A stretch of DNA of 64,000 nt from an uncultured virus (IMG/VR IMGVR_UViG_3300031890_000412) (lineage: Duplodnaviria; Heunggongvirae; Uroviricota; Caudoviricetes). The notes beneath the pieces are model-generated. The model was not told the origin of the DNA and searched no databases. It was given only the letters and a program-made list of their open reading frames with translations. Position 1 is the stretch's first letter. Each line of letters opens with the position of its first letter. Below are positions 1 to 64,000 of this stretch, piece by piece. Where the stretch lies: positions 1 through 64,000 of IMG/VR virus record IMGVR_UViG_3300031890_000412; one strand, 5' to 3'. The position numbers and the translations under genes were made by a program.

Positions 1-2857
1 TGATCCAGCCCGGCGCCAGGTTGTTGAGGTTGTGCGTGATCTGCACCACCGCCGAGCCGGGGGACGGGACGGTGCCGGTGACCTTCTTCAGGCTCACTGC
101 CGGATCCAGCGACAGCCCGGCGGTGCCATTCGCCAATCCGCCGCCGGTGGCAACTTTGGCCGCCACCTGGGTGCCAGTGATGGTGATGCCGTTGCCTTGG
201 GTGTAGGCCTGTTGGCCCGCCACACTGCCGATGTTGACCCAGTTGGACACGGCGGTGTCCACCACGCCGGAGACGGCAGTCTCCTGCCACAGCGTGGACG
301 TCAGCGCGGTGCCCTGCGTGGCCACCACCAGCGCACCCTGCAACAGATAGCTGCCGGTGGCGAAGTCGGCCGGGCGCGTCCAGGCCCCACTGTTGACGAT
401 CCAGATCCCGTTGTTGACCGAGCTGGGCTGATTGGTGGCGAGCACCCGAGTGCCCAGCGGGGTCAGCACACCATCCACCGTCTGCTGGCCCGCCAGGCTG
501 GGGATGGCGGCAGTGGCCACGAAGTTGACCGTCTGCTTGTTGGGCTGCGACGCACTCTGCGCGGCCTGCACCTGGGTGGTTACCGCCGTGTTCAGCTGGC
601 TGCTGGTAACCGCGTTGGCCAGCGCGGTCTGCAGACCCACCACCTGGTTTTGGCCGATGGTGGTGGTATTGGCATACATCGCCCCGATCGACCCGGGAGT
701 GATGGTGACGGCGCCGGTCTGGCTGTTGACGGAGGTGACCGCACCGGGGAACAGCAGCAGCACCCAGTTGGACAGCACCGTGGGATCGGATCCGTTGAGA
801 ATGTAGGTACCCAGGTTGGCGCCTTGGGTGATCACACAAACATCGCCCTGTGTGGCCTGGGTCAACCCGAGCATCGCGGCCTGGCTGGTCACCTGCCAGG
901 TGTGAGTGAGCGCGGTGCCAGGCAGCTGGGCCGGGTTGACGGTGCCTCCCGGCCCGGTCAGATCCGCCTTGCCGGTGAGTGCGGTGGCCAGCCCGGTGAT
1001 CGCAGAGATGGGCGCCCCGGCAGGCAGGTTGACCAGGTTGGTCAGCTTCGCGGCGTCGAAGGTGCCGTAGGTCGCGTTGAGGTTGGCCAGATACGGGGTT
1101 AGGCCCGCGATATAGCTGATCGGGATGACCTGACTCGTCTGCGCGAGCGGGACGGTGCCGCTGACCAGATCGGCCTTGCTGGTCTGCAGCGCGGTGATGG
1201 CGCCGGTGTTGGCCTGCTGCTGGCTCAGTGGGGCCAGCAGACCCAACGCCGTCGACAGCCCGGTCACCTGCCCCTGACTGATGGTGATCGGGTCACTGCC
1301 ACCAGAAGCATGCGTAGAGGCGTGTGTGGTGGGCGTACGCGCGTTGGTGAGCCGGGTGTCGGTAGAAAGCACCCGGTTGTTCAAATCGGTGCTCAGGCCG
1401 GTCACCTGGCCCTCGGTGATGGTGCCGGTGCTGGCGTTGAGCGCCCCGATACTGGACGGGGTGATCTGAACCACGCCGGTCTGCCCGTTGACCATGGACA
1501 CACCGGACAGGTTGCCGATCGGGACGATGGTGCCGTTCTTTTTGACCAGGTTGTTCTGCGCGTTGAGGAACGCGACGTCATTGGGCATCACCGAGTCGGG
1601 AATCACGCCCCCGGCCGACACCGCCGTGTTGGCGTGCACCACCGTCTGATCGCCCGCGATGATGTTGACCTGGTTCTGCAGGGTGGTCAGATCGGTCTCG
1701 TCGGCTTTCAGGCCCAGCTGGGTCGATAGCCCGGTCACCTGGGCGATGTTCACGGTGCCGGTGCCGGTGGCCACCGCGCCAACGTCGCTCGCGCTAAGCG
1801 TCACGTCCCCGGTCTTGCCGTTGACTCCGGTGACCACATTCACCGGCAGCCAGTTGTTGCCCTGCACCGGGTTGGTGCCGATCAGCGCATAGCTGACGCC
1901 GCTGGGCACCCCGCCGGGCGCCAGGTAGGCGACGTCACCCAGCTGTACCTGGTTGGGATAGTTCAGCGCGTACATGGCGGTCAGATTGGCCACCGGGATC
2001 CAGCCGGTGACGGCGGCCGTCGGGATCTCGGTCATCGGGACATGCCCGCCGGTGTCCAGATCGGCCTTGTTGGGCAGCGCGGCGGTGTGCCCGGCCACGG
2101 TGGTGTTCAGTGTGGTGATCTGGTTCTGCAGGTTGGTGTTGTCAGTGGTCAGCGCGGTGCTGACCGCGTTGATGGCGTTCTGCTGGCCGCCGATCTCGCT
2201 GGCCACCGACGCGCTCAGCGACTCGAACTGGGTGTCGGTGTAACTTTTCGCCGTGCTCAGCGTGGTTGCCGCCGAGGAATTGATCTCCGCAACCAGCGTG
2301 CTGTTCAGTGTCGAGTCGGCGGTGACACGGGCCTGAGTCTCGGCGGTCAGCGCGGTGTTGATCGCAGCGAGGTCCCCGGGCACGGTGACCGGGTTGCCGC
2401 TGGCATCCACCACCTCACCGGAGCTGTTGAGCGCGGCCACCCCACCGGCCACCCCGATGTCGGTCTGCTGGACGTAGCTCACCCCGCCGATGACCTCGCC
2501 CAGGCTGGCCACCAGGGTGTCCCAATCGGTGTCGGCGTCGGGCATCGCAAACGGCGTGTTGGTGGTCGGCCCGGTCACCCCACCCTGGCGGATGGCGGTC
2601 AGATAGTTGACGTTCTGGGTCAGCCCGGCCGCGTTGCTGGGGACCAGCGCGAAAACGGCGGTGTTGGTGGCGTTGTTGAGCAGCACCGTCTGCTCCTGCA
2701 CGCCGCCGACATAGGTGGCCACGTCGGGAAAACTGGGCGTGGCCAGCGGGGTGACGGCCACCTCAATGGTCTGCGGGACCTGCACCCCGTCGACGGTGTT
2801 AACGCTTCGTTGGAAATTGAACGTGAGATTCCGTCTAATGAGCGTGGGTGCGGACAC
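1..2857 (-). CDS. Large tail fibre / minor tail protein (>952 aa, runs off the left edge)
   Basis: Manual translation from GTG 2857 (SD GGAGGAG): MSAPTLIRRNLTFNFQ..., open to base 2. T/G/A/V/N-rich, with three V(T/S)xVN(G/S)xTGxVxx modules, QVTGLSTxL/KAD repeats and HASTHASGGSDPI, typical of phage tail fibres. Absent from the ORF track because there is no stop in the window. Confidence 0.85.
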   Translation of the reverse strand, partial: MSAPTLIRRNLTFNFQRSVNTVDGVQVPQTIEVAVTPLATPSFPDVATYVGGVQEQTVLLNNATNTAVFALVPSNAAGLTQNVNYLTAIRQGGVTGPTTNTPFAMPDADTDWDTLVASLGEVIGGVSYVQQTDIGVAGGVAALNSSGEVVDASGNPVTVPGDLAAINTALTAETQARVTADSTLNSTLVAEINSSAATTLSTAKSYTDTQFESLSASVASEIGGQQNAINAVSTALTTDNTNLQNQITTLNTTVAGHTAALPNKADLDTGGHVPMTEIPTAAVTGWIPVANLTAMYALNYPNQVQLGDVAYLAPGGVPSGVSYALIGTNPVQGNNWLPVNVVTGVNGKTGDVTLSASDVGAVATGTGTVNIAQVTGLSTQLGLKADETDLTTLQNQVNIIAGDQTVVHANTAVSAGGVIPDSVMPNDVAFLNAQNNLVKKNGTIVPIGNLSGVSMVNGQTGVVQITPSSIGALNASTGTITEGQVTGLSTDLNNRVLSTDTRLTNARTPTTHASTHASGGSDPITISQGQVTGLSTALGLLAPLSQQQANTGAITALQTSKADLVSGTVPLAQTSQVIPISYIAGLTPYLANLNATYGTFDAAKLTNLVNLPAGAPISAITGLATALTGKADLTGPGGTVNPAQLPGTALTHTWQVTSQAAMLGLTQATQGDVCVITQGANLGTYILNGSDPTVLSNWVLLLFPGAVTSVNSQTGAVTITPGSIGAMYANTTTIGQNQVVGLQTALANAVTSSQLNTAVTTQVQAAQSASQPNKQTVNFVATAAIPSLAGQQTVDGVLTPLGTRVLATNQPSSVNNGIWIVNSGAWTRPADFATGSYLLQGALVVATQGTALTSTLWQETAVSGVVDTAVSNWVNIGSVAGQQAYTQGNGITITGTQVAAKVATGGGLANGTAGLSLDPAVSLKKVTGTVPSPGSAVVQITHNLNNLAPGWI

Positions 2858-2896
2858 GGCTCCTCCTGGCGCGACGGGTTCTCACCCTTATAGGCC

Positions 2897-3313
2897 TCAA
2901 ACCGCCACGAACGCAGCACCGCTCCACTGGTAGAGCTGGCCGGTATTGGCGGCCAGATAGAGGGTTTCGGGGACGCCGGTGGCCGGGAACGCCGCGACAT
3001 TGGCGTAAGTCAGCGTCTGCCAGCCATCTGGCGGGTCGACGTTGTAGCTGATTTTCAGCGTGTCGGTGGACTTTGCCTGCGGCGGGATGGCGTCTTTGGG
3101 CAGCGACACCACGTTGCCGCTGGTGGTGCACGTCGGGTGCGGACCACCGATGTAGAGCACGGTGCCGAACTCGGCGGTGCCTTCGATATCGCCGGGAAGG
3201 GAGGTGTCGTAGATGGACACCACGCGCGCCGCGTCCACCACCGTCATCGCGGTGAAGGTGACGGTGCCCGCGCTGGGGCTGAACGTGTAGGCGGTGACGG
3301 CGATCTCGGTCAT
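2897..3313 (-). CDS. Probable virion structural protein
   Basis: Start MTEIAVTAYTFSPSAGTVTF (SD GGAGG). Beta-rich; C-terminal FPATGVPETLYLAANTGQLYQWSG resembles tail-fibre modules; adjacent to the tail fibre gene. Confidence 0.6.
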   Translation of the reverse strand: MTEIAVTAYTFSPSAGTVTFTAMTVVDAARVVSIYDTSLPGDIEGTAEFGTVLYIGGPHPTCTTSGNVVSLPKDAIPPQAKSTDTLKISYNVDPPDGWQTLTYANVAAFPATGVPETLYLAANTGQLYQWSGAAFVAV

Positions 3314-3323
3314 AAAGCCTCCT

Positions 3324-3578
3324 TCACCTCTTAGGCGCGGGAATCCGCTTGAGACAGTGCACGCACAGGGTGGCATCGATGGTCGGCTGGAACTCGTGAT
3401 CGCATTCGTTGAGGTCTTTGGGGTCGATGCCGACGTAGGCCTTGCAGTCGCAACGGTCGATCTGCAAGAAGGCTTTCCGCTTCTCGTCCCAACCGCCCTG
3501 GCGGGTGTAGAAGCACTCGGGGTGGTGGTTGAAGTGCGGGTGGGTGCACCGCTGGCAGCGCACATGGCTACCAGCCAT
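3324..3578 (-). CDS. Small Cys/His-rich hypothetical protein
   Basis: CQRCTHPH...CDC...CVHC motifs. Confidence 0.55.
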   Translation of the reverse strand: MAGSHVRCQRCTHPHFNHHPECFYTRQGGWDEKRKAFLQIDRCDCKAYVGIDPKDLNECDHEFQPTIDATLCVHCLKRIPAPKR

Positions 3579-3726
3579 AGACCACCCCTACCCACAAGCC
3601 GTACGCGGTGACAAGCATGGCCAGCAGCATCGCGATCGCGACGATCACGCCTTCCGGCACCTGGTGGTGCACCCGCCACGACATCTCGCTTCCTCTCTCA
3701 CCTTTAAACGCGGGAGAGGCCGCGAA

Positions 3727-4449
3727 TCAGATGGTGTCGCGCACCTCATACCACTCGCCCTGCTCGTCCACGCGGACCAGCTTGGGCTCGTCGAGGATGG
3801 CCGCCGTCGGCTCCCACTTGGACCGGGAACCGAACTTCCAGGCCACCCGCGCCCTGTCCCGGGGCTGGCCGTCGAAGCGGGAGGCGATCAACGAGACGTT
3901 GTCGCGGTGGTTGACGATGCTGGGTCGGGTGTAGGCCACCATCAGGCCCTGCTCCCGGCACACCGTGGACACCGCGCGATCGGCGCACATCACCTTGGCG
4001 TTGCGTTCCACCCGGTCGGCCAGCCAGGGTGCCAGCTTGGTCTTGACCGCGTAGCCGACCATGGACAGCATCTCGGGCGCCAGCAGGAAGTGCGGATCGG
4101 CGCCGATCGGGTTCACCGACCGCTGCAGGACGGACTGCCAGTGAGTGGGATTGCCGGTACCCAGATAGAGACTGACGATCTGGGTGGGCGCCACCTTCAG
4201 GATGGCATCCAGCTGGTGACGAAAGTGGTGCACCGGCAGCGCGTCGTCTTCGAGCACCACCGCCCAGCCGTCATCGGTCCCGCGCGGGTTGATCCGCGCG
4301 ATCTCATGCAATGCCTTGGCATGGTTGCGTTCACAGCCCATGCCAAGGCTGTCCCAGACGATCTCGTCACCCACCTGGGAGGCCAGCTGCTCGGCCATCG
4401 TCGCCCGGTGGGGATGGGCGACGATGAACACCTCAGTGCGCTTGGACAA
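3727..4449 (-). CDS. Glycosyltransferase (GT-A fold, GT25-like)
   Basis: GC..NH, WAVVLEDDA (DxD-like), VGYAV, PSIVNH motifs as in mycobacteriophage glycosyltransferases. Confidence 0.75.
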   Translation of the reverse strand: MSKRTEVFIVAHPHRATMAEQLASQVGDEIVWDSLGMGCERNHAKALHEIARINPRGTDDGWAVVLEDDALPVHHFRHQLDAILKVAPTQIVSLYLGTGNPTHWQSVLQRSVNPIGADPHFLLAPEMLSMVGYAVKTKLAPWLADRVERNAKVMCADRAVSTVCREQGLMVAYTRPSIVNHRDNVSLIASRFDGQPRDRARVAWKFGSRSKWEPTAAILDEPKLVRVDEQGEWYEVRDTI

Positions 4450-4587
4450 GATCCTCGATCAATCGCATGTGGTGGCCAGCCTCGGGGTGGTCGGCGTCGT
4501 CGAAGAACCAGAACCGGCCCCTCCCGGCGAACTCCTCGTGATCGGGCAGCTCGTGCTTGCCGCCACCGGATTGCAGCAGTGAAATCC

Positions 4588-6102
4588 TCACTCTTCCTCG
4601 TCCTCCTGGTCGTCGGTCTCATCGTCATTTACCGGGTAACCATCGGCTTCCCGGTCCCACATGCCGTTGACGAACGTCAGCCCGCCATCGACATAACGCT
4701 TGGAGTACTGCAGCCGCCGTGTCTGGGTCATGTAATCCCAGGCCGAATGGTACAGCGGCTCGGGCAGCTCCCCGTCCAATTCGGGCTCCGGCGTGTCAGG
4801 GCGCTCGGGCAGGTCCAGCTCGGCCAGGTCGGCCCGCTCGGTGGCCTCGGAGGCTAGCCGGGGCAGCTCCTCGCGGATCTCGCCCAACCGCTGCTGCAGG
4901 TCGCTGAAGTCGCGTCCGCCCAGGTGCTCGTCGATCGCCCGCTGGGCCTCGGCCAGCCATGCCTGCTCGGCCTCACGCACCCGGTCGTCCAGCGTCTCGT
5001 CGAAGTAGGGCTGGACCGCGTCGGCCACCAGCTGGGGCAACACATCGGGCGCCAGTGCCAACAGCGCATCTATCTCGGTCTGCTCCACCCCGTAGCGCAC
5101 CGACCAGTTCTCCCGGCGCCGGTCCTCCTGGGTGACCGGGGACTGCGGCAACATCTGCTCGTTGCCGTCGGCATCGGTGTAGCGGATCTCCTCCGACACC
5201 TGCCTGGGAGTCAGCGCCGCCCGGTCGACGATCAGCTCCAACTCACCGAAGCCGTCCAGGTCGTCGATCCACTCCCTGTCCTCCCAATGCTGCAGGGCCT
5301 GCAGCTTGCGGGTCACGCTGATGCACATCTGGTGCCCGCTCGGGTCACAGTCCGCGAAATACAGAATCACACAAGGCCTGCCGTCCTGCACCGCGTTGGC
5401 CGCGATGCGGAACACGTAGTAGTCGCTGATCTCGCCGGTGGGCAGATACAGATCGGCACGGTAGCGCTCGGCCAGCGGCGCCAGCGTCGCGTACAGGCTG
5501 GACTTCTCCCCGATGAACACCAGGTGATAGGGCTGCCGGGCCACCAGCAGACCCTCCTGCCCGTCATCGCGCTCGGGCGTCTGCTGGGAGTGCAGAGTGG
5601 GCAGCACGTCGTTGGGCAGCTGGAACTCGTCGTTCACCTCGGCCCACAGCCCGCCCGGGAACGGCTCCTCGTACAGCCGCTCCTCGGGCGCATCGTTGCG
5701 CTCGTCGGTGATCTCGTCGAACGGGATCAGACCCAACCAGCGCGCCGACTTGATGGCGTTCTCGCCCAGCCACACCCAGTCACTGTGCAAATTGTTGATG
5801 CCCAGCGCGTCATCGACCAACCCATAGCGCAACCCATCCGGCTTGATCACCTGCCTCGACAGGAACACGTAGTGCAGGCCGCGTGGATGGATCCGGCTCC
5901 GTCCCATCACCGCGCGCTTGGTGTCGGCCAACCATTGGCCGTCCCGCCAGGCCGCCGGTCGATCGAACCAGAACGGGTCCTTGCCATCGGACAGCACCAG
6001 CCATTTCTTCGGGCTGGCCATCCGCCGCCAGCCGACCTCCTTGGCGGCCCCGACGATGTCCTGAATCAGCTTCGCCAACGGGTGGCTCAGTTCTCGTGCC
6101 AT
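4588..6102 (-). CDS. Spo11/TopoVI subunit A-like (JetD-like) TOPRIM protein
   Basis: HPRGLHY (wHTH Tyr), ARWLGLIPFDEITDER, QPYHLVFIGEK, ILYFADCDPSG (TOPRIM DxD), EIDAL. True start MARELS at 6102 behind GGAGAGACACAC. Confidence 0.7.
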   Translation of the reverse strand: MARELSHPLAKLIQDIVGAAKEVGWRRMASPKKWLVLSDGKDPFWFDRPAAWRDGQWLADTKRAVMGRSRIHPRGLHYVFLSRQVIKPDGLRYGLVDDALGINNLHSDWVWLGENAIKSARWLGLIPFDEITDERNDAPEERLYEEPFPGGLWAEVNDEFQLPNDVLPTLHSQQTPERDDGQEGLLVARQPYHLVFIGEKSSLYATLAPLAERYRADLYLPTGEISDYYVFRIAANAVQDGRPCVILYFADCDPSGHQMCISVTRKLQALQHWEDREWIDDLDGFGELELIVDRAALTPRQVSEEIRYTDADGNEQMLPQSPVTQEDRRRENWSVRYGVEQTEIDALLALAPDVLPQLVADAVQPYFDETLDDRVREAEQAWLAEAQRAIDEHLGGRDFSDLQQRLGEIREELPRLASEATERADLAELDLPERPDTPEPELDGELPEPLYHSAWDYMTQTRRLQYSKRYVDGGLTFVNGMWDREADGYPVNDDETDDQEDEEE

Positions 6103-6136
6103 GTGTGTCTCTCCTTGATCTCGGGCCCCGACGGGC

Positions 6137-6436
6137 CTAGACCATCGGTGGTTGATGGTCATTGAGTCGATGGCACCGGGCGCATCGAGGTACATATCGG
6201 TCGAGGTCCAAGCTGAAGGTATAACCCGTTCTGGGGTCAGACTTCGCTTCCGGGTCGGTCCCGTTGTATGACCATTCTTTCGCGGGAGCGGCACAGTCAA
6301 CGCATGTATGTTCCGACGCCTTGCCCCGCCTCCGAACCAATCTCCGATGGAGGCCGTGGTAACTGACCGCATCACCGACCCAGTTTTGGTTCTCGGTTCC
6401 CCACTTCGGGGGAAGCTTGTGCCGATAGTTGGTCAG
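6137..6436 (-). CDS. HNH-type endonuclease, probable CTG start
   Basis: NWVGDAVSYHGLHRRL..RGKASEHTCVDC...WSY...YVPRCARCH. Conserved-looking N-terminus extends upstream of the TTG at 6340 to AGGAG-N7-CTG at 6436. Confidence 0.65.
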   Translation of the reverse strand: MTNYRHKLPPKWGTENQNWVGDAVSYHGLHRRLVRRRGKASEHTCVDCAAPAKEWSYNGTDPEAKSDPRTGYTFSLDLDRYVPRCARCHRLNDHQPPMV

Positions 6437-6480
6437 CGTTCGTCTCCTGTTTGACGCCCCGGCGACATGGTTTCAGTGCC

Positions 6481-6861
6481 TCACGCGTAGCCACCGCCGT
6501 AGCCGCCGCTGGCGCCGCCCTGGTAGTAGGCCGGGCAGAAGTGCCATTCGGCACCCATCACTATCGCCATCGCCTGATGGTGCGACGCGATCGGCGGGGG
6601 CGGGGCCTCCATGTAGGCGATCGCCGCGCTCTCGCTGATCCCCTCGGACCGCCTCTCGCAGATGGTGCCCGCCAGACGCTGGGCGCTGTAGGCGGGCGCG
6701 GGCAGCCCCGCGATCGCCAGCTCGGCCGCGTACGCGGAGGCATCCCGATCCCCTTCAGAGCTGGCGTGCGCCAGCCCCGCGAACAGTACGCAGGCCGCCA
6801 TCAACAGCATCGCCGCCGCCGCGACGACACCGCCGATCACCAATTTTCGATTTCCGCTCAT
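6481..6861 (-). CDS. Secreted DUF732-like protein
   Basis: Signal peptide ending AHA-S; AY..EL...G, AGTIC, AEWHFCP pattern. Confidence 0.6.
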   Translation of the reverse strand: MSGNRKLVIGGVVAAAAMLLMAACVLFAGLAHASSEGDRDASAYAAELAIAGLPAPAYSAQRLAGTICERRSEGISESAAIAYMEAPPPPIASHHQAMAIVMGAEWHFCPAYYQGGASGGYGGGYA

Positions 6862-6913
6862 GTGTGTGTGTCTCCTCATAGATGATCCAAACCAGAATGT
6901 CCGGATACACCTC

Positions 6914-6944
6914 CATTATAGCAAGATTAGAGATAAGTTAGAGG
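6914..6944 (-). promoter_or_regulatory. Promoter: extended -10 TGcTATAAT with two upstream CTCTAA repeats at 11-bp pitch
   Basis: Plus-strand ATTATAG 6915, ATTAGAG 6926, GTTAGAG 6937 in an AT-rich intergenic patch. Confidence 0.7.
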
Positions 6945-7180
6945 AACCAGCAGCTGTGTTTCATGGGATCGGTAGCCATCGGGTGGGGATAGGAAAAGGG
7001 GTATGGCACAGGCGATTGGGTGGGGAACCGCAGACGATGCCGACCAGGGCACGCTGTGCGAGATTGCGTTGAACAAACTGCGCCGCTACGGCGCCGGGCA
7101 TGTCGTACTGGCGCCATTGGAGGCGGCGGCGCTGCTGGCGCTGATCGAGGCCTGGGACTGGGAGCGGACGTAAGATGCAC

Positions 7181-7213
7181 GAAGGCGGGCCTCCACTGGT
7201 GAGGCCCGCCCTC
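7181..7213 (-). terminator. Stem-loop, probable terminator
   Basis: gaaggcgggcctc-N7-gaggcccgccctc, just downstream of the stop at 7239. Confidence 0.6.
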
Positions 7214-7238
7214 GGCTTGATGAGGTGCTGCGCTGAGG

Positions 7239-7880
7239 CTATTCCAGTTCTCGCCCAGGATCCTCCCAAGATTCCACATCGATGACCGACGGGTCATCAG
7301 GCGGCGGCGCATGCAGGGTTTTGACATCGGCCACCGCCGCTTCGACGCTGTCCAGCTCTTTGAGAATGGGCTCGGAATGATCCCGGTAGAACTGATCGCG
7401 GGTCAGGAACTCCCCGATCATCCGCACGTTCTGCGCGGCCAGATTCAGCTGCTCCTGGGCCTTGAGGACCGACGAATAGGGATCCAGGGCCCGTTCCCGA
7501 GCCGACCGCTCGGTCCGCAGGAAGTTGCCCCGGGTCTTCAGCTCCTTGTCCATGACGCCCATCCGCCGGGCAGCGCGGGACTTGGCGTCGGCATCCATCC
7601 GCGCCTGCAGGCCCTTCCACACCTCGGGATTCTGGACCAGCTTCCACGCTTCGTTGATCAGATCCTCGGTGGTGCGGCCCCGAAGAGTCTTCACGGTGGC
7701 TCGGGCCTTGTCGATGGCTTCCCGGGTGCAGCCGAACCGGCGCATTGGCTCCTCGCGGCCCACCGGCTTGCCTGCCTCTATCCGCTCGCGGACGTAGGCC
7801 AGCAACGCCGGGTCATGGACGAAGGGGGTGACAGTGACAGGAGGGCGCGGTTTCCCGCGCCCTCCCTTCGCCGTGGCCAT
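7239..7880 (-). CDS. Hypothetical protein (possible N-terminal HTH, coiled-coil)
   Basis: Start MATAKGG coupled to the upstream stop; MRRFGCTREAIDKAR is HTH-like. Confidence 0.6.
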   Translation of the reverse strand: MATAKGGRGKPRPPVTVTPFVHDPALLAYVRERIEAGKPVGREEPMRRFGCTREAIDKARATVKTLRGRTTEDLINEAWKLVQNPEVWKGLQARMDADAKSRAARRMGVMDKELKTRGNFLRTERSARERALDPYSSVLKAQEQLNLAAQNVRMIGEFLTRDQFYRDHSEPILKELDSVEAAVADVKTLHAPPPDDPSVIDVESWEDPGRELE

Positions 7881-8593
7881 TAGCCGTTGCCCTCGATCGC
7901 CGTCTGTGACGCCTTGGCAGGCACCGCCAACGGGATCTCCTTCTTGGCCTCGCCCAGGAACTTGGCCGCCTGCGCGGTCAGCTCCGGCAGGATCGCCTTC
8001 TGGCGGCGAACCACCATGTCCAGCTTGGCCTGGTAGCGCTTGGCCGCCTTGACGTACGCCGTCCCGGCCGGGCCGGTGTAGTACTTCAGGATGAGCCCGT
8101 GATTGGCGCTGGCGAAACGCACCCGCACCAAACGGGACTCGGTACGACGCACCACCGGGTTGAAGAACGGCCGCATGGTGCTCGCCTCGCACAACACCAG
8201 CTGCTTCTCTTCCAGACCGCGCTGCACGTAGCCGGTGGTCGACCCCGAGGTGTAGCCCCACAGGTCCTGCGCCAGGATCCCCGCAGCGGCCTGCTCGTTG
8301 ACGTTGCGACTATCGACCTTCGGCCCGCCGGGCACCATCTCGCCGTAGAACTCGGCCATGCTGAACGCCAGCTTGGTCTCGATCTCCTGCTCGGTGTCCA
8401 GAACGTGGCTATCGATCACCGCGTTGAACACCGCCTCCTTGACCGCCTGGTCGTAAGGCTGCAGAACACCAGCGATGCGCGTGCACCAGCCCTGATCGAT
8501 CAGGATCTGGTCGCAGATGCGCTTGACTTCTTCGGGATCGGCCCCCAGCTCTTCCGCTGTGGGCTGGACGAACTCCGGATTTGGAGTAACCAA
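7880..8593 (-). CDS. Hypothetical protein
   Basis: TTG start at 8593 after SD GAGGAGG; phage-like codon usage. Confidence 0.65.
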   Translation of the reverse strand: MVTPNPEFVQPTAEELGADPEEVKRICDQILIDQGWCTRIAGVLQPYDQAVKEAVFNAVIDSHVLDTEQEIETKLAFSMAEFYGEMVPGGPKVDSRNVNEQAAAGILAQDLWGYTSGSTTGYVQRGLEEKQLVLCEASTMRPFFNPVVRRTESRLVRVRFASANHGLILKYYTGPAGTAYVKAAKRYQAKLDMVVRRQKAILPELTAQAAKFLGEAKKEIPLAVPAKASQTAIEGNG

Positions 8594-8714
8594 AATAATC
8601 CCCTCCTCAGGGATAGCCCCGCTCGGGGAACCCGTACTGTGGACGGACCCGGCGTGGGATTCCACCTGTCTACCAGGCGCCGTCGGCGGCGTCAACCTAT
8701 TGGGTAATTACCCC

Positions 8715-8879
8715 TCAGGTGTTCACCAGCTGTTCGATCCGGCCGACCTGGGCGTCCAGCCGGTTGGAAAGGGAAAGCAGCGCGGTTTCCTTGTCGTGGT
8801 GCCCGGTGTACGCCAGCTGCCTGCACTCCCGAGCCAGGCCACGCAGATCAGTGATCAGTGAGCTGTCGAAGTTGGGCAC
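8715..8879 (-). CDS. Small hypothetical protein
   Basis: GTG start with SD GGAAGGA; helical charged sequence. Confidence 0.45.
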   Translation of the reverse strand: MPNFDSSLITDLRGLARECRQLAYTGHHDKETALLSLSNRLDAQVGRIEQLVNT

Positions 8880-8925
8880 GGTGAACGTCCTTCCGGTTAC
8901 CGGGGTTAAGGAAACTTCAGTCCTA

Positions 8926-9156
8926 TCACGACCGCCGGAAGAGCCGCCTGCGCAGCCGGGTGAACATCTTCTCGAACCACCGCAGGCGCCAGCGCAGCCG
9001 CCACCACCGGGTGTTGTAGTAGGGGTTGAGCATCCATGGCGGCACGTCGTAGACCAAGGCGATCTGGTAGGTGGGCAGCCGGGAGGATTCGTCATGCTCG
9101 GCCAGGATCGGCTCGGTTTTAAACCGCATGCCATAGGGCTTGAGGATCTCGTTCAT
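8926..9156 (-). CDS. Small hypothetical protein with Arg/Trp-rich C-terminus
   Basis: MNEILKPYG with SD GGAGG; ends RWWRLRWRLRWFEKMFTRLRRRLFRRS. Confidence 0.5.
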   Translation of the reverse strand: MNEILKPYGMRFKTEPILAEHDESSRLPTYQIALVYDVPPWMLNPYYNTRWWRLRWRLRWFEKMFTRLRRRLFRRS

Positions 9157-9275
9157 CCGCGCCTCCACCCACTCCGCGCCCGCGCTATTCAAGCTCGTAG
9201 CCTCCGATCCCGTAGACGCGCCCAAAACGACTCGATCCCCAGCATAAACGCCGGGGACCGAATCAGGGGATGTGA

Positions 9276-9572
9276 TCAACGTTGCCAGGTGCCCTGGCGG
9301 CAGTGGACGATGTCCTCGGGCGGGGTGTAGGCCACGTCGCCGGGCCGGTCGCACGGTTGGCCTGGCTTCACCGTCAACAGACCACCATTAGCGCCGCGAG
9401 CCATCCACATACCGGATTGACCCGAACAGACCAGCGTTCCGTCCGACGAGACGATTCCACCCGGCGAGCATTGCCCGCCCGGCTGCTCACCGGAAGCGAA
9501 CACCGGGGACGCGGTGACACCGGCCACCCCGAGTAGCAGCGTGGCAATACCTATCGTTCTACGGACAATCAT
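9276..9572 (-). CDS. Small secreted Cys-containing protein
   Basis: Signal peptide (VFA-S); two PGxxC...C modules. Confidence 0.65.
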   Translation of the reverse strand: MIVRRTIGIATLLLGVAGVTASPVFASGEQPGGQCSPGGIVSSDGTLVCSGQSGMWMARGANGGLLTVKPGQPCDRPGDVAYTPPEDIVHCRQGTWQR

Positions 9573-9581
9573 GATGTTTCC

Positions 9582-9929
9582 TTATCTAGTGATTTCGATA
9601 CGGGCACTGGACGGGCTTTCGCAGTAACTGAGAACACCGGTCTCGCCGTAGACCCCGGCGGGATTGCCGACACAGTCCCAGCCGTCGACCGTGGAGGCAT
9701 TACGTGCAGTCTGGGTTCCCTTGCCCGCATTCCAGTCGTTCATGATCGTGCGGGCCTGCTGACAGCTCACTTCACCGCGAACATTCAGGATGAAGGTGCC
9801 CGGGTTGCCCTGAGCGAGCCGTGGAGGGAGTGAGTAGACACCGCAGGTCTGCGCCTGCGCCTGCGGCGCGAGGGCGATACCCGCTCCACACAGGAGCGGG
9901 ATCGCAGCGCCGATAATGGCTTTCCTCAT
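9582..9929 (-). CDS. Small secreted protein
   Basis: MRKAIIGAAIPLL...AQA-QTCG; four Cys in the mature part; VSCQQARTIM, VDGWDC. Confidence 0.65.
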   Translation of the reverse strand: MRKAIIGAAIPLLCGAGIALAPQAQAQTCGVYSLPPRLAQGNPGTFILNVRGEVSCQQARTIMNDWNAGKGTQTARNASTVDGWDCVGNPAGVYGETGVLSYCESPSSARIEITR

Positions 9930-10270
9930 CACCACCTCCCCGAGCGCAATTCGTCCGTGTCTGGGTAATACTCGGCCCAGTAGCCGCGTGGCTTCACGTT
10001 GGGCTGGCCGAGCGGGAACTCGCGGTTGATTCCCTGCAACAACCGGTCGCACTGGTGAAGATCCGCGATGCCGGGGCAGCGTCCGTAATACGCGAAGTCC
10101 TCGCCGCCCGTATTGTTCTTCGTGCGCTGTACCTCGTTGGAACCGACCTTGATCCACGAATGCGGTTTGCCGTGAGGGTCCCAGCCACCCTGCGCCGCGT
10201 TGGCGGGAGCCGCCAACGCGATACCCGCCGCCGCTATTGCTGGTCCGATCACCAGCGCCAGCCGCTTCAC
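9929..10270 (-). CDS. Small secreted protein
   Basis: GTG start MKRLALVIG...APANA signal peptide; two Cys. Confidence 0.65.
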   Translation of the reverse strand: MKRLALVIGPAIAAAGIALAAPANAAQGGWDPHGKPHSWIKVGSNEVQRTKNNTGGEDFAYYGRCPGIADLHQCDRLLQGINREFPLGQPNVKPRGYWAEYYPDTDELRSGRW

Positions 10271-10524
10271 GCGCCCACCCGGTTGCACTGCCAGCCACCG
10301 AAGCCCAGCACGCGCACGTTGACGCAGTGGTCGTAGCTGCCGTCGGCGGCGTAGTGGCAGTCCACGAAGCCCCCGCCGCCGGGCCAGCCGCCACCACCAC
10401 CGCCTTGGGCGTCGTCGGCGTTGACACAGCTCGCGTGTGCGGTGCCCGGGCTGGCCAGCACGACACCGCCCACGGCCAGTCCCACGGCGGCGATTCCGGT
10501 CGCCACCACCCGTTTCAGCATCAT
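10267..10524 (-). CDS. Small secreted Gly/Cys-rich protein
   Basis: MMLKRVVATG...AHA-SC; GGGFVDC..ADGSYDHC...GGWQC. Confidence 0.65.
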   Translation of the reverse strand: MMLKRVVATGIAAVGLAVGGVVLASPGTAHASCVNADDAQGGGGGGWPGGGGFVDCHYAADGSYDHCVNVRVLGFGGWQCNRVGA

Positions 10525-10627
10525 AAGAGATCTCCTTACAGATATGTAACAAAGTGCATGTGATGAAGACCATACCCTAAAGTACACACCATGGTGGAGA
10601 TTACTTTATAGGTATATCTTAAGAGGT

Positions 10628-10804
10628 ATGAAGCGCTATCTGAGCATCACCCAGATAGCAGAGAAGAGCGGCCTGGCCCGCAACACGGTCAAGGTCTACA
10701 GCCAGATACCCGGGCGGCTACCGCCGCCCGACGCCATGATCGGACGCATCAAGGGTTGGCTGCCCGAGACCATCGACCGTTGGATAACGGGACGCAAAGA
10801 TTAG
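10628..10804 (+). CDS. Small AlpA/Xis/MerR-like HTH DNA-binding protein (58 aa, below the ORF-track cutoff)
   Basis: MKRYLSITQIAEKSGLARNTVKVYSQIPGRLPPPDAMIGRIKGWLPETIDRWITGRKD; divergent from the secreted-protein cassette. Confidence 0.8.
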   Translation: MKRYLSITQIAEKSGLARNTVKVYSQIPGRLPPPDAMIGRIKGWLPETIDRWITGRKD

Positions 10805-11055
10805 CCATCACCCCCCTTGGTCTTCACACCGGGCCCCTTGAATATCGGGTTGACGGGATATCTCATGGGCGGCAGGCCGGTCTCGGCATAACCGGACCAG
10901 CGGAAGCCGCCTTTCAGCTCGATCAGGATCTGGTTGAGTTCCCCGTTGCCGGGCTGGTGGATTTCCAGCCGCTCCACCCACTGCTGGCTTTTGCGGATCA
11001 GGCCCGCGCGGTCCAGCGCGGCGTCAACCCACATCCACAGTCTGCGGCGCGTCAT
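10801..11055 (-). CDS. Hypothetical protein
   Basis: 84-aa ORF converging on the HTH gene. Confidence 0.5.
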   Translation of the reverse strand: MTRRRLWMWVDAALDRAGLIRKSQQWVERLEIHQPGNGELNQILIELKGGFRWSGYAETGLPPMRYPVNPIFKGPGVKTKGGDG

Positions 11056-11257
11056 GAGGCTGCTCCGATCCTTTCCAGGCCGCGTCCACCAGTTTCTGCC
11101 ACATCTGCACGCTGGCCGCGCTCTTCCCGCTGAGCACCATCGTCACATGCTTCGTCGTCACCCCCGCGTCGTCGGCCAGCTGGCGCTGGGTGCGCCCATT
11201 CTTTTTCAGGCCTTGGCGAACGTAGTCCGCGAGGTCGCGCTGGATGTTGGTCGGCAT
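11024..11257 (-). CDS. XRE-family HTH regulator
   Basis: GRTQRQLADDAGVTTKHVTMVLSGK. Confidence 0.8.
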   Translation of the reverse strand: MPTNIQRDLADYVRQGLKKNGRTQRQLADDAGVTTKHVTMVLSGKSAASVQMWQKLVDAAWKGSEQPHDAPQTVDVG

Positions 11258-11278
11258 CCCGCCAGTTTACCATTCAGG

Positions 11279-11674
11279 TTAAGCCGGAGGGGCCTCTACC
11301 ACCTGCAGCGGGGACTGCGGGACCGGCGGCTGACCGTTCTGCTGGCCGAACTGCTCGGTGATCTGCCGGACCATCTCGTTCTGACGGTTCTGTTCGGCGG
11401 CCGCCGCCGCGTCGGCCTGCTGCTGCTGCTTGATCCACACCATCGCCAGCTGTGCCAGCGCCTCGGTGGCCGGATCCCCGATCTCCTGGGCGTAGGACCA
11501 GATCACCGTGGCCGGGAAATCCGTCTCGTCGTCGAAGGTGACCTCGTGGTCACGGGGCTGGCCCATCTCCGTCCAGCCAAGCTCGCCGCGCTCGCAGGTA
11601 CGCCCGCTCTTGGTCTTGATGATCACCGACACCGGGGCCGCGCGCAGATGGTCGATGCAGGCAACTTCCTTCAT
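11279..11674 (-). CDS. Hypothetical protein
   Basis: SD-preceded ORF, Q/A-rich C-terminus. Confidence 0.55.
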   Translation of the reverse strand: MKEVACIDHLRAAPVSVIIKTKSGRTCERGELGWTEMGQPRDHEVTFDDETDFPATVIWSYAQEIGDPATEALAQLAMVWIKQQQQADAAAAAEQNRQNEMVRQITEQFGQQNGQPPVPQSPLQVVEAPPA

Positions 11675-11900
11675 GGGTTCTCCTTCTACAGGTCGAGTTC
11701 TTCCACCAGTCGATTAACCTCCTCCACCCACATCTGGTCGACCGCCTCCTGGGCCTCGGCGAACGCCTCCTGGGCGATGTGGATCCCCGCGCACGCGGCG
11801 TCGGCGCGATTGCGCCGCTCGAAGTAATCCTCCCGCTCGCGCACCCGGCGGGTCACCTCGGCCTGCTGCTCGCCGGTCAGGCCGATCATGCGTGGGAATC

Positions 11901-12197
11901 TCATCCGCTCAACAGCTTCCCACGGCTCGGGGTGCACTCGCACAGCGCCTCCCACAACTCGGGATTGCGCTGCAGGAAGGCGGCGCTCTCCTCGCTGATC
12001 CGACGGGCCTCGGTCAAATCGACACCGAAGACGTCGGTGAAAGTCTCGCGGAACTGCTGCACGGCACGAATCAGCTCACCCGTCGGGGCCAGCGCGGCGG
12101 TGATCGCGCTCACCATCGTCCGGATGCGCTCGGCGGGGTGGGACTCGGGCTCGAAGTCCAGCTCGTCGAGGTCGAAACGCTCGGATGCGATCGTCAT
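11901..12197 (-). CDS. Hypothetical protein with N-terminal RFDLDELDF motif
   Basis: Shares a 24-bp identical segment with ORF 20135..20437. Confidence 0.55.
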   Translation of the reverse strand: MTIASERFDLDELDFEPESHPAERIRTMVSAITAALAPTGELIRAVQQFRETFTDVFGVDLTEARRISEESAAFLQRNPELWEALCECTPSRGKLLSG

Positions 12198-12384
12198 GAT
12201 GTCTCCGTCTTCTTGGGGGTGTTCTTATCATCGTCGTCCAGCTGGTCGTCCAGCTGGCCTCGCAGCCAGACCACCTCGTCCTGTAGCCGGTCGCGTTCCT
12301 TGTTGTCCCCCGACTCGTCGGGGGTGGCACGGGAAAACGCCGTGGTGAACAGCATGGTGACGATGGTGGCGACCGCCGAGGACC

Positions 12385-12711
12385 CTATCGCACTGAGGAA
12401 TGACGCCAGGGTATCCATCCATGCCTCTTCACCTCGTCGCGGGTGAACCGCCCGTCCCATTTGACGTCGTCGAACGTCCAGCTGAACCAACAGTTGCGGC
12501 CGTACTGGTCCAGGAAGATCAACCCGAAGACGAGAGCAATCATCCCGAGGCCGACGCTGATCCAGTCCCAGACGGTGTTGTTGTCAACCTTCCACAGGTC
12601 ATAGACCGGCTGGGTGCGCCCGACCAGATAACCCGACCACCACAGGCACGCGACGGCCGACCAGCGTCCCCGCACCATCGGTCCCCCGGCCAAGAACTCG
12701 TCGCGGCGCAC
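12385..12711 (-). CDS. Membrane protein
   Basis: Two hydrophobic Trp-rich segments. Confidence 0.5.
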   Translation of the reverse strand: MRRDEFLAGGPMVRGRWSAVACLWWSGYLVGRTQPVYDLWKVDNNTVWDWISVGLGMIALVFGLIFLDQYGRNCWFSWTFDDVKWDGRFTRDEVKRHGWIPWRHSSVR

Positions 12712-12790
12712 CGGGCGTCCTCCCTCTACAGTGCCACTTTCACCTTATTCCTATCCACGCCGGGCACTTCACACCTTCCACCTACGGTCC

Positions 12791-13309
12791 TCAATCCCCC
12801 CGCACCAGCGGGGGCAGGTCCAGATCGTAGTGTGTCAGCACCGGCCAGTAGTCCACCCCGATCGACTCGAAGAAGCCTTGGGCGATCCCGGCCCGGTCGA
12901 TCAGCGCGATGATGGCCAGCACGCTGGCGCCCGCCTCGACGACCATGTCGTACACGTAGCGCACCGAGCCGCCGGTGGTGACCATGCCCGCCAGAATGAT
13001 GGTGGCGTCCTGCTCGGTCAGATCACCGCCGGTGGTGGCGCCGTCGGTGACGCTGATCCATTTCATGCTCGTCATCGCCCGGCTCACCACCACATGACCC
13101 AGCATCTCGTCGTCGAAAGGGCACACGATCGCGGACGGGATCTCGGTGACATGCAGCTCGATCCACTCGGCCAGCACCAGGGCAGCGGTGCGCAGACGGC
13201 GCCCGGTGCACAGCAGATGGCGCAGATCCAGGTCGGCCCAGTCGGCGGTCTCGGGCCCAGCCACCTCGGTGCGGATCAGCTCGATCAGCGTGCTGCGGTG
13301 CTGGCTCAT
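12791..13309 (-). CDS. Degenerate PyrE-like phosphoribosyltransferase
   Basis: DLR, IILAGMVTTGGSV, GASVLAIIALIDR match the OPRT layout; canonical acidic pair replaced by AG. Confidence 0.65.
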   Translation of the reverse strand: MSQHRSTLIELIRTEVAGPETADWADLDLRHLLCTGRRLRTAALVLAEWIELHVTEIPSAIVCPFDDEMLGHVVVSRAMTSMKWISVTDGATTGGDLTEQDATIILAGMVTTGGSVRYVYDMVVEAGASVLAIIALIDRAGIAQGFFESIGVDYWPVLTHYDLDLPPLVRGD

Positions 13310-14000
13310 GCCTTGATCAGCTCGGTCAGCAGCGCGTCGAGGACCGCGAACATATTGCCCAGGAGGAACCACTCCGACGCCGTCGAACCCTCCGGATCAG
13401 CCTGACGGGTAGCCTCCATGCCGTCCCGTAGATTGCGCTGCAGTGCGGCCAGCCGATCCTTGTCGACCATGGGCAGCTTTTCATCGTCGGCCATCACACC
13501 CCCGCCTTGATCCGGAAGCCGTATTGCGCGGCCGCAACGGCCCGCAGGGCGGTGAACTGACCGATGGCGGTGTCCAGGGCTGCCAGCACGTATCCGGCGT
13601 CGCACAGCCCGCCTGAAGACAGGTATTCGATCTCGTCACGGGCCAGCGCCATCCTGGTCAGCGCACTGCGGAACTTGGCTTCCTTGTCCCGGTTGGACAT
13701 ATGCACGTAGGTCACGAGCACTCCTCGTGAATCAGCTCGTCGTCATCGGTGTAGCGCACCCGATCCCCTTCTTCGATCTCTTCACCGCATGCCTCACAGA
13801 TGCCGTGGTAACTGGCTTCAAAAACTCCGCTCATGGCATCTCCTTGTAGGGCACCTCAAATGTCGGACCGGACCACACCCAGACATCGCCGCTCTTCTCG
13901 AAGCCGTGCTGGCCGTCCCAGCTGTCGGAGCAGGTCTTCTTGCACACCGTCGGATAGGGACAGCGGAAGCGCGGGTTGACCGGACAGTTGTGACCCGCCA

Positions 14001-14369
14001 TCACGACTCCGCGTCGTCCTCCGCAGCCACCAATCCCAGCAGCTGGTCGGTGGTCAGGCCCAGCGCGTTGGCCAGCTTGGTGATGGTCTCCTCCTTGGGG
14101 TATTTGTGCCCCAGCTCGATCTCGGAGAGATAGGGATAGGTCACCCCGCTGCGCTGGTGCAACACCATCCGGCCCATCGACTGCTTGGTGCGCTCGCGGA
14201 TCAGCACCCGGGCGAAGCGTGACGGGTTGAACTGATCGTGGCCGGTGTGCGTGGTGTCGTGCCGGTAGGACACCGCCGCCACCTTTACCTGAGCCGGGCG
14301 GTCCAGGTGGATGGTCAACTGCCGCTGGCAGTTCGGGCAGTCGACGTCGATGCTGACCTGGGTGCTCAT
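14001..14369 (-). CDS. XRE-family HTH regulator with N-terminal CxxC
   Basis: DCPNCQ; SGVTYPYLSEIELGHKYPKEETITKLANALGL. Confidence 0.8.
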   Translation of the reverse strand: MSTQVSIDVDCPNCQRQLTIHLDRPAQVKVAAVSYRHDTTHTGHDQFNPSRFARVLIRERTKQSMGRMVLHQRSGVTYPYLSEIELGHKYPKEETITKLANALGLTTDQLLGLVAAEDDAES

Positions 14370-14671
14370 GACCCACTCTTTCGGAATGGAATCACCTTAG
14401 CCTCCATCGGCTCGTCCTCCTCGTCCTCGTCGTCATCTTCCCCGTCGTTGTCATCGTCATCGTCATCATCACCAGGGTGGTTGGCCTCCCACAGCGCGTA
14501 ACCATCGGGATCGCGGGACTCGAAGATCTTCAGCCCGATCTGCTCGACGACGTTGCACAGCTGGGTCAGCCATCTCTTCTCCTCGGACGTCACCTGCGGG
14601 CCCGGGACGAGGAAGTCGAGACGCATCCTCAGATAGGGGGTGTCGACGTCGAAGTCGTCGGTGTCACCCAT
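14366..14671 (-). CDS. Hypothetical protein with acidic poly-Asp/Glu tract
   Basis: GDDDDDDDNDGEDDDEDEEDE. Confidence 0.55.
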   Translation of the reverse strand: MGDTDDFDVDTPYLRMRLDFLVPGPQVTSEEKRWLTQLCNVVEQIGLKIFESRDPDGYALWEANHPGDDDDDDDNDGEDDDEDEEDEPMEAKVIPFRKSGS

Positions 14672-15449
14672 TGATCCGCCCCGCTTCCGCCTTTTCGCGG
14701 GCCTGCTGCTCCAACAGGTCCAGCTGCACGGCCATCGAGGTGGCCGCTGCCTGATCCCACTCGCGGACCACCGGCAAGCCCTCCACGTCGATCAGCGGCA
14801 CCGGGCAGGCGTCGAGGAACTCCTTGAAGTCCTCGTCACACCAGGGCGGCACCCAGGCACCGGACCGGCACACCGAGACGGCATCGAACACCATGTTCTT
14901 GGCGTCGAACTTGGCGCCGTCATCCTTGCGGGCGTCGCAGCCCCACCTCTTGGCCTCGGGCCGGTAGTGCTGCCCGGCTGCCTTATTCCAACGCGGGTAG
15001 CGCCAGTGCAGCTTGGAGCCCTTCAGGTAGTGCACGAACATCCAGTTCTCACAGGTGACCGTGTTGGTGCGGGCGAACTCGGCCAGCTGTTCTTTGGTCT
15101 CGATCCCGTACATGTCGTGATGGGCGTCGAACAGCCAGACGTGCTCGAACTCGCGCTCGTTCGCGGCGATGCCGGAGTACATGTTGGAGTCGCTGACCTC
15201 ACCCACCGCGTCCTCGGTGAAGGTGAATCGATCCCAGAACCCCTCCGGTACGTCCACCCCGGGCAGCGGATAGCCGTCTTTGAGGAAGCTGCCCGCGCGC
15301 ATCGGCCACACCACGTTGAGGAAGATGGCCTGGCTCTCCGAGTGGCCCCAGTCGAACTTCCAGAACCAGCGCTGATCCACGCTGGTGTCGGCGGCTTCCA
15401 GCGGATTCATGAAGAAAAAATCGAAATCCACAACCAGCAGGTTGCTCAT
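14664..15449 (-). CDS. Arginase/HDAC-fold (UPF0489-like) metallo-hydrolase
   Basis: LLVVDFDFF, FDAHHD, TCENW, CRSGAWVPPWCD. Confidence 0.55.
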   Translation of the reverse strand: MSNLLVVDFDFFFMNPLEAADTSVDQRWFWKFDWGHSESQAIFLNVVWPMRAGSFLKDGYPLPGVDVPEGFWDRFTFTEDAVGEVSDSNMYSGIAANEREFEHVWLFDAHHDMYGIETKEQLAEFARTNTVTCENWMFVHYLKGSKLHWRYPRWNKAAGQHYRPEAKRWGCDARKDDGAKFDAKNMVFDAVSVCRSGAWVPPWCDEDFKEFLDACPVPLIDVEGLPVVREWDQAAATSMAVQLDLLEQQAREKAEAGRING

Positions 15450-15630
15450 GTCGTCTCCCATTGCATCTGGCGGATGACGGGATCCAGCTGGGGCACGGTG
15501 ACCAGTAGCAGCTTCAGGACGCCCACCACCCCACCCTGCGCGAAGATCTCATCCTCGGCATAGGAACAGATCCCGCATACCGGCTCATCGTAGGGGCAAG
15601 CCCGCCGCACCAAAGGACAGTGCTCACCAC

Positions 15631-15978
15631 TCACGACTGACCTTCGACCGCATCGAGCACGGCGGCGCGCGCGGCCTCGGCCTTCTCCACGATAGTGATC
15701 CAGTCCTCGACGTGGATCACCTGGCAGCTGAGGAACGTCGGGTAGCCGTTGATCGCCCAATGCCCGGCCTTGCTCAGGTCTTCGACGATGTTGCCGATCT
15801 TGTCGACGTCAATGCCCGCCAGCCCGTCCAGGGCCACCGGCAGAAAGATGGAGGTCATCATCTCCGGCGGCGCCTGAGTGGCGACGAACAGACTGCCCCC
15901 CACCAGTTTCAGGGCAATCTCTTTGATTTCGTCTTCGGTCAGATGCTCCGGTTCGCGGAGCTGTTCGGTGTGTGTCAT
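15631..15978 (-). CDS. Hypothetical protein, probably leaderless
   Basis: ATG 6 nt after TACAAT; INGYPTFLSC. Confidence 0.65.
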   Translation of the reverse strand: MTHTEQLREPEHLTEDEIKEIALKLVGGSLFVATQAPPEMMTSIFLPVALDGLAGIDVDKIGNIVEDLSKAGHWAINGYPTFLSCQVIHVEDWITIVEKAEAARAAVLDAVEGQS

Positions 15979-15983
15979 GACCT

Positions 15984-16013
15984 CATTGTAGCAAAGTTAG
16001 AGGAAGATTAGGG
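15984..16013 (-). promoter_or_regulatory. Promoter: TGcTACAAT with 11-bp-phased CTAA repeats
   Basis: Plus-strand ATTGTAG 15985, GTTAGAG 15996, ATTAGGG 16007. Confidence 0.7.
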
Positions 16014-16094
16014 AAGCGACACACCGGGTTCGTCCCATTCCCCCACCAATCACCAGGAACTCGTCCTTACTCATGTAGGTCGGAATCAGCTGCA

Positions 16095-16418
16095 TCAGGC
16101 CACCTCTTCGTAATGCCAGCTGTAGTTGTCGCCGTTCCATTCCAAGATGATCGCTTGCCAACCAGGTCCGCGCACCGGCTGCTCGTCGCCGTCGTAGCAC
16201 TCCTCGGGGGCGTCCTCGGTCAGCCAGGGCATCTGCATGCATTGGCCTTGATCGGTCCAGCCGTCCCGACTGCCACACTCACACTGCTCGTACTGGGCGC
16301 GGATACAGCTATCGCAGGCCAACCGGCACGCCGCCCCCTCTGGGGCACGGCACTCGTACTCGGTGCGAACGTGGTCACCCGATCGAATCAAATGACGCAC
16401 ATAATGGTCACTCATCAT
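16095..16418 (-). CDS. Cys-rich hypothetical protein
   Basis: ECRAPEGAACRLAC...CEC...C. Confidence 0.6.
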   Translation of the reverse strand: MMSDHYVRHLIRSGDHVRTEYECRAPEGAACRLACDSCIRAQYEQCECGSRDGWTDQGQCMQMPWLTEDAPEECYDGDEQPVRGPGWQAIILEWNGDNYSWHYEEVA

Positions 16419-17458
16419 GCCCCGATCTCGTAGTCGCTGATGACCTCACCGGCGTCCTTGGAGCCCCGCACCTGCCAGCCCCACCAATAGGTGCCGACGT
16501 GCTTGCCCAGCAGCGGCGCCTCGGCGGTGAACGTCTTGAAATGCCCGCGCACCCGGTGCTGGCTCATCACGTACTCCTCGGCCGGGGACCGGCGGCGCCG
16601 ACCGTGGCGCAGTTCGCGACCGGCGGTACCGGGCAGCTCGATGGTGTGATAGCGGGTGATCGGCACCCGCTGGCGCTTCTCCCGGGTGCTGCGCGCAAAG
16701 ACGCTGCCCTGCTCGCGAGTGGTCACGTTGCGACAGTTGATCAAATTCAGCGCCAGCCACACCGGGTTGGCGTCCCCGATCTCCTTGGCGGCGTGCAGGG
16801 TCTCCTCGGGCACCTGGGACGTCGGGACCATGTCGGAGATGAAGTGATTGAACAGTCCGTCGGGGTTCAGCCCGATCTGGCGGGCGTAGGGCAGAAAGAC
16901 CACGCCGTCATTCGCGTCGAGGATGTACATGATCACCTGCACGGCGATCATCTCGCGGGCATCGGCGCGCAACTCGTCGCGCAGTGCCTTGAACGCATCC
17001 GCATCGCGGATCATGTCATCCAGGTTGGTCTCGGGGTTGCGCTTGAAGTACTTGGGATACATCTGGGCGAAGCCGGTGATCGAGCCGCGCAGCTGCTCCT
17101 CGTCGAGGTCGGCGGTGTTGATGGTGTCACTGATCACCAGGGCGCCGAACCGGGCCCTGGCTTCCATGTCCCACCACTTGCCGTGGATCAGCACCTTGTC
17201 GGGGACTTCCCACTCGCACCACATGGCGGGGTATGGCGGGCGCATCGGCCCGAAGTCGGAGTCCAGCCGGTAGTAGTCCTGCTTGCCCAGCCAGTACAGG
17301 TCGGCGGCCACCGACAGCTCGAAGAACGCCACCCGATCGCCCAGCAGGTGGGTGCGCACGTTGTCCTGGTTGACCATGTCCAGCCCGTGGCCATCCAGCG
17401 AGCGGATGGGGGCGCCCGACTTGAGCAGGTTGGCGATCGGGAATTTACCGGCGCTCAA
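16415..17458 (-). CDS. Conserved phage protein, HxVRGHF family (paralog 1)
   Basis: TTG start with SD GGGAGG; RPPYPAMWCEW, LINCRNVTT, HRVRGHFK, GTYWWGWQ. Confidence 0.7.
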   Translation of the reverse strand: MSAGKFPIANLLKSGAPIRSLDGHGLDMVNQDNVRTHLLGDRVAFFELSVAADLYWLGKQDYYRLDSDFGPMRPPYPAMWCEWEVPDKVLIHGKWWDMEARARFGALVISDTINTADLDEEQLRGSITGFAQMYPKYFKRNPETNLDDMIRDADAFKALRDELRADAREMIAVQVIMYILDANDGVVFLPYARQIGLNPDGLFNHFISDMVPTSQVPEETLHAAKEIGDANPVWLALNLINCRNVTTREQGSVFARSTREKRQRVPITRYHTIELPGTAGRELRHGRRRRSPAEEYVMSQHRVRGHFKTFTAEAPLLGKHVGTYWWGWQVRGSKDAGEVISDYEIGA

Positions 17459-17775
17459 TCCGGCCACCTCCCTTCGTATCCGCCGTAGATGGGGTCCATG
17501 CGCCCGGTCAGCCGCCATACACGCCCGGTAAAGACGTAGTCAGGATCAGGATCGGGAGCGGGCGGCAGCTTGAGCAGCGTGCCGGTAACATCGACCTCGT
17601 CGCCCTCCTGTGCGTCGGCCGGTCGCTCGGGGAAGATCACCGTCCACCAGGGCGGCGGGTCAGCGAGGAAGGTGGCGTGAAAGTACACCACCGGGCAGTC
17701 GATCATGATGTCGCCGTCCCAATAGATCTCCCAATGGGTCTCGTCGGTCTCGTAGCGAATGTCTCCCTGCATCAT
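17455..17775 (-). CDS. Hypothetical protein
   Basis: Coupled ORF between the two paralogs. Confidence 0.55.
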   Translation of the reverse strand: MMQGDIRYETDETHWEIYWDGDIMIDCPVVYFHATFLADPPPWWTVIFPERPADAQEGDEVDVTGTLLKLPPAPDPDPDYVFTGRVWRLTGRMDPIYGGYEGRWPD

Positions 17776-18758
17776 GACTCATCTCCCCGTGCCAGCTCGT
17801 AGTCGGAGAAGATGACACCCTCGTTGATGTCGCCACGCTCCTGCCAGCCCCACCAGAATGTCCCAGCAAGCCTCCCGAACAGCAGCCCGGTGCCGAACTC
17901 GGGCCCGAAGTGTTTGTAGTGGCCTTTCACCTTGTGCAGCCGCATCGCGGCCTGATACGCCTCCCGGTCGCGGCGACTGATCCCGGTCAGCTTGGGCATG
18001 CCGGGCAGCTTGATGTGGTGGTATTCCACCGGCTTGGCGCCCGTCCGCTTGGCCCGACCACTGCGGCGCATCGGCACCACCCCCGCCTTCTCGGTGGTCA
18101 CGTTGCGGCAGTTCATCAGGTGCAGCGCCTGGCTGGCGGTGAACTCCGCAGTGCGCATCAGTTCCTGGGCCGTCGTGACCAGATCCGGCCGGTCGGCCAG
18201 GTTGTCGGGCACTTCGATCTGCGCGCTGTAGGTGTAGCGGCCGTTCTCGTCCAAGTACATGTCGTGCAGGATCTCGTCGAACAGCACCACGTCGGGGTGC
18301 TGGACCGGGTGCATGAACAGCGTCATCTGGATGCGGCTTGCCGCCATCTTCCTGCCGGATGCCGGGGCGTGTTCGTCGGGCTCGCACTCGGTCAGCATCA
18401 TCCCCTGGAAGATGTTGTTGTCGGACGGGTGCGCGGGATCCCACTCCATCCACATGTGCGGGTAGGGCATGCGCAGCGACCCGAAGTTCTCCTCACGGCG
18501 GCAGGCGATGCTATCGAAGCGGTCCCAGAAAAGGTCGTGGGCCAGCTGGACGTCGAACGGCACGCAGGCGGTGATTTCGCGCAGAAAGCTCAACCGGAGG
18601 TCTTCTTTCAGCGCGATCGACTCGTCCTGGTAAAGCCCCCACGGCGTGGTATACCCACCGAAGCCGTCGGCCTCGGTAGCCTCGTACAACGCGCGAGCCA
18701 GCGGCCAGATCTTGGCGCCGCCCATCAGCGCGCGCAACACCGGCATCGGAGCACTCAT
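17772..18758 (-). CDS. Conserved phage protein, HxVKGHY family (paralog 2)
   Basis: RMPYPHMWMEW, LMNCRNVTT, HKVKGHYK, GTFWWGWQ. Confidence 0.7.
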   Translation of the reverse strand: MSAPMPVLRALMGGAKIWPLARALYEATEADGFGGYTTPWGLYQDESIALKEDLRLSFLREITACVPFDVQLAHDLFWDRFDSIACRREENFGSLRMPYPHMWMEWDPAHPSDNNIFQGMMLTECEPDEHAPASGRKMAASRIQMTLFMHPVQHPDVVLFDEILHDMYLDENGRYTYSAQIEVPDNLADRPDLVTTAQELMRTAEFTASQALHLMNCRNVTTEKAGVVPMRRSGRAKRTGAKPVEYHHIKLPGMPKLTGISRRDREAYQAAMRLHKVKGHYKHFGPEFGTGLLFGRLAGTFWWGWQERGDINEGVIFSDYELARGDES

Positions 18759-18982
18759 AAGCCCACCAACTCTTCCAGCTTGCGCAGAAACCAGTCCCAG
18801 CCGTCCTCGTCGAGATCCGGCCGGTTGCAGCCCTCCCACAACGCGTGCTCGGTCGTCCACTTCCAGGGTTTCTCGAAGTAGTAGAGCAGGTCTTTAGCGG
18901 TGTCGAGATGGTCGGCACGCACCAGGACACCGCCGAACATCAGCACCGAATTCGGGTTGTGGAACCACTCCTCGTCGGTCAT
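18755..18982 (-). CDS. Small hypothetical protein
   Basis: MTDEEWF...YYFEKPWKW. Confidence 0.55.
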   Translation of the reverse strand: MTDEEWFHNPNSVLMFGGVLVRADHLDTAKDLLYYFEKPWKWTTEHALWEGCNRPDLDEDGWDWFLRKLEELVGL

Positions 18983-19215
18983 CAGTGCGCCTCCTCGTAC
19001 TCGGTGGCGGCTTTGACGGCGTCGCGTTTGGTGGCGAACAGGAACTGCTTGGGATAGGCCGCGTCCACGCTCAGCGACCACTGCGTGCCGAAGCGCTCGA
19101 TGGCGTAGGTGTGATCCAGCTTGGCGAAGCCCCAGTAGGCCCTGGACCGATAGCGCCCGGCGCCCTCGCGGATGAACGGGATCTCTTTGGTCATGAAACC
19201 CGGCTTGTCGCTCAT
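18982..19215 (-). CDS. Small hypothetical protein
   Basis: FIREGAGRY...FATKRDA. Confidence 0.55.
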   Translation of the reverse strand: MSDKPGFMTKEIPFIREGAGRYRSRAYWGFAKLDHTYAIERFGTQWSLSVDAAYPKQFLFATKRDAVKAATEYEEAH

Positions 19216-19448
19216 TGCTGCCCCCACTGACTGGGCGGGTAGGGGTTGTTGGGCGGCGCCGGGTAGTTGGTCGGCGGGTAGGCGGGCGGGTACGGGGCGC
19301 AGACCTGGTGGGTGGGGTCATACCAGTTGCCGGGGTCGCACGCGTTGGCGGGCGGCGCCAGCTGGACGCCCAGGATCACGCCCGAAGCCACCGCTGCCAA
19401 TAAGGCCAGCAGCGCCGAGACGCGCAAGGGGATATGAATGTGTGTCAT
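19212..19448 (-). CDS. Small secreted Pro-rich protein, probably leaderless
   Basis: Signal peptide APPANA-CDPGNWYDPTHQVC; ATG 6 nt after TGcTACAAT. Confidence 0.65.
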   Translation of the reverse strand: MTHIHIPLRVSALLALLAAVASGVILGVQLAPPANACDPGNWYDPTHQVCAPYPPAYPPTNYPAPPNNPYPPSQWGQQ

Positions 19449-19899
19449 GGGCCCATTGTAGCAAAAACTTACCCAGTAGGTTAACCCCTCAGAGCACCAG
19501 CATCCCGATCGCGATGCCCATCGTCACCAGCAGCACGGCGATCAGAAACCAAATCAGGTCGTCGTCCACACTCACCCGTGCCACAGCAACCACAGCGCCA
19601 GCACGAGGAGAACCACCACCAGCAGACCCACGAACAGGTGGTGGTTCACACCTTTTATTGTCGATGTTCGCGCAGCAGCTCGCGCAGTTCTTCGGCACAC
19701 GTGTCCATCGCGTGACACCAGGAGTCACCGCGCAGATAGACGTCGGCGGCCCCTTCCATCTCCCAGCGCTCGGCCAGCTGGTGCAGCGCGCTGACCATGG
19801 CCAGTGTCGAGACGGCGCGGGCGCTGGCCAGGTCGGCGGCCAGCCGTTGGATCTCGGCCTCGTCGTGGATCCAGGGCGGCCGCTCGTCGTCGTCGGCCA

Positions 19900-20022
19900 T
19901 CAGTGCGCAGGCTTATCGATGCAGGTGGCGTAGATCGGCGCCGCCCCGCTGGTCCCGCCAGAGTCGGCGCAGCCGGTTAAAAAAACCAGCATCGCCACCA
20001 GGGCCATGAGTAGCCGCCTCAT
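19900..20022 (-). CDS. Micro-lipoprotein (paralog A)
   Basis: MRRLLMALVAMLVFLTGC lipobox, PIYATCI. Confidence 0.55.
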   Translation of the reverse strand: MRRLLMALVAMLVFLTGCADSGGTSGAAPIYATCIDKPAH

Positions 20023-20033
20023 CGGTTGCCCCT

Positions 20034-20135
20034 TCAAATGCAGTGCGCGTAGACGGGATGCGCCGGGCTGTCCCCGGCCGCCGTGCACCCGGCGAGCAGG
20101 GCGACCGCCGCCATCAGGGCGGCCATCAGCCTCAT
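20034..20135 (-). CDS. Micro-lipoprotein (paralog B)
   Basis: MRLMAALMAAVALLAGC lipobox, PVYAHCI. Confidence 0.55.
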   Translation of the reverse strand: MRLMAALMAAVALLAGCTAAGDSPAHPVYAHCI

Positions 20136-23100
20136 TATTCGGTATCGGGGACGAGCACGTCGTGCCGACGCGGGGAGCACACGCAGAAAGGCCGGTAATG
20201 CCGGTTCAGTTCCTCCTCGCTGCGCACCATCCGCACATCGACCCGTCGCACCGGGGGCCTGGCGCCCATGATCTCGGCGCAGTGCCCGCACGCGGTGTAG
20301 GCCAGGCCGGTGGCAAAACAGAGCGCTTCCACGCGCGGGCGCGCGTGCGCGCGCGTGGAAGGAACGGGATCCGGTGTCAGCACCGGAGTGGGGAAGTCCA
20401 GCTCGTCGAGGTCGAAGCGGTCGGCGGTTAACGTCATGGGTGCATCCTGCCACAGTTCTCATGCCTCGCCCACCGCCTTTCTCAGTCGGTCCAGGTAATC
20501 GTCGGGGATCAGCGCGGCGATGATCTTCATTTGCGCGCGGTTCACCGTGGTGCCGGTCTTGGCCTTCAGGTCAGCGATCAGCAGATCCAGCTCCTCGTCG
20601 GTGTGGTCAGCCATCGTCTTCCCAGTCGGGCATGCGAAAGCCGATGGAGGTGCGCGGGGGCAGTACATCCATGTGGATCTGATCCCCGCGCTCGGGGTGG
20701 AACTCCGCGCCCACGATGCACCAGTGGTCCCTCCCCTCCTCGTCGGGACCCTCGTGGATCAGCTCGCAGTTCAGCACGCTGCCGTCACCCCGGCGGATCT
20801 GCACGCCTTCAGGACGAGCCATCAATACCGCTTCCCGTACCGGGCCAGGATGTCCTCGATCCCCTGCAGCCGCAGCTTCTCGGTCAGGCTCATCAGCTCG
20901 TCGTCCTTGAAACTCTCGACGTAGAGTGTGGCCACCGCCAGCAGCTGCTCGAAGTCATTAGCTGGCATCGAGACTTCGCCTGGGCGAGGATCGACACTTT
21001 CCGCAGGTCCCAGCGATTCGGCGATTTTCAGCGATTGTTTGCTGCACCAGTTCTGGATGGCCTCCCAGTGCTGGGCGGTCAGGCGCACGCAGCGCCATTC
21101 GGCTGCCGCCTTGCCCCCGAAGACGATCTTGACCCCGCCGTACTCGTCGGGCTCGATCACCTCGATGACCGGCCCGCATTCCCGGCTCACGTCAGGCACT
21201 CATGATGTTCGATGACCTTGCCGCGTCCAGTTGATGTGGCAGCGGGCGCGGGTCCACCCCCAGGAAGGGCACGTAGTGGAAGTGCTGGTGCTCGCAGGAC
21301 CAGTCCTGGCAGACCGTCCAGCAGCCCCCGACGTCGTCGGGGTGCACCCGCCACTGGCCGACCGAGACCGGGCCGCTCATCGCCTCGGCGCCCCGTGCCG
21401 GTCGGTCTCCGGTGGCAGCGTGTGCTGCTCGCGGGAGTCCACCGTTGTGGATCGGATGGCTTTCAGGTTGAACGTGGTGACCGTTGCCTGCAGGTCCTCG
21501 ATCCAGCGGGCAATCGGGCCGCAGTTGGTCGGATGGGCGGAGTTGAAGGTGGTTCGGTTGATCTCACGCAGCACATCGAGCCGCGCAAGAATCATCGCCG
21601 CCAGTTCATCAGCAGCGTCCATCATGCCTCCTTCTCGTGACCAGAATCTCCGAAGCCACTCCTCCTCGGTGATGGGCTTACCCGCCATGGGCTGTGTCCT
21701 TCATATGACGACAGGACTCGCAGTAGATGACCATCGACGTCACCCCGGCCGGGAGGGTGACGGGCAGGTACCGCTGACACTGGGCGCAGCGGACTTCTTT
21801 GGCCGGATAGCCCATCCAGACCAGCGGCTTGTTGAACTGTTTGGCCCAGTCGACGGGCTCCTTGTCGTACCACGGAATCCGGTCGATGGGCTCCTTGTCG
21901 TAGGTCAGATCACTCGGGTCAAAGCCCGTCGTGTCGTACAGCGACGCGCCCTGGTAGCCGCGTTCGGCTTCCTTAGCCAACTCGTCAATAGTTTTGCCGT
22001 AACGGGCCTCGGCCTCGGCCACGTCCTCGGGGGTGGCCGCGATCACCGGCTGATGCTCACGGTCCAACTCCTCGGGGGTGTAGCGGGCATGATCACGGAC
22101 ACGCTCGTGGTCGGCCTGGCACTCAAACAGCGTCATGCCGGGATGCCAGGGGCACTGCATATCGCCGATCTTCATGTCAGCCACTCCTTGCCCTCGGTAC
22201 TCATGAAGAACTCCTTGGCGTAATTGCGGGCCTGAAACTCATTGACCTGAGCCACCTGGATCTGGCCGCCGAAGTCCTTCTCGTGCTCGGCGGCCCAGGC
22301 CAGGAAGGCCACGATCAGCTCGGTAGCTGACCCGGGCCCCACCGACCTGCGGCGTTACCCGGTGGGTAACTGTCCAGCTGGGCGTTTGCCGACACTTGTC
22401 ACAGCCCGAAGTTTTGCTGCAGCATGACCCGCCGTCGTAGTCAGCCAGCTCGACGTCGAGGAAGACGGGCTCAACCATGCTCTACCTCCCTGTCGGGCAG
22501 ATCTTAGTCATCGGGCGTGTCTCCTATTCCTCGGGAATGCGTACCTGCACCGTTTCGGCGGCTTTATCCAGGTCTTCGGGCGTCATGGTGAACACGCTGC
22601 GCGCCGCGTGGCTGGCCGCCGTCATGTCTTTGAGCAGCGTCATGAACACCTGGTTGACCGCGACCCGGGCCAGCTCGCTGGGATCCAGCTGGTCGAGGAT
22701 GATCGCCACGGCCGAGTCTTCTAGGACCAGCTCCCCGTAGAGGCGCCGATGGTTGGCGATGATCTGCACCCGCATCGCGCGGCGCAACGCGTTCTCCACG
22801 TCCGCGATCAGCGCCAGCCGGTCGCCGGTGTCCTCGAACTCCACCTGCGGATCACTCATGAGAAGCCCACCACGCCGGTGATCCTGCTGGCGTCGATGTC
22901 CTCGTCCAGCCCAGCTGCTCGATAGGTCACTTTATGCACCTCGTGCACCCGGCGGTTCAAATCCCCACCGACGCGGGCCTCGGTGATGGTGTAGCGCTTG
23001 GTGTCATCCCCGTCCAGGACAACCACCTCTCCCGGCTCAAGCATTGATGGGTTCTTTCTTGTCGAGCAGATTGACCGGCGGCTCGGGATAGGGCTGCTCG

Positions 23101-24859
23101 GCTTCGGCGATGAGGCGCATCAGCGCGTGCAGCGCCTCCATCGGGGTGTGCCCGTTCCCGGCCTTCTCGAACAGCGGGATGGCCCGGTAGGCGACGAAGT
23201 CCACACCTTCCCCGCCTTCGATGACGTATCTCATACTTTCACCTTCGGGCATCCTTGCAGGTGGGAGCGTAGCGGCCACTGCTTGTAGCGAGTCGGCCAG
23301 CCACAGATTGAGCACGGGGTGTGCAGGTGGTGATCGGGGTAGATCTCCATCCAGCCCGACCTCATCGCATTCTCGCCATCATGTCCACGGCTATCATCAC
23401 CTGGTAGCACAGCGCCTCCCGGTCGTTGTCGCTTTCCATCAGCGTCTTGACGGTGTTGAAGATCAGGTTGTCACGCGGGATGCGGTCCTTGTACTTCGCA
23501 TAGGCGCTAGTCAGATTTTCCAGATGAGCGGTCCAGTAAGCGATAACCGAATCGGCCTCTTCGCGGGCGTTGGCGATGATCAGGTCCATCGGGTCTGGGG
23601 CGGGCACCGGCAGCCTCCTCGATTGCACGCAGCAGCATGATCTGAGTAGACACCAGTTTGTCGGCCAGCTGGTAGAGGTTGGCCAGGTGGTCCTCGGCCT
23701 CGGCGGGCCCGCTGACCTTCAGCCTGTGCCAGAGACCCACGGTGTTCTCCACCTCGCGCCGCGCCAGCTTCACGAAGGTGATCTCCGACGTCGGGGTGTC
23801 AGCCATCGTCGAACTCGATCAGGCCGGGCACCTGGAAGCGGACGGGATAGGCCACCGGGTCGGCCGGGAAGTGCACCAGGAACTTGGCCCCGGCCACATG
23901 ACAGGTGGCCAGGAAGTGCAGCGCGTCGATCCCGGCCGCGTGCAGCTGCTCATCGGTCAGCGGGACCGGGCGCAGCCGGGAGGAGGCCAGCCGCATCTCT
24001 TTGAGGCACTCCTTGGTGGTGGGCCGTCCCGCCACCTGCTCACCCAAGATGAACTCGGCGTCGGTCAGCGGCGGCAAGTCGTCAGCCACTGTTGGCCATT
24101 GCCTTCTCGGTCAACGAGGCAATGCTGACGTGGGTCGCGGTGATACCGACCTGGGGGGAGGCCGCGTCGTTGACGATGGACTGCAGCTGCTCCTGGTTCA
24201 TCCGCAGCATCGAGTTGCCGTCCTTGTCGTTGTTCTTCACCACGTTGCCGGGCACGGTGATGGTCAGCTCGTTGATGGTGACGCTCATGATGTCTCCTCT
24301 TCCTCATCGGTTTCCTCGCACTGGATGGCTTCCAGTTCGTCTTCACGCAGGGTGAACTGCCCCAGCCCGGGAATGCTCACCTGGTAGTGCGCGGTGGCAC
24401 CGTCGGCGCGCGGGTAGACGCTGCGTGAGACGGACACTACAGTGCCCTGAGCGCCCCCCTGACGCACGATCACGCGTTCGTTGACCCCGAACTTCGGGGA
24501 GCCGGAGAAACTCGCCCCAGGCGCCGCAGAGGCCTGATCTGAAGGCCAGGGCAGCAGCACTTTGGGCGCCGGGCGCGGGCGGGTCAGCTCGGCCACGGTG
24601 GCGAGGTCCTTGGACGCCAGCACCCCTTTGATCCATTCGATGTCCAGGTGCAGCTCGAACAGCTCGCGGGAGGATTCCCGGGCTTCCTCGAAAGCGCGGT
24701 CGGCCGCCTCCTTGGCGTAGACGTGCGGGGGTTCAGAGCCGTTGGGCACCGGCGCTCCTTCGGACTATTGACCTCACAGGTTACCTTGCTTCTCGATGTC
24801 CTCCAACGCTTCCCGCAGATCAGCAGCGATCTGCTCGCCGGTCGACTTGACGTAGATGG

Positions 24860-25149
24860 ACCCTGATGTCGATGGCGGCGCCATTCTCATCCACACCCAC
24901 GGGCAGGTCGAGGAACTCGTCGATGTTCCAGATGTCGTCGGCCTTACGGTCCAGCCACCAGGCCAGCCGGTGCAGCAGCCCGGCGATACGGCGCCTCATT
25001 CCACCGTCACCTCGCCCAGCCGCCGAACCATCTCCTCGACAGCGGCGCCGCAGGCTTTGGCGTACGCCGAAACCACGTCCTCGGGCCCGGCGGTGTCCTT
25101 CCAGCGCACCCTGATGTCGATGGCGGCACCATTCTCATCCACACCCACG
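24860..25149. repeat. 42-bp direct repeat (24860-24901 and 25108-25149, one mismatch)
   Basis: accctgatgtcgatggcggc(g/a)ccattctcatccacacccacg. Confidence 0.9.
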
Positions 25150-28100
25150 CTGAACCCACTCACAGCAGCACCCACAGCGCACAGACCAGCACCCCCAGAA
25201 CCAGCACACAGACCAGGCCCCACTCGTCGAAGAACGTGTTCACGACACCTCCTGTGGGGGTGTGGCCACCAGGTCGTAGCCCACCGCGCGGGCCTCGGCG
25301 ATCACCTGCTCGGCGAACGGGTCGCAGATCGAGCGGCTCGGCCCGAACCCGAAAGCGTGGTAGACCAGCTCGGAGAAGGCCATGCCCAGCAGCCGTTGGT
25401 CGATCATCGGTCCTCCGCCAGCCGGTAAACACACTTGCCCGCGCTGTGCGGGACCCGCGTCACGATGCCGTGCCGATGCAGGGTTTCCAGGATCACCTTC
25501 TGGTGCCGGTCAATCCGCAGGTGCGGGGGCCAGATCCCGCCGCACAGCCGCATGGTTTCCAGGATCACCCGCTGGCGTTTGCCCTGTCCCCGCATCATTG
25601 GTCCCCGTACTGGTCGGACGGCGGCGGCCAGGTGGCCGGGGTCAGCGGCGGGCCGATCGGGCGGTGGGCGTCGTCGTCCAGGGCGATCACCGCCCCGAAG
25701 GCGATGCCCAGCGCCACCACCCAGAAGGCGATCTTCCACCAGCTCATATCGGTGCCCTATCCGCCTCGTGCATCATGCGTGCCAGCCGAGCCACCGCCAC
25801 CGCCGCCAGCATGGCCACGTTGCCGCCCCCGATGTCGCCCTGCGTCTCGGCGGTGCCCAGCGCCATGGCCACGCTGAGCGCGACGTCCTTGTCGGTGCGC
25901 CCGTCGTTGATGAACTCGGTGGCCAGCACCACGAAGGCGTTCAGCTTCTCGTTGTGGTCGGTGTAGATGTCGCGCTCGCCGTCGTCCACAGCAAACACCT
26001 TCCTGTTGCCTTCTCGTAGGTTGCCGTTTTCAGCGTGCGTAGCAAACTCGGTACACGCCGTTGTCCAGGCTGAGAATGCCACGCTGGACCAGCCCGTCGA
26101 AGATGTGCCGGTGATCGCTGCGGATCTTCCAGTGCTGCGGCCACATCCCGGCGTTGCGGTGCATGGCGTCCAGCACCGCTTGCTGGCGCCGTCCCAGCTT
26201 CTTCTCGTTCACCGGCGCCGTCTGCGGTACGCGTTGCGTCCCCAGATCGCCAGCTGGGTCACGATCGCCCCGAACAGGCCGCCCACCAGAAACTCTGCCC
26301 AACTCACAACACTCCCTATCTCGTCGACGCCTTAGTCCTGTGGCCCCGGCAGCGGCTTGTTCAGGTCTGCCCACGGCTCAAAGCCCCACCATTTGTCGCG
26401 TTCCCGCACCGCGTCATTGAACGCCTCCAAGGCATTGAAGACGAACATGGCCAGGATAAAATCGGGGGTGTGACTGCGGTTCTCCACGCTGTGCCGGTTG
26501 CACAGCTCGCGCAGCTCTTCCTCGAAGCTCTTCCCGTCGTTCACAGCACTCCCTGTCTGGCCGCCAGCTCGGCCCTGATGGAGGTCACCAGCGCCTGCAG
26601 CCAGCTGTCGTCGGCGCCCTTGATGTGAATCGCGTTGCCGATCCGGACCGCCTTCATCCCCGGCTGCAGGGTGATGGTGAAGGTCGGCTTCATGGGGCTC
26701 ACCTCTGGATCGGCTTGTCCTTGATCTTCGCATGCAACGCCGTTCCCATATTGATCTTGGTCATCGCGGGTGCAGCGGTTTGCCGTCGATCTTGGCACTG
26801 ACCGCGCCCCCGCACGCCATACAGGCCACATGATAGGGCTCGTCGGAGACGAATTTGTGCGGGCGAACGCTGCCGTCGGCGTTGAACACCGCCGGGTCGC
26901 GGAACCTCTTATCGATGGTGGTCATGTGTTCTCCTTGGGTGATTTTCGTGCTGTAGATCAACAGCACCGTGTTGAGCAGGCAGACGACGATCAGCGCTCC
27001 CAGAAGCGCCCCCAGAAGCAGCGTTGTCACGGGTATCCACTAGCAGACCCCGGTTACCGGCATGCGTCAACATGTTCACAACGGGCCTTCAGCGGGCCTG
27101 TACGCCATCATGGCGTGCCGGTAGGCCACTATGGCGTCGGGCCCCTCGAACGTGCGCTCACAGCGGTCCCAGCCCGCATAGACGGCATATCTACGCAACC
27201 CCTCCACCGTCGCGGGACGAGGGGGCCAGTTGGTGCTCGCCCACCAGGTCTGCCCCAGCGGGTCGGTGTAGCCCCAGGAGGACCCGTCGGGAGCGATACC
27301 GTGCAGGATCCAGGTCACGACAGCAGCCCTATCGTCAACCGATACTCAGGCCCAGCAACACCCCAGACAGGAAGAACAGCGTGATGACTAGGGCGAATCC
27401 GCCCCAGGTGGCGTTGTAGCCAATGCGAGGCTCGGTCATATCCAGGTCTTCCTGTCGGGGGCCATGCCGTGCAGCGTCCAGGTCATTCGACCACCACCTC
27501 GGGGACCAGCAGTTTGGGCTTGCCCTGCTCGGTGATCGGGGTGCGGCGCAGGGTGCCCGGCACCTGACCGGGGACTTCGACGTAGTCGTACCAGTGCTGA
27601 CGCTGTGCTTCTGCACGTAGCTCACGACGCAATTGGTGAAGGACCACGGCCTTTCCCGGCTCGGTGGCCCGTGCATAAGCACGGGCGTGCACCGGCAGGA
27701 TCTCACGGGTGGCGTACTCAGCGATGCAGGGGTCTTTGGGGCAGGTCAAGGTGATTTTCACGGGCGTTCTCCGTAGTCGAGCAGGTCTGTGGTTCGGACG
27801 CGGGGGGATGTGTACGCGGTGGGGGGTACCGCAGGCGGGACAGTCCGCCTCCATGTAGCAGTCGCCGCGCCTGACCGCGACAGGGGCGTCGGGCGGGGTG
27901 GTGTAATCGCACAGCCGGATACCGCAAGAACAGTCGATGACGCAGGTCATCCGAACAGCTCCCTGGCGGGGATCGGTACTACGTGGTGCGCTCCGCAATC
28001 GGGACAGTCAATCATCAGATGAGACTGATCTTGCAGAATCGCCATCGGCGCGTCCGGTGGTGGCGTGTATTCGGTCAGGTTCTTGGTGGGTCTGATGATG

Positions 28101-30019
28101 ATGTTCTGCCGAGTCCCGCACTCGCAGTCGATGATTACATTCGTCACACTGTTCCCTTCCGTTGCACAGGTTTTCGTGGATCACCCCGCAGTCGGGGCAC
28201 TGGTGGATGTAGGTGCTCACCGCGTCATCCCCGGGGGGTAGGCGGGATGGCCGTCCCCGTGCGGCGGGGCGTCCCGGCAACCCAGGCTGGGGCGGTCGTG
28301 CGAGCGGTGACACCACTGGCACCGGGTGGGGTCGTCGTCCCGGTACTGACATTGGTTGCGGTGATTCCTGCAGCGCTCCCTGGTCTTTCTCGGCGGCAAG
28401 CCGGGCGGATCCCACGGGCGGGTCACCGGGCGCTCTGCGGCCTGTCTGACGGTCACGCCCACCCCAGCTCGACCAGACGCGCGATGCCGTCGTCGGCGAC
28501 CTCCTTGGCCTGGGTGCTGTCGAACACGATCGAGCCGGTGCCACCGACCCAGCACGTCGACCCCGCGCCCACCACCTGATACATCAGCTCGGTGACGTTC
28601 TCGGCATCGGCGAAGCGGTTCAGGATCATTCGGACAGGCTCACCGCCCCAGCTCCTCGATCACGATGGCGTCCCCGAGGGGGTGCTCTTGTACCAGTGGT
28701 GCTCGCAGAGGTATTGCTCGCGGTCCTCGGGGTAGCACACACAACCCTTGCTCATGATGACGCGCACGGTGGCGGGTCCATCACCGAATCGGCACTGGGC
28801 CACTGCCATACACCGGCCTTTCGGGTCTCGCACAGCCAGGAGTGCCGGGCAGGTACGGGCACTTCCCCATCTCGCCACATGTCGGGCAGGGGTCCATCCC
28901 CAGGTGCTCGTCGCAGCGGCTGCGCTGCTCCCAGTTGCCCAAGCCGGGACCGTCCCCGGTCCAACGTCCGAAGGCACTGGTGGCCTGGTTGGGACAGTCG
29001 CCATAGCCACAGCGGCCAGGGAACGGGCGACCGTCCCAGAGTGCGGGCCTGCGCTCTTCACTCACTGCCATATCACCTGCGCCTCCCTGTTCGAGTGCGC
29101 CCAGCCCTGGTGAGGTTCATCGGTGCTCCCGATGCGGCTGGCCATGATTGTCGGCCGCCGCGTCGTCGGCCCGCCAGAAGCGCTCTTTGGCCAGCTCGTA
29201 GATCTTGTCGGTGGGCGGCCATATCGCAGGGGGGTCAATGCCGGTGTGCGCTTGCAGCTGGCGCACCTTGAGTTCCAACAGACCCACCTCGATGCCGGTC
29301 TGCCGGATCAGCTGGTCGATGCGCTCGTGCAGGTAGGCCAGCTCATCAGAAATGCTCATGGCGCCCAATCAGCTCACCGCCCTCGGTCGGCCGTGGCGCA
29401 CCACGTTGACCCCCAGCGTGGACAGCAGGGCGACCAACAGCTTGGGCGGGGGATGGCCGGAGAGCGTGTGCGCCTCGTTCTGCTTGACCCACAGCACAAA
29501 CTCGCTCAGGTGTCTGGTGGCCGAGGCGACGGTGTCCTCGTCGATGCCGTTGCGCCGCAGGATGGCCGCGATCGCCTCCTCCTCCTCCATCGGCAGAAAG
29601 GCGCTCATCAGGCTGCCTTCTTGCGCTCGGCCCAGCCGATGGAAAGCAGCATGCCTTGGGCGACCTGGCGCCGGGGACCTTTGGTCTTGGCCACCGGCTC
29701 CAAGACCTCGCGAAGCAGCTCGATACGCTCCGGTGTCAGATTCATCTCCATGTGTGTCTCCTTGGGTAGTTCTCGGGTGTGTCACCTTCTGGAACAATTT
29801 ACCAGCCAAGTATATTCCGGTAAGTCACGCCGGATACGCCAGGAGAACAGGCTGGTCCATTCGATCCAGCTGTTGCTGCCCATAGCGAGCACGGGGCGAT
29901 CAACCCAGCGCGAATCGCGTGGGCCCTCTGGCTTGCTGTGGATGCTCATTCGGTGTCCAGCACCTTCTCACCCACCCGGGGGACGGGGAACTGCCGCCCG
30001 CACATGGTGCACTGCGCCT

Positions 30020-30544
30020 TCACAGCGGTGGTCCCATCAGCTCGCCGTAGTTGAAGTCCTGCCCCATCACATCCTGGATGGTGACCTGCGGGCCGTGGGC
30101 GCCGTGGAACTCCCCGCGCCAGATGTGGCAGTACTTGACCACGGTGGCGTCGGGACGACCTTTGACGAAAGGAATGGCACGCGGTGTGGGACGCCACCAG
30201 CCGTTGCGGTAGCTGCCGTCCTCGCGCATCCCGGGCATCGGCTCGATGAGATCCCAGGCGGGATAACGCAGCTTGGCGAAATCCCCGCCGCCGGTGCCCC
30301 GGTCTCTCAGCCGCGCCGCCAGCGGGGGGACCTCCACCCAGCTCTCGCCGTTGCGCTCGAAGTACCACACCACCGCCACCAGCAGGGTGCCCATCGCGCG
30401 GGTGATGGTGCGGTTGACGTACTCCTTGTCCAGCTTGGAGCAGGCCGGGCAGATCTTGCCCTCGGGGCAGGGATCGTTGAGCCACTCGGTGGCATCCGAG
30501 AGCGAATCGTTGTCGGGATCGAAGTGAAACGGACCGTGGGTCAT
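30020..30544 (-). CDS. Hypothetical protein with CxxC and possible wHTH
   Basis: ICPACSK...GDFAKLRY..WDLIE...GWWRPT. Confidence 0.6.
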   Translation of the reverse strand: MTHGPFHFDPDNDSLSDATEWLNDPCPEGKICPACSKLDKEYVNRTITRAMGTLLVAVVWYFERNGESWVEVPPLAARLRDRGTGGGDFAKLRYPAWDLIEPMPGMREDGSYRNGWWRPTPRAIPFVKGRPDATVVKYCHIWRGEFHGAHGPQVTIQDVMGQDFNYGELMGPPL

Positions 30545-31767
30545 CAGACCACCGCCACGATCAGCCGGAACAGCGCCCACCCGTAGAACACCAGGGCCAC
30601 CGGCACGATGGCCGCGAGCAAGACCAGCGTGGCGCGGTAGTCGGCGCGGGTGGTGTCGGTGAAGTTGTGCGGACCACCGTCGAAGCCGAACAGCCCGCGT
30701 TGCAGCTGGATGAGCAACTCATTCACTGGCTGTCCTCGTGATGCAGCTGGCAGCACTTCTTGGCCTCTTTCAGCGTGCGAACACCATAGCCCTCCCCGTC
30801 GGTGGGCCCGGGCCCGAAATCCAGGCAGGGACGCCAGGTGTCGTCCTGCGCCCAGCGCTCGGCGGGGAACCAGGGCCCGCCCCTGCTGTACTGCACGATG
30901 CGGTAGACGTAGCCTTCGCTGGCCGCCCAGTAGGTCTTCTCCGACGGGTTGCGCAGTCGCTCCGGCGGGATGCGCGTGAAGTGCAGCGGGGGCTCGTTGC
31001 GATCGAACACGACCGGCCCGCCGTCATCGGCGCTCATATCAGCTCCATCATTGGTCGTCGTCCTCCAACCCCCATCGGTTCTCGTTCTCGATCCCGCCGA
31101 CGTACTCGATCTCCCTGGCCTCCCACTGCTGGGCGCGTGCCTTGGCCGCGTCCAGGTCAGCGAAGTGGGCCTCGGCCAGCTCACACGAATCAACCACCTC
31201 GGTGCCCTCGTCCTCCTCGACCTCGTTGCCCTCCTCGTCGAGGTAGTGGCCGGTGGGCATGTACGCCGACAGCGCCAGCCTGCTGACGTGGACGCCGTGG
31301 ACGTCGGTGTAGTCCAAGATGGTGTAGGTGCGGGCGCCCTCGATCGGGAAGATCACCACCCGGCTGCCGCCCCGGGTGAACGCGTGGCGGATGACCAGAT
31401 CGGGGAAGTGCTCCATCGGGCTGTTCTCGGGCTTCCCCCATTTCAGCTGTTCGATCATCACGCCACCACCTCGTCGCACTCGTCATCCCATTCCTGCACG
31501 TGATAGCCGGTTACATACGAGCTGGGCTGGGCCTTTTCCATGGCGTGGGCGAAGACCGTCGCCGCCAGCCAGCGGACGTCGTGGGCGATCTCGGTGGCGG
31601 GCAGGGAGGGGGTGTCGGCATGGTGGCGGGCCCGGTAGACGTCTAGGTCGACGTCCACGCTATAGCTGATCTTGACCCTCATCACGCCACCCCTTTACGC
31701 AGCTCTTCGAGCGTGGGTGGTTTCAGTTTTACTGCCATGTTGTGTGTCTCCTTGTGTGTGTCTGCTG

Positions 31768-32130
31768 CTATCTGATGAGCATGGAACAGAAGTAATCCGT
31801 CAGGGACCTGCTCGCGTTCCAGACGGCTTCCTCCGAGATAAGAGCCAGTTTTTTGGCCTGAGCCACCACCTCGTCGAATCCTTGGGACAGATACTCGCGC
31901 TCGGCGCCCGCCCATTGCTTGAGCTGACTCTCGTGACGCCGGGCATCCAAATGGGGATGAGAAATCCACACTCGCCCTGTCTGGCGTCCGTAAGCCAGGG
32001 CATCACGACGATGCTGAGAGATGCGCGCCTGCGGCCGATTGGTGATGCCGATCTTGCAGCCTCGATCGAGGATCTCCACGACATACAGATATTTGGAGTC
32101 GTCGTATGGGGTCAGCTCACCACCACTCAC
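31768..32130 (-). CDS. GIY-YIG / T5orf172-like nuclease
   Basis: YLYVV...KIGITNRPQARISQH...E; locally lower GC. Confidence 0.65.
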   Translation of the reverse strand: MSGGELTPYDDSKYLYVVEILDRGCKIGITNRPQARISQHRRDALAYGRQTGRVWISHPHLDARRHESQLKQWAGAEREYLSQGFDEVVAQAKKLALISEEAVWNASRSLTDYFCSMLIR

Positions 32131-32169
32131 GCGAAAACCTCCTTGGGGCTACCAGATCCAGTGCCTTCA

Positions 32170-32200
32170 GATTATCACAACATTAGAGGTACGTTAGAAG
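32170..32200 (-). promoter_or_regulatory. Promoter: TGtGATAAT with 11-bp-phased CTAA repeats
   Basis: Plus-strand ATTATCA 32171, ATTAGAG 32182, GTTAGAA 32193. Confidence 0.65.
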
Positions 32201-32680
32201 TCAACCGGGATGCCACCCTAGTGCTGGCGGGTGCTTAGCGTGCCAGGCACAGGCCCAGTGACCCAGCACCGCCCTGATCGCCGGGCGGCGGCACCAGTCG
32301 TGATCGAGGGCCTTCACCACCGCCCGGCAGCGATGCGTGGTTCTAGCCATGGGCGCCCGAGTAGCGGAGTTTCCCCCGGCAATCACCGCGTTGGTTCCCG
32401 GCTCCTCGCCGTGGGGACTCGGGCTTTCCAGATCAATTCGCATCGGGCACCCGTGCGAGTGTCCCAACGGATTCCAACCGCTCGGGCTCAAGCAGGTGCA
32501 TGGCCTCAGCGTCCTGGGATAAGCACTGCCGCACTCGCGAACATCCTCGCAGTCACAGATCTCATCCCTGTCGGCCTTGGCGCACCCGATTGTCGGGCTG
32601 ATCGGTCCATGCAGTCTCTCTTCATCCCACGCTTTCAGCACCTCTTCCAGCTGGGTGCCGTACACCTCGGCCAGATTCAT
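32201..32680 (-). CDS. Cys-rich hypothetical protein
   Basis: Start MNLAEVY; several Cys/His clusters. Confidence 0.45.
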   Translation of the reverse strand: MNLAEVYGTQLEEVLKAWDEERLHGPISPTIGCAKADRDEICDCEDVRECGSAYPRTLRPCTCLSPSGWNPLGHSHGCPMRIDLESPSPHGEEPGTNAVIAGGNSATRAPMARTTHRCRAVVKALDHDWCRRPAIRAVLGHWACAWHAKHPPALGWHPG

Positions 32681-33495
32681 CGGCCTATCCTCGCCAGGCA
32701 CTGCGGATGTCCTCTCTCGCTGCTCGACTCGGGGTTGGAGGCCCAGCGCCACGCCTCGGCGGGCCCGTTGACGGTGCCGTCGTTGATCTCCTGGTGGCAC
32801 CCGATGCAGACCTTGGAACCCAACGAGGGCACGCCCGCCTCGATTTTCTGTGGACCCAGGTACTCGCCGTGGCGGGTGTCTTCGAAGACGATGTTGCCGC
32901 CGCCGCCCGGGCGGAAATCGCGGGAGGATCCCTGCTGGGGGCCCAGCGGCACGCCCCAACCCGGGTTAGGGGCGGGGGTGTCGCCCACATGAATGGTGGT
33001 GCCCGGCTTGGCGTCGGCGCCGCCACCGGCCGCCCCATAGGTGGGCAGGGGCTCGCCGGTGCCCGCCTGCACGAACGTCTCGGTGGAACCCACACCCGCA
33101 CCGCCGGGTCCGACGATGGCGATCGGATTGCCTTCGCCGTCACGCAGGATGTTGTCGGCGGGGGCGCCGCCACCCATCGTCACGGGTGGCTGGCGGATCC
33201 CGTAATCGGGCTGTTGGCCGGAACCACCGCCGCCCATGTGCATGCCGGTCATGCGGGCACGGATCTCGGCGGCCGTCTCCCCGCGCTGTCCCTGGTGGAT
33301 GGTGGTCACCCCGTCGGGGGCGGTACTGGTCACCTTGGTGGCGCACAGATCGCAACGGATCGAGCCGTCAGCCCCCCACAGCCAGCCGAACGGTTTGTAC
33401 CCGGCCACTGACCGCGAAATGTCGTCGACATCGACGCGGCGCACGGTGGCGCACGATTTGCAACGCCAGTCAATGCTGATGGATTCCATAATCAT
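32677..33495 (-). CDS. Gly-rich protein with CxxC motifs
   Basis: WRCKSC, RCDLC, VCIGCH; low-complexity Gly/Pro centre. Confidence 0.6.
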   Translation of the reverse strand: MIMESISIDWRCKSCATVRRVDVDDISRSVAGYKPFGWLWGADGSIRCDLCATKVTSTAPDGVTTIHQGQRGETAAEIRARMTGMHMGGGGSGQQPDYGIRQPPVTMGGGAPADNILRDGEGNPIAIVGPGGAGVGSTETFVQAGTGEPLPTYGAAGGGADAKPGTTIHVGDTPAPNPGWGVPLGPQQGSSRDFRPGGGGNIVFEDTRHGEYLGPQKIEAGVPSLGSKVCIGCHQEINDGTVNGPAEAWRWASNPESSSERGHPQCLARIGR

Positions 33496-34820
33496 TTTGT
33501 GTCTCCCGCTAAAAGTATTTTACGCTGCCATTCCAGAAACCGCTGGTCATCGGCGAATTTATGGGCGCCGAATCTCGCATTGAATTTCGCCACCTGCCCC
33601 CAGGTCAATTCTTCGTGGTCGGGCGCCCGATTCAGGGTCTCCGAACGCAAATGCTCCACCACCGAGGACGGCACCAGCATGGGCGCGGTGCCGTGCGCCC
33701 GCGCTTGCTCCACCACGACGTCATCGGAGCACCAGCCGGTGAAACCCTCGTCGAAGCCGCCGATCTCGTGCCAGAACTGGCGGCTGACCATGAAACACCA
33801 ACCTGACAGATGGGCGCCGGTGGTGTAGCCGGTGGTGTTCTCGGTGATGTCCTGCTGGCGCTCGTCGCCGGGGCATTTGGGGCTCATCACCGGGTGATCG
33901 GCGGCAAGCAGCTGGTGCAGCCAGCCGTCGCGGAAAATCAGATCGTTGTTGGCCACCATGATCCACGGGGCGAAACCCAGCGCCGCGCCCCGGTTGGCGA
34001 AGTGGTTGTAGTTGAACTCGTCGGAGGTGTACACGGTCTGGGCGTGCTGGTAGCGCACGCCTTCGCATTGCTCGATCACCACGATGTGCACCGGCAGCGA
34101 GTTGGCGCCGGAGATGCAGGTGTTGATGGTGGTCTGGGTCATCGCCTTCATCTTGGGGGTCTCGGCCTTGGAGCTGATCACCACATCGACCAACGGTGGG
34201 ATGTTGCGCATCCGCAGCGAGCCCGGCCGGGGGATCTGCGTCTCGGTGGTGTGCGGGGACCAATCGTAGAAGTACAGCACCTTAGGGATGTGGTGCTCGC
34301 TGGACAGGTGCGGCCGGATCAGCTGGCCGTACACCGCGTCCTCGCCGTAGACGACGTTGGGGAAACTGGCCCGCCGCGCGATGCTGCGTTTGACGGCGCA
34401 GATGTGGTTGGGCAGCCGCTCATATTTATTGGGCAAGTTGCGGTTCTCCTGGAAACGAATGGAGTACTCGCACGGCTTGGGCTCCTCGCCATTCATGGAG
34501 ACTTCGACCAGAAATGTGATGACATCGGCCGGATCGACGTCGATGGCGCGCAGCAGCTCGGCGAACATATCCGGCGCAATGCGATCGTCGTCGTCGATGA
34601 ATTGCACATAGCGGCCTTGGGCCATATCGATCATGACATTGCGTTTCTCGCCCAGCATCATAGTTTTGGTGTCCGTCAACATCAGTATTTCCAGCCGAGC
34701 CTGATCCTGCTCGGGCAGGCTGTGGTACTGGGTCCAGAGCTGCTCTTGGATGGCTAGCCCGAAGGTGTTCCAGCGGGTGTGGGTTGAGCACACCAAGATA
34801 GAGAGATCGATGCCGCTCAT
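33492..34820 (-). CDS. Two-domain GT2 family glycosyltransferase
   Basis: GEKRN..AQGRYVQFIDDDD..GED and FNYNHFANRG..MVANND..GGFDE..WCSDD. Confidence 0.85.
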   Translation of the reverse strand: MSGIDLSILVCSTHTRWNTFGLAIQEQLWTQYHSLPEQDQARLEILMLTDTKTMMLGEKRNVMIDMAQGRYVQFIDDDDRIAPDMFAELLRAIDVDPADVITFLVEVSMNGEEPKPCEYSIRFQENRNLPNKYERLPNHICAVKRSIARRASFPNVVYGEDAVYGQLIRPHLSSEHHIPKVLYFYDWSPHTTETQIPRPGSLRMRNIPPLVDVVISSKAETPKMKAMTQTTINTCISGANSLPVHIVVIEQCEGVRYQHAQTVYTSDEFNYNHFANRGAALGFAPWIMVANNDLIFRDGWLHQLLAADHPVMSPKCPGDERQQDITENTTGYTTGAHLSGWCFMVSRQFWHEIGGFDEGFTGWCSDDVVVEQARAHGTAPMLVPSSVVEHLRSETLNRAPDHEELTWGQVAKFNARFGAHKFADDQRFLEWQRKILLAGDTK

Positions 34821-35446
34821 CCTTTGGTCACGATCACCATGTTGGGGTGGAAGGATACCGCCGCGATGTCGTCGTAGGCACCCACCGAGTAGTCCTGGGG
34901 GATCATCCACGCATTGACCTGATCAGCCATCCGCTTGAACCACTGCATGGCGGTGCGTCCGTAGACGTTGGGCACCTGGGCCTCGGGGTTGGGATCGGCC
35001 TCGACGGGGTTGTCAGCGTAGTAGCTGGTCATCAGGTCTTCGACGATGTAGAAACCGTGCATCTTGAGCCTCGACCACCAGTTGATGAAGCTGGTGATGG
35101 TCTTCGAACTGAGGTGGCTGGCGTCGTCGATGATGACGTCGAAGGTGGCGTCCTGCAGGCCTGGGGGGATCTCGGCCTGGTCGCAGACATGGGTACACAC
35201 CCGGTCACTGAAGCGCAGGCTGTCATAGGTGATGGCGCGATCAATGCCGTGGATTTGGGCGCCGGGGTGGGTGAAGTACTCGTCCCACATGGCCAGGCTG
35301 GCGCCCTTCCAGATGCCCAGCTCCAACAGGGAGATGGGCTGGTCGCGCCACGGGGTGAACAGCCGGTCGTAGATCCAGGTGTAATTATGCTCGGAACTGC
35401 TCTTGTCGGTCCCGTGTTGCAGCCCCAGCTCGTCCAGTGTCGCCAT
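34817..35446 (-). CDS. Class I SAM-dependent (sugar O-)methyltransferase
   Basis: GTDK..HNYTWIY, LLELGI..GASL..W, FDVIIDDASH, YIVEDL. Confidence 0.8.
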   Translation of the reverse strand: MATLDELGLQHGTDKSSSEHNYTWIYDRLFTPWRDQPISLLELGIWKGASLAMWDEYFTHPGAQIHGIDRAITYDSLRFSDRVCTHVCDQAEIPPGLQDATFDVIIDDASHLSSKTITSFINWWSRLKMHGFYIVEDLMTSYYADNPVEADPNPEAQVPNVYGRTAMQWFKRMADQVNAWMIPQDYSVGAYDDIAAVSFHPNMVIVTKG

Positions 35447-35590
35447 TCCCCTGTGCCTTATCGATCAGGGCGGCGTGGAAGGCGCAGTACCAATCCAGCC
35501 GACCATGAAACGTGCGTAACGCGTCCCCTGGCTCTGAGCAGCGCGTATCTGAGCATAGTGCACCTGGCTGGTGTTTATCGGCATAGCTGC

Positions 35591-36055
35591 TCACTCGCTG
35601 CTGATCTCCTCATGCTTGGTCACCATCCCGATCGCGCGCAGCGTCTCGGCCACCGCGATCGCGCTGTTCTTGGACTCGCAGTGGGTGCGGATCGTGTAGG
35701 CGACCTCACCCTCGGTGACCGGCCACCCGGCCAGCACATAGACGCCGGGTATCGGGGTGGGCGGGGGAGGCTCGCACTCCCATTCATGCGCCTCGGCGGA
35801 CGCCACTGCCATCTCCCGCTCGGGATAGGCACCGACCGGGATCCAGCCGTGCTCGCGGTGGCGGGCCCAATGTTGCCACACCGGATCATCGGTGTGGGTG
35901 AGCAGGGCATGACAGTCTGCCGCCCACAGCTGGTCGAGGTGCTTGTAGACGAAGAAATGCCCATCGGGGCCTTCACGCCGGTGGGCCCTGATGTCGCGGC
36001 GCATCTGCTGGGCCAACAGCGAGGTCGGTGAATGCGGGGTCCACAGCAGGGTCAT
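35591..36055 (-). CDS. Hypothetical protein
   Basis: Coupled ORF between the protease and methyltransferase. Confidence 0.55.
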   Translation of the reverse strand: MTLLWTPHSPTSLLAQQMRRDIRAHRREGPDGHFFVYKHLDQLWAADCHALLTHTDDPVWQHWARHREHGWIPVGAYPEREMAVASAEAHEWECEPPPPTPIPGVYVLAGWPVTEGEVAYTIRTHCESKNSAIAVAETLRAIGMVTKHEEISSE

Positions 36056-36789
36056 GCGGCAATCTGCGGCACCACCACATCCCCCTGAGCCGCGATGAGG
36101 CGCTGGTAGTCACTGAACGTGACATAAAACGAGCCGTTCTGGCCCCAGCTGGAACCCCAGCTGTTGCGGAATTTGAGCAGCTTGGTGACCGGGTTGAAGC
36201 CCAGCGCCAGATATTCGTGGCCACCGGCGATGTTGGAGTCGTCCAGACTGCCCACGATGACCAGGCCGGTGACCGGGTCGGCGTTCTCCATGTCATTGGT
36301 CCAAGCGGTGCCGACCACCACCGGCTGGGTGGCCAGGGCATGCAGCAGCATCTGGAAGCTGAAGGTGTGCTGGTAGTTGCGGACGTAGCCCAGCTGCTGA
36401 CAGGCCTTCACCCCGCCCAGGCCCGAGCTGCCGTCGTCATCGGGCGGGAAGAACCCGGTGGACGAATCGTGCAGCCCGTCCAGATGGGTGGCCAGCCCGT
36501 AGATGTTTAGCGCATCGCCCTCGGTGAACCACTCCTTGTGCAACCGCTGGCGCAGCGGGGCGGCATAACTGGTGTTGAGGAACTGCGCGAAACCATTGCC
36601 GACGCAGCCGTTGTAGTTCATCTGGTTGAGCGCCGGGGCGTCCATCGCCCACTCCACCGGGTGGGTGGGCAGCGGTGCGGTGGGGGCGAAGGCATAGAGC
36701 AGGGATCGCGAATCGTGTTCAACGTGGCGGCCGAGGCCATGTGCGCGGTTGGGGTCGACGACATCGAGACGTACGACGTGCACGGTCAC
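36052..36789 (-). CDS. Papain-like (C1A) cysteine peptidase
   Basis: NQMNYNGCVG (Gln/Cys), GGHE (His), RNSWGSSWGQNG (Asn). Confidence 0.85.
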   Translation of the reverse strand: MTVHVVRLDVVDPNRAHGLGRHVEHDSRSLLYAFAPTAPLPTHPVEWAMDAPALNQMNYNGCVGNGFAQFLNTSYAAPLRQRLHKEWFTEGDALNIYGLATHLDGLHDSSTGFFPPDDDGSSGLGGVKACQQLGYVRNYQHTFSFQMLLHALATQPVVVGTAWTNDMENADPVTGLVIVGSLDDSNIAGGHEYLALGFNPVTKLLKFRNSWGSSWGQNGSFYVTFSDYQRLIAAQGDVVVPQIAA

Positions 36790-36925
36790 GTAGGCTCCTC
36801 GATGGTGATCTCGGTCCATTCACAGTCGCGGCGCGGCAGCTGCTCGCCCATGATCTCTTTGGCTTCCTCGGGGCTTTCCGCTTCGATCTCCTCGGTGCCC
36901 CCGACGGCCCAGCCGACCAGGAACT

Positions 36926-37366
36926 TCATGTGATCACTTTGCGAATCGGGTCTTCGTAGAGCTGGCCACCACTGCCCGGGCGCACGTAACCGGCGATGCC
37001 GTCGGCCTGGCCGGTCACCACCTCATGGCGGTATCTATCGTGGTCGGTTTCGCTTTCGGGATCGGTGCGCGCGCAGATGGTCACGGTGGGCAGGTACATG
37101 TTGGTGGAGCTGCCATCGAGGTTGCGGGCCTCGTCCCAGGTGACGCTCACCAGAAAGCCCGCCTCACCGAACAAATCGACAGCGGCGCCGTGGAACTCGT
37201 CCATGGTGCGATCGTCGAAGCGAGTGTTCTCGAAGCGGGCCCGCAGGTCGCGGAATGCGCGGCGGATCTTCGGGATTTCGGAAGGATATGGTTCCGTATC
37301 TGGCAGGGGATCCGGCGCGGGATTGGGTTCGCTACCCAACCGGCGGACAGACTCGGGTCGTGTCAC
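36926..37366 (-). CDS. Hypothetical protein
   Basis: 146-aa ORF with phage-like codon usage. Confidence 0.6.
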   Translation of the reverse strand: MTRPESVRRLGSEPNPAPDPLPDTEPYPSEIPKIRRAFRDLRARFENTRFDDRTMDEFHGAAVDLFGEAGFLVSVTWDEARNLDGSSTNMYLPTVTICARTDPESETDHDRYRHEVVTGQADGIAGYVRPGSGGQLYEDPIRKVIT

Positions 37367-37401
37367 GTACCCAACCCTAACGCGGCGGGGGGCTTTCTGG
37401 G

Positions 37402-37578
37402 TTAAGTCTCGGCGTGCAACGCCACAATGATGCGACCCTTGCCGTCGGAGCCCTTCTCCACACTGACGTCGGCGGGCGTGTCCTCCCCCATCACCTGCCT
37501 AACTTCTTCCCACCACGCGGTGGCCTCGTCCAATTTGCACGGGACTACGAGCTGCAAGGTGGTGTAAGTGTCGGCCAT
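37402..37578 (-). CDS. Small hypothetical protein
   Basis: MADTYTT with SD AAGGAG. Confidence 0.55.
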   Translation of the reverse strand: MADTYTTLQLVVPCKLDEATAWWEEVRQVMGEDTPADVSVEKGSDGKGRIIVALHAET

Positions 37579-37753
37579 TTGGGACTCCTTGGGCATTAAA
37601 GAGGCGTCCGAGGAGACACACAGTACTCGGACGCCTAGGCCAACAGTAACAGCTGAAGATGTGCGGTGTGACGGCCCCAAAAACGACGTTATACTCTGTA
37701 GGTACATTAGAGCAAGATTGGAAGAGACACATAACCATGACCAAGGCCCCCTG

Positions 37754-38128
37754 ATGTCCATTGCCGACCTCATTCCCCCCGAATACCTCTGGTGCCGAGA
37801 CATGAAGCACAGCTGGGATCCGGACAGCCTCGTCTCACGCGAACACTTCAACCGACGTGTCGAACGCTGGGAGATCTGGCGTAGTTTCCGCTGCCTGTTC
37901 TGCGGCGGGCACAAGACCCAGAAGCTGACCAAGGCCTACCAGCTGCTGGGCACCAGCTACGAGTACGCGCCCAACTACACCATCGACGGCGGTCCCGGCT
38001 ATCGACTCACGGCCGAGGATCGCGCCCAGATCAGGGCGCTGTCCACCGCGATACGCGGTGGGGTGGAGAAACCCAGCACCGAAGACCGCGCCGAAGCCCG
38101 CAAGACCACACCCAGGAAAAAGCCATGA
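37754..38128 (+). CDS. Putative zinc-binding protein
   Basis: LWCRDMKHSW...RCLFCGG; preceded by coupled uORF MTKAP*. Confidence 0.65.
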   Translation: MSIADLIPPEYLWCRDMKHSWDPDSLVSREHFNRRVERWEIWRSFRCLFCGGHKTQKLTKAYQLLGTSYEYAPNYTIDGGPGYRLTAEDRAQIRALSTAIRGGVEKPSTEDRAEARKTTPRKKP

Positions 38129-38550
38129 AGATCGAGATCAACCCCGCGACCGGACTCATCACCGCCGAGATCGAAGACAACAGCAGCGCGGCCTCCTTCG
38201 TGCGCGAGCTGCTGAGCGGCCACGCGGTCCCCGCGCCCAAGGCGATCGAATCCAAGCGGGTGGCCAAGCCTGCACCGAAGAAGCGTCGCCGCCGGAAACT
38301 GGCGCCGCCGCGCCCCGAGCGTCCGATCTCCAAGCCCCTCGATGAGACTTGGGCCTGGATGGCGGCTGCGGACCGGCCGGAGGGAATCACCGCCCGAGAA
38401 ATCGCGGGGGCGTTCGACCTCACCAACGCCGGTGCAACCTGGCGCATCAACAGGCTGATCGAGCGCGATATGGTGTGGTTGGTCAGCCGTGGACGCTACC
38501 GGGTGGGCTCGGCCCATGACGCCGAAGTCCTACTCAATGGCTCACGCTGA
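38125..38550 (+). CDS. Winged-HTH DNA-binding protein
   Basis: GITAREIAGAFDLTNAGATWRINRLIERDMV..VSRGRYR. Confidence 0.75.
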   Translation: MKIEINPATGLITAEIEDNSSAASFVRELLSGHAVPAPKAIESKRVAKPAPKKRRRRKLAPPRPERPISKPLDETWAWMAAADRPEGITAREIAGAFDLTNAGATWRINRLIERDMVWLVSRGRYRVGSAHDAEVLLNGSR

Positions 38551-38833
38551 GTGGACGAAGCGGGACTGTGGTGCCGACCAGGCATCCGTGTGATCGCACA
38601 TCTTCCTGGACTTGTTATTGCCCGCTAAGCCGTCGTTCTCAAAGAAGCATTTTCCCTCTCGCGGCACCTCGCTTAACACCTGTGAGGTTACCAGAACAAT
38701 CCCACCGTGGAACCTTCCAGACTGGGTTTCAGGCTGACGCCGGTGGTTTTCTCGACATGCTGACAGAACGGCGTGCGCAGCCACAGCGCCCACCACAGGC
38801 TCAACGTCGGGAAGAACGTGGGGCCGTGCTCGG

Positions 38834-39838
38834 TCAGGCCTCGACCAGGAGGCGTTCGCACTTGGCGCACCTCTCGATCATCCGCGCGGTGTCCCAGGCC
38901 AAGCGGCCACCCAACGACTGCAGGCGGCTGCGTGTGTCGTAGGCGTGGACCTGGTTGGCCACCAAGGTCACCGCCTGGGTGACGTCGTAGACGGTGGTGC
39001 CATCCTCGGGAAGCTGGCGCACCTGCTCGATGACGGCATGCGTGAGAGCGGAGGAGAGCCGGTATTCGTGGGCCAGCTGCTCGGCGAAACTCACCGGATG
39101 CCCGGGGACCGGGATGTCAGCCGTCTGCTTGTAGCGATCCAGATGCTCGTCCATGGTGGAAAGCAGCTCCTCGGCGGCGATCTCCATGGAGGCCAACACC
39201 TCGGGCATGGTCATCCCGGTGATGGTGATCTTCCCGTCGCTCTCCGAGGTGGTCATCCCGTTGGTGCACACCAGCCGGTGGAAGTAGCGCGACACGCTGG
39301 GGGCCTTGACCCGATCGGGATAGGCCAGAAAGCGGATACCGCCCTCGGTGATGTCCCCCACCTCGGGTCGACCGAGGATCCCCTTTGGGTTGGGGACGTC
39401 CACCTTATGGTCGGCGGTGGTGACGTCGAGGTGGAAGCGTTTCTCCTCGCGGGTGAGCTGGCGGATCTCGTCCTCAGGCTTGAACACGGTTTCCACCAGC
39501 TTGCCAACGCGTGCCACCGGGATCATCATCAGGCCGGGGCTGAACATGCTCACGATGCCATTGTCGACGGACTCCAACACCACGTCGGCCCGGGCTTTTT
39601 GGTCCCGCCAGAATTTCAGTGTCTCGGCGCGAAAATCGGGCGGGCAGTCCCGAAGATACTGCACCGGCAGCTTGAGATAACGGGCCAGAATGTTGAGCGC
39701 CTGCTCGTCAAGCGCGAACTGCCCGTCGTTAATCGTGATCGTCGAACAGTCGTCCGCGATGGCCAGATCGCCCAGCCGTACGATCCGGCGTGTCTCTTGA
39801 CGTTTGGCCAGGCTCTCCGCTAATTCGGCCACCTTCAT
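38834..39838 (-). CDS. DUF932-like protein
   Basis: RLVCTNGM motif, TVYDVTQAVT. Confidence 0.6.
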   Translation of the reverse strand: MKVAELAESLAKRQETRRIVRLGDLAIADDCSTITINDGQFALDEQALNILARYLKLPVQYLRDCPPDFRAETLKFWRDQKARADVVLESVDNGIVSMFSPGLMMIPVARVGKLVETVFKPEDEIRQLTREEKRFHLDVTTADHKVDVPNPKGILGRPEVGDITEGGIRFLAYPDRVKAPSVSRYFHRLVCTNGMTTSESDGKITITGMTMPEVLASMEIAAEELLSTMDEHLDRYKQTADIPVPGHPVSFAEQLAHEYRLSSALTHAVIEQVRQLPEDGTTVYDVTQAVTLVANQVHAYDTRSRLQSLGGRLAWDTARMIERCAKCERLLVEA

Positions 39839-40009
39839 GTGTGTCTCCTCGAAGCGTTGGGGGAAAGTTGGGCGAAGATTTCACTATAGTCCTCGGCCGG
39901 TAAATGGACACACCTTCAGCCGGGTCGACGCGGTGCTCGCAGGCCACAGCCAGCAACAGGAAGCGGCACGGCCGGTAATGCCAGCCGTCGGTGCGCCTGC
40001 AGTGACAAC

Positions 40010-41134
40010 TCAGATCTGGCGGGGTATTTGCAATGCGTTCCATGCCACCTGCAAAGAGTGTTCAACGCCGGTCACCACTTTGGTCGTGGTGAGATACGGG
40101 AATGCCGTCTCGGAGGCCGGGGTGTTAATGATCGTGGGAGGCACACCCAGGCTGGGCTGCAGCTGTAGGGTGCCACCCAGATAGGAGCCGTCGGCCGTCG
40201 AGCCCAGCGGCACCTTGGCAGCTGTCACCGCACCGGGGTCCCAGCCCTGGATCGGAGTACCTAACGGCACCCACGAGCGGGTGCGCAGCTGGGTGAAGAT
40301 CTGCGCGTTCATGTTGCCGCCCGAGGCGGCCTGCACGGTGGACAAGTAGAGGGTCTTGCGCCAGCCAGCGGCGGACAGCGGGCCGTCGCTACGCAGCCCA
40401 GGCTCGGGTGCGGCGTTGACCGGATTGGGATCCCAGCCGCTGCCGGTGCCGAACTGCCACGCCAGACTGCCACCACCAGCGGGGTTGCGGGCCGAAGTAA
40501 ACGAGTTGACGCCCACCGCGCTCCATCGCTTGCGGGCGGTGAACACGTGGCCGTCTGAGTCGGTGCCGTACACCGTCAGGTATCCCCGGGCGGTCGAAAT
40601 CCCCTTGTCGAAACTCACACCCTGTGCAGAAAGGTTGGGGATAACCTCCTCGGCCACCGGCACCAGCCGCCCGCCGGTGGCCACGCGGAAATGCTGCAGC
40701 AGGCCGCTGGTCTGGGCGCCCTGCGTGACACTGTGCAGCAGATAGAGGTACGGGGTGCCCACGCTGGTCCCGGCGTTGAGCACAGCGGAGTCCACCGGCG
40801 TGACGATCGGGATGACCGGCGTGTTGTCGATCAGCGTGCGCGCGCCGCTGGGGCCCAGAATGAACCAGCTGGGTGTGGTGTGCTCGGTGTAGTCGCTGAA
40901 AAAACCGGGATTGCTGGTTGACGGGGTAGCCGTCGTCCAGCGCCGGGAGAATGCGGCCAGCATCTGGGTGGAGCTGATCTGGTGAATGTGTACCGGCGCC
41001 CCGGCCGCGATCGTGGTGTTGTCGTAGAAGGCGCCCAGCCGGGAGCTGGTCGCGTTGCGGGTGGCGGTGACGATGGAGGCGCCCAGCAGATCCACGGCGC
41101 TGGACAGCACCTGTGCCGCCGGGTTGCTAGCCAT
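40010..41134 (-). CDS. Probable virion (minor tail) protein
   Basis: T/S/G/A-rich, beta-propeller-like composition. Confidence 0.5.
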   Translation of the reverse strand: MASNPAAQVLSSAVDLLGASIVTATRNATSSRLGAFYDNTTIAAGAPVHIHQISSTQMLAAFSRRWTTATPSTSNPGFFSDYTEHTTPSWFILGPSGARTLIDNTPVIPIVTPVDSAVLNAGTSVGTPYLYLLHSVTQGAQTSGLLQHFRVATGGRLVPVAEEVIPNLSAQGVSFDKGISTARGYLTVYGTDSDGHVFTARKRWSAVGVNSFTSARNPAGGGSLAWQFGTGSGWDPNPVNAAPEPGLRSDGPLSAAGWRKTLYLSTVQAASGGNMNAQIFTQLRTRSWVPLGTPIQGWDPGAVTAAKVPLGSTADGSYLGGTLQLQPSLGVPPTIINTPASETAFPYLTTTKVVTGVEHSLQVAWNALQIPRQI

Positions 41135-41867
41135 CGAACTCGTCGTCGTCGTCGAAGTCGGCCTCGGTCCCCGGGTCGAACACGTCGTCGATGACTTCCT
41201 CGACCCGCGCGGTCAGCGCGGGCACGGCTATCGGCTGATCGCTGTTGACCTTGGCGCTGATCGCGTCCCACATCTGTGGGGGCACCACCTCTTTGACCGC
41301 GCTGATGATGCGGTGCACCTCGGCCATCATCTCAGCGTGTTGCATCTCGCCGGTGGACCGGCGCTCGATCTCGGCCAGCCGCGCCGCCGCCGTCATGCCT
41401 TCACCCACCGTGACCACCGTGGTGGGTTGGATCAAGTGCTCATGGGCCCGCTGCATGACGGTTTCCAGGAAGGCCAAATGCGTGACCGTCTCCCCAATGC
41501 CGTTCTCGTAGTCGCGGCCGAACTGCATCTCACGTTTGAGCCCGATGCTGCGGTAGATCGCCCACGACGGATTGTCGAGCGCGAAATGTTGCTCCGCGTG
41601 GTGCTTGATGATGCGCTGGGTGATGGGGCCACGGCCCTGCTTTTTGCGCGCCGGGTTGATTGAGGTGCCGAGAATCTGATGGACGTCGCGATAGCTGTGC
41701 ATACGGGCCAGCAGGTTGTTGACCAGGATCCGCGTCGAGGGATCCTGACACACCCGGCACCGGGGCTCAATCTTGACTTCCAGCTTGAGCTTGCCCTCTT
41801 CGCGCAACCGCGCCATCTCCGCAGCGACGGCCGCGTCGATGTCGTAATCGGTGGCCAGCTCAGTCAT
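41127..41867 (-). CDS. Hypothetical protein (CxxC...HH; possible terminase small subunit-like)
   Basis: EPRCRVCQ...IKHHAEQHF; acidic tail. Confidence 0.5.
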   Translation of the reverse strand: MTELATDYDIDAAVAAEMARLREEGKLKLEVKIEPRCRVCQDPSTRILVNNLLARMHSYRDVHQILGTSINPARKKQGRGPITQRIIKHHAEQHFALDNPSWAIYRSIGLKREMQFGRDYENGIGETVTHLAFLETVMQRAHEHLIQPTTVVTVGEGMTAAARLAEIERRSTGEMQHAEMMAEVHRIISAVKEVVPPQMWDAISAKVNSDQPIAVPALTARVEEVIDDVFDPGTEADFDDDDEFDG

Positions 41868-42169
41868 TCGTCGGCCTGCTTGAGTTTGACCGGCCGCTGC
41901 CCGGCCCACGGATTGTAGGCACGGCGATACATGCCATGCGACAAAGCCCGGTCCGGTGCGCCGTAGGGGCCGATAAGCTCACGCGACCATCGTAGTGCCA
42001 GCTGGTCAGCGGTGAGGTAGTCCACTTCACGTCCCTGCTCACGCAGGCGGCGCCGGTCGGCGGCCAGAATCTTCTCGGCGTCGTCTTCGACGGAGAAATC
42101 CACTCCGCTGCGCAACGGCAGGATGTTGGGTGGAGGGGCGGTATCAAACCTTCCATCCTCGGCAAACAC
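41864..42169 (-). CDS. Hypothetical protein
   Basis: GMYRRAYNP; GTG start with SD GAGGAG. Confidence 0.55.
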   Translation of the reverse strand: MFAEDGRFDTAPPPNILPLRSGVDFSVEDDAEKILAADRRRLREQGREVDYLTADQLALRWSRELIGPYGAPDRALSHGMYRRAYNPWAGQRPVKLKQADE

Positions 42170-42178
42170 TGGGGCTCC

Positions 42179-42655
42179 TCAGGCAGATATGAGCTGCTCC
42201 CGTTCGTCCTCGAACGCGGGCAATGAGGTGGCGGTGTCGGCCGTCTCAGGGGTGCACTTCGAGCGCTTGACGTAGATCCTTGGTACCCAGGTCCCGGCCT
42301 GCTTTTCGTCATAGGCCTTGACCATGCGTGCCAACGCGGTGTCGGCGTACTGCTGTATGGGGGTGCTCCACTGGCTCTCCGGCAGCATGATGTCGGTGGC
42401 CGCGCCCTCGGTGAACCCGCGCAGGCAGATCAGCTCGAAGGCTTCCCGCTGGCGATCAGGCAACGACAGGATGCCGGTCATCAGATCCGGCAGGTAGATC
42501 TCCTCCACCCCCAGGACGGTATCGACGACCACGATGATGCCCGGCATTTCCATTTCGCCGGATTCGATAAGAGCCTTGAAATGTTCGAGATGTTGAAAGC
42601 ACCGCTTGAATATCTGTAGCCTGCGCTTGGTGGGATCATCGGGTAAGCGGCGCAT
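42179..42655 (-). CDS. Sigma70 region 4-like HTH protein
   Basis: LPDRQREAFELICLRGFTEGAATDIM. Confidence 0.65.
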   Translation of the reverse strand: MRRLPDDPTKRRLQIFKRCFQHLEHFKALIESGEMEMPGIIVVVDTVLGVEEIYLPDLMTGILSLPDRQREAFELICLRGFTEGAATDIMLPESQWSTPIQQYADTALARMVKAYDEKQAGTWVPRIYVKRSKCTPETADTATSLPAFEDEREQLISA

Positions 42656-42664
42656 TTCTGGTCC

Positions 42665-43357
42665 CTATCGCTCGAAACTTTTCCAGGTGCGGATCTTTTC
42701 CAGGTAGCTCATGAACCGGCCGATCTCGTCATAGAAATCCTTCGAGGTCTGCCAAAGGCAGTACCGGAAGAACGCATGATAGCGATCGGTGCGGGTGTCG
42801 CGATTGGCCCGGGCGGTGCGGTCGTTGATGGTGCCGTCGATGGTGGCCCAGTAGACATCGTCGTGCATGTCCCCGGCGGTCATCTTGCCGTAGACGGCAT
42901 CCTGCAGCAGCTGGCTGATGCGCGGGGCGACGTCGAGGCGCAGCCGCTGCAACCCGAGGATGGCCTCCTCGAAGTCCTGGCCGGTGAGCTGGCTGTAATC
43001 CTCTAGGAAGCGGCCATCCTCATCACGCTTGTAGACCTGACGTCCCTGCCGGTCGACCAGCGCCATGCCGGTGTGCGGATTGGTGTCGGGTATGTGCATG
43101 GCGCCGTAGAAGCGCTGGAAGATGTCGATGGCGTCGCGGAAGTTGTTGGCGAACTCCTCATCGACAGCGGCCTGGGTACGCACCAGGATGGCCTGATCTT
43201 CGGGGCGCCAGGTGAACCGAATCTTCTCGAAGATCGACTTGCGCTGCTCGACTTCCAGGTCGTCGGCGTCGGTGGGTGCGGCAGGGAGCAAGTCTTCCAG
43301 CGGCTGGTTCAGATCGTCGACAGCCGCCTGGGAAAGACCGTTCGATCCTTCGGTCAC
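42665..43357 (-). CDS. Hypothetical protein (replication module)
   Basis: 230-aa helical ORF coupled to RusA. Confidence 0.6.
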   Translation of the reverse strand: MTEGSNGLSQAAVDDLNQPLEDLLPAAPTDADDLEVEQRKSIFEKIRFTWRPEDQAILVRTQAAVDEEFANNFRDAIDIFQRFYGAMHIPDTNPHTGMALVDRQGRQVYKRDEDGRFLEDYSQLTGQDFEEAILGLQRLRLDVAPRISQLLQDAVYGKMTAGDMHDDVYWATIDGTINDRTARANRDTRTDRYHAFFRYCLWQTSKDFYDEIGRFMSYLEKIRTWKSFER

Positions 43358-43815
43358 TACCCTGTAACCTTCCGCCTCTCGGCCCCATCGGTGGCCCCCT
43401 GCTCGTCAAGATAGCACGTCAAATCGGGTGTGATGTGGATTCGTACACCCATGGGTTCTCCAATTTCTGCCACCCGTTTACGCACGAGCAAAGTGGTCAC
43501 CTGAGCGTCATCGCGCCACACCACGCCCGTCAGTGCATCCAGACATGCTCGGGTGAGCTTATCAATGTCGGGCTTCTTGGTAGCCGGAGGCGTGGGCTTG
43601 GTCTTGGCAGTATTACCGGGTCGGTAAAGCACGAATTCTAGACCAACAGCGAGTGGACCCTCGATTAACTCCATGGGTTCCACCTCTTGATAGGCCGCCA
43701 ACGCAACACGTTCACGCCACGGGCCCAGCTCCTTGTTGTCTTCCCGCATCCCCCAGCGGGTCTTGACCTTCGACCCCTGAGATTGAGGTTTACCCGGGAC
43801 GTAGAACGAGAGCAT
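43357..43815 (-). CDS. rusA: RusA-like Holliday junction resolvase
   Basis: VPGKPQSQGSK, KPDIDKL, LDALTGVVWRDDAQV. Confidence 0.9.
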   Translation of the reverse strand: MLSFYVPGKPQSQGSKVKTRWGMREDNKELGPWRERVALAAYQEVEPMELIEGPLAVGLEFVLYRPGNTAKTKPTPPATKKPDIDKLTRACLDALTGVVWRDDAQVTTLLVRKRVAEIGEPMGVRIHITPDLTCYLDEQGATDGAERRKVTG

Positions 43816-44561
43816 CAACGGGGCCCGTCCGGATGAAGCCAGCACGCGAACCGTACCGGGCAGGTAGTGACCGTAGGACTGTTGGGTGCACAACAATAGA
43901 TCGGCGCACGATTGAGCGCGATAGCCTCACGCACCCGGTCGAACTTCGAGTAGATCTCGGAGAGCAGCGCGTCATTGCGGGCCACCGGGATCTCGCGCAT
44001 TCTAAACGGATAGCCGCTCTCCACCATCAGGATGATGCCGGTTTCCAGCCCCTGGCTGTCCAGCTGGATGGACAGCTGCGCCTCCCACTTCGGCAACAGC
44101 TCGGTCTTGGCAAACTTGAAATGGGTGCGGCTCTTGATCTCCACCACGATCGGACCGCGTGTGAGATGGTCGACGATCGCGTCGATGCGGCCGCGCACGT
44201 GGTGCTCCTCGATGGTGAACATCTTCTCGACGTTCTCCGGCTTCACCAGACCGGTGCGCACCAGATGCCGCTGCAGTATCTCGTGCAGGCTGGTGCCCAC
44301 CCCCGCCGCCATCTCGCGTTCCAGGCTGAACGGCTCGTCTACGGCGAATTTCTGGGTGTCTGGGTGGAAGAGGTAGTACAGCTGGCGTTCGCCCATCAGC
44401 GGGTGCGTGGAGGGGTGAAAATAGCCATCCCCGCGACCCTCCCACACCCCGCCGTGCAGATCGGCGCCGTCGCGTACGGCGGCCCGCATCTGGTTTTCCA
44501 GCATGGGCAGCACAATCTCCTGATTGGCCAGCCGTTTGAGGAGGTTGTCATAGATGGTCAT
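43815..44561 (-). CDS. Cas4/RecB-like PD-(D/E)xK exonuclease
   Basis: FHPS, GTSLHE, GRIDA, VEIKS, C-terminal CC...CPVRFAC. Confidence 0.8.
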   Translation of the reverse strand: MTIYDNLLKRLANQEIVLPMLENQMRAAVRDGADLHGGVWEGRGDGYFHPSTHPLMGERQLYYLFHPDTQKFAVDEPFSLEREMAAGVGTSLHEILQRHLVRTGLVKPENVEKMFTIEEHHVRGRIDAIVDHLTRGPIVVEIKSRTHFKFAKTELLPKWEAQLSIQLDSQGLETGIILMVESGYPFRMREIPVARNDALLSEIYSKFDRVREAIALNRAPIYCCAPNSPTVTTCPVRFACWLHPDGPR

Positions 44562-44926
44562 GGAACTTCCTCCGTTCGCCGCGCCAGGTCGAGCAGTTCC
44601 GCGAAGTCGTTGAGCCTCAGCACAATGTAGTCATCAACTGCACTACCTGTGATAAAGCGAATTGGAATAACGAACCGCTGGCCCAGGTAGTCAGCGCGCT
44701 CACTCTCGGCCAGCAGAAACGCGTGGTTGAGACTGAACGAGCCTTTCTCGGTGCATTTGCAGTCGGCCAGCATCGGGAATGCGGTCTGTGCCGGGTGCCG
44801 GGTGTCGACGGCGTCCCCGCGTGCGTAGAACTGGTTGCCACTGCCCGGCGTGGAATCTAAGCGCAACAGCTGCTGCACGTAGCGCTCGAACGTCTTCCAC
44901 AGAGGTGCCATCTCATTCCTCCCCAA
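44558..44926 (-). CDS. PD-(D/E)xK nuclease / Hjc-like resolvase
   Basis: FER...SG...GD...DCK pattern. Confidence 0.65.
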   Translation of the reverse strand: MGRNEMAPLWKTFERYVQQLLRLDSTPGSGNQFYARGDAVDTRHPAQTAFPMLADCKCTEKGSFSLNHAFLLAESERADYLGQRFVIPIRFITGSAVDDYIVLRLNDFAELLDLARRTEEVP

Positions 44927-46025
44927 ACACCCCCTGGCGGAACAACTCAGCCACCGGCGCTTCGTCCAGATCGTTGGGATTCTGCACCGGGGCTACCTCG
45001 GACACCCGGTCGCGCAGCTGCTCGATGATCGCCACCCGCAGCTGCGCCTGCAGCTCGGGATGGGCTTTGATGTGCGCCGAGAACTGATCGGCGCCGCAGA
45101 TCTTCCCGTCAGGTAAAGACGGGTGGTGATACCAGGCGCCCTTGCGGGTGACGATCGACGTCATGGCGCCCAGCCGGGCGATCTCCTCGGCCTGGTCGAC
45201 ACCGAAGCCCCACTTCTCGGTGCGCACCGACATAAACCACCACTGGCAGGTGCGGCCCTCGATGCCCCCGGCCTGGTTTTTGACGATTTTCGCCGCCACC
45301 GTACCGCCGACTTTGACGCGCTCGCCGTTGATGTCCTCGAAGACTTCGCCTTTGGCTTTCTTGAGATACACCCGCATCACCGCGTTGTGCTTAGGGGCGT
45401 GCCCGCCGGGCGTGATGATGCGATGAAAACCCGCAACGTCATCGCGAGTCTGGTTGACGGCGTAGGTGCAGCATTGGTACTTGGCGGTGAGATTGGCCAT
45501 GATCGGAGCGAAGCGCGCCATTTGGCGGGCGTTGCCGGTCATCTCGTCTTTCTCGGTGTCCATCGACTTGCGGGTGATCGCGCTGGCGATGGAGTCGAAC
45601 AGCACGAAACACACGAAGCCGCTTTTCACCGCCTCTTTGTAGATCTCACAGGCCTGCTCGATATCGTCGGGCTGGGAGTAGATGATGCGCTTGTCCAGGC
45701 GCTCCTCACCCACCAGGGTGGCCAGCCACTCGACGTCCAACTTGTGCTCGGTATCCAAAATCAGCGCGCCGCGCTTGGGCTGAGCGTCGAGGAAGTTGCT
45801 CATGCCCAGCAGCCCCAGCGTGGTCTTGCCGCATTGCTCGGCGCCGAACACCTCCACCATGCGGTCGGATGGCCAGCCGCCGCAGCCGGTGGCCAGATCC
45901 AGCGAGATGGAGCCGGTCGAATACTTGGGGTAGCGCGGCATCTGCGAGGCCATCATCACCGAGCGCGGGCCGAATTTTTCGGCCATCGCATCGTGGATCT
46001 TCTGCGCCTCCGGCTTGGCCGCCAT
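44913..46025 (-). CDS. recA: RecA-like recombinase
   Basis: STGSISLDLATG.GG, GAEQCGKT, FDSIA, NQTRD, TPGG, VKN. Confidence 0.92.
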   Translation of the reverse strand: MAAKPEAQKIHDAMAEKFGPRSVMMASQMPRYPKYSTGSISLDLATGCGGWPSDRMVEVFGAEQCGKTTLGLLGMSNFLDAQPKRGALILDTEHKLDVEWLATLVGEERLDKRIIYSQPDDIEQACEIYKEAVKSGFVCFVLFDSIASAITRKSMDTEKDEMTGNARQMARFAPIMANLTAKYQCCTYAVNQTRDDVAGFHRIITPGGHAPKHNAVMRVYLKKAKGEVFEDINGERVKVGGTVAAKIVKNQAGGIEGRTCQWWFMSVRTEKWGFGVDQAEEIARLGAMTSIVTRKGAWYHHPSLPDGKICGADQFSAHIKAHPELQAQLRVAIIEQLRDRVSEVAPVQNPNDLDEAPVAELFRQGVFGEE

Positions 46026-46211
46026 CAGCCGAAATCTTCGTCGAGGACCCGTGGCGCATCGGGGTCCCCCACCCAGCTGATCTCCCCGGCCTGCCTCGCT
46101 TCGGCCAGAATCTTCATCGCGAACTCGTTGCACAACGCCACCGACGGCCGGAAGGTCGTCCGCTGCTGCACAAGATCCCCGAGCACCACGCCGAAATTCG
46201 CGACCTGGTCT

Positions 46212-49200
46212 TTAGTTGCCATACTCATCCCATATCTTGTCCAGTCGATACAAATTGCTAAGACACACGCCATTGTCTAGGCGCTCGCATTCACAGATCA
46301 CCGGCTTGCCCATCTCGATGGAGTATTTGTACCGCTCCCACGGGCCCGGGAACACCACAATATCGTAGGTGTCGCCCTGCCATTCCACCCCGATGAACGC
46401 CATCTCGGAGCCCGGGTTGCGGCCTTTCTTCGTCTTAGTCTTGCGGATCTTGACGATCTGCCCGCCGATCACCAGCTCCTGGCCGGGCAGATATTTGCGG
46501 ATCTGCGATGGGTTGCGGATCGCTTCGGCGTCGATGGCGCGCACATAGGCACCCATCGGATCGATGGTGACGAAGCTGCCGACCAGCTGCTGCTCGATCT
46601 GGTAGAGCACCTCGTCGTTAGCGAAGTCGGGGACCTCGATCTGAAACCGCTTGGGGTACTTGGCGATCTTGTCGGCCACCAGCGCGTCGCGCTCAGCCGG
46701 GCTAGCCTTGGCCCACTTGCCGGGCCCGATGTCCTTGCCCGCCCAGCGGTACTCGATCTCGCGCAGCATGGCGGTGCGGTCGCCGAACTCGTCCAGTGCC
46801 CCGATCTTCACCAGGTTGACCGCACAGGCTTTGTAGGCGCCTTTCCCGGCGCGCGCCAGATAGTCGTTGAACGAGCTATAGGGCTGCGCAGCCACCAGCG
46901 CCCGGGCGTTGACTTCACCCACGCCATGGATGGCGTCTAGCCCGTAGCGGATGGTCTGCCCTTCGATACGGAACGTCACCCGCGACTCGTTGATGTCGGG
47001 CGGCAGGATGGTCAGCCCTTTGCGCCGGGCGTCGCGCACGAAGTAGTTGCGCTTGGCCTCGTCCACCCGCATGAAGCCGACCAGCATCTCGGCCGGGTAA
47101 TAATGCTTCATCCAGATCTCCCAGGCCGCGATCATGGCGTAGCCCAGCGCGTGGCTCTTGTTGAAGCAGTACCGGCCGGAGGCTTCGATGGAGCGCCAGA
47201 TGTCAGCGGCCACCGGCGCCGGAATCCCCGAATGGGTGCGGCAGCCATCGATGAACTTCTCCTTCATGGCCAGCACTTTGGCCATGATCTTCTTACCGAC
47301 CGCCTTCTGCAGATCCGAGGACTCCGACTGGCTGAACCCGGCCAGCTCCCGAGAGGCTTCCATCAGCTGCTCCTGGTAAACCAGGATGCCGAACGTGCTC
47401 TGGGTGATCGGCTCCATCATCGGGTGCTGGTAGACAACCGACTCAACGCCAGCTCGACGGCGTAGGTACGCGTGGTAGAGACCCGCATCGCGCACACCGG
47501 GGCGGTTGATGGAGATGAGGTCAGCGACTTCAACCATGCTGCGCGGCCGAAACTCGATCGCAGACTCAGTTCCACCGGGTGTGCCCAGCTGGAAGATGCC
47601 AACGGTCTGCCCTTCGTCGATCTGGGTCCAGATGACCGGATCCTCATAGTGGCGCTCGTCGAATGCCTCGTAGTCGATGTCGGCATCGTGGCGTTCCTTG
47701 GCCAGGTCGGCGGCGATCTGCAGCGCATCCAGGTGGCGCAGCGCCAGAAAATCGCCTTTTAGCCCGCCCAGCTCCTCGACGTCATACATGTCAAACTGCG
47801 TCGTCAGCGTGTTGTTCTTGACCCGGGTCGGCAGCGTCCCACCGGCCAGCGACTGATCGCTGATCAGCACGGCGGCGGCGTGCACCCCGGTCTGGCGGAT
47901 CACTCCGAACATCTTGTCGAGATCCTCGAACAGCTTGGGGTGCCTGTCCATGTAGGGACCAATCTCCTTGCGGTGGTCTTCGATGACCTCCTCCCAGCTG
48001 CGGACGTCCTCCTCGGCCGACTCCTCCTCTTCGATCTCGGCGGCGGTGATGCGCTCGACGATCTTGCCGATGTCTTCCAGTTCCTTGTAGTCGATGCCCA
48101 GCATCCGACCGATGTCTTTGACGGTGCCTCGGGCCTGGTTGCGGCTCATCGTGCAGATGGAGCACACGTGGTCGTGTCCCCAGCGGTGCTTGACGTACTC
48201 CTTCATGCCCGCCCGCTTGGAGCGCGGGAAGTCGATGTCGATGTCGGGGAAGCCGGTGCGTTCGGGGATCAGGAAGCGCTCAAACAGCAGTCCGTATTTG
48301 ATCGGGTCGATGCTGGTGATGCCCAGCAGCCAGGCCACTAGGGAGCCGCCCACCGAGCCCCGGCCGGGCCCGATCATCATCGGCTGGGGCCCGGTGCCCA
48401 GCACGTACTGCGCCCAGCTGCCGTCGCGGGCGGCGCGCACGTAGTCGGTGACGATCAGGAAGTACCCGGCGAACCGCTTGTCGCAGATGACCTGCAGCTC
48501 GGACTCCATCCGGCGCCAGTACAGGTCGCGGTCCAGCCCGCCGCGCTCCACCCGGTCGCGGAAGCCTTTCTCCACCAGGTCCAGGAACGTCTCCCAGTCA
48601 TCGGCCTCGCTCTTGGTGAACAGCGGCATGCCCAGCATGGGCTTGATCACCACGTCGCACTGCTCGGCCATATGCGCGGAGTGCTTGATGGCCTCGGACA
48701 CGATCTCCCGGCTGACGCCGTGCCGCTTCATCCAGAAGTGCAGCTCGCTCTCGCTCATCAGCCAGTCGGCCTTCTGCCCGCTGACCTCGGCCTGATCGGG
48801 ATTGGAGTCGGCCCTAAAACCCCACACCAGCTCCTTGTAGCGCCAGTGCCCGGGATAGGCGTAATGGGAATCGTTGACCACCACCATCGGGATGCCCATT
48901 TCGGTGGCCAGGCGAACCTTGGCCTGGTTCAGCTGGGTCATCTCGGCGTTAAGCCGGTGCTGGTCGATGATCTCCCGGCGGCGCTGCGCGGCGGTGATCA
49001 TCTCCTCGGTGTCGCCGGGCAGCCACGGGTTGCCGTTGGCGTCCAGCACCACCACCTCAGGCGGGATATCAGGCAGCTCCATGTACTGCCAGGTATGCAG
49101 TTCCACGTAGAAATTCTCGCGGAAGATCTCGTGCAACCCGCCCATGTACAACCGGGCCAGGTCCTCGTCACCGGCCACCACCGCCCGGTTCAGCCCGGTC

Positions 49201-49679
49201 AGCATGCAACCGTCGCTGGCGTAGAGGCCAGCCGCGTGCTGGCTCAGCAGCTCCGGATCGGCCAGCGGCTTGTTGTAGAAGTGCTTGGCGTCATATGCGG
49301 TGGACGACAGCGCCCACAGGTTGCGCAGCCCCTCCTGATTCTTGGCGATCAGGCACAAATGACTGGTGTTGCCGGTGGGATTCTTCTCCTCCCGCGCTTT
49401 GGCGATGTTGGAACACCAATAGCCTTCCATCCCGAAGATCGGCCGCACCCCCTCGGCGCGGCAGGCCTTCTGGAATGCCAGGTGCTGGTTGACCTCGCCG
49501 TGGTCGGTGAGCGCCACCGCGCTCTGGCGCAGCTCGCGGGCCCGCCGAGCGATCTGGCCGACTTTGGAGAAGCCGTCGAGAAATGAGCCCTCCGAATGGT
49601 TGTGAAAGCCAACCTGATCCTCTGGTTCGGGGGGCCCCGGGTTATCCCCATATCCCGGGGCCGCCGCCACCTGTTCCAT
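46212..49679 (-). CDS. dnaE: DNA polymerase III alpha subunit (start uncertain)
   Basis: PHP HNHSEGSFLDG/TDHG, GPGRGS, FPDIDIDF, FNKSHA, C-terminal OB fold. Confidence 0.95.
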   Translation of the reverse strand: MEQVAAAPGYGDNPGPPEPEDQVGFHNHSEGSFLDGFSKVGQIARRARELRQSAVALTDHGEVNQHLAFQKACRAEGVRPIFGMEGYWCSNIAKAREEKNPTGNTSHLCLIAKNQEGLRNLWALSSTAYDAKHFYNKPLADPELLSQHAAGLYASDGCMLTGLNRAVVAGDEDLARLYMGGLHEIFRENFYVELHTWQYMELPDIPPEVVVLDANGNPWLPGDTEEMITAAQRRREIIDQHRLNAEMTQLNQAKVRLATEMGIPMVVVNDSHYAYPGHWRYKELVWGFRADSNPDQAEVSGQKADWLMSESELHFWMKRHGVSREIVSEAIKHSAHMAEQCDVVIKPMLGMPLFTKSEADDWETFLDLVEKGFRDRVERGGLDRDLYWRRMESELQVICDKRFAGYFLIVTDYVRAARDGSWAQYVLGTGPQPMMIGPGRGSVGGSLVAWLLGITSIDPIKYGLLFERFLIPERTGFPDIDIDFPRSKRAGMKEYVKHRWGHDHVCSICTMSRNQARGTVKDIGRMLGIDYKELEDIGKIVERITAAEIEEEESAEEDVRSWEEVIEDHRKEIGPYMDRHPKLFEDLDKMFGVIRQTGVHAAAVLISDQSLAGGTLPTRVKNNTLTTQFDMYDVEELGGLKGDFLALRHLDALQIAADLAKERHDADIDYEAFDERHYEDPVIWTQIDEGQTVGIFQLGTPGGTESAIEFRPRSMVEVADLISINRPGVRDAGLYHAYLRRRAGVESVVYQHPMMEPITQSTFGILVYQEQLMEASRELAGFSQSESSDLQKAVGKKIMAKVLAMKEKFIDGCRTHSGIPAPVAADIWRSIEASGRYCFNKSHALGYAMIAAWEIWMKHYYPAEMLVGFMRVDEAKRNYFVRDARRKGLTILPPDINESRVTFRIEGQTIRYGLDAIHGVGEVNARALVAAQPYSSFNDYLARAGKGAYKACAVNLVKIGALDEFGDRTAMLREIEYRWAGKDIGPGKWAKASPAERDALVADKIAKYPKRFQIEVPDFANDEVLYQIEQQLVGSFVTIDPMGAYVRAIDAEAIRNPSQIRKYLPGQELVIGGQIVKIRKTKTKKGRNPGSEMAFIGVEWQGDTYDIVVFPGPWERYKYSIEMGKPVICECERLDNGVCLSNLYRLDKIWDEYGN

Positions 49680-49694
49680 GCGGGGATAGCAGGA

Positions 49695-50756
49695 TTAGGT
49701 GGTCTGCTGCTGCTCGGTAGCATGCTGCTTGGCGTGGCCCTGCATGCGTGCCCGCAGCGACTCGAAGGACTGGTCCTCGGCCGGTGCCACCTGCGTCTCG
49801 GGAGCCGGGGCGGCAGCTGGCGTTGGCACCCCGGGCAGCGGGATCGCCGGAGGAGCCGACGGCGCCGGTTCCGGATTGTGCGTGGTGGCCCGGTCGAATT
49901 CGCCGATACCGTCCTGGGCCTCGGTCGTCGCACCGTTACCCCAGCCTCCCGGCGATGAGAGTGCGGGCGCCGGGATCGGCTGACCGGGCATCGGGATCTG
50001 CGGCGGACCGCTGCTGGCCTGCGTCTGCTGTTGCTGCTGCTCGCCCACCAGCCAGAATTTGATGCGGCGCTCGCTGCCATAGTCGTCGGCGAACTCCTTG
50101 GCGGTCTGTGGGCAGTACATGTAACGATCGTTGGCGTTGCCATCCCATGGGCGCCCGTAGCCGTAGTACTCGATGACCACCTTGGGATCACGCAGCGGGT
50201 CGCTGGGGGTGGGATCCACCGGCACGATGGTGTACTTGGTTTCCAGCTTCTCGCCGCGCCGGGTGATCCGGTAGTCGCGATCCATGATGGTGCGGTACAT
50301 GCCGAAGAAGCCGACCATCTGGTCCCAGAAGTTGTTGTGCCCCTGCTTGAACACGATGAATTTGCGGGCCCACAGCCCATCGGGGCGCTGGTAGGTGTCG
50401 TCTTCCAGCTCGAAGGTGGGGCGGGTGTCGCTGCCCGGCGTGGGCTGCACCATCTTCTGGCGCCGGGCCACACCCACACCGATGGTCCGCTTGACGCATT
50501 TGCCGTCCCAGCCGCCAGGCTGGACGTAGCGATTGACCAGGTTCTGTTGGGGATCGGGTACCAGGAAATCCTGGTACTTCCCGTTGGCACAACGGACATT
50601 CACCGCGAAGTCGCTGGTGATGATGTCGTCGGTGAGGAAGCGAACGAATATCGATTCGCCGTCCGCGATCTTGAAGTAGTCCAGGCCGGGGGTGAAATCC
50701 CCGCGCGCGGCCGCTTCCTTCAGTGTTTGTTCCAGCGCGCCAAAACCAGTTTGCAT
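49695..50756 (-). CDS. Single-stranded DNA-binding protein (gp32-like)
   Basis: YFKIADGE..VRFL, DRDYRITRRGEKLETKYTI; position in the replication module; low-complexity tail. Confidence 0.6.
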   Translation of the reverse strand: MQTGFGALEQTLKEAAARGDFTPGLDYFKIADGESIFVRFLTDDIITSDFAVNVRCANGKYQDFLVPDPQQNLVNRYVQPGGWDGKCVKRTIGVGVARRQKMVQPTPGSDTRPTFELEDDTYQRPDGLWARKFIVFKQGHNNFWDQMVGFFGMYRTIMDRDYRITRRGEKLETKYTIVPVDPTPSDPLRDPKVVIEYYGYGRPWDGNANDRYMYCPQTAKEFADDYGSERRIKFWLVGEQQQQQTQASSGPPQIPMPGQPIPAPALSSPGGWGNGATTEAQDGIGEFDRATTHNPEPAPSAPPAIPLPGVPTPAAAPAPETQVAPAEDQSFESLRARMQGHAKQHATEQQQTT

Positions 50757-50811
50757 TTCCGTTGTCCTTTTTCCGAGTTTCACCAAAAAAGCCGGGATCA
50801 GCTTTGCGTTT

Positions 50812-51840
50812 TCAATTTCCCGGTGCGATCGACGCTACCACGCAGGTAAACAGTGCGAAAGAGTTTCCGGACGTGGGTTTCCAGAATCTGGGGATGCGCA
50901 CGATGTTGCCCATGTCCGACCACGTGGGCCTGCGGTCATTGGTCAGCTGCACTCTGATCGCTCGGGTGTAGCGGAACATCGGAGCCAGCGCCATAAGGTG
51001 GAAATACCACAGCTGGGCGACAAGCCGGTCGGTGTAGTGCTCGCCCTCGGAGAACCAATCCCAGTGGTCGTTGCCCGACGCGGTGTCGGCAGCGCGCATA
51101 GCCTGGGAGCGGTCCTGGGCAAAGACCCCACCGTCGCCTATCCGGCCGTCGGTGCGCCCCAGATCGTTGATGATCTCCTCGTCGGGCTGCTCGACGCGCT
51201 TGAAGAACGGGCTGAGGTCCTCGGCGTTCATCGACATCACGATCGGGTTGTCGGCCTCGATCTTCTTGCGGATCCGGCTGTCCACCCACTTCTCGCCCGA
51301 GCGCAGGTTGTCGTAACGCTCCCGGCGCTGGGGGTTGAGCAGCACCCTGGCGATCTCGCGCAGGTACATGAACTCCTCGGTGTCGGGCGCCCAGCCGGTG
51401 TCGGGGTGGGTGCGCCGGTACTTGGTGGCCAGCGCCTTGCGGATCTCGGCCTCGGTGGCATCGGGGCGCACGCCCAGCAGCCGGTAGTAACCGTTGGCAT
51501 CCAAGCCGATCTTGCGGGGGATGCGCATCAGCGCCCGCGCGCAGCTGGGGTAACCCACGCCGGGACAGTGGTCGCGCGAGCTGAAGAATTCTTCCGCGCG
51601 CTGACTGGCCACCCAGACCGGGGTGGCGGGCAGGTTCTCTGGCTCGATGAAGTCGGGCCCGTAGACGTCCCACGGCGCCTCGGGCTCGGGACCAATACCG
51701 AGGGCCGCCTGGATGCTGTCGCGGCCGGGGTGACCCACCAGGGAGCGGTACAGGTCGTTGGCGCTGCTGGGGTGGCGCAGAAAGCGATCGCCGTCATCGG
51801 TCCCCAGAATCTCGTGGATGTGGGGGATCCGGCCCATCAA
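50812..51840 (-). CDS. J-domain (DnaJ-like) protein
   Basis: YYRLLGVRPDATEAEIRKA...HPD...VLLNPQRRERYD. Confidence 0.8.
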   Translation of the reverse strand: MMGRIPHIHEILGTDDGDRFLRHPSSANDLYRSLVGHPGRDSIQAALGIGPEPEAPWDVYGPDFIEPENLPATPVWVASQRAEEFFSSRDHCPGVGYPSCARALMRIPRKIGLDANGYYRLLGVRPDATEAEIRKALATKYRRTHPDTGWAPDTEEFMYLREIARVLLNPQRRERYDNLRSGEKWVDSRIRKKIEADNPIVMSMNAEDLSPFFKRVEQPDEEIINDLGRTDGRIGDGGVFAQDRSQAMRAADTASGNDHWDWFSEGEHYTDRLVAQLWYFHLMALAPMFRYTRAIRVQLTNDRRPTWSDMGNIVRIPRFWKPTSGNSFALFTCVVASIAPGN

Positions 51841-52073
51841 ACCACCCTTTTACTGTGCGGAACGATCGGGTGAGCGGCCAGACTCTCCCGGCGGCGCTTT
51901 ACCAGCCCCCTGTGGCGTTCTGCCAGCTCTTGATGCGCTTTGAGGTTCTCACCATGGGCCTCAGTCAAACGCTCGCGCAGGCGGCTCTGACCCGGCTGCA
52001 GGACCACCCGGCCGGTGTCGGGGTGATAGTGGACCTTGTAACCGTCAGACAGGGTGTGTTCCACGGGATCCAT
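51837..52073 (-). CDS. Small hypothetical protein
   Basis: Coupled ORF. Confidence 0.5.
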   Translation of the reverse strand: MDPVEHTLSDGYKVHYHPDTGRVVLQPGQSRLRERLTEAHGENLKAHQELAERHRGLVKRRRESLAAHPIVPHSKRVV

Positions 52074-53174
52074 TTAGCGCATCCCCTTCCGCACCTTCTC
52101 GGCGTCGTATTGGGCCCGCTTCATGAATGCGGGTACGGCCGAGTCCAACATCGCCTGGACTTCCTCTCTCGTGGAACAGTCTCCCAGATCTCGGCCGGGT
52201 TCGGGGTCCACCACCAGTACCTTGCTCACCGACAGGCCATTGACCAGGGTGCGCTCCCCGGCGCGACCGGCCGGGTCGTCGTCGAACCACACCGTGACCG
52301 ACGCGAAATCGTGCAGCAGTGCCAGCTGGCTGGGCGTCACCTTGGCGCCGAAAGTGGCCAGCACGTAGGGGATCCCCAGCGAATAGGCCTTGGCCACGCT
52401 CATCGGACTCTCTACCACCACCACGTGTGTCATCTTGTGCATGTCCATCAGGCTGCGGGTGCGGCAGTAGTCGTAGCCGTAAAGCGTCTCCGCTTTGGGG
52501 AAACCCAGGCTGGACTTGTACTTCGGGTCCTGCTCAGCCGACTCCGGCCACGGGCCTGGTGGGATGGCGCGTTTCTGGAAGCCGACCAGCTGGCCTTTGA
52601 AGAAATGCGGGAACACAATCCGGTTGTCGGCCTCATCCCATCCCAGATGCAACATCTCGACGGCTTCCTCGGTGATGCCGCGCGACGTCAGGTAGGGATG
52701 CGGCATCGTCCACTGGATCCAGGGATTGAGGATCGACTCCCCGTAGGACGGCGGGGCCACCGTGTAGGCGCCCGGCGCGGCCATGGTGCGCACCAGCTTG
52801 TCTTTGAACGTCTCGTCGTCGTCGGGGCCCGCGTGGATCAGGTCGGAGACGGCCAGCAGCGCCTCGGAGAAGCTCTCCTTGCCCTCCATCTTCATCACCA
52901 GGTGGAAGAGGTCCCCGCGCCACTGGGACGCGTAGCAGATGAACTTGCGCTTCTCCACGTTGACCGACGCGCTCGGGTTGGCATCGCGATTTCTGTGGTG
53001 CGGCTCGACGCGGTCGATCAGGCAGCTGTGCACCAGCTCGGTGGTACCGTCCTCGCCGGGCTGCTCGGTGACGTGCTCGGCGCCGTAGTGGACGAGGACC
53101 TCGCGGGCGTCCAGCGAGTGCAGGTAGCGGTAGTACAGCCGCTCGTCGGCCAACGCCTGCATGCCGGTGATCAT
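52074..53174 (-). CDS. dnaG: DNA primase (DnaG-like)
   Basis: Zn-binding-like N-terminus, YLTSRGI, RIVFP, PKY, VVVES, FDDDPAG. Confidence 0.88.
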   Translation of the reverse strand: MITGMQALADERLYYRYLHSLDAREVLVHYGAEHVTEQPGEDGTTELVHSCLIDRVEPHHRNRDANPSASVNVEKRKFICYASQWRGDLFHLVMKMEGKESFSEALLAVSDLIHAGPDDDETFKDKLVRTMAAPGAYTVAPPSYGESILNPWIQWTMPHPYLTSRGITEEAVEMLHLGWDEADNRIVFPHFFKGQLVGFQKRAIPPGPWPESAEQDPKYKSSLGFPKAETLYGYDYCRTRSLMDMHKMTHVVVVESPMSVAKAYSLGIPYVLATFGAKVTPSQLALLHDFASVTVWFDDDPAGRAGERTLVNGLSVSKVLVVDPEPGRDLGDCSTREEVQAMLDSAVPAFMKRAQYDAEKVRKGMR

Positions 53175-54415
53175 TCGTCTAACACCCTGTCCATCGAAAT
53201 CTCGGTGCGCCCGAACAGGTGCCAGTTCAACAGCCAGCTGGCGGTGCGCGATCGCCGGGCCCCTAGCAGCCGCATCTGCATCTGGTTGGCCTGCTCCATC
53301 TCGGCGTTACGCCACAGCCCCAGACACAGATCCGACGTCGCCTCCACCTCGGTGGCGTTAGCGAAGCTGTCCAGGCCCACCCCCTCATGGCGGCGCTGGC
53401 TCTCCCGGTTGAACTGGACGGCCAGCACGCACGGCACCCTGCCCGCCGACGCCCTACCGATCTCGGCTTTGAGCTGGCGCATGATCACACTGTGGTGCTC
53501 TTTGAGGTCGCGCACCCGCCGCGCGGGCTCCATAAAAGACAGCTGGTCGATGATCGGATAGGGCGCGTCGGCGTAGCGGGCCCGATTGACGATGGCCGCC
53601 ACGGTGCGGTCGCCTTCCTCAGGGGCCTCGACCTTAAGCCCACCCAGATCGGCCAACTCCTCCTGGCACGCCGCCAGGTGGCGCATCTCGTCCATGTTCA
53701 GCTTGGACTTGGACAGCCGGTCATAGCTGATGCCGCTGAACATGGCGTCCAGCCGGTCTTCGATCTCCTCCTTGGGCATTTCCAGGCTGAAGAAAATCGG
53801 CACGAGGCCGGAGCGCCGGGCGGCGATCGCGACGTTGGCCAGCCACATCGTCTTGCCGGTCTTGGAGTAGGCGCCCACCACGCACAGCTCGCCAGGTAGT
53901 AGTCCGCCGACGTGGTCGTCGAGCGCGGGGATCCCCAGCGTCACACCCCGGCGCTGGCCTTCGGCGCGTTCTAGGTAGCGGGTGCGCCGCTCGACGATGT
54001 TGAGCGCCATATCAGATCGGCTATATCGGGGCGTGACATTCTCGGCCATGGAGTGGAATTCACTGCGCAGAAAGCGCACCGCCTCCTGTGGGTCAGCATG
54101 CGCGATCTTGGCGCCTTCCAGCATCTTTTCCTGGATCGCGGTGTTAGCGAAGTCGTTTTTGAGCTGCTCGGTAGCCCAGGTGGTGGACAAGTCCTCGTCG
54201 ATAGGCAGCTCGATGCCGGGGAACTGCTTGGTCAGTACGGCCAACGTTGGCATCATCCGCTGCTGCTCGGTGTGCCAGTAGTCGACCATGAAGTCGAACA
54301 TCGCCTTGCACACCAACTCGGTGAAGTGCACGCTGCGCAGCCCCAACTCCCACGCGGTGACCATCTCGCGATTGCTGGTCAAATTGGCCAGCAGGCGCCG
54401 TTCCAGCTCGCTCAT
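53171..54415 (-). CDS. dnaB: DnaB-like replicative helicase
   Basis: GAYSKTGKT, FFSLEM, IIDQL, VQFNRE. Confidence 0.9.
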   Translation of the reverse strand: MSELERRLLANLTSNREMVTAWELGLRSVHFTELVCKAMFDFMVDYWHTEQQRMMPTLAVLTKQFPGIELPIDEDLSTTWATEQLKNDFANTAIQEKMLEGAKIAHADPQEAVRFLRSEFHSMAENVTPRYSRSDMALNIVERRTRYLERAEGQRRGVTLGIPALDDHVGGLLPGELCVVGAYSKTGKTMWLANVAIAARRSGLVPIFFSLEMPKEEIEDRLDAMFSGISYDRLSKSKLNMDEMRHLAACQEELADLGGLKVEAPEEGDRTVAAIVNRARYADAPYPIIDQLSFMEPARRVRDLKEHHSVIMRQLKAEIGRASAGRVPCVLAVQFNRESQRRHEGVGLDSFANATEVEATSDLCLGLWRNAEMEQANQMQMRLLGARRSRTASWLLNWHLFGRTEISMDRVLDE

Positions 54416-55191
54416 ACGATCGGTCGCCGCTTCTCTCCGACATCGACCTCGTCGTTTTCCAGCCTGAAATTGATGAGCCCGTAATCGGCGCCCTTCACCT
54501 CCACGTGGAAACAGGACCTCTTGAGCTGGCTTAACACCGCGCCACCGTAGCCCAGGTCGAGGTTGTCAGGCTCGATGTTGGTGGTCAGGATCGTCGGGCG
54601 GGCGTTCTGGGCACGATCGCGCAGAATGTGGTCAAAGGTGGTCTGCGGCAGGTTGTGGCTGGACCGTCCCTCCTTACCCAAGTCGTCGAGCAGCAGCACC
54701 TGGGTGTACATGAACCTGTCCTCGAACCACTGCTTCTTCGACTTGTCTCCCCAGGTGGCGGTGAACGCCTCGATCATCTTGGAGAAAGTGGTGGCGTAGC
54801 ACCTCACGCCTTGGCGGACCAGATGCTTGAGGATCATGTTGGCCAGGAACGTCTTGCCGGTGCCGAGAGGCCCCCACAGAATGACCCCCATCCCCCGATC
54901 GACGTAAGCCTCCCAGTTCTGCAGGTAGTGGTCGACCGCCTTGTAAGCCTCTTCGTCACCGTGCCAGTCGGCCACGCTGGACCGCTGGAAAATTTTCCCG
55001 ATCCCGGCGGCGGTGTAGTGCTTGGCCAGCTGCTTCTGACGCTGGCAGTCGCAGTTGCGATCTTTACCCTGCCAGCGGTAAGTGCCCTTGTTGGCGCAGG
55101 TGGGACAAGTGGTCTTCAGATCCGGCCAGACCTGGTAGACGCGCTCGGCCTCCTCGGTGGACAACGCCAGATCGATCGAATCCCCGCTCAC
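54412..55191 (-). CDS. dnaC: DnaC-like helicase loader (AAA+)
   Basis: CPTC...CDC, GPLGTGKT, LLLDDLG, TILTTN. Confidence 0.88.
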   Translation of the reverse strand: MSGDSIDLALSTEEAERVYQVWPDLKTTCPTCANKGTYRWQGKDRNCDCQRQKQLAKHYTAAGIGKIFQRSSVADWHGDEEAYKAVDHYLQNWEAYVDRGMGVILWGPLGTGKTFLANMILKHLVRQGVRCYATTFSKMIEAFTATWGDKSKKQWFEDRFMYTQVLLLDDLGKEGRSSHNLPQTTFDHILRDRAQNARPTILTTNIEPDNLDLGYGGAVLSQLKRSCFHVEVKGADYGLINFRLENDEVDVGEKRRPIV

Positions 55192-56249
55192 AGCAGCTCT
55201 CCCATCTCGATGCACGCCGCCGCTATCGCGTCCACGGCCACCCGCACCTGCTGCACGGTGACGGTCAGCGGCGGGGACAGCCGCAGAGTGGGCTGGATAA
55301 GCAGCCCCGCGTGGCGGCAGCGGCGGCGGAAATCCTGTGCCTGGCTCGGGGCGTTGAGTTTGATGGTGCGGATCAGCCCGATGCCCGGGGTGGAATGCAG
55401 GATGTCGCTGAACTGCTCGCGCACCGTTTCCAGGTCGGTGCGCAGCGTGTCGGCCACGTTGCGGACCTGCGCCAGCAACGAATCGTTGATGCGCGGCACG
55501 ATCGCATTGCCCACCGCGCAGGCGATCGGATTCGGGGTGGGCGCAACGTGCGCGATCAGCTGGCGGAAAGCATCCGACTCGAACAACGGACCTGGCGCCA
55601 ACACCGCGTTGCACGGCAGGCCCCCGGTGCCCGCCGAACCGAGCAGGATGACGTCGGGGGTGACGTGGTACTGCTCGAACAGACCGAACGTGCCGGTGCG
55701 CCCAAAGCCGGTGTCCAGCTCGTCGGCAATGATCTTCAGCCGCTGCGCGCGGGCCCGGTGCACCTCATCCTGCACCTCGCCGCCTTCACGTGGCACCCCT
55801 TCGGGATCCAGCAGGCTCAGGAAGTAGCCGCCTTGCGACGGTGGGCAAATGCAGATCTGGGCGGCGGTCATGCGCGCCTCGTAGATCGACGGCGTGAACA
55901 TCACCTTCAGCGGCTGGCCGTCCTTCTGCGGAAAGCGCTCGGAGAGCAGCGCGGCGTAGTCGGCCACCAGCCGGTCCTGGTAATCACCGTAATCACCGAA
56001 CCAGGTGTGCTCCTGCAGCTGCACCAGCGCCATGTTGGCCACCTCGGGGTCACGGTGCCCGAACAACAGCTGAGAGCCGCCGTTGAAGTCCAGGTACTGC
56101 TCGCCGTACTCGTCCATGATGGTCGCGCCGATACCGCGTCCCATCGGGTGCAACAGGGACCCGGGATTCAGACCGGCCAGATAGGTCAGGCACTTCCGGC
56201 GGCCCTCCGCGAAATGTTGGTCAAGCAGGTCCTTGGCCGACTGATCCAT
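55188..56249 (-). CDS. Class III aminotransferase-like protein lacking the catalytic Lys
   Basis: G.GA...DEYGEQYLDF, FGHRDP, IIADELDTGFGRTG, PDVILLGS..TGGLP, LRLSPPL. Confidence 0.75.
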   Translation of the reverse strand: MDQSAKDLLDQHFAEGRRKCLTYLAGLNPGSLLHPMGRGIGATIMDEYGEQYLDFNGGSQLLFGHRDPEVANMALVQLQEHTWFGDYGDYQDRLVADYAALLSERFPQKDGQPLKVMFTPSIYEARMTAAQICICPPSQGGYFLSLLDPEGVPREGGEVQDEVHRARAQRLKIIADELDTGFGRTGTFGLFEQYHVTPDVILLGSAGTGGLPCNAVLAPGPLFESDAFRQLIAHVAPTPNPIACAVGNAIVPRINDSLLAQVRNVADTLRTDLETVREQFSDILHSTPGIGLIRTIKLNAPSQAQDFRRRCRHAGLLIQPTLRLSPPLTVTVQQVRVAVDAIAAACIEMGELL

Positions 56250-56796
56250 TCTTCGACGATGCCTTCGCTTTAGTCTTACGTTTACGCCGCGTCTTCTTCG
56301 GTGGCTCCGGCGCCCACCGGCCGGTCTTGGCCAGTTGAACGCGCCTGACAACCTCCTGCAACTGGTCGATGGAACGCATGCCGCCCTTCTGGTACAGCGA
56401 CACCGCCATGTTCTGGATGACTTCGAGGTTGAACCGCCGGATCCCTTTCTTGCCGTGGCGCTCGGGCTCGATCGGACGGGGCTCGGGATTCTCGGGATCC
56501 AGCGGGGGATGATCGGGATCGTCCAGCGCGTAGTAGAACCAGCCGCCGCCGCCGTCGTCGCGCGAGCGCATCGCCCAGTACATCCACTGCGGGCTCTTAC
56601 CGAAAAACTGCGCGGCCTCCTCGGTGTTGTAGACGCGCTCGATCCCCGACAGGTCGACGTCGATCGTCTCGATCTGCCGGAACACCTCGGCCACCGCTTC
56701 GACGGGGATGGCCAGGCCCCGCCCGCTGGCTGATGCCGCGAACTGACGTGCGGCTGTGATAGCCCAGTCCTCCGAGCCAGCTTTTTCACGCTCCAT
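56221..56796 (-). CDS. MerR/Xis-like HTH DNA-binding protein
   Basis: VYNTEEAAQFFGKSPQWMYW...GIRRFNLEVI; basic tail. Confidence 0.65.
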   Translation of the reverse strand: MEREKAGSEDWAITAARQFAASASGRGLAIPVEAVAEVFRQIETIDVDLSGIERVYNTEEAAQFFGKSPQWMYWAMRSRDDGGGGWFYYALDDPDHPPLDPENPEPRPIEPERHGKKGIRRFNLEVIQNMAVSLYQKGGMRSIDQLQEVVRRVQLAKTGRWAPEPPKKTRRKRKTKAKASSKNGSVGQGPA

Positions 56797-56810
56797 TACC
56801 GCTCCCGGGG

Positions 56811-57554
56811 TCAGGTCATCTTCCTGTCGTTGAGGCGCGGTGCCTTGGGCTCGCCGAAGGTCATGCACTCTCCAATGGTGTTGTAGAGCACAGGATCTTG
56901 CTCGGCCCGGTCGAACAGCTTCTTGAGGCTGAAGGTGTATTCGACGTGTGCCGGTACCTCCTCAGCCTCGCAGATCTCCTGCCAGACCTCCTCGCCCACC
57001 CGCATGCGCAGACGGCCCTCGTCCAGGGTGGGGTCGGTGTACCCCGCGCCTTCGCGCGAGAACTTCCGGCCGAACTCGGGTACATCCAGGGTGGCGTTGT
57101 GATTCTGTGGATCCTTGACACCCTCGACGGCCAGCTGCGCATCCATGTGCGCGAACACCGCTACCTTGAGGACACCCTTGTTGTAGACGTCGAGAAGCTC
57201 GGTGGCTTCCTTGGCGCCCAGCCGGATGTCCATCAACGCCGCAGCCTGCTCAGCCGACAATGCTCCATCGTGCGTGGAGAGGTCCAAGGCGGTGATTTTG
57301 TTGACGAGCTGGCCCAGCCGCTCGCCCATGGCGATGAGGGCATCCATGCCACCCTCACCTTTTGCGTATTCGTCGAGCATCCGCTTGTACTCGGCCTTGC
57401 GTGCGGCCACCGTGGACGCCGACGATTCGTCCGCCAACGTCTCGGCGGAAGCCTTTTTGCGGAAGGTTTCCATCGCGATGGCGACGTCCCCACCGGCTGC
57501 CCGCAACAGCTCACCGATGGGGCTGAGAGCGATTTCGCTCTTTTCAACTGTCAT
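56811..57554 (-). CDS. Hypothetical protein
   Basis: 247-aa ORF behind GGAGACACAC. Confidence 0.65.
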   Translation of the reverse strand: MTVEKSEIALSPIGELLRAAGGDVAIAMETFRKKASAETLADESSASTVAARKAEYKRMLDEYAKGEGGMDALIAMGERLGQLVNKITALDLSTHDGALSAEQAAALMDIRLGAKEATELLDVYNKGVLKVAVFAHMDAQLAVEGVKDPQNHNATLDVPEFGRKFSREGAGYTDPTLDEGRLRMRVGEEVWQEICEAEEVPAHVEYTFSLKKLFDRAEQDPVLYNTIGECMTFGEPKAPRLNDRKMT

Positions 57555-57617
57555 GTGTGTCTCCTTTTCCTACAACTTTAGTCTAACGTAGGCCCAAGAC
57601 ATGCCCAAAGGACCGAT

Positions 57618-59572
57618 CTATCTGCCGCCTTGGCGCTGTTTGACGATCTCGCGCTGGGCGATCTGCACCATCTCTTCGAGCACCGGCGCCAGCACGCCGG
57701 TCTGGATCATCTGGAACGCCAGCTTGATCTCCTCCTGGGTGGGGATGGGATCGACCCACACCCCGTTGCGCTCCCAGCCCTTCCAGCCGATGGACGCCTC
57801 GGTACCCGGCTTGAGCCATTGGTCGGTGGTGCCGTTGACCGTGAGGGTGGCATCCATACGCACAGTCAATTTGAAGGAGTCGATACGGGTGGGTGGCTCG
57901 GGGTCGCTCACAACCGGGCCTCTTCGTTGATCTGGACCTCGGCGGCGATCTGCTTCAGCTCGTAAGTCCACAGCCGGTCTTCAATCTCTTGGCGCCTGAA
58001 GTAGTCGGGGTCGTCGAACACCGGCCACCATTTGATCAGCAGCACCAGGTACACGGCCAGTGCGATCAGGATCGCGCTCACCGCCACGGTTTCAAGGACT
58101 TCCATTGTGTGTCTCCTCTGCTTGGCGCTGCAGCTCGTCGATCTTGAGCAGCGTCACGTCCTCCACCAGTCGGCGTTCGACCGGCGTAAGATCCTCCATC
58201 ATCTCCTGGCCGTAGACCCAGTGTTCGGCCAGCACCGCCAGCATCTGAGCCAGCAGATACGCCGGAAACCGGCCCTGCCGGGCCTCGACGAACTGCACCG
58301 AGCGCCGCAATGCCTCGCCGGGGGTGAGCAGCCTGCCGTGCAGAACCAGCTGCCCCTCGGCGCCCTCCACCCAGTCCTCCAAGAACGTCAGGAAAGCCAC
58401 GCTGATCTCGCCGCCGCCAGCCAGCGCCGCCCGGCGCCCCTGCCAGCTGTCGGTGTCACGCGTCTTCACGGCGGCAAGCCTCTAGGACGCGCTCGATGCC
58501 CGGGCGCGACGTCGGAATGGAGACGTGCGGGAAGTTTTTCTCCGGCATGTACGGCTTGGACGTCAGGTGATAGTGCTCGGCGTGCTCGCACTTGTACACC
58601 CGCTGCTCGCACCTCTGGCCCACCGCCCGCTGAATGCGTTTCAGCGCCTCTTTCGCATCGGCATGCGTCCGGTAGCCCAGCTTGCCGCCCGACGGCTCGC
58701 AGGGGCCTATGTCGAGGATTCTGGACATGCCGGAATGGCTGCGCCGGGACCGTTTGGAGCGCTGCTCCTTACCATGGCTGCTCACGGCTCGACAACTTTC
58801 AGCTCGGACCAGTTGTGCACCGCCAGGGCGCCGGGGCGGTCGTCGAACTCCACCATGGCGAAGTGCACATTGCGCTCGGACAGCCCCTGCGGACCGGCGT
58901 TGCAGCGCATCGTCAGCGGCAGCGGGTCGGCGGTCAGTCCCAGCTTCACCGCGATCTCATAGTCGCTCTCCTGCGAATAACGAGCCTTGGCCTCCCGGCT
59001 GGGTTTCCAGACCGTGCCCACATGGATGCCCACCGAGCAGCCCATCGACAGGCACTTGTATTCGACTCTCACTTTGTTTCCTTCCCGAGCAGGCTCGTGA
59101 TCCGGCTGGCGCTCATATGAACTCCAACATCATCGGGTGGGTGGCTTTGGCGATGCGGTCGGCGCCATAGCGCACGTACACATAGGGATCGTTGACGTGG
59201 CTGATCACGCCGTACTCGGGCTGGTGGTCGGTGTCGTGGATCTGGAAGACCACCTGGGCACCGATGCGTTCCTCGGCTTCGTCGAGTCTCATGGCCATGG
59301 CCCCCATCATCACGCGAAGAGGAACGCCAAGACGACAAATAGGAACAAGCCCACCATGATGAAGGTGCCGAACACCGCGCATCCCAGCAGGTAGCCCCGA
59401 GTGAAGTTGGTGAAAATTTCCTCGGCCACACCTGGTTTGCGACGCGCCGGTGGCAGTGCTCGCGCCCGAGGCGCCGCGTAATAGTGCAGGTGCAGGATCT
59501 GGTCGTTCACGACGCCTCTCGCTTCACCGTCTGAGGCCCACCGCGCTCGTCGGTTACCTGCGTTTCGTGCAT
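57618..59572 (-). other. Run of small coupled hypothetical genes (57618..57911, 57908..58105, 58092..58469, 58456..58785, 58782..59072, 59310..59510, 59507..59572)
   Basis: Overlapping start/stop codons; 58456..58785 has VYKCEH..HYHLTS. Confidence 0.6.
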
Positions 59573-59598
59573 TGGTGTGTGTCTCCTGTCGTGTATAT

Positions 59599-59629
59599 CT
59601 TCTAATTTACCTATAATACTGCTCTAATG
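59599..59629. promoter_or_regulatory. 11-bp-phased CTAAT triple repeat / promoter
   Basis: Plus-strand TTCTAAT 59600, CTATAAT 59611, CTCTAAT 59622. Confidence 0.65.
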
Positions 59630-59635
59630 CCAGGC

Positions 59636-59971
59636 CTACCCCGGCGCCGTATGCGTGATCGGAACCGGCCGCCATGGGACCTTGGTCCGATTTCCTGGTT
59701 GCATCAGCTTCATGATTTCGCCCAGCTCGTATTCGCGCATATCCAGCTGACGGCGCAGCTCGGCCAGCCGGGAAACCTTGGCATTGGTCTCGGTGGCCAA
59801 CCTCAAACGGCGCTGGGCTGCCTCCCGGGCCCGCAGTGCCGCCTCGTAACGGCGCTGCAGCCGATTGGTGGCGTAGTCCACCTCGATCTGATAACGCTCG
59901 CTGATCGGATCGCTATGCAGCTCGTAAGCCTGCGGCGGAACGCGATGACGACTCTTATGCTTCTTGGCCAC
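59636..59971 (-). CDS. Basic coiled-coil hypothetical protein
   Basis: 111-aa ORF. Confidence 0.55.
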   Translation of the reverse strand: MAKKHKSRHRVPPQAYELHSDPISERYQIEVDYATNRLQRRYEAALRAREAAQRRLRLATETNAKVSRLAELRRQLDMREYELGEIMKLMQPGNRTKVPWRPVPITHTAPG

Positions 59972-60680
59972 GATCCTTAAGCCCTTCGATCAGTTTGTCG
60001 CGGACATCCTCAGGGGTCTCGTCGTTGCGGGAATCTTTGAAGGCCAGGACGGGTTCGAGGTCCCCGGTCTTGCGGGCGGCCTCGATGCGGTCGAAGTAGG
60101 CCCGCATGGCAAAAACCCGGCGCATCAGCGAGTTCTTCATGCGCCCTTTCTCTAACCGCCGGGTGGCCTCCCGAGAGGTCTGCGGGGGCAGCGGCATGCC
60201 GCCACGCAAATGAGAGGCACCTGATCCAGCCAGACGCCACCTGGTGCCTTCGCATCGGGCGAAGAACTCCTGGATCTGCTCCCACTCCTTGAAGAACAAC
60301 GTGGCGATCTCCCAGTGCATCGAGAGCCAGTATTCGTGGGACTCGGAATCCCGTTCCATCTGCAGCGGCGCCGGGGTGCCGAACTTATTGCGGTGCATGA
60401 TCTCCCAGACCAGCACGGCATAACGCATCCGGTCGGCGTCATGTTGATAGGCCATCGACACCAGCTGATCGCGCAGGTGCTCCTTCTCCCGTTTGGATAG
60501 CCCAGTGGCGGCAGCCATCGCCTTGGAGTGGATCCCGGCCCGAACCTCGTTGATCTCCTTCTTCACCGCCGACAGCTGCTCGGTCAGCTCCTTGATCTTG
60601 GCGTGGGCCTGCTGCAGAGCCTCGGATTCGAGCACCTTGAGCCGGGAATCGGCACGCTGGGCGTATTTCCCCTTCGTCAC
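59955..60680 (-). CDS. Hypothetical protein, N-terminal coiled coil
   Basis: 241-aa ORF. Confidence 0.6.
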   Translation of the reverse strand: MTKGKYAQRADSRLKVLESEALQQAHAKIKELTEQLSAVKKEINEVRAGIHSKAMAAATGLSKREKEHLRDQLVSMAYQHDADRMRYAVLVWEIMHRNKFGTPAPLQMERDSESHEYWLSMHWEIATLFFKEWEQIQEFFARCEGTRWRLAGSGASHLRGGMPLPPQTSREATRRLEKGRMKNSLMRRVFAMRAYFDRIEAARKTGDLEPVLAFKDSRNDETPEDVRDKLIEGLKDRGQEA

Positions 60681-60740
60681 TATCCGGCCCCCTGCTCCAT
60701 CTCGATCAACTCGCCATCCTGGGGAGGACCCCTTTTATGT

Positions 60741-60771
60741 CCTCTAATTTACACACAATGTTGATCTAATG
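60741..60771. promoter_or_regulatory. 11-bp-phased CTAAT triple repeat / promoter
   Basis: Plus-strand CTCTAAT 60742, ACACAAT 60753, ATCTAAT 60764; homologous to the 59599 site. Confidence 0.65.
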
Positions 60772-60789
60772 ATAGTGAGACGGTTCTTT

Positions 60790-62268
60790 TTACCAGCTCA
60801 GCACCATGCCGCCCTCGTCCTCCTCGGGCCCGGCGGTGTCCACCAGGTCGTCGATCCAGGACACCGCCGCGCAGTCCAGCACCTCCTTGGCTCGGGTGAC
60901 CGCCACGTAGCCGATCATTGCCTCGGCCTCCGAGATGGTCGGCGTCTCGCCGTCCTCGGTGACGCGCGGGGCGAAGAAGTCCCCGGCCACCTTGACCGTC
61001 TCCCACTGCCGACCCTTGCTCTTGTGCGCGGTGGAGACGATCACGTCGGCGTCGTCCTCGTTGCGGGAGAGTGCGTTGGTGGCTTCCAGGATCCGCTCGA
61101 TGCCATGCTCCTCGATCAGCTTGATCAGCGGCAGCAGGTCGCGGCCCCCCTCCTCCTCGGTGGCGTAGCGCACCACCGAGTCCCAGTCGGGGAAGGCGTA
61201 CAGCTCGGGGTGGTTGGTGGTCTTGCCTTCCCGCAAGTCCCCCGCCGCCCGAGCCAGCCTGCTCAATGCGTCACCGCCGCCCACCAAGGACACCCGACGG
61301 CCCGAGTCCAGCTCGCCCAGCACGTGGCCCATGGCGCCCGCATTCGTGCGGCACAGGATCGCCTTGGGCTTCTCCAAGGTGTCCACCACCGAGTCCATGT
61401 GCGGGTTGCCGATCAGTTCCAGCGGGGTGTGCAGCTGGTGCAGCCATTTGTTGGCCTCGTCCGCGATCGCCTGCCCGAACCGCCAGGACTGCGCCAGATA
61501 GAGCTGACGGGCGTTCTTCCAGCCGCCCAGCGCATCGACCGCCCCGCGCCAGGCATACATCTGCTGGCACGAGTCCCCCACGATGATCTGCTGGGCGTTC
61601 TGATCGCTGATCAGCTTGGCCAGCACCGGGTTGGCGTCCTGCGCCTCATCGAAGTAGATGGTGTAGTAGGGCAGCTCCGGCCGGGTCAACGCCCACATCT
61701 TCAGATAGTGATCGTGCTCGAACGGCATCCAGCCGCTGCGGTCGTTGACGTCGGCCCACCAGCGCTGGGCCAGTGGCAGCACGTTGGCCACCAGGACGGC
61801 GTGGTCGGCCCCGATGATCCCGTTCTGCGGTGGGACGTGGCGGGCGGTGATCTCGTCGTCGGCGCTGTAGCAGAACCGGCGCACCGTGTCCCCGGCGATA
61901 CGCGCCAGGTGGCTGGACTTCACCATGACGTCGCGGCCTAATCGCAGGTTGCGCAGCCCCATCCGTTTGGCCACCTCCCAGCTCGGCTCGCGCTTGCCCG
62001 AGATCCGGTGCCGGAAGTCCTTGCCCACCGCCCCGTAGGCCAGCCCGTGGCTGGTCTTGCAGGTGACGTGCCCGGGGAACTTGCCCGAGGCATCCAGCTG
62101 GATCGGCTTGTTGTAGGCCACGTACAGGCTGCGTTTCGGCAGCTGCTCGGCCACCATCACCAGGGTGGACGTCTTGCCCGTCCCGGCGCCCGCCTGCACG
62201 ACCAGGTTGTCCCCGCTCAGGGCCCCGTCGATGACCGCCTGCTGTTCGGCGGTCGGTGGGTATTCCAT
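60790..62268 (-). CDS. UvrD-like SF1 helicase
   Basis: AGAGTGKT, DEAQD, GDSCQQMYAWRG, STAHKSKG, YVAVTRA. Confidence 0.9.
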   Translation of the reverse strand: MEYPPTAEQQAVIDGALSGDNLVVQAGAGTGKTSTLVMVAEQLPKRSLYVAYNKPIQLDASGKFPGHVTCKTSHGLAYGAVGKDFRHRISGKREPSWEVAKRMGLRNLRLGRDVMVKSSHLARIAGDTVRRFCYSADDEITARHVPPQNGIIGADHAVLVANVLPLAQRWWADVNDRSGWMPFEHDHYLKMWALTRPELPYYTIYFDEAQDANPVLAKLISDQNAQQIIVGDSCQQMYAWRGAVDALGGWKNARQLYLAQSWRFGQAIADEANKWLHQLHTPLELIGNPHMDSVVDTLEKPKAILCRTNAGAMGHVLGELDSGRRVSLVGGGDALSRLARAAGDLREGKTTNHPELYAFPDWDSVVRYATEEEGGRDLLPLIKLIEEHGIERILEATNALSRNEDDADVIVSTAHKSKGRQWETVKVAGDFFAPRVTEDGETPTISEAEAMIGYVAVTRAKEVLDCAAVSWIDDLVDTAGPEEDEGGMVLSW

Positions 62269-62326
62269 GTGTGTCTCCCTTCCTTACAATCTCATGAACG
62301 AGTTTACCCTACAGGTATATTCCCTA

Positions 62327-62923
62327 TCACATCCACTCGGGGCGTATCCGACGCCACCGCTCCACTGTTCCCTGAGGCACCGACCGTTGATATCCCTGAC
62401 GGTGCAACACAGACTTGGATATCCCGAACTCCACCACCACCTCGGCCAGCCTGATCAGTGGCTGGGGATGCAGATTCAGCTCGGGGCGCGGCGCCGGGGC
62501 GGGTTTGTCGCTAACGATGACTGGCTGCAGGGTGGGTGGCTCGGGCTTGGGTTGGCGACGACGCGCGGGACGCTGTCCTTTCGGCCTGGCCCGTCGGGGA
62601 GTCAGGTTGGCGCCGTAAAACCGCAGGAACGTCCTCGTCGCTCGGGTCAGCGTCCAACCCTCGTTCTCCTTGTGCAGCTTGTGCACGAGGTCGTGACAAC
62701 GCTGACACAGCGGAACCAGATCGGAGTCCAACTCAGCTCCCATCCGCCGGTAGGTGTGGTGATGCAGGTGGATGTCGATGACGCTCCCGCACGCCTGGCA
62801 CTGCCTCTTGTGATTGGCATAGAAGGCTGCCTTCCTGCGCTCCCAGCTGGTCGAATTGATGTACTGGGCGTATTCGTCTTTGCTGCGCCTTCTACGGGGC
62901 TCTGAGCGGGTTTGCTGGGGAAT
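62327..62923 (-). CDS. HNH endonuclease with C-terminal HTH-like domain, probable ATT start
   Basis: EYAQYINSTSW...CQACG...HLHHHTYRRMG.E...DLVPLCQRCH..VH. The N-terminal half lies upstream of the first ATG (62743); AGGAG-N7-ATT at 62923. Confidence 0.75.
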   Translation of the reverse strand: MPQQTRSEPRRRRSKDEYAQYINSTSWERRKAAFYANHKRQCQACGSVIDIHLHHHTYRRMGAELDSDLVPLCQRCHDLVHKLHKENEGWTLTRATRTFLRFYGANLTPRRARPKGQRPARRRQPKPEPPTLQPVIVSDKPAPAPRPELNLHPQPLIRLAEVVVEFGISKSVLHRQGYQRSVPQGTVERWRRIRPEWM

Positions 62924-62929
62924 TGGAGT

Positions 62930-63412
62930 TCTCCTGGGTCTTAGGGCCTACTTCGGGCCTTGCCTCGGTGACCCCCCAGGCGACTGACCCCCATTTGCCA
63001 TCTCCGGTACTGTCACACCACCTCTGGCCCCCTGTCTTGGAGTGACAGAGAGCTGATACGCATTGACCTGAGGCTTGCTCTGCAGCTGCGAGCTTCGGGT
63101 ACCCGGCCCGGCCCGGGATTTCCTCGTAGGAGACTCAGTACCGGGAGCCGTGTCAGGTACTCCGGATACGGAACGGGAAGGGAGAGCGGGTTTTTCGGCG
63201 GGTCTCCCCGTAAGCGCCGGTAGGAGGGGCAGTGGCAGCTGCAACAATTACCATCCGGTAACCGGGAGCGCAACCCCGTCCAACATGTTGGGTGAACTGG
63301 TTGCACTACCCCCCAGATGTAGAGATACTCTCAGATACGCACAGAGATGCGTGGAGACAGTGGCAACTTCTCCGAAGGGCCCCGGCACATGGGAGCCGGG
63401 GCTCTTTTCTTT
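62930..63412 (+). ncRNA. Candidate structured non-coding RNA (or origin/control region)
   Basis: About 480 bp with no credible ORF, many inverted repeats, and a plus-strand terminator at its end. Confidence 0.35.
63377..63412 (+). terminator. Intrinsic terminator
   Basis: gggccccggc-N8-gccggggctc followed by ttttcttt. Confidence 0.75.
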
Positions 63413-63445
63413 CCACAAGTCGTCCAATTTTCCTACAATGAGCTG

Positions 63446-64000
63446 GTGACACACGCGACGGTTGAGTCGACCATCGAACTTTTGGCCAGCGACCCCGAGG
63501 TCGACCTGGACACCGTCGTGTTGGTCAGCGAGTCCACCGCCTACTCGGGCTGCCTGCGTTTCGAACCGTTCGACGGGGACCGGCAGGGCTTCTTCCAGCG
63601 CTACGGCTTGGAGGAGAACTGGATCAGCCGGTTCCTGGTGCTCAACGAGCACCACAACCTGCGCCATTTCATCCGCCAGCTGCTCGACGACAGCTGGCTG
63701 CTGGTGTATGACCCGTCGGCGGATCCGATCCTAGCCGACTTCGAGCGCTGGGCGGCGCCGCTGGACGTGCAGGGCTTCACCTGCCCGCACCACGGGCAGC
63801 TGCGGCCCTATCAGACCTTCGGGATTCAGCGGGCGCTGGAACGGAACGAGGCTCAGAAGGCCTCTGAGCGCCTCACGGTGCCCGGGTGGTGTGCCGGTGC
63901 CGGGAAGAGCCTGTTCGCCTGCGCAGGGGCTCAGGAGCTGGCCAACAGGGGCCTTGTGGACGTGGTGCTAGCTTTCACCCTGATGCGCCACAAAGACAAC
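63446..64000 (+). CDS. SF2 (SNF2/DEAD-like) helicase, N-terminal part, probably leaderless
   Basis: GTG 6 nt after TACAAT; open to the window end; LRPYQ (Q-motif) and GAGKS (Walker A). Absent from the ORF track. Confidence 0.75.
   Translation, partial: MTHATVESTIELLASDPEVDLDTVVLVSESTAYSGCLRFEPFDGDRQGFFQRYGLEENWISRFLVLNEHHNLRHFIRQLLDDSWLLVYDPSADPILADFERWAAPLDVQGFTCPHHGQLRPYQTFGIQRALERNEAQKASERLTVPGWCAGAGKSLFACAGAQELANRGLVDVVLAFTLMRHKDN

Follow-up and report, generated by a model that had tools for sequence, protein, structure and literature searches.

We consider it very likely that the stretch between a small HNH endonuclease gene and a divergent helicase gene in this viral DNA encodes a real structured RNA, read from the minus strand and homologous to a replication origin that was proven by experiment, and works independently of protein, in the small mycobacteriophage Et2Brutus (Wetzel 2020); with appreciably less confidence, we think it probable that the element works as an RNA-primed replication origin in its own phage. 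The window (the whole 64,000-nucleotide stretch of DNA that was analysed) makes up the first half of a virus record of 125.7 kb whose estimated completeness is 84%, and profile and pairwise homology place the conserved RNA core, a member of the Et2Brutus-origin family, at positions 62966–63227 on the minus strand. A first-pass annotation of the same DNA had proposed a stand-alone structured RNA, which covariation among homologs supports, but had read it from the plus strand rather than the minus strand; its fallback guess of a replication origin is supported by the homology to the proven Et2Brutus origin.

Circularity in this assignment was avoided by three tests: (i) the Et2Brutus ori fragment alone matches 63162–62962 (E 1.9e-5, pairwise, against the whole 125.7-kb record); (ii) an HMM built from 19 HNH-free members, Et2Brutus included, matches 63220–62968 with an E value of 1.5e-9 in 125.7 kb; and (iii) the element of the syntenic phage L103 aligns with Et2Brutus at 74.5% identity over 224 nt (E 1e-24). 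One member, L189, which adjoins parA and parB, is 99.7% identical to Et2Brutus 25485–25865 on the minus strand (MF140410.3). This match falls within the Et2Brutus fragment 25381–26052, on the strand opposite to parA; the fragment alone is reported to support plasmid replication, tolerating stop codons in its ORF and dispensing with parABS, and the ori RNA of Alma and LadyBird is described as running opposite to parA (PMC7157519). The window copy is a distant member of the family, with 45–58% aligned identity to the others and 49% to Et2Brutus. Core lengths range from 222 to 281 nt among members, with indels throughout and no conserved protein ORF inside, and the element is single-copy in each of the four records searched. 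With the remaining four proven origins, the core shows no match in either orientation, which agrees with the 41–49% identity given in PMC7157519. A direct blastn search of named phages with this region returned nothing, and no tRNA or tmRNA was detected in it. The Rfam covariance-model check that had been suggested gave no match at gathering and, at E values up to 10, only terminator-like noise; a likeness to Ms1, raiA, group I/II introns or RNase P gained no support from Rfam. A second, weak match of the HNH-free profile (72985–73046 of the record, minus strand, E 0.016) lies within a tail-region gene and is probably due to chance.

The family was gathered from HNH homologs, which yielded 72 loci; in the nearest of these, the DNA upstream showed a match to the window on the strand of the HNH gene. 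A profile of seven HNH-linked copies then selected seven HNH-free members from pattern scans, four of them in large phages with a shared gene order (divergent helicase, element, Tad4-family gene, the Tad4 family being Pfam-confirmed in two of these four) and three in small prophages. A second search round brought in L196, L216 (Rhodococcus) and L189. In all, 11 distinct members were kept from 145 pattern-scan loci after profile scoring, and the remainder were treated as chance. In 151 genomes from the family to which the Rhodococcus genome belongs, a sequence-only model picked out 12 loci, spread over 11 genomes, none with an HNH gene within 1.5 kb; among 151 genomes drawn from the phylum, no member was found and the positive control genome was missed too. 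Two short-form members had no match among plasmids.

On the plus strand, the divergent helicase (641 aa, Helicase_C match) starts at 63446 and runs past the end of the window at 64000 to 65371; its closest named matches are Phrappuccino gp95 (47%) and cluster C1 helicases (44%). Its mRNA is probably leaderless, judging from a TACAAT at 63434–63439. On the other side of the element, the HNH gene (62327–62923, minus strand, about 197–198 aa) is optional and is absent from syntenic relatives; the first-pass annotation had recognised it correctly, its PF01844 match (E 3e-4) lying just under the cut-off. No ATG, GTG or TTG precedes the nuclease motif of this ORF and an AGGAGA (62935–62930) stands seven bases ahead of an AUU at 62923, so that AUU is the probable start; its homologs start M-x-QQT. 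In the modelled protein, a disordered linker joins the HNH domain to a small helical C-terminal domain (pLDDT ~87), so that a helical domain stands where an HTH had been proposed, but no HTH family matched it. This C-terminal domain is replaced in several homologs, and the protein has only weak matches to other HNH proteins. Directly behind the HNH gene lies a UvrD/REP-type helicase (60790–62268, minus strand), whose best named matches (~37%) are from large Streptomyces phages and which might conceivably act at R-loops, in clearing or loading. A Tad4-family gene, described by Pfam as a type I Thoeris inhibitor, is found at 58092–58469 (minus strand); in relatives (the loci noted being L001, L103, L105 and L227) and in Catera, such a gene stands immediately behind the element or behind its HNH; in the window, the UvrD helicase and several small genes lie in between.

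The record encodes its own replication set, comprising DnaE, a DnaB-like helicase, a primase, an IstB/DnaC-like loader and RecA, and the replication gene cluster also holds a class III aminotransferase and a DnaJ-domain protein (55188–56300 and 50812–51840). Within this record, 84% complete, ParA, tyrosine integrase and RNase H were not matched, nor was AAA_31, which belongs to the parABS cassette context. The cumulative strand-skew minimum is at 71 kb, not 63 kb. Skew at four-fold sites differs between left and right in the expected direction; since a change point at 29 kb fits equally well, we did not use skew as origin evidence.

Double-sided changes were seen in 14 of the 23 named pairs among 17 members with a median identity of 55%, a count that none of 500 shuffles reached, and 82% of these pairs are formed, versus ~43% in slid controls; these statistics, like the p-values below, overstate independence because the members are related. 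The compensatory pairs lie on the minus strand, and RNAalifold returned 24 pairs on the minus reading versus five on the plus reading. Hairpin H1 (63196–63219, minus strand) has a 5-bp stem, 63219–63215 with 63200–63196, in which 94% of cells are paired and two of the five pairs show double-sided change. Hairpin H5 (63027–63053, minus strand), with such changes in seven of its 12 pairs, folds at −20.8 kcal/mol with its own arms versus −14.3 kcal/mol with crossed arms. A long-range helix of 6 bp joins 63134–63129 with 63005–63000 on the minus strand (own versus crossed partners, p 2e-5). All six of its pairs form in 16 of the 17 members. Read on the minus strand, they include about ten G-U pairs and not a single A-C pair, and as G-U wobbles set the strand, we assign the RNA to the minus strand. 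The window copy itself has kept both the long-range helix and H5 by compensatory changes. In members found by the sequence-only model, a perfect long-range partner stands at the expected place in ten of 12 (0.68 expected), five of the ten sharing one strand type and the two misses being mis-anchored. A wide-window test of this helix gave only p 0.08; the narrow one was successful, the 5' strand of the helix having been placed by hand in two of the 17 members. A pseudoknot through a second long-range helix was unsupported in two tests (p 0.15 and 0.13) in which several anchors were mis-picked.

The complementary segments listed in the first-pass annotation are all present where it placed them, the 62933/62970 pair needing a 3-nt bulge, and two of them, the ctgtcac/gtgacag pair, which H5 carries on the other strand, and the terminator, correspond to helices conserved among homologs. 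No counterpart was visible by eye in the homolog alignment for the ccggtactg/cagtaccgg, tgcagctgc, gcaacc/ggttgc and ttacc/ggtaa helices. Nor is the density of such segments exceptional: relative to shuffles, the folding z of 62920–63420 is −1.48 on the plus strand and −1.37 on the minus strand, and the minus-strand core folds no better than its shuffles (z = −0.08). Nor was the region confirmed as the longest ORF-free stretch of the window, given that mechanical ORFs overlap it and that a crude coding filter leaves other gaps of more than 520 nt. Further long stretches without a coding-like ORF, by the same kind of crude filter, lie at 9355–10627, 2244–3323 and 27031–27946.

Upstream of the core, 20 hand-anchored loci, all five proven origins included, have an A-rich run and a GC-rich hairpin. 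In the window, this hairpin (63377–63412) would form the 5' hairpin of the long RNA when read from the minus strand and, when read from the plus strand, the U-tailed terminator of a predicted antisense RNA. The U-tailed plus-strand hairpin had been noted before, as had the absence of an upstream plus-strand gene; most likely, it ends a short antisense RNA, predicted to be 60–80 nt long, and not the long RNA, and RNA I of ColE1 is described as ending analogously (PMC5043065). An antisense TANNNT lies 15–30 nt behind the hairpin in 16 of the 20 loci (3.05 expected; three in the same-strand control), and all five proven origins are among the 16. TANNNT is the mycobacterial −10 pattern. In the window, the antisense −10 box is displaced to +47; the predicted antisense promoter (63301–63331, plus strand) combines a −35 TTGCAC at 63301–63306 with a −10 TACTCT at 63326–63331, and the predicted RNA would span ~63336–63412 (~75 nt) and include an extra hairpin. 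The candidate sense promoter (63410–63438, minus strand) consists of a −35 TTGTAG at 63438–63433 and a degenerate −10 TGGAAA at 63415–63410; the latter occupies the location of the TAGAAA-type boxes of relatives but fails the pattern. A look-up of RNA runs listed none containing this DNA. Because the sense −10 is degenerate and the antisense box displaced, the window copy may be weak. A convincing 5' hairpin was not found by scan in L103, L017, L115, L088 and L216, the scan having also missed the real ones of L012 and L022.

Between this control region and the core, the window has a specific hairpin insertion (63230–63304, minus strand), recognised from the spacing: the hairpin-to-core distance is 151 nt here versus 56–104 nt in most relatives. 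The RNA ends in a G-rich 3' tail with two GGG(A/G)GGUC blocks (62969–62992, minus strand), a candidate R-loop anchor in view of its GC skew; in all 17 members, the GC skew of the last 70 nt is +0.22 to +0.45. The ColE1 R-loop requires an rG stretch pairing with template dC (PMC4412123).

At the equivalent slot, Catera, Tonenili and Phrappuccino have an unannotated gap, which in Catera falls between genes 184 and 185. Promoter, H1 and 5' hairpin recur in this gap (profile E 6e-5 to 2e-3, 11 loci), and since its middle differs, we treat its RNA as a related type and not as the same core. Long G runs, in which the RNA ends, replace the two-block tail in C1/AA phages; the gaps of cluster C1 phages and Phrappuccino (L227:1640–2060, L228, L226:1380–1830) have two such runs, which could in principle form a G-quadruplex. 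The Catera version matches 206 records, 202 of them over most of its length. Members of the family occur beside parA/parB, behind repressor-type genes in prophages and, in an island, between an XRE/HTH_17 pair and parA. In islands L237, L238, L242 and L233, the RNA follows an XRE-type regulator, with an excisionase-like HTH gene in three of them; parA lies downstream of the RNA in L242, and the island RNA is positioned where an initiator gene would be expected. In passing, no such gene was noticed within 1.5–2 kb on either side of the members. Et2Brutus, reported to be partly incompatible with the Gladiator origin, has the 5' hairpin region in common with it, but not the core.

We therefore favour, as the probable reading, an RNA-based replication origin of the Et2Brutus type. 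RNA polymerase would, as in ColE1, make a ~440-nt transcript from ~63405 toward 62960, which would fold during synthesis while its G-rich tail stayed hybridised to the C-rich template as an R-loop. Its processed 3' end would prime DNA synthesis and open the duplex for helicase loading (we infer priming by the RNA from the parallel with ColE1), and the DnaB-like helicase, the IstB/DnaC-like loader, the primase and DnaE could take over next. The ~75-nt antisense RNA would bind the 5' end of the long RNA and limit firing, and the HNH protein would be free-standing, use the origin's transcript and probably spread through homing-like cassette exchange.

Because the promoter is imperfect, because skew does not localise an origin and because Alma and LadyBird are reported to keep normal lytic growth after ori deletion (PMC7157519), the window copy may be weak or a relic. 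That it descends from an origin RNA but is now a weakened relic or only the leader of the HNH gene, lytic replication starting elsewhere, we judge unlikely. The degenerate sense −10, the non-canonical HNH start and the phage's own replisome and RecA would suit such a history, as would a related contig (helicase ~85% alike) in three of four soil runs, which replaces 62289–63396 and appears ~470 nt shorter, one side of the replacement being anchored by only 22 nt. However, the compensatory changes that preserve the long-range helix and H5 in the window copy speak against decay, as does retention of the slot over cluster C1 (191 of the 206 records at least 99% identical), AA and environmental relatives. 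Still less probable is that transcription exposes the fold in single-stranded DNA, where it would signal priming or helicase loading, and that no primer RNA is involved. Covariation does not distinguish RNA from single-stranded DNA, a caveat also made for plasmid motifs (PMC5737381), but the G-U and missing A-C pairs of the long-range helix fit RNA, a transcript has been reported over the origins (PMC7157519), and the promoter and antisense layout point the same way.

We find it very improbable that the HNH protein has the RNA as its scaffold or guide in a HEARO/omega-like ribonucleoprotein, as the first-pass annotation had suggested. Such a partnership would be in keeping with our survey of 60 distinct HNH-family sequences, as an origin-type RNA is present at ten of the 48 that had 450 nt or more of upstream sequence (window included), among them all five distinct loci ranked closest to the query HNH. 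Against it, the gene is missing from 22 of the 23 pattern- or model-found members (1.5–2 kb flanks), the sole carrier, L099, being on the same contig as a seed; the HNH adjoins three RNA types, namely the core type, the C1 type (L022) and the Alma type (Weirdo19); and in JustASigh it interrupts the RNA, with the 5' hairpin on one side and the core on the other. That annotation had itself held that conservation in phages lacking the HNH would speak against a partnership, and the minus-strand RNA is indeed conserved without HNH in syntenic phages, prophages and islands, with no match to HEARO or any other Rfam family. The protein was rightly said not to be IscB, RuvC and RRXRR family matches being absent. 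This distribution fits a mobile passenger at origins rather than an obligate partner. The HNH tree (quick method, 4 of 55 branches starred) is unresolved and does not support monophyly of the origin-linked HNHs. In Weirdo19 (L003:1578–2036), the Alma-type origin RNA (E 4e-4 to 1e-3) lies upstream of a related HNH, outside the parABS context described for such origins in PMC7157519. Annotated gene 65, possibly a false call, overlaps the JustASigh core (L004:2420–2671); Et2Brutus gene 32 is likewise antisense to the RNA. A trans-acting phage RNA unrelated to replication, such as a polymerase or ribosome sponge, can be given equally little weight: two Shine-Dalgarno-like blocks in the tail, and GGAGG blocks in the tails of most members, would suit it, but the Et2Brutus member, whose first block is degenerate, lies within a fragment sufficient for replication (PMC7157519), and no fitting Rfam family appeared at E values up to 10.

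More tentatively, and with our doubts slightly outweighing our confidence, we propose that RNA-primed, antisense-controlled origins are a widespread actinobacterial module from which replication starts in prophages that integrate, in genomic islands and in the large lytic myoviruses of cluster C, AA and their relatives, with at least three exchangeable RNA types and a small HNH clade that is specialised in sitting in or behind them and drives exchange between co-infecting phages. RNA-based origins have been called almost exclusive to cluster A, and mycobacteriophage replication poorly characterised (PMC7157519). The main text of that study contains no secondary-structure analysis, primer-end map or antisense RNA map, and in the freely accessible literature searched, we found nothing on the structure of this RNA, its antisense partner or its occurrence beyond cluster A. 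The present analysis supplies the fold with its compensatory pairs, a predicted antisense regulator and an unannotated candidate origin in about 200 cultured cluster C1 phage records, which offers a candidate for where large phages with their own replication genes begin DNA copying. If true, this would be a second natural lineage of ColE1-like priming and a source of new small replicons for actinobacterial genetics; the predictions are testable by the existing plasmid assay in M. smegmatis.

Compared with known systems, the element resembles HEARO/omega RNAs with IscB in that a structured RNA precedes, on the same strand, an ORF that carries an HNH (PMC9755519). However, the ORFs described there have both RuvC and HNH, whereas the window protein has HNH only, Rfam is unmatched and the RNA mostly occurs without the ORF. 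The plasmid motifs ARRPOF, GEBRO and PAGEV are similarly structured, 200–350 nt long and tied to replication regions (PMC5737381), but come from other phyla and gave no Rfam match in the window. T4, too, is a large phage that encodes a replisome, and its R-loop origins oriF and oriG start from a transcript primer, as proposed here, but they are described as a promoter plus an unwinding element, without structured RNA or antisense control (PMC4412123). ColE1 RNA II/RNA I offers a likeness of inferred layout, with a long primer RNA, a short antisense RNA over its 5' end and a G-rich stretch (PMC5043065, PMC4412123); the comparison is one of layout, the RNase H and Pol I steps would apply here by analogy, presumably through host enzymes, and the hosts in our case are actinobacterial phages and islands. 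In the non-RepA origins of Alma, LadyBird, RedRock and Gladiator (PMC7157519), promoter and 5' hairpin are present and an antisense −10 box stands at +20 to +24, but the core sequence differs. The non-RepA prophage origin of Et2Brutus (subcluster A11) comes from a different setting, the window phage being large and cluster C/AA-like, with DnaE, DnaB, primase and loader and no parABS found, and the window adds the ~85-nt hairpin insertion and the downstream HNH; yet the two are alike in core sequence and fold, RNA direction, 5' hairpin, antisense −10 box and G-rich tail (PMC7157519), and origin activity is predicted for the element described here.
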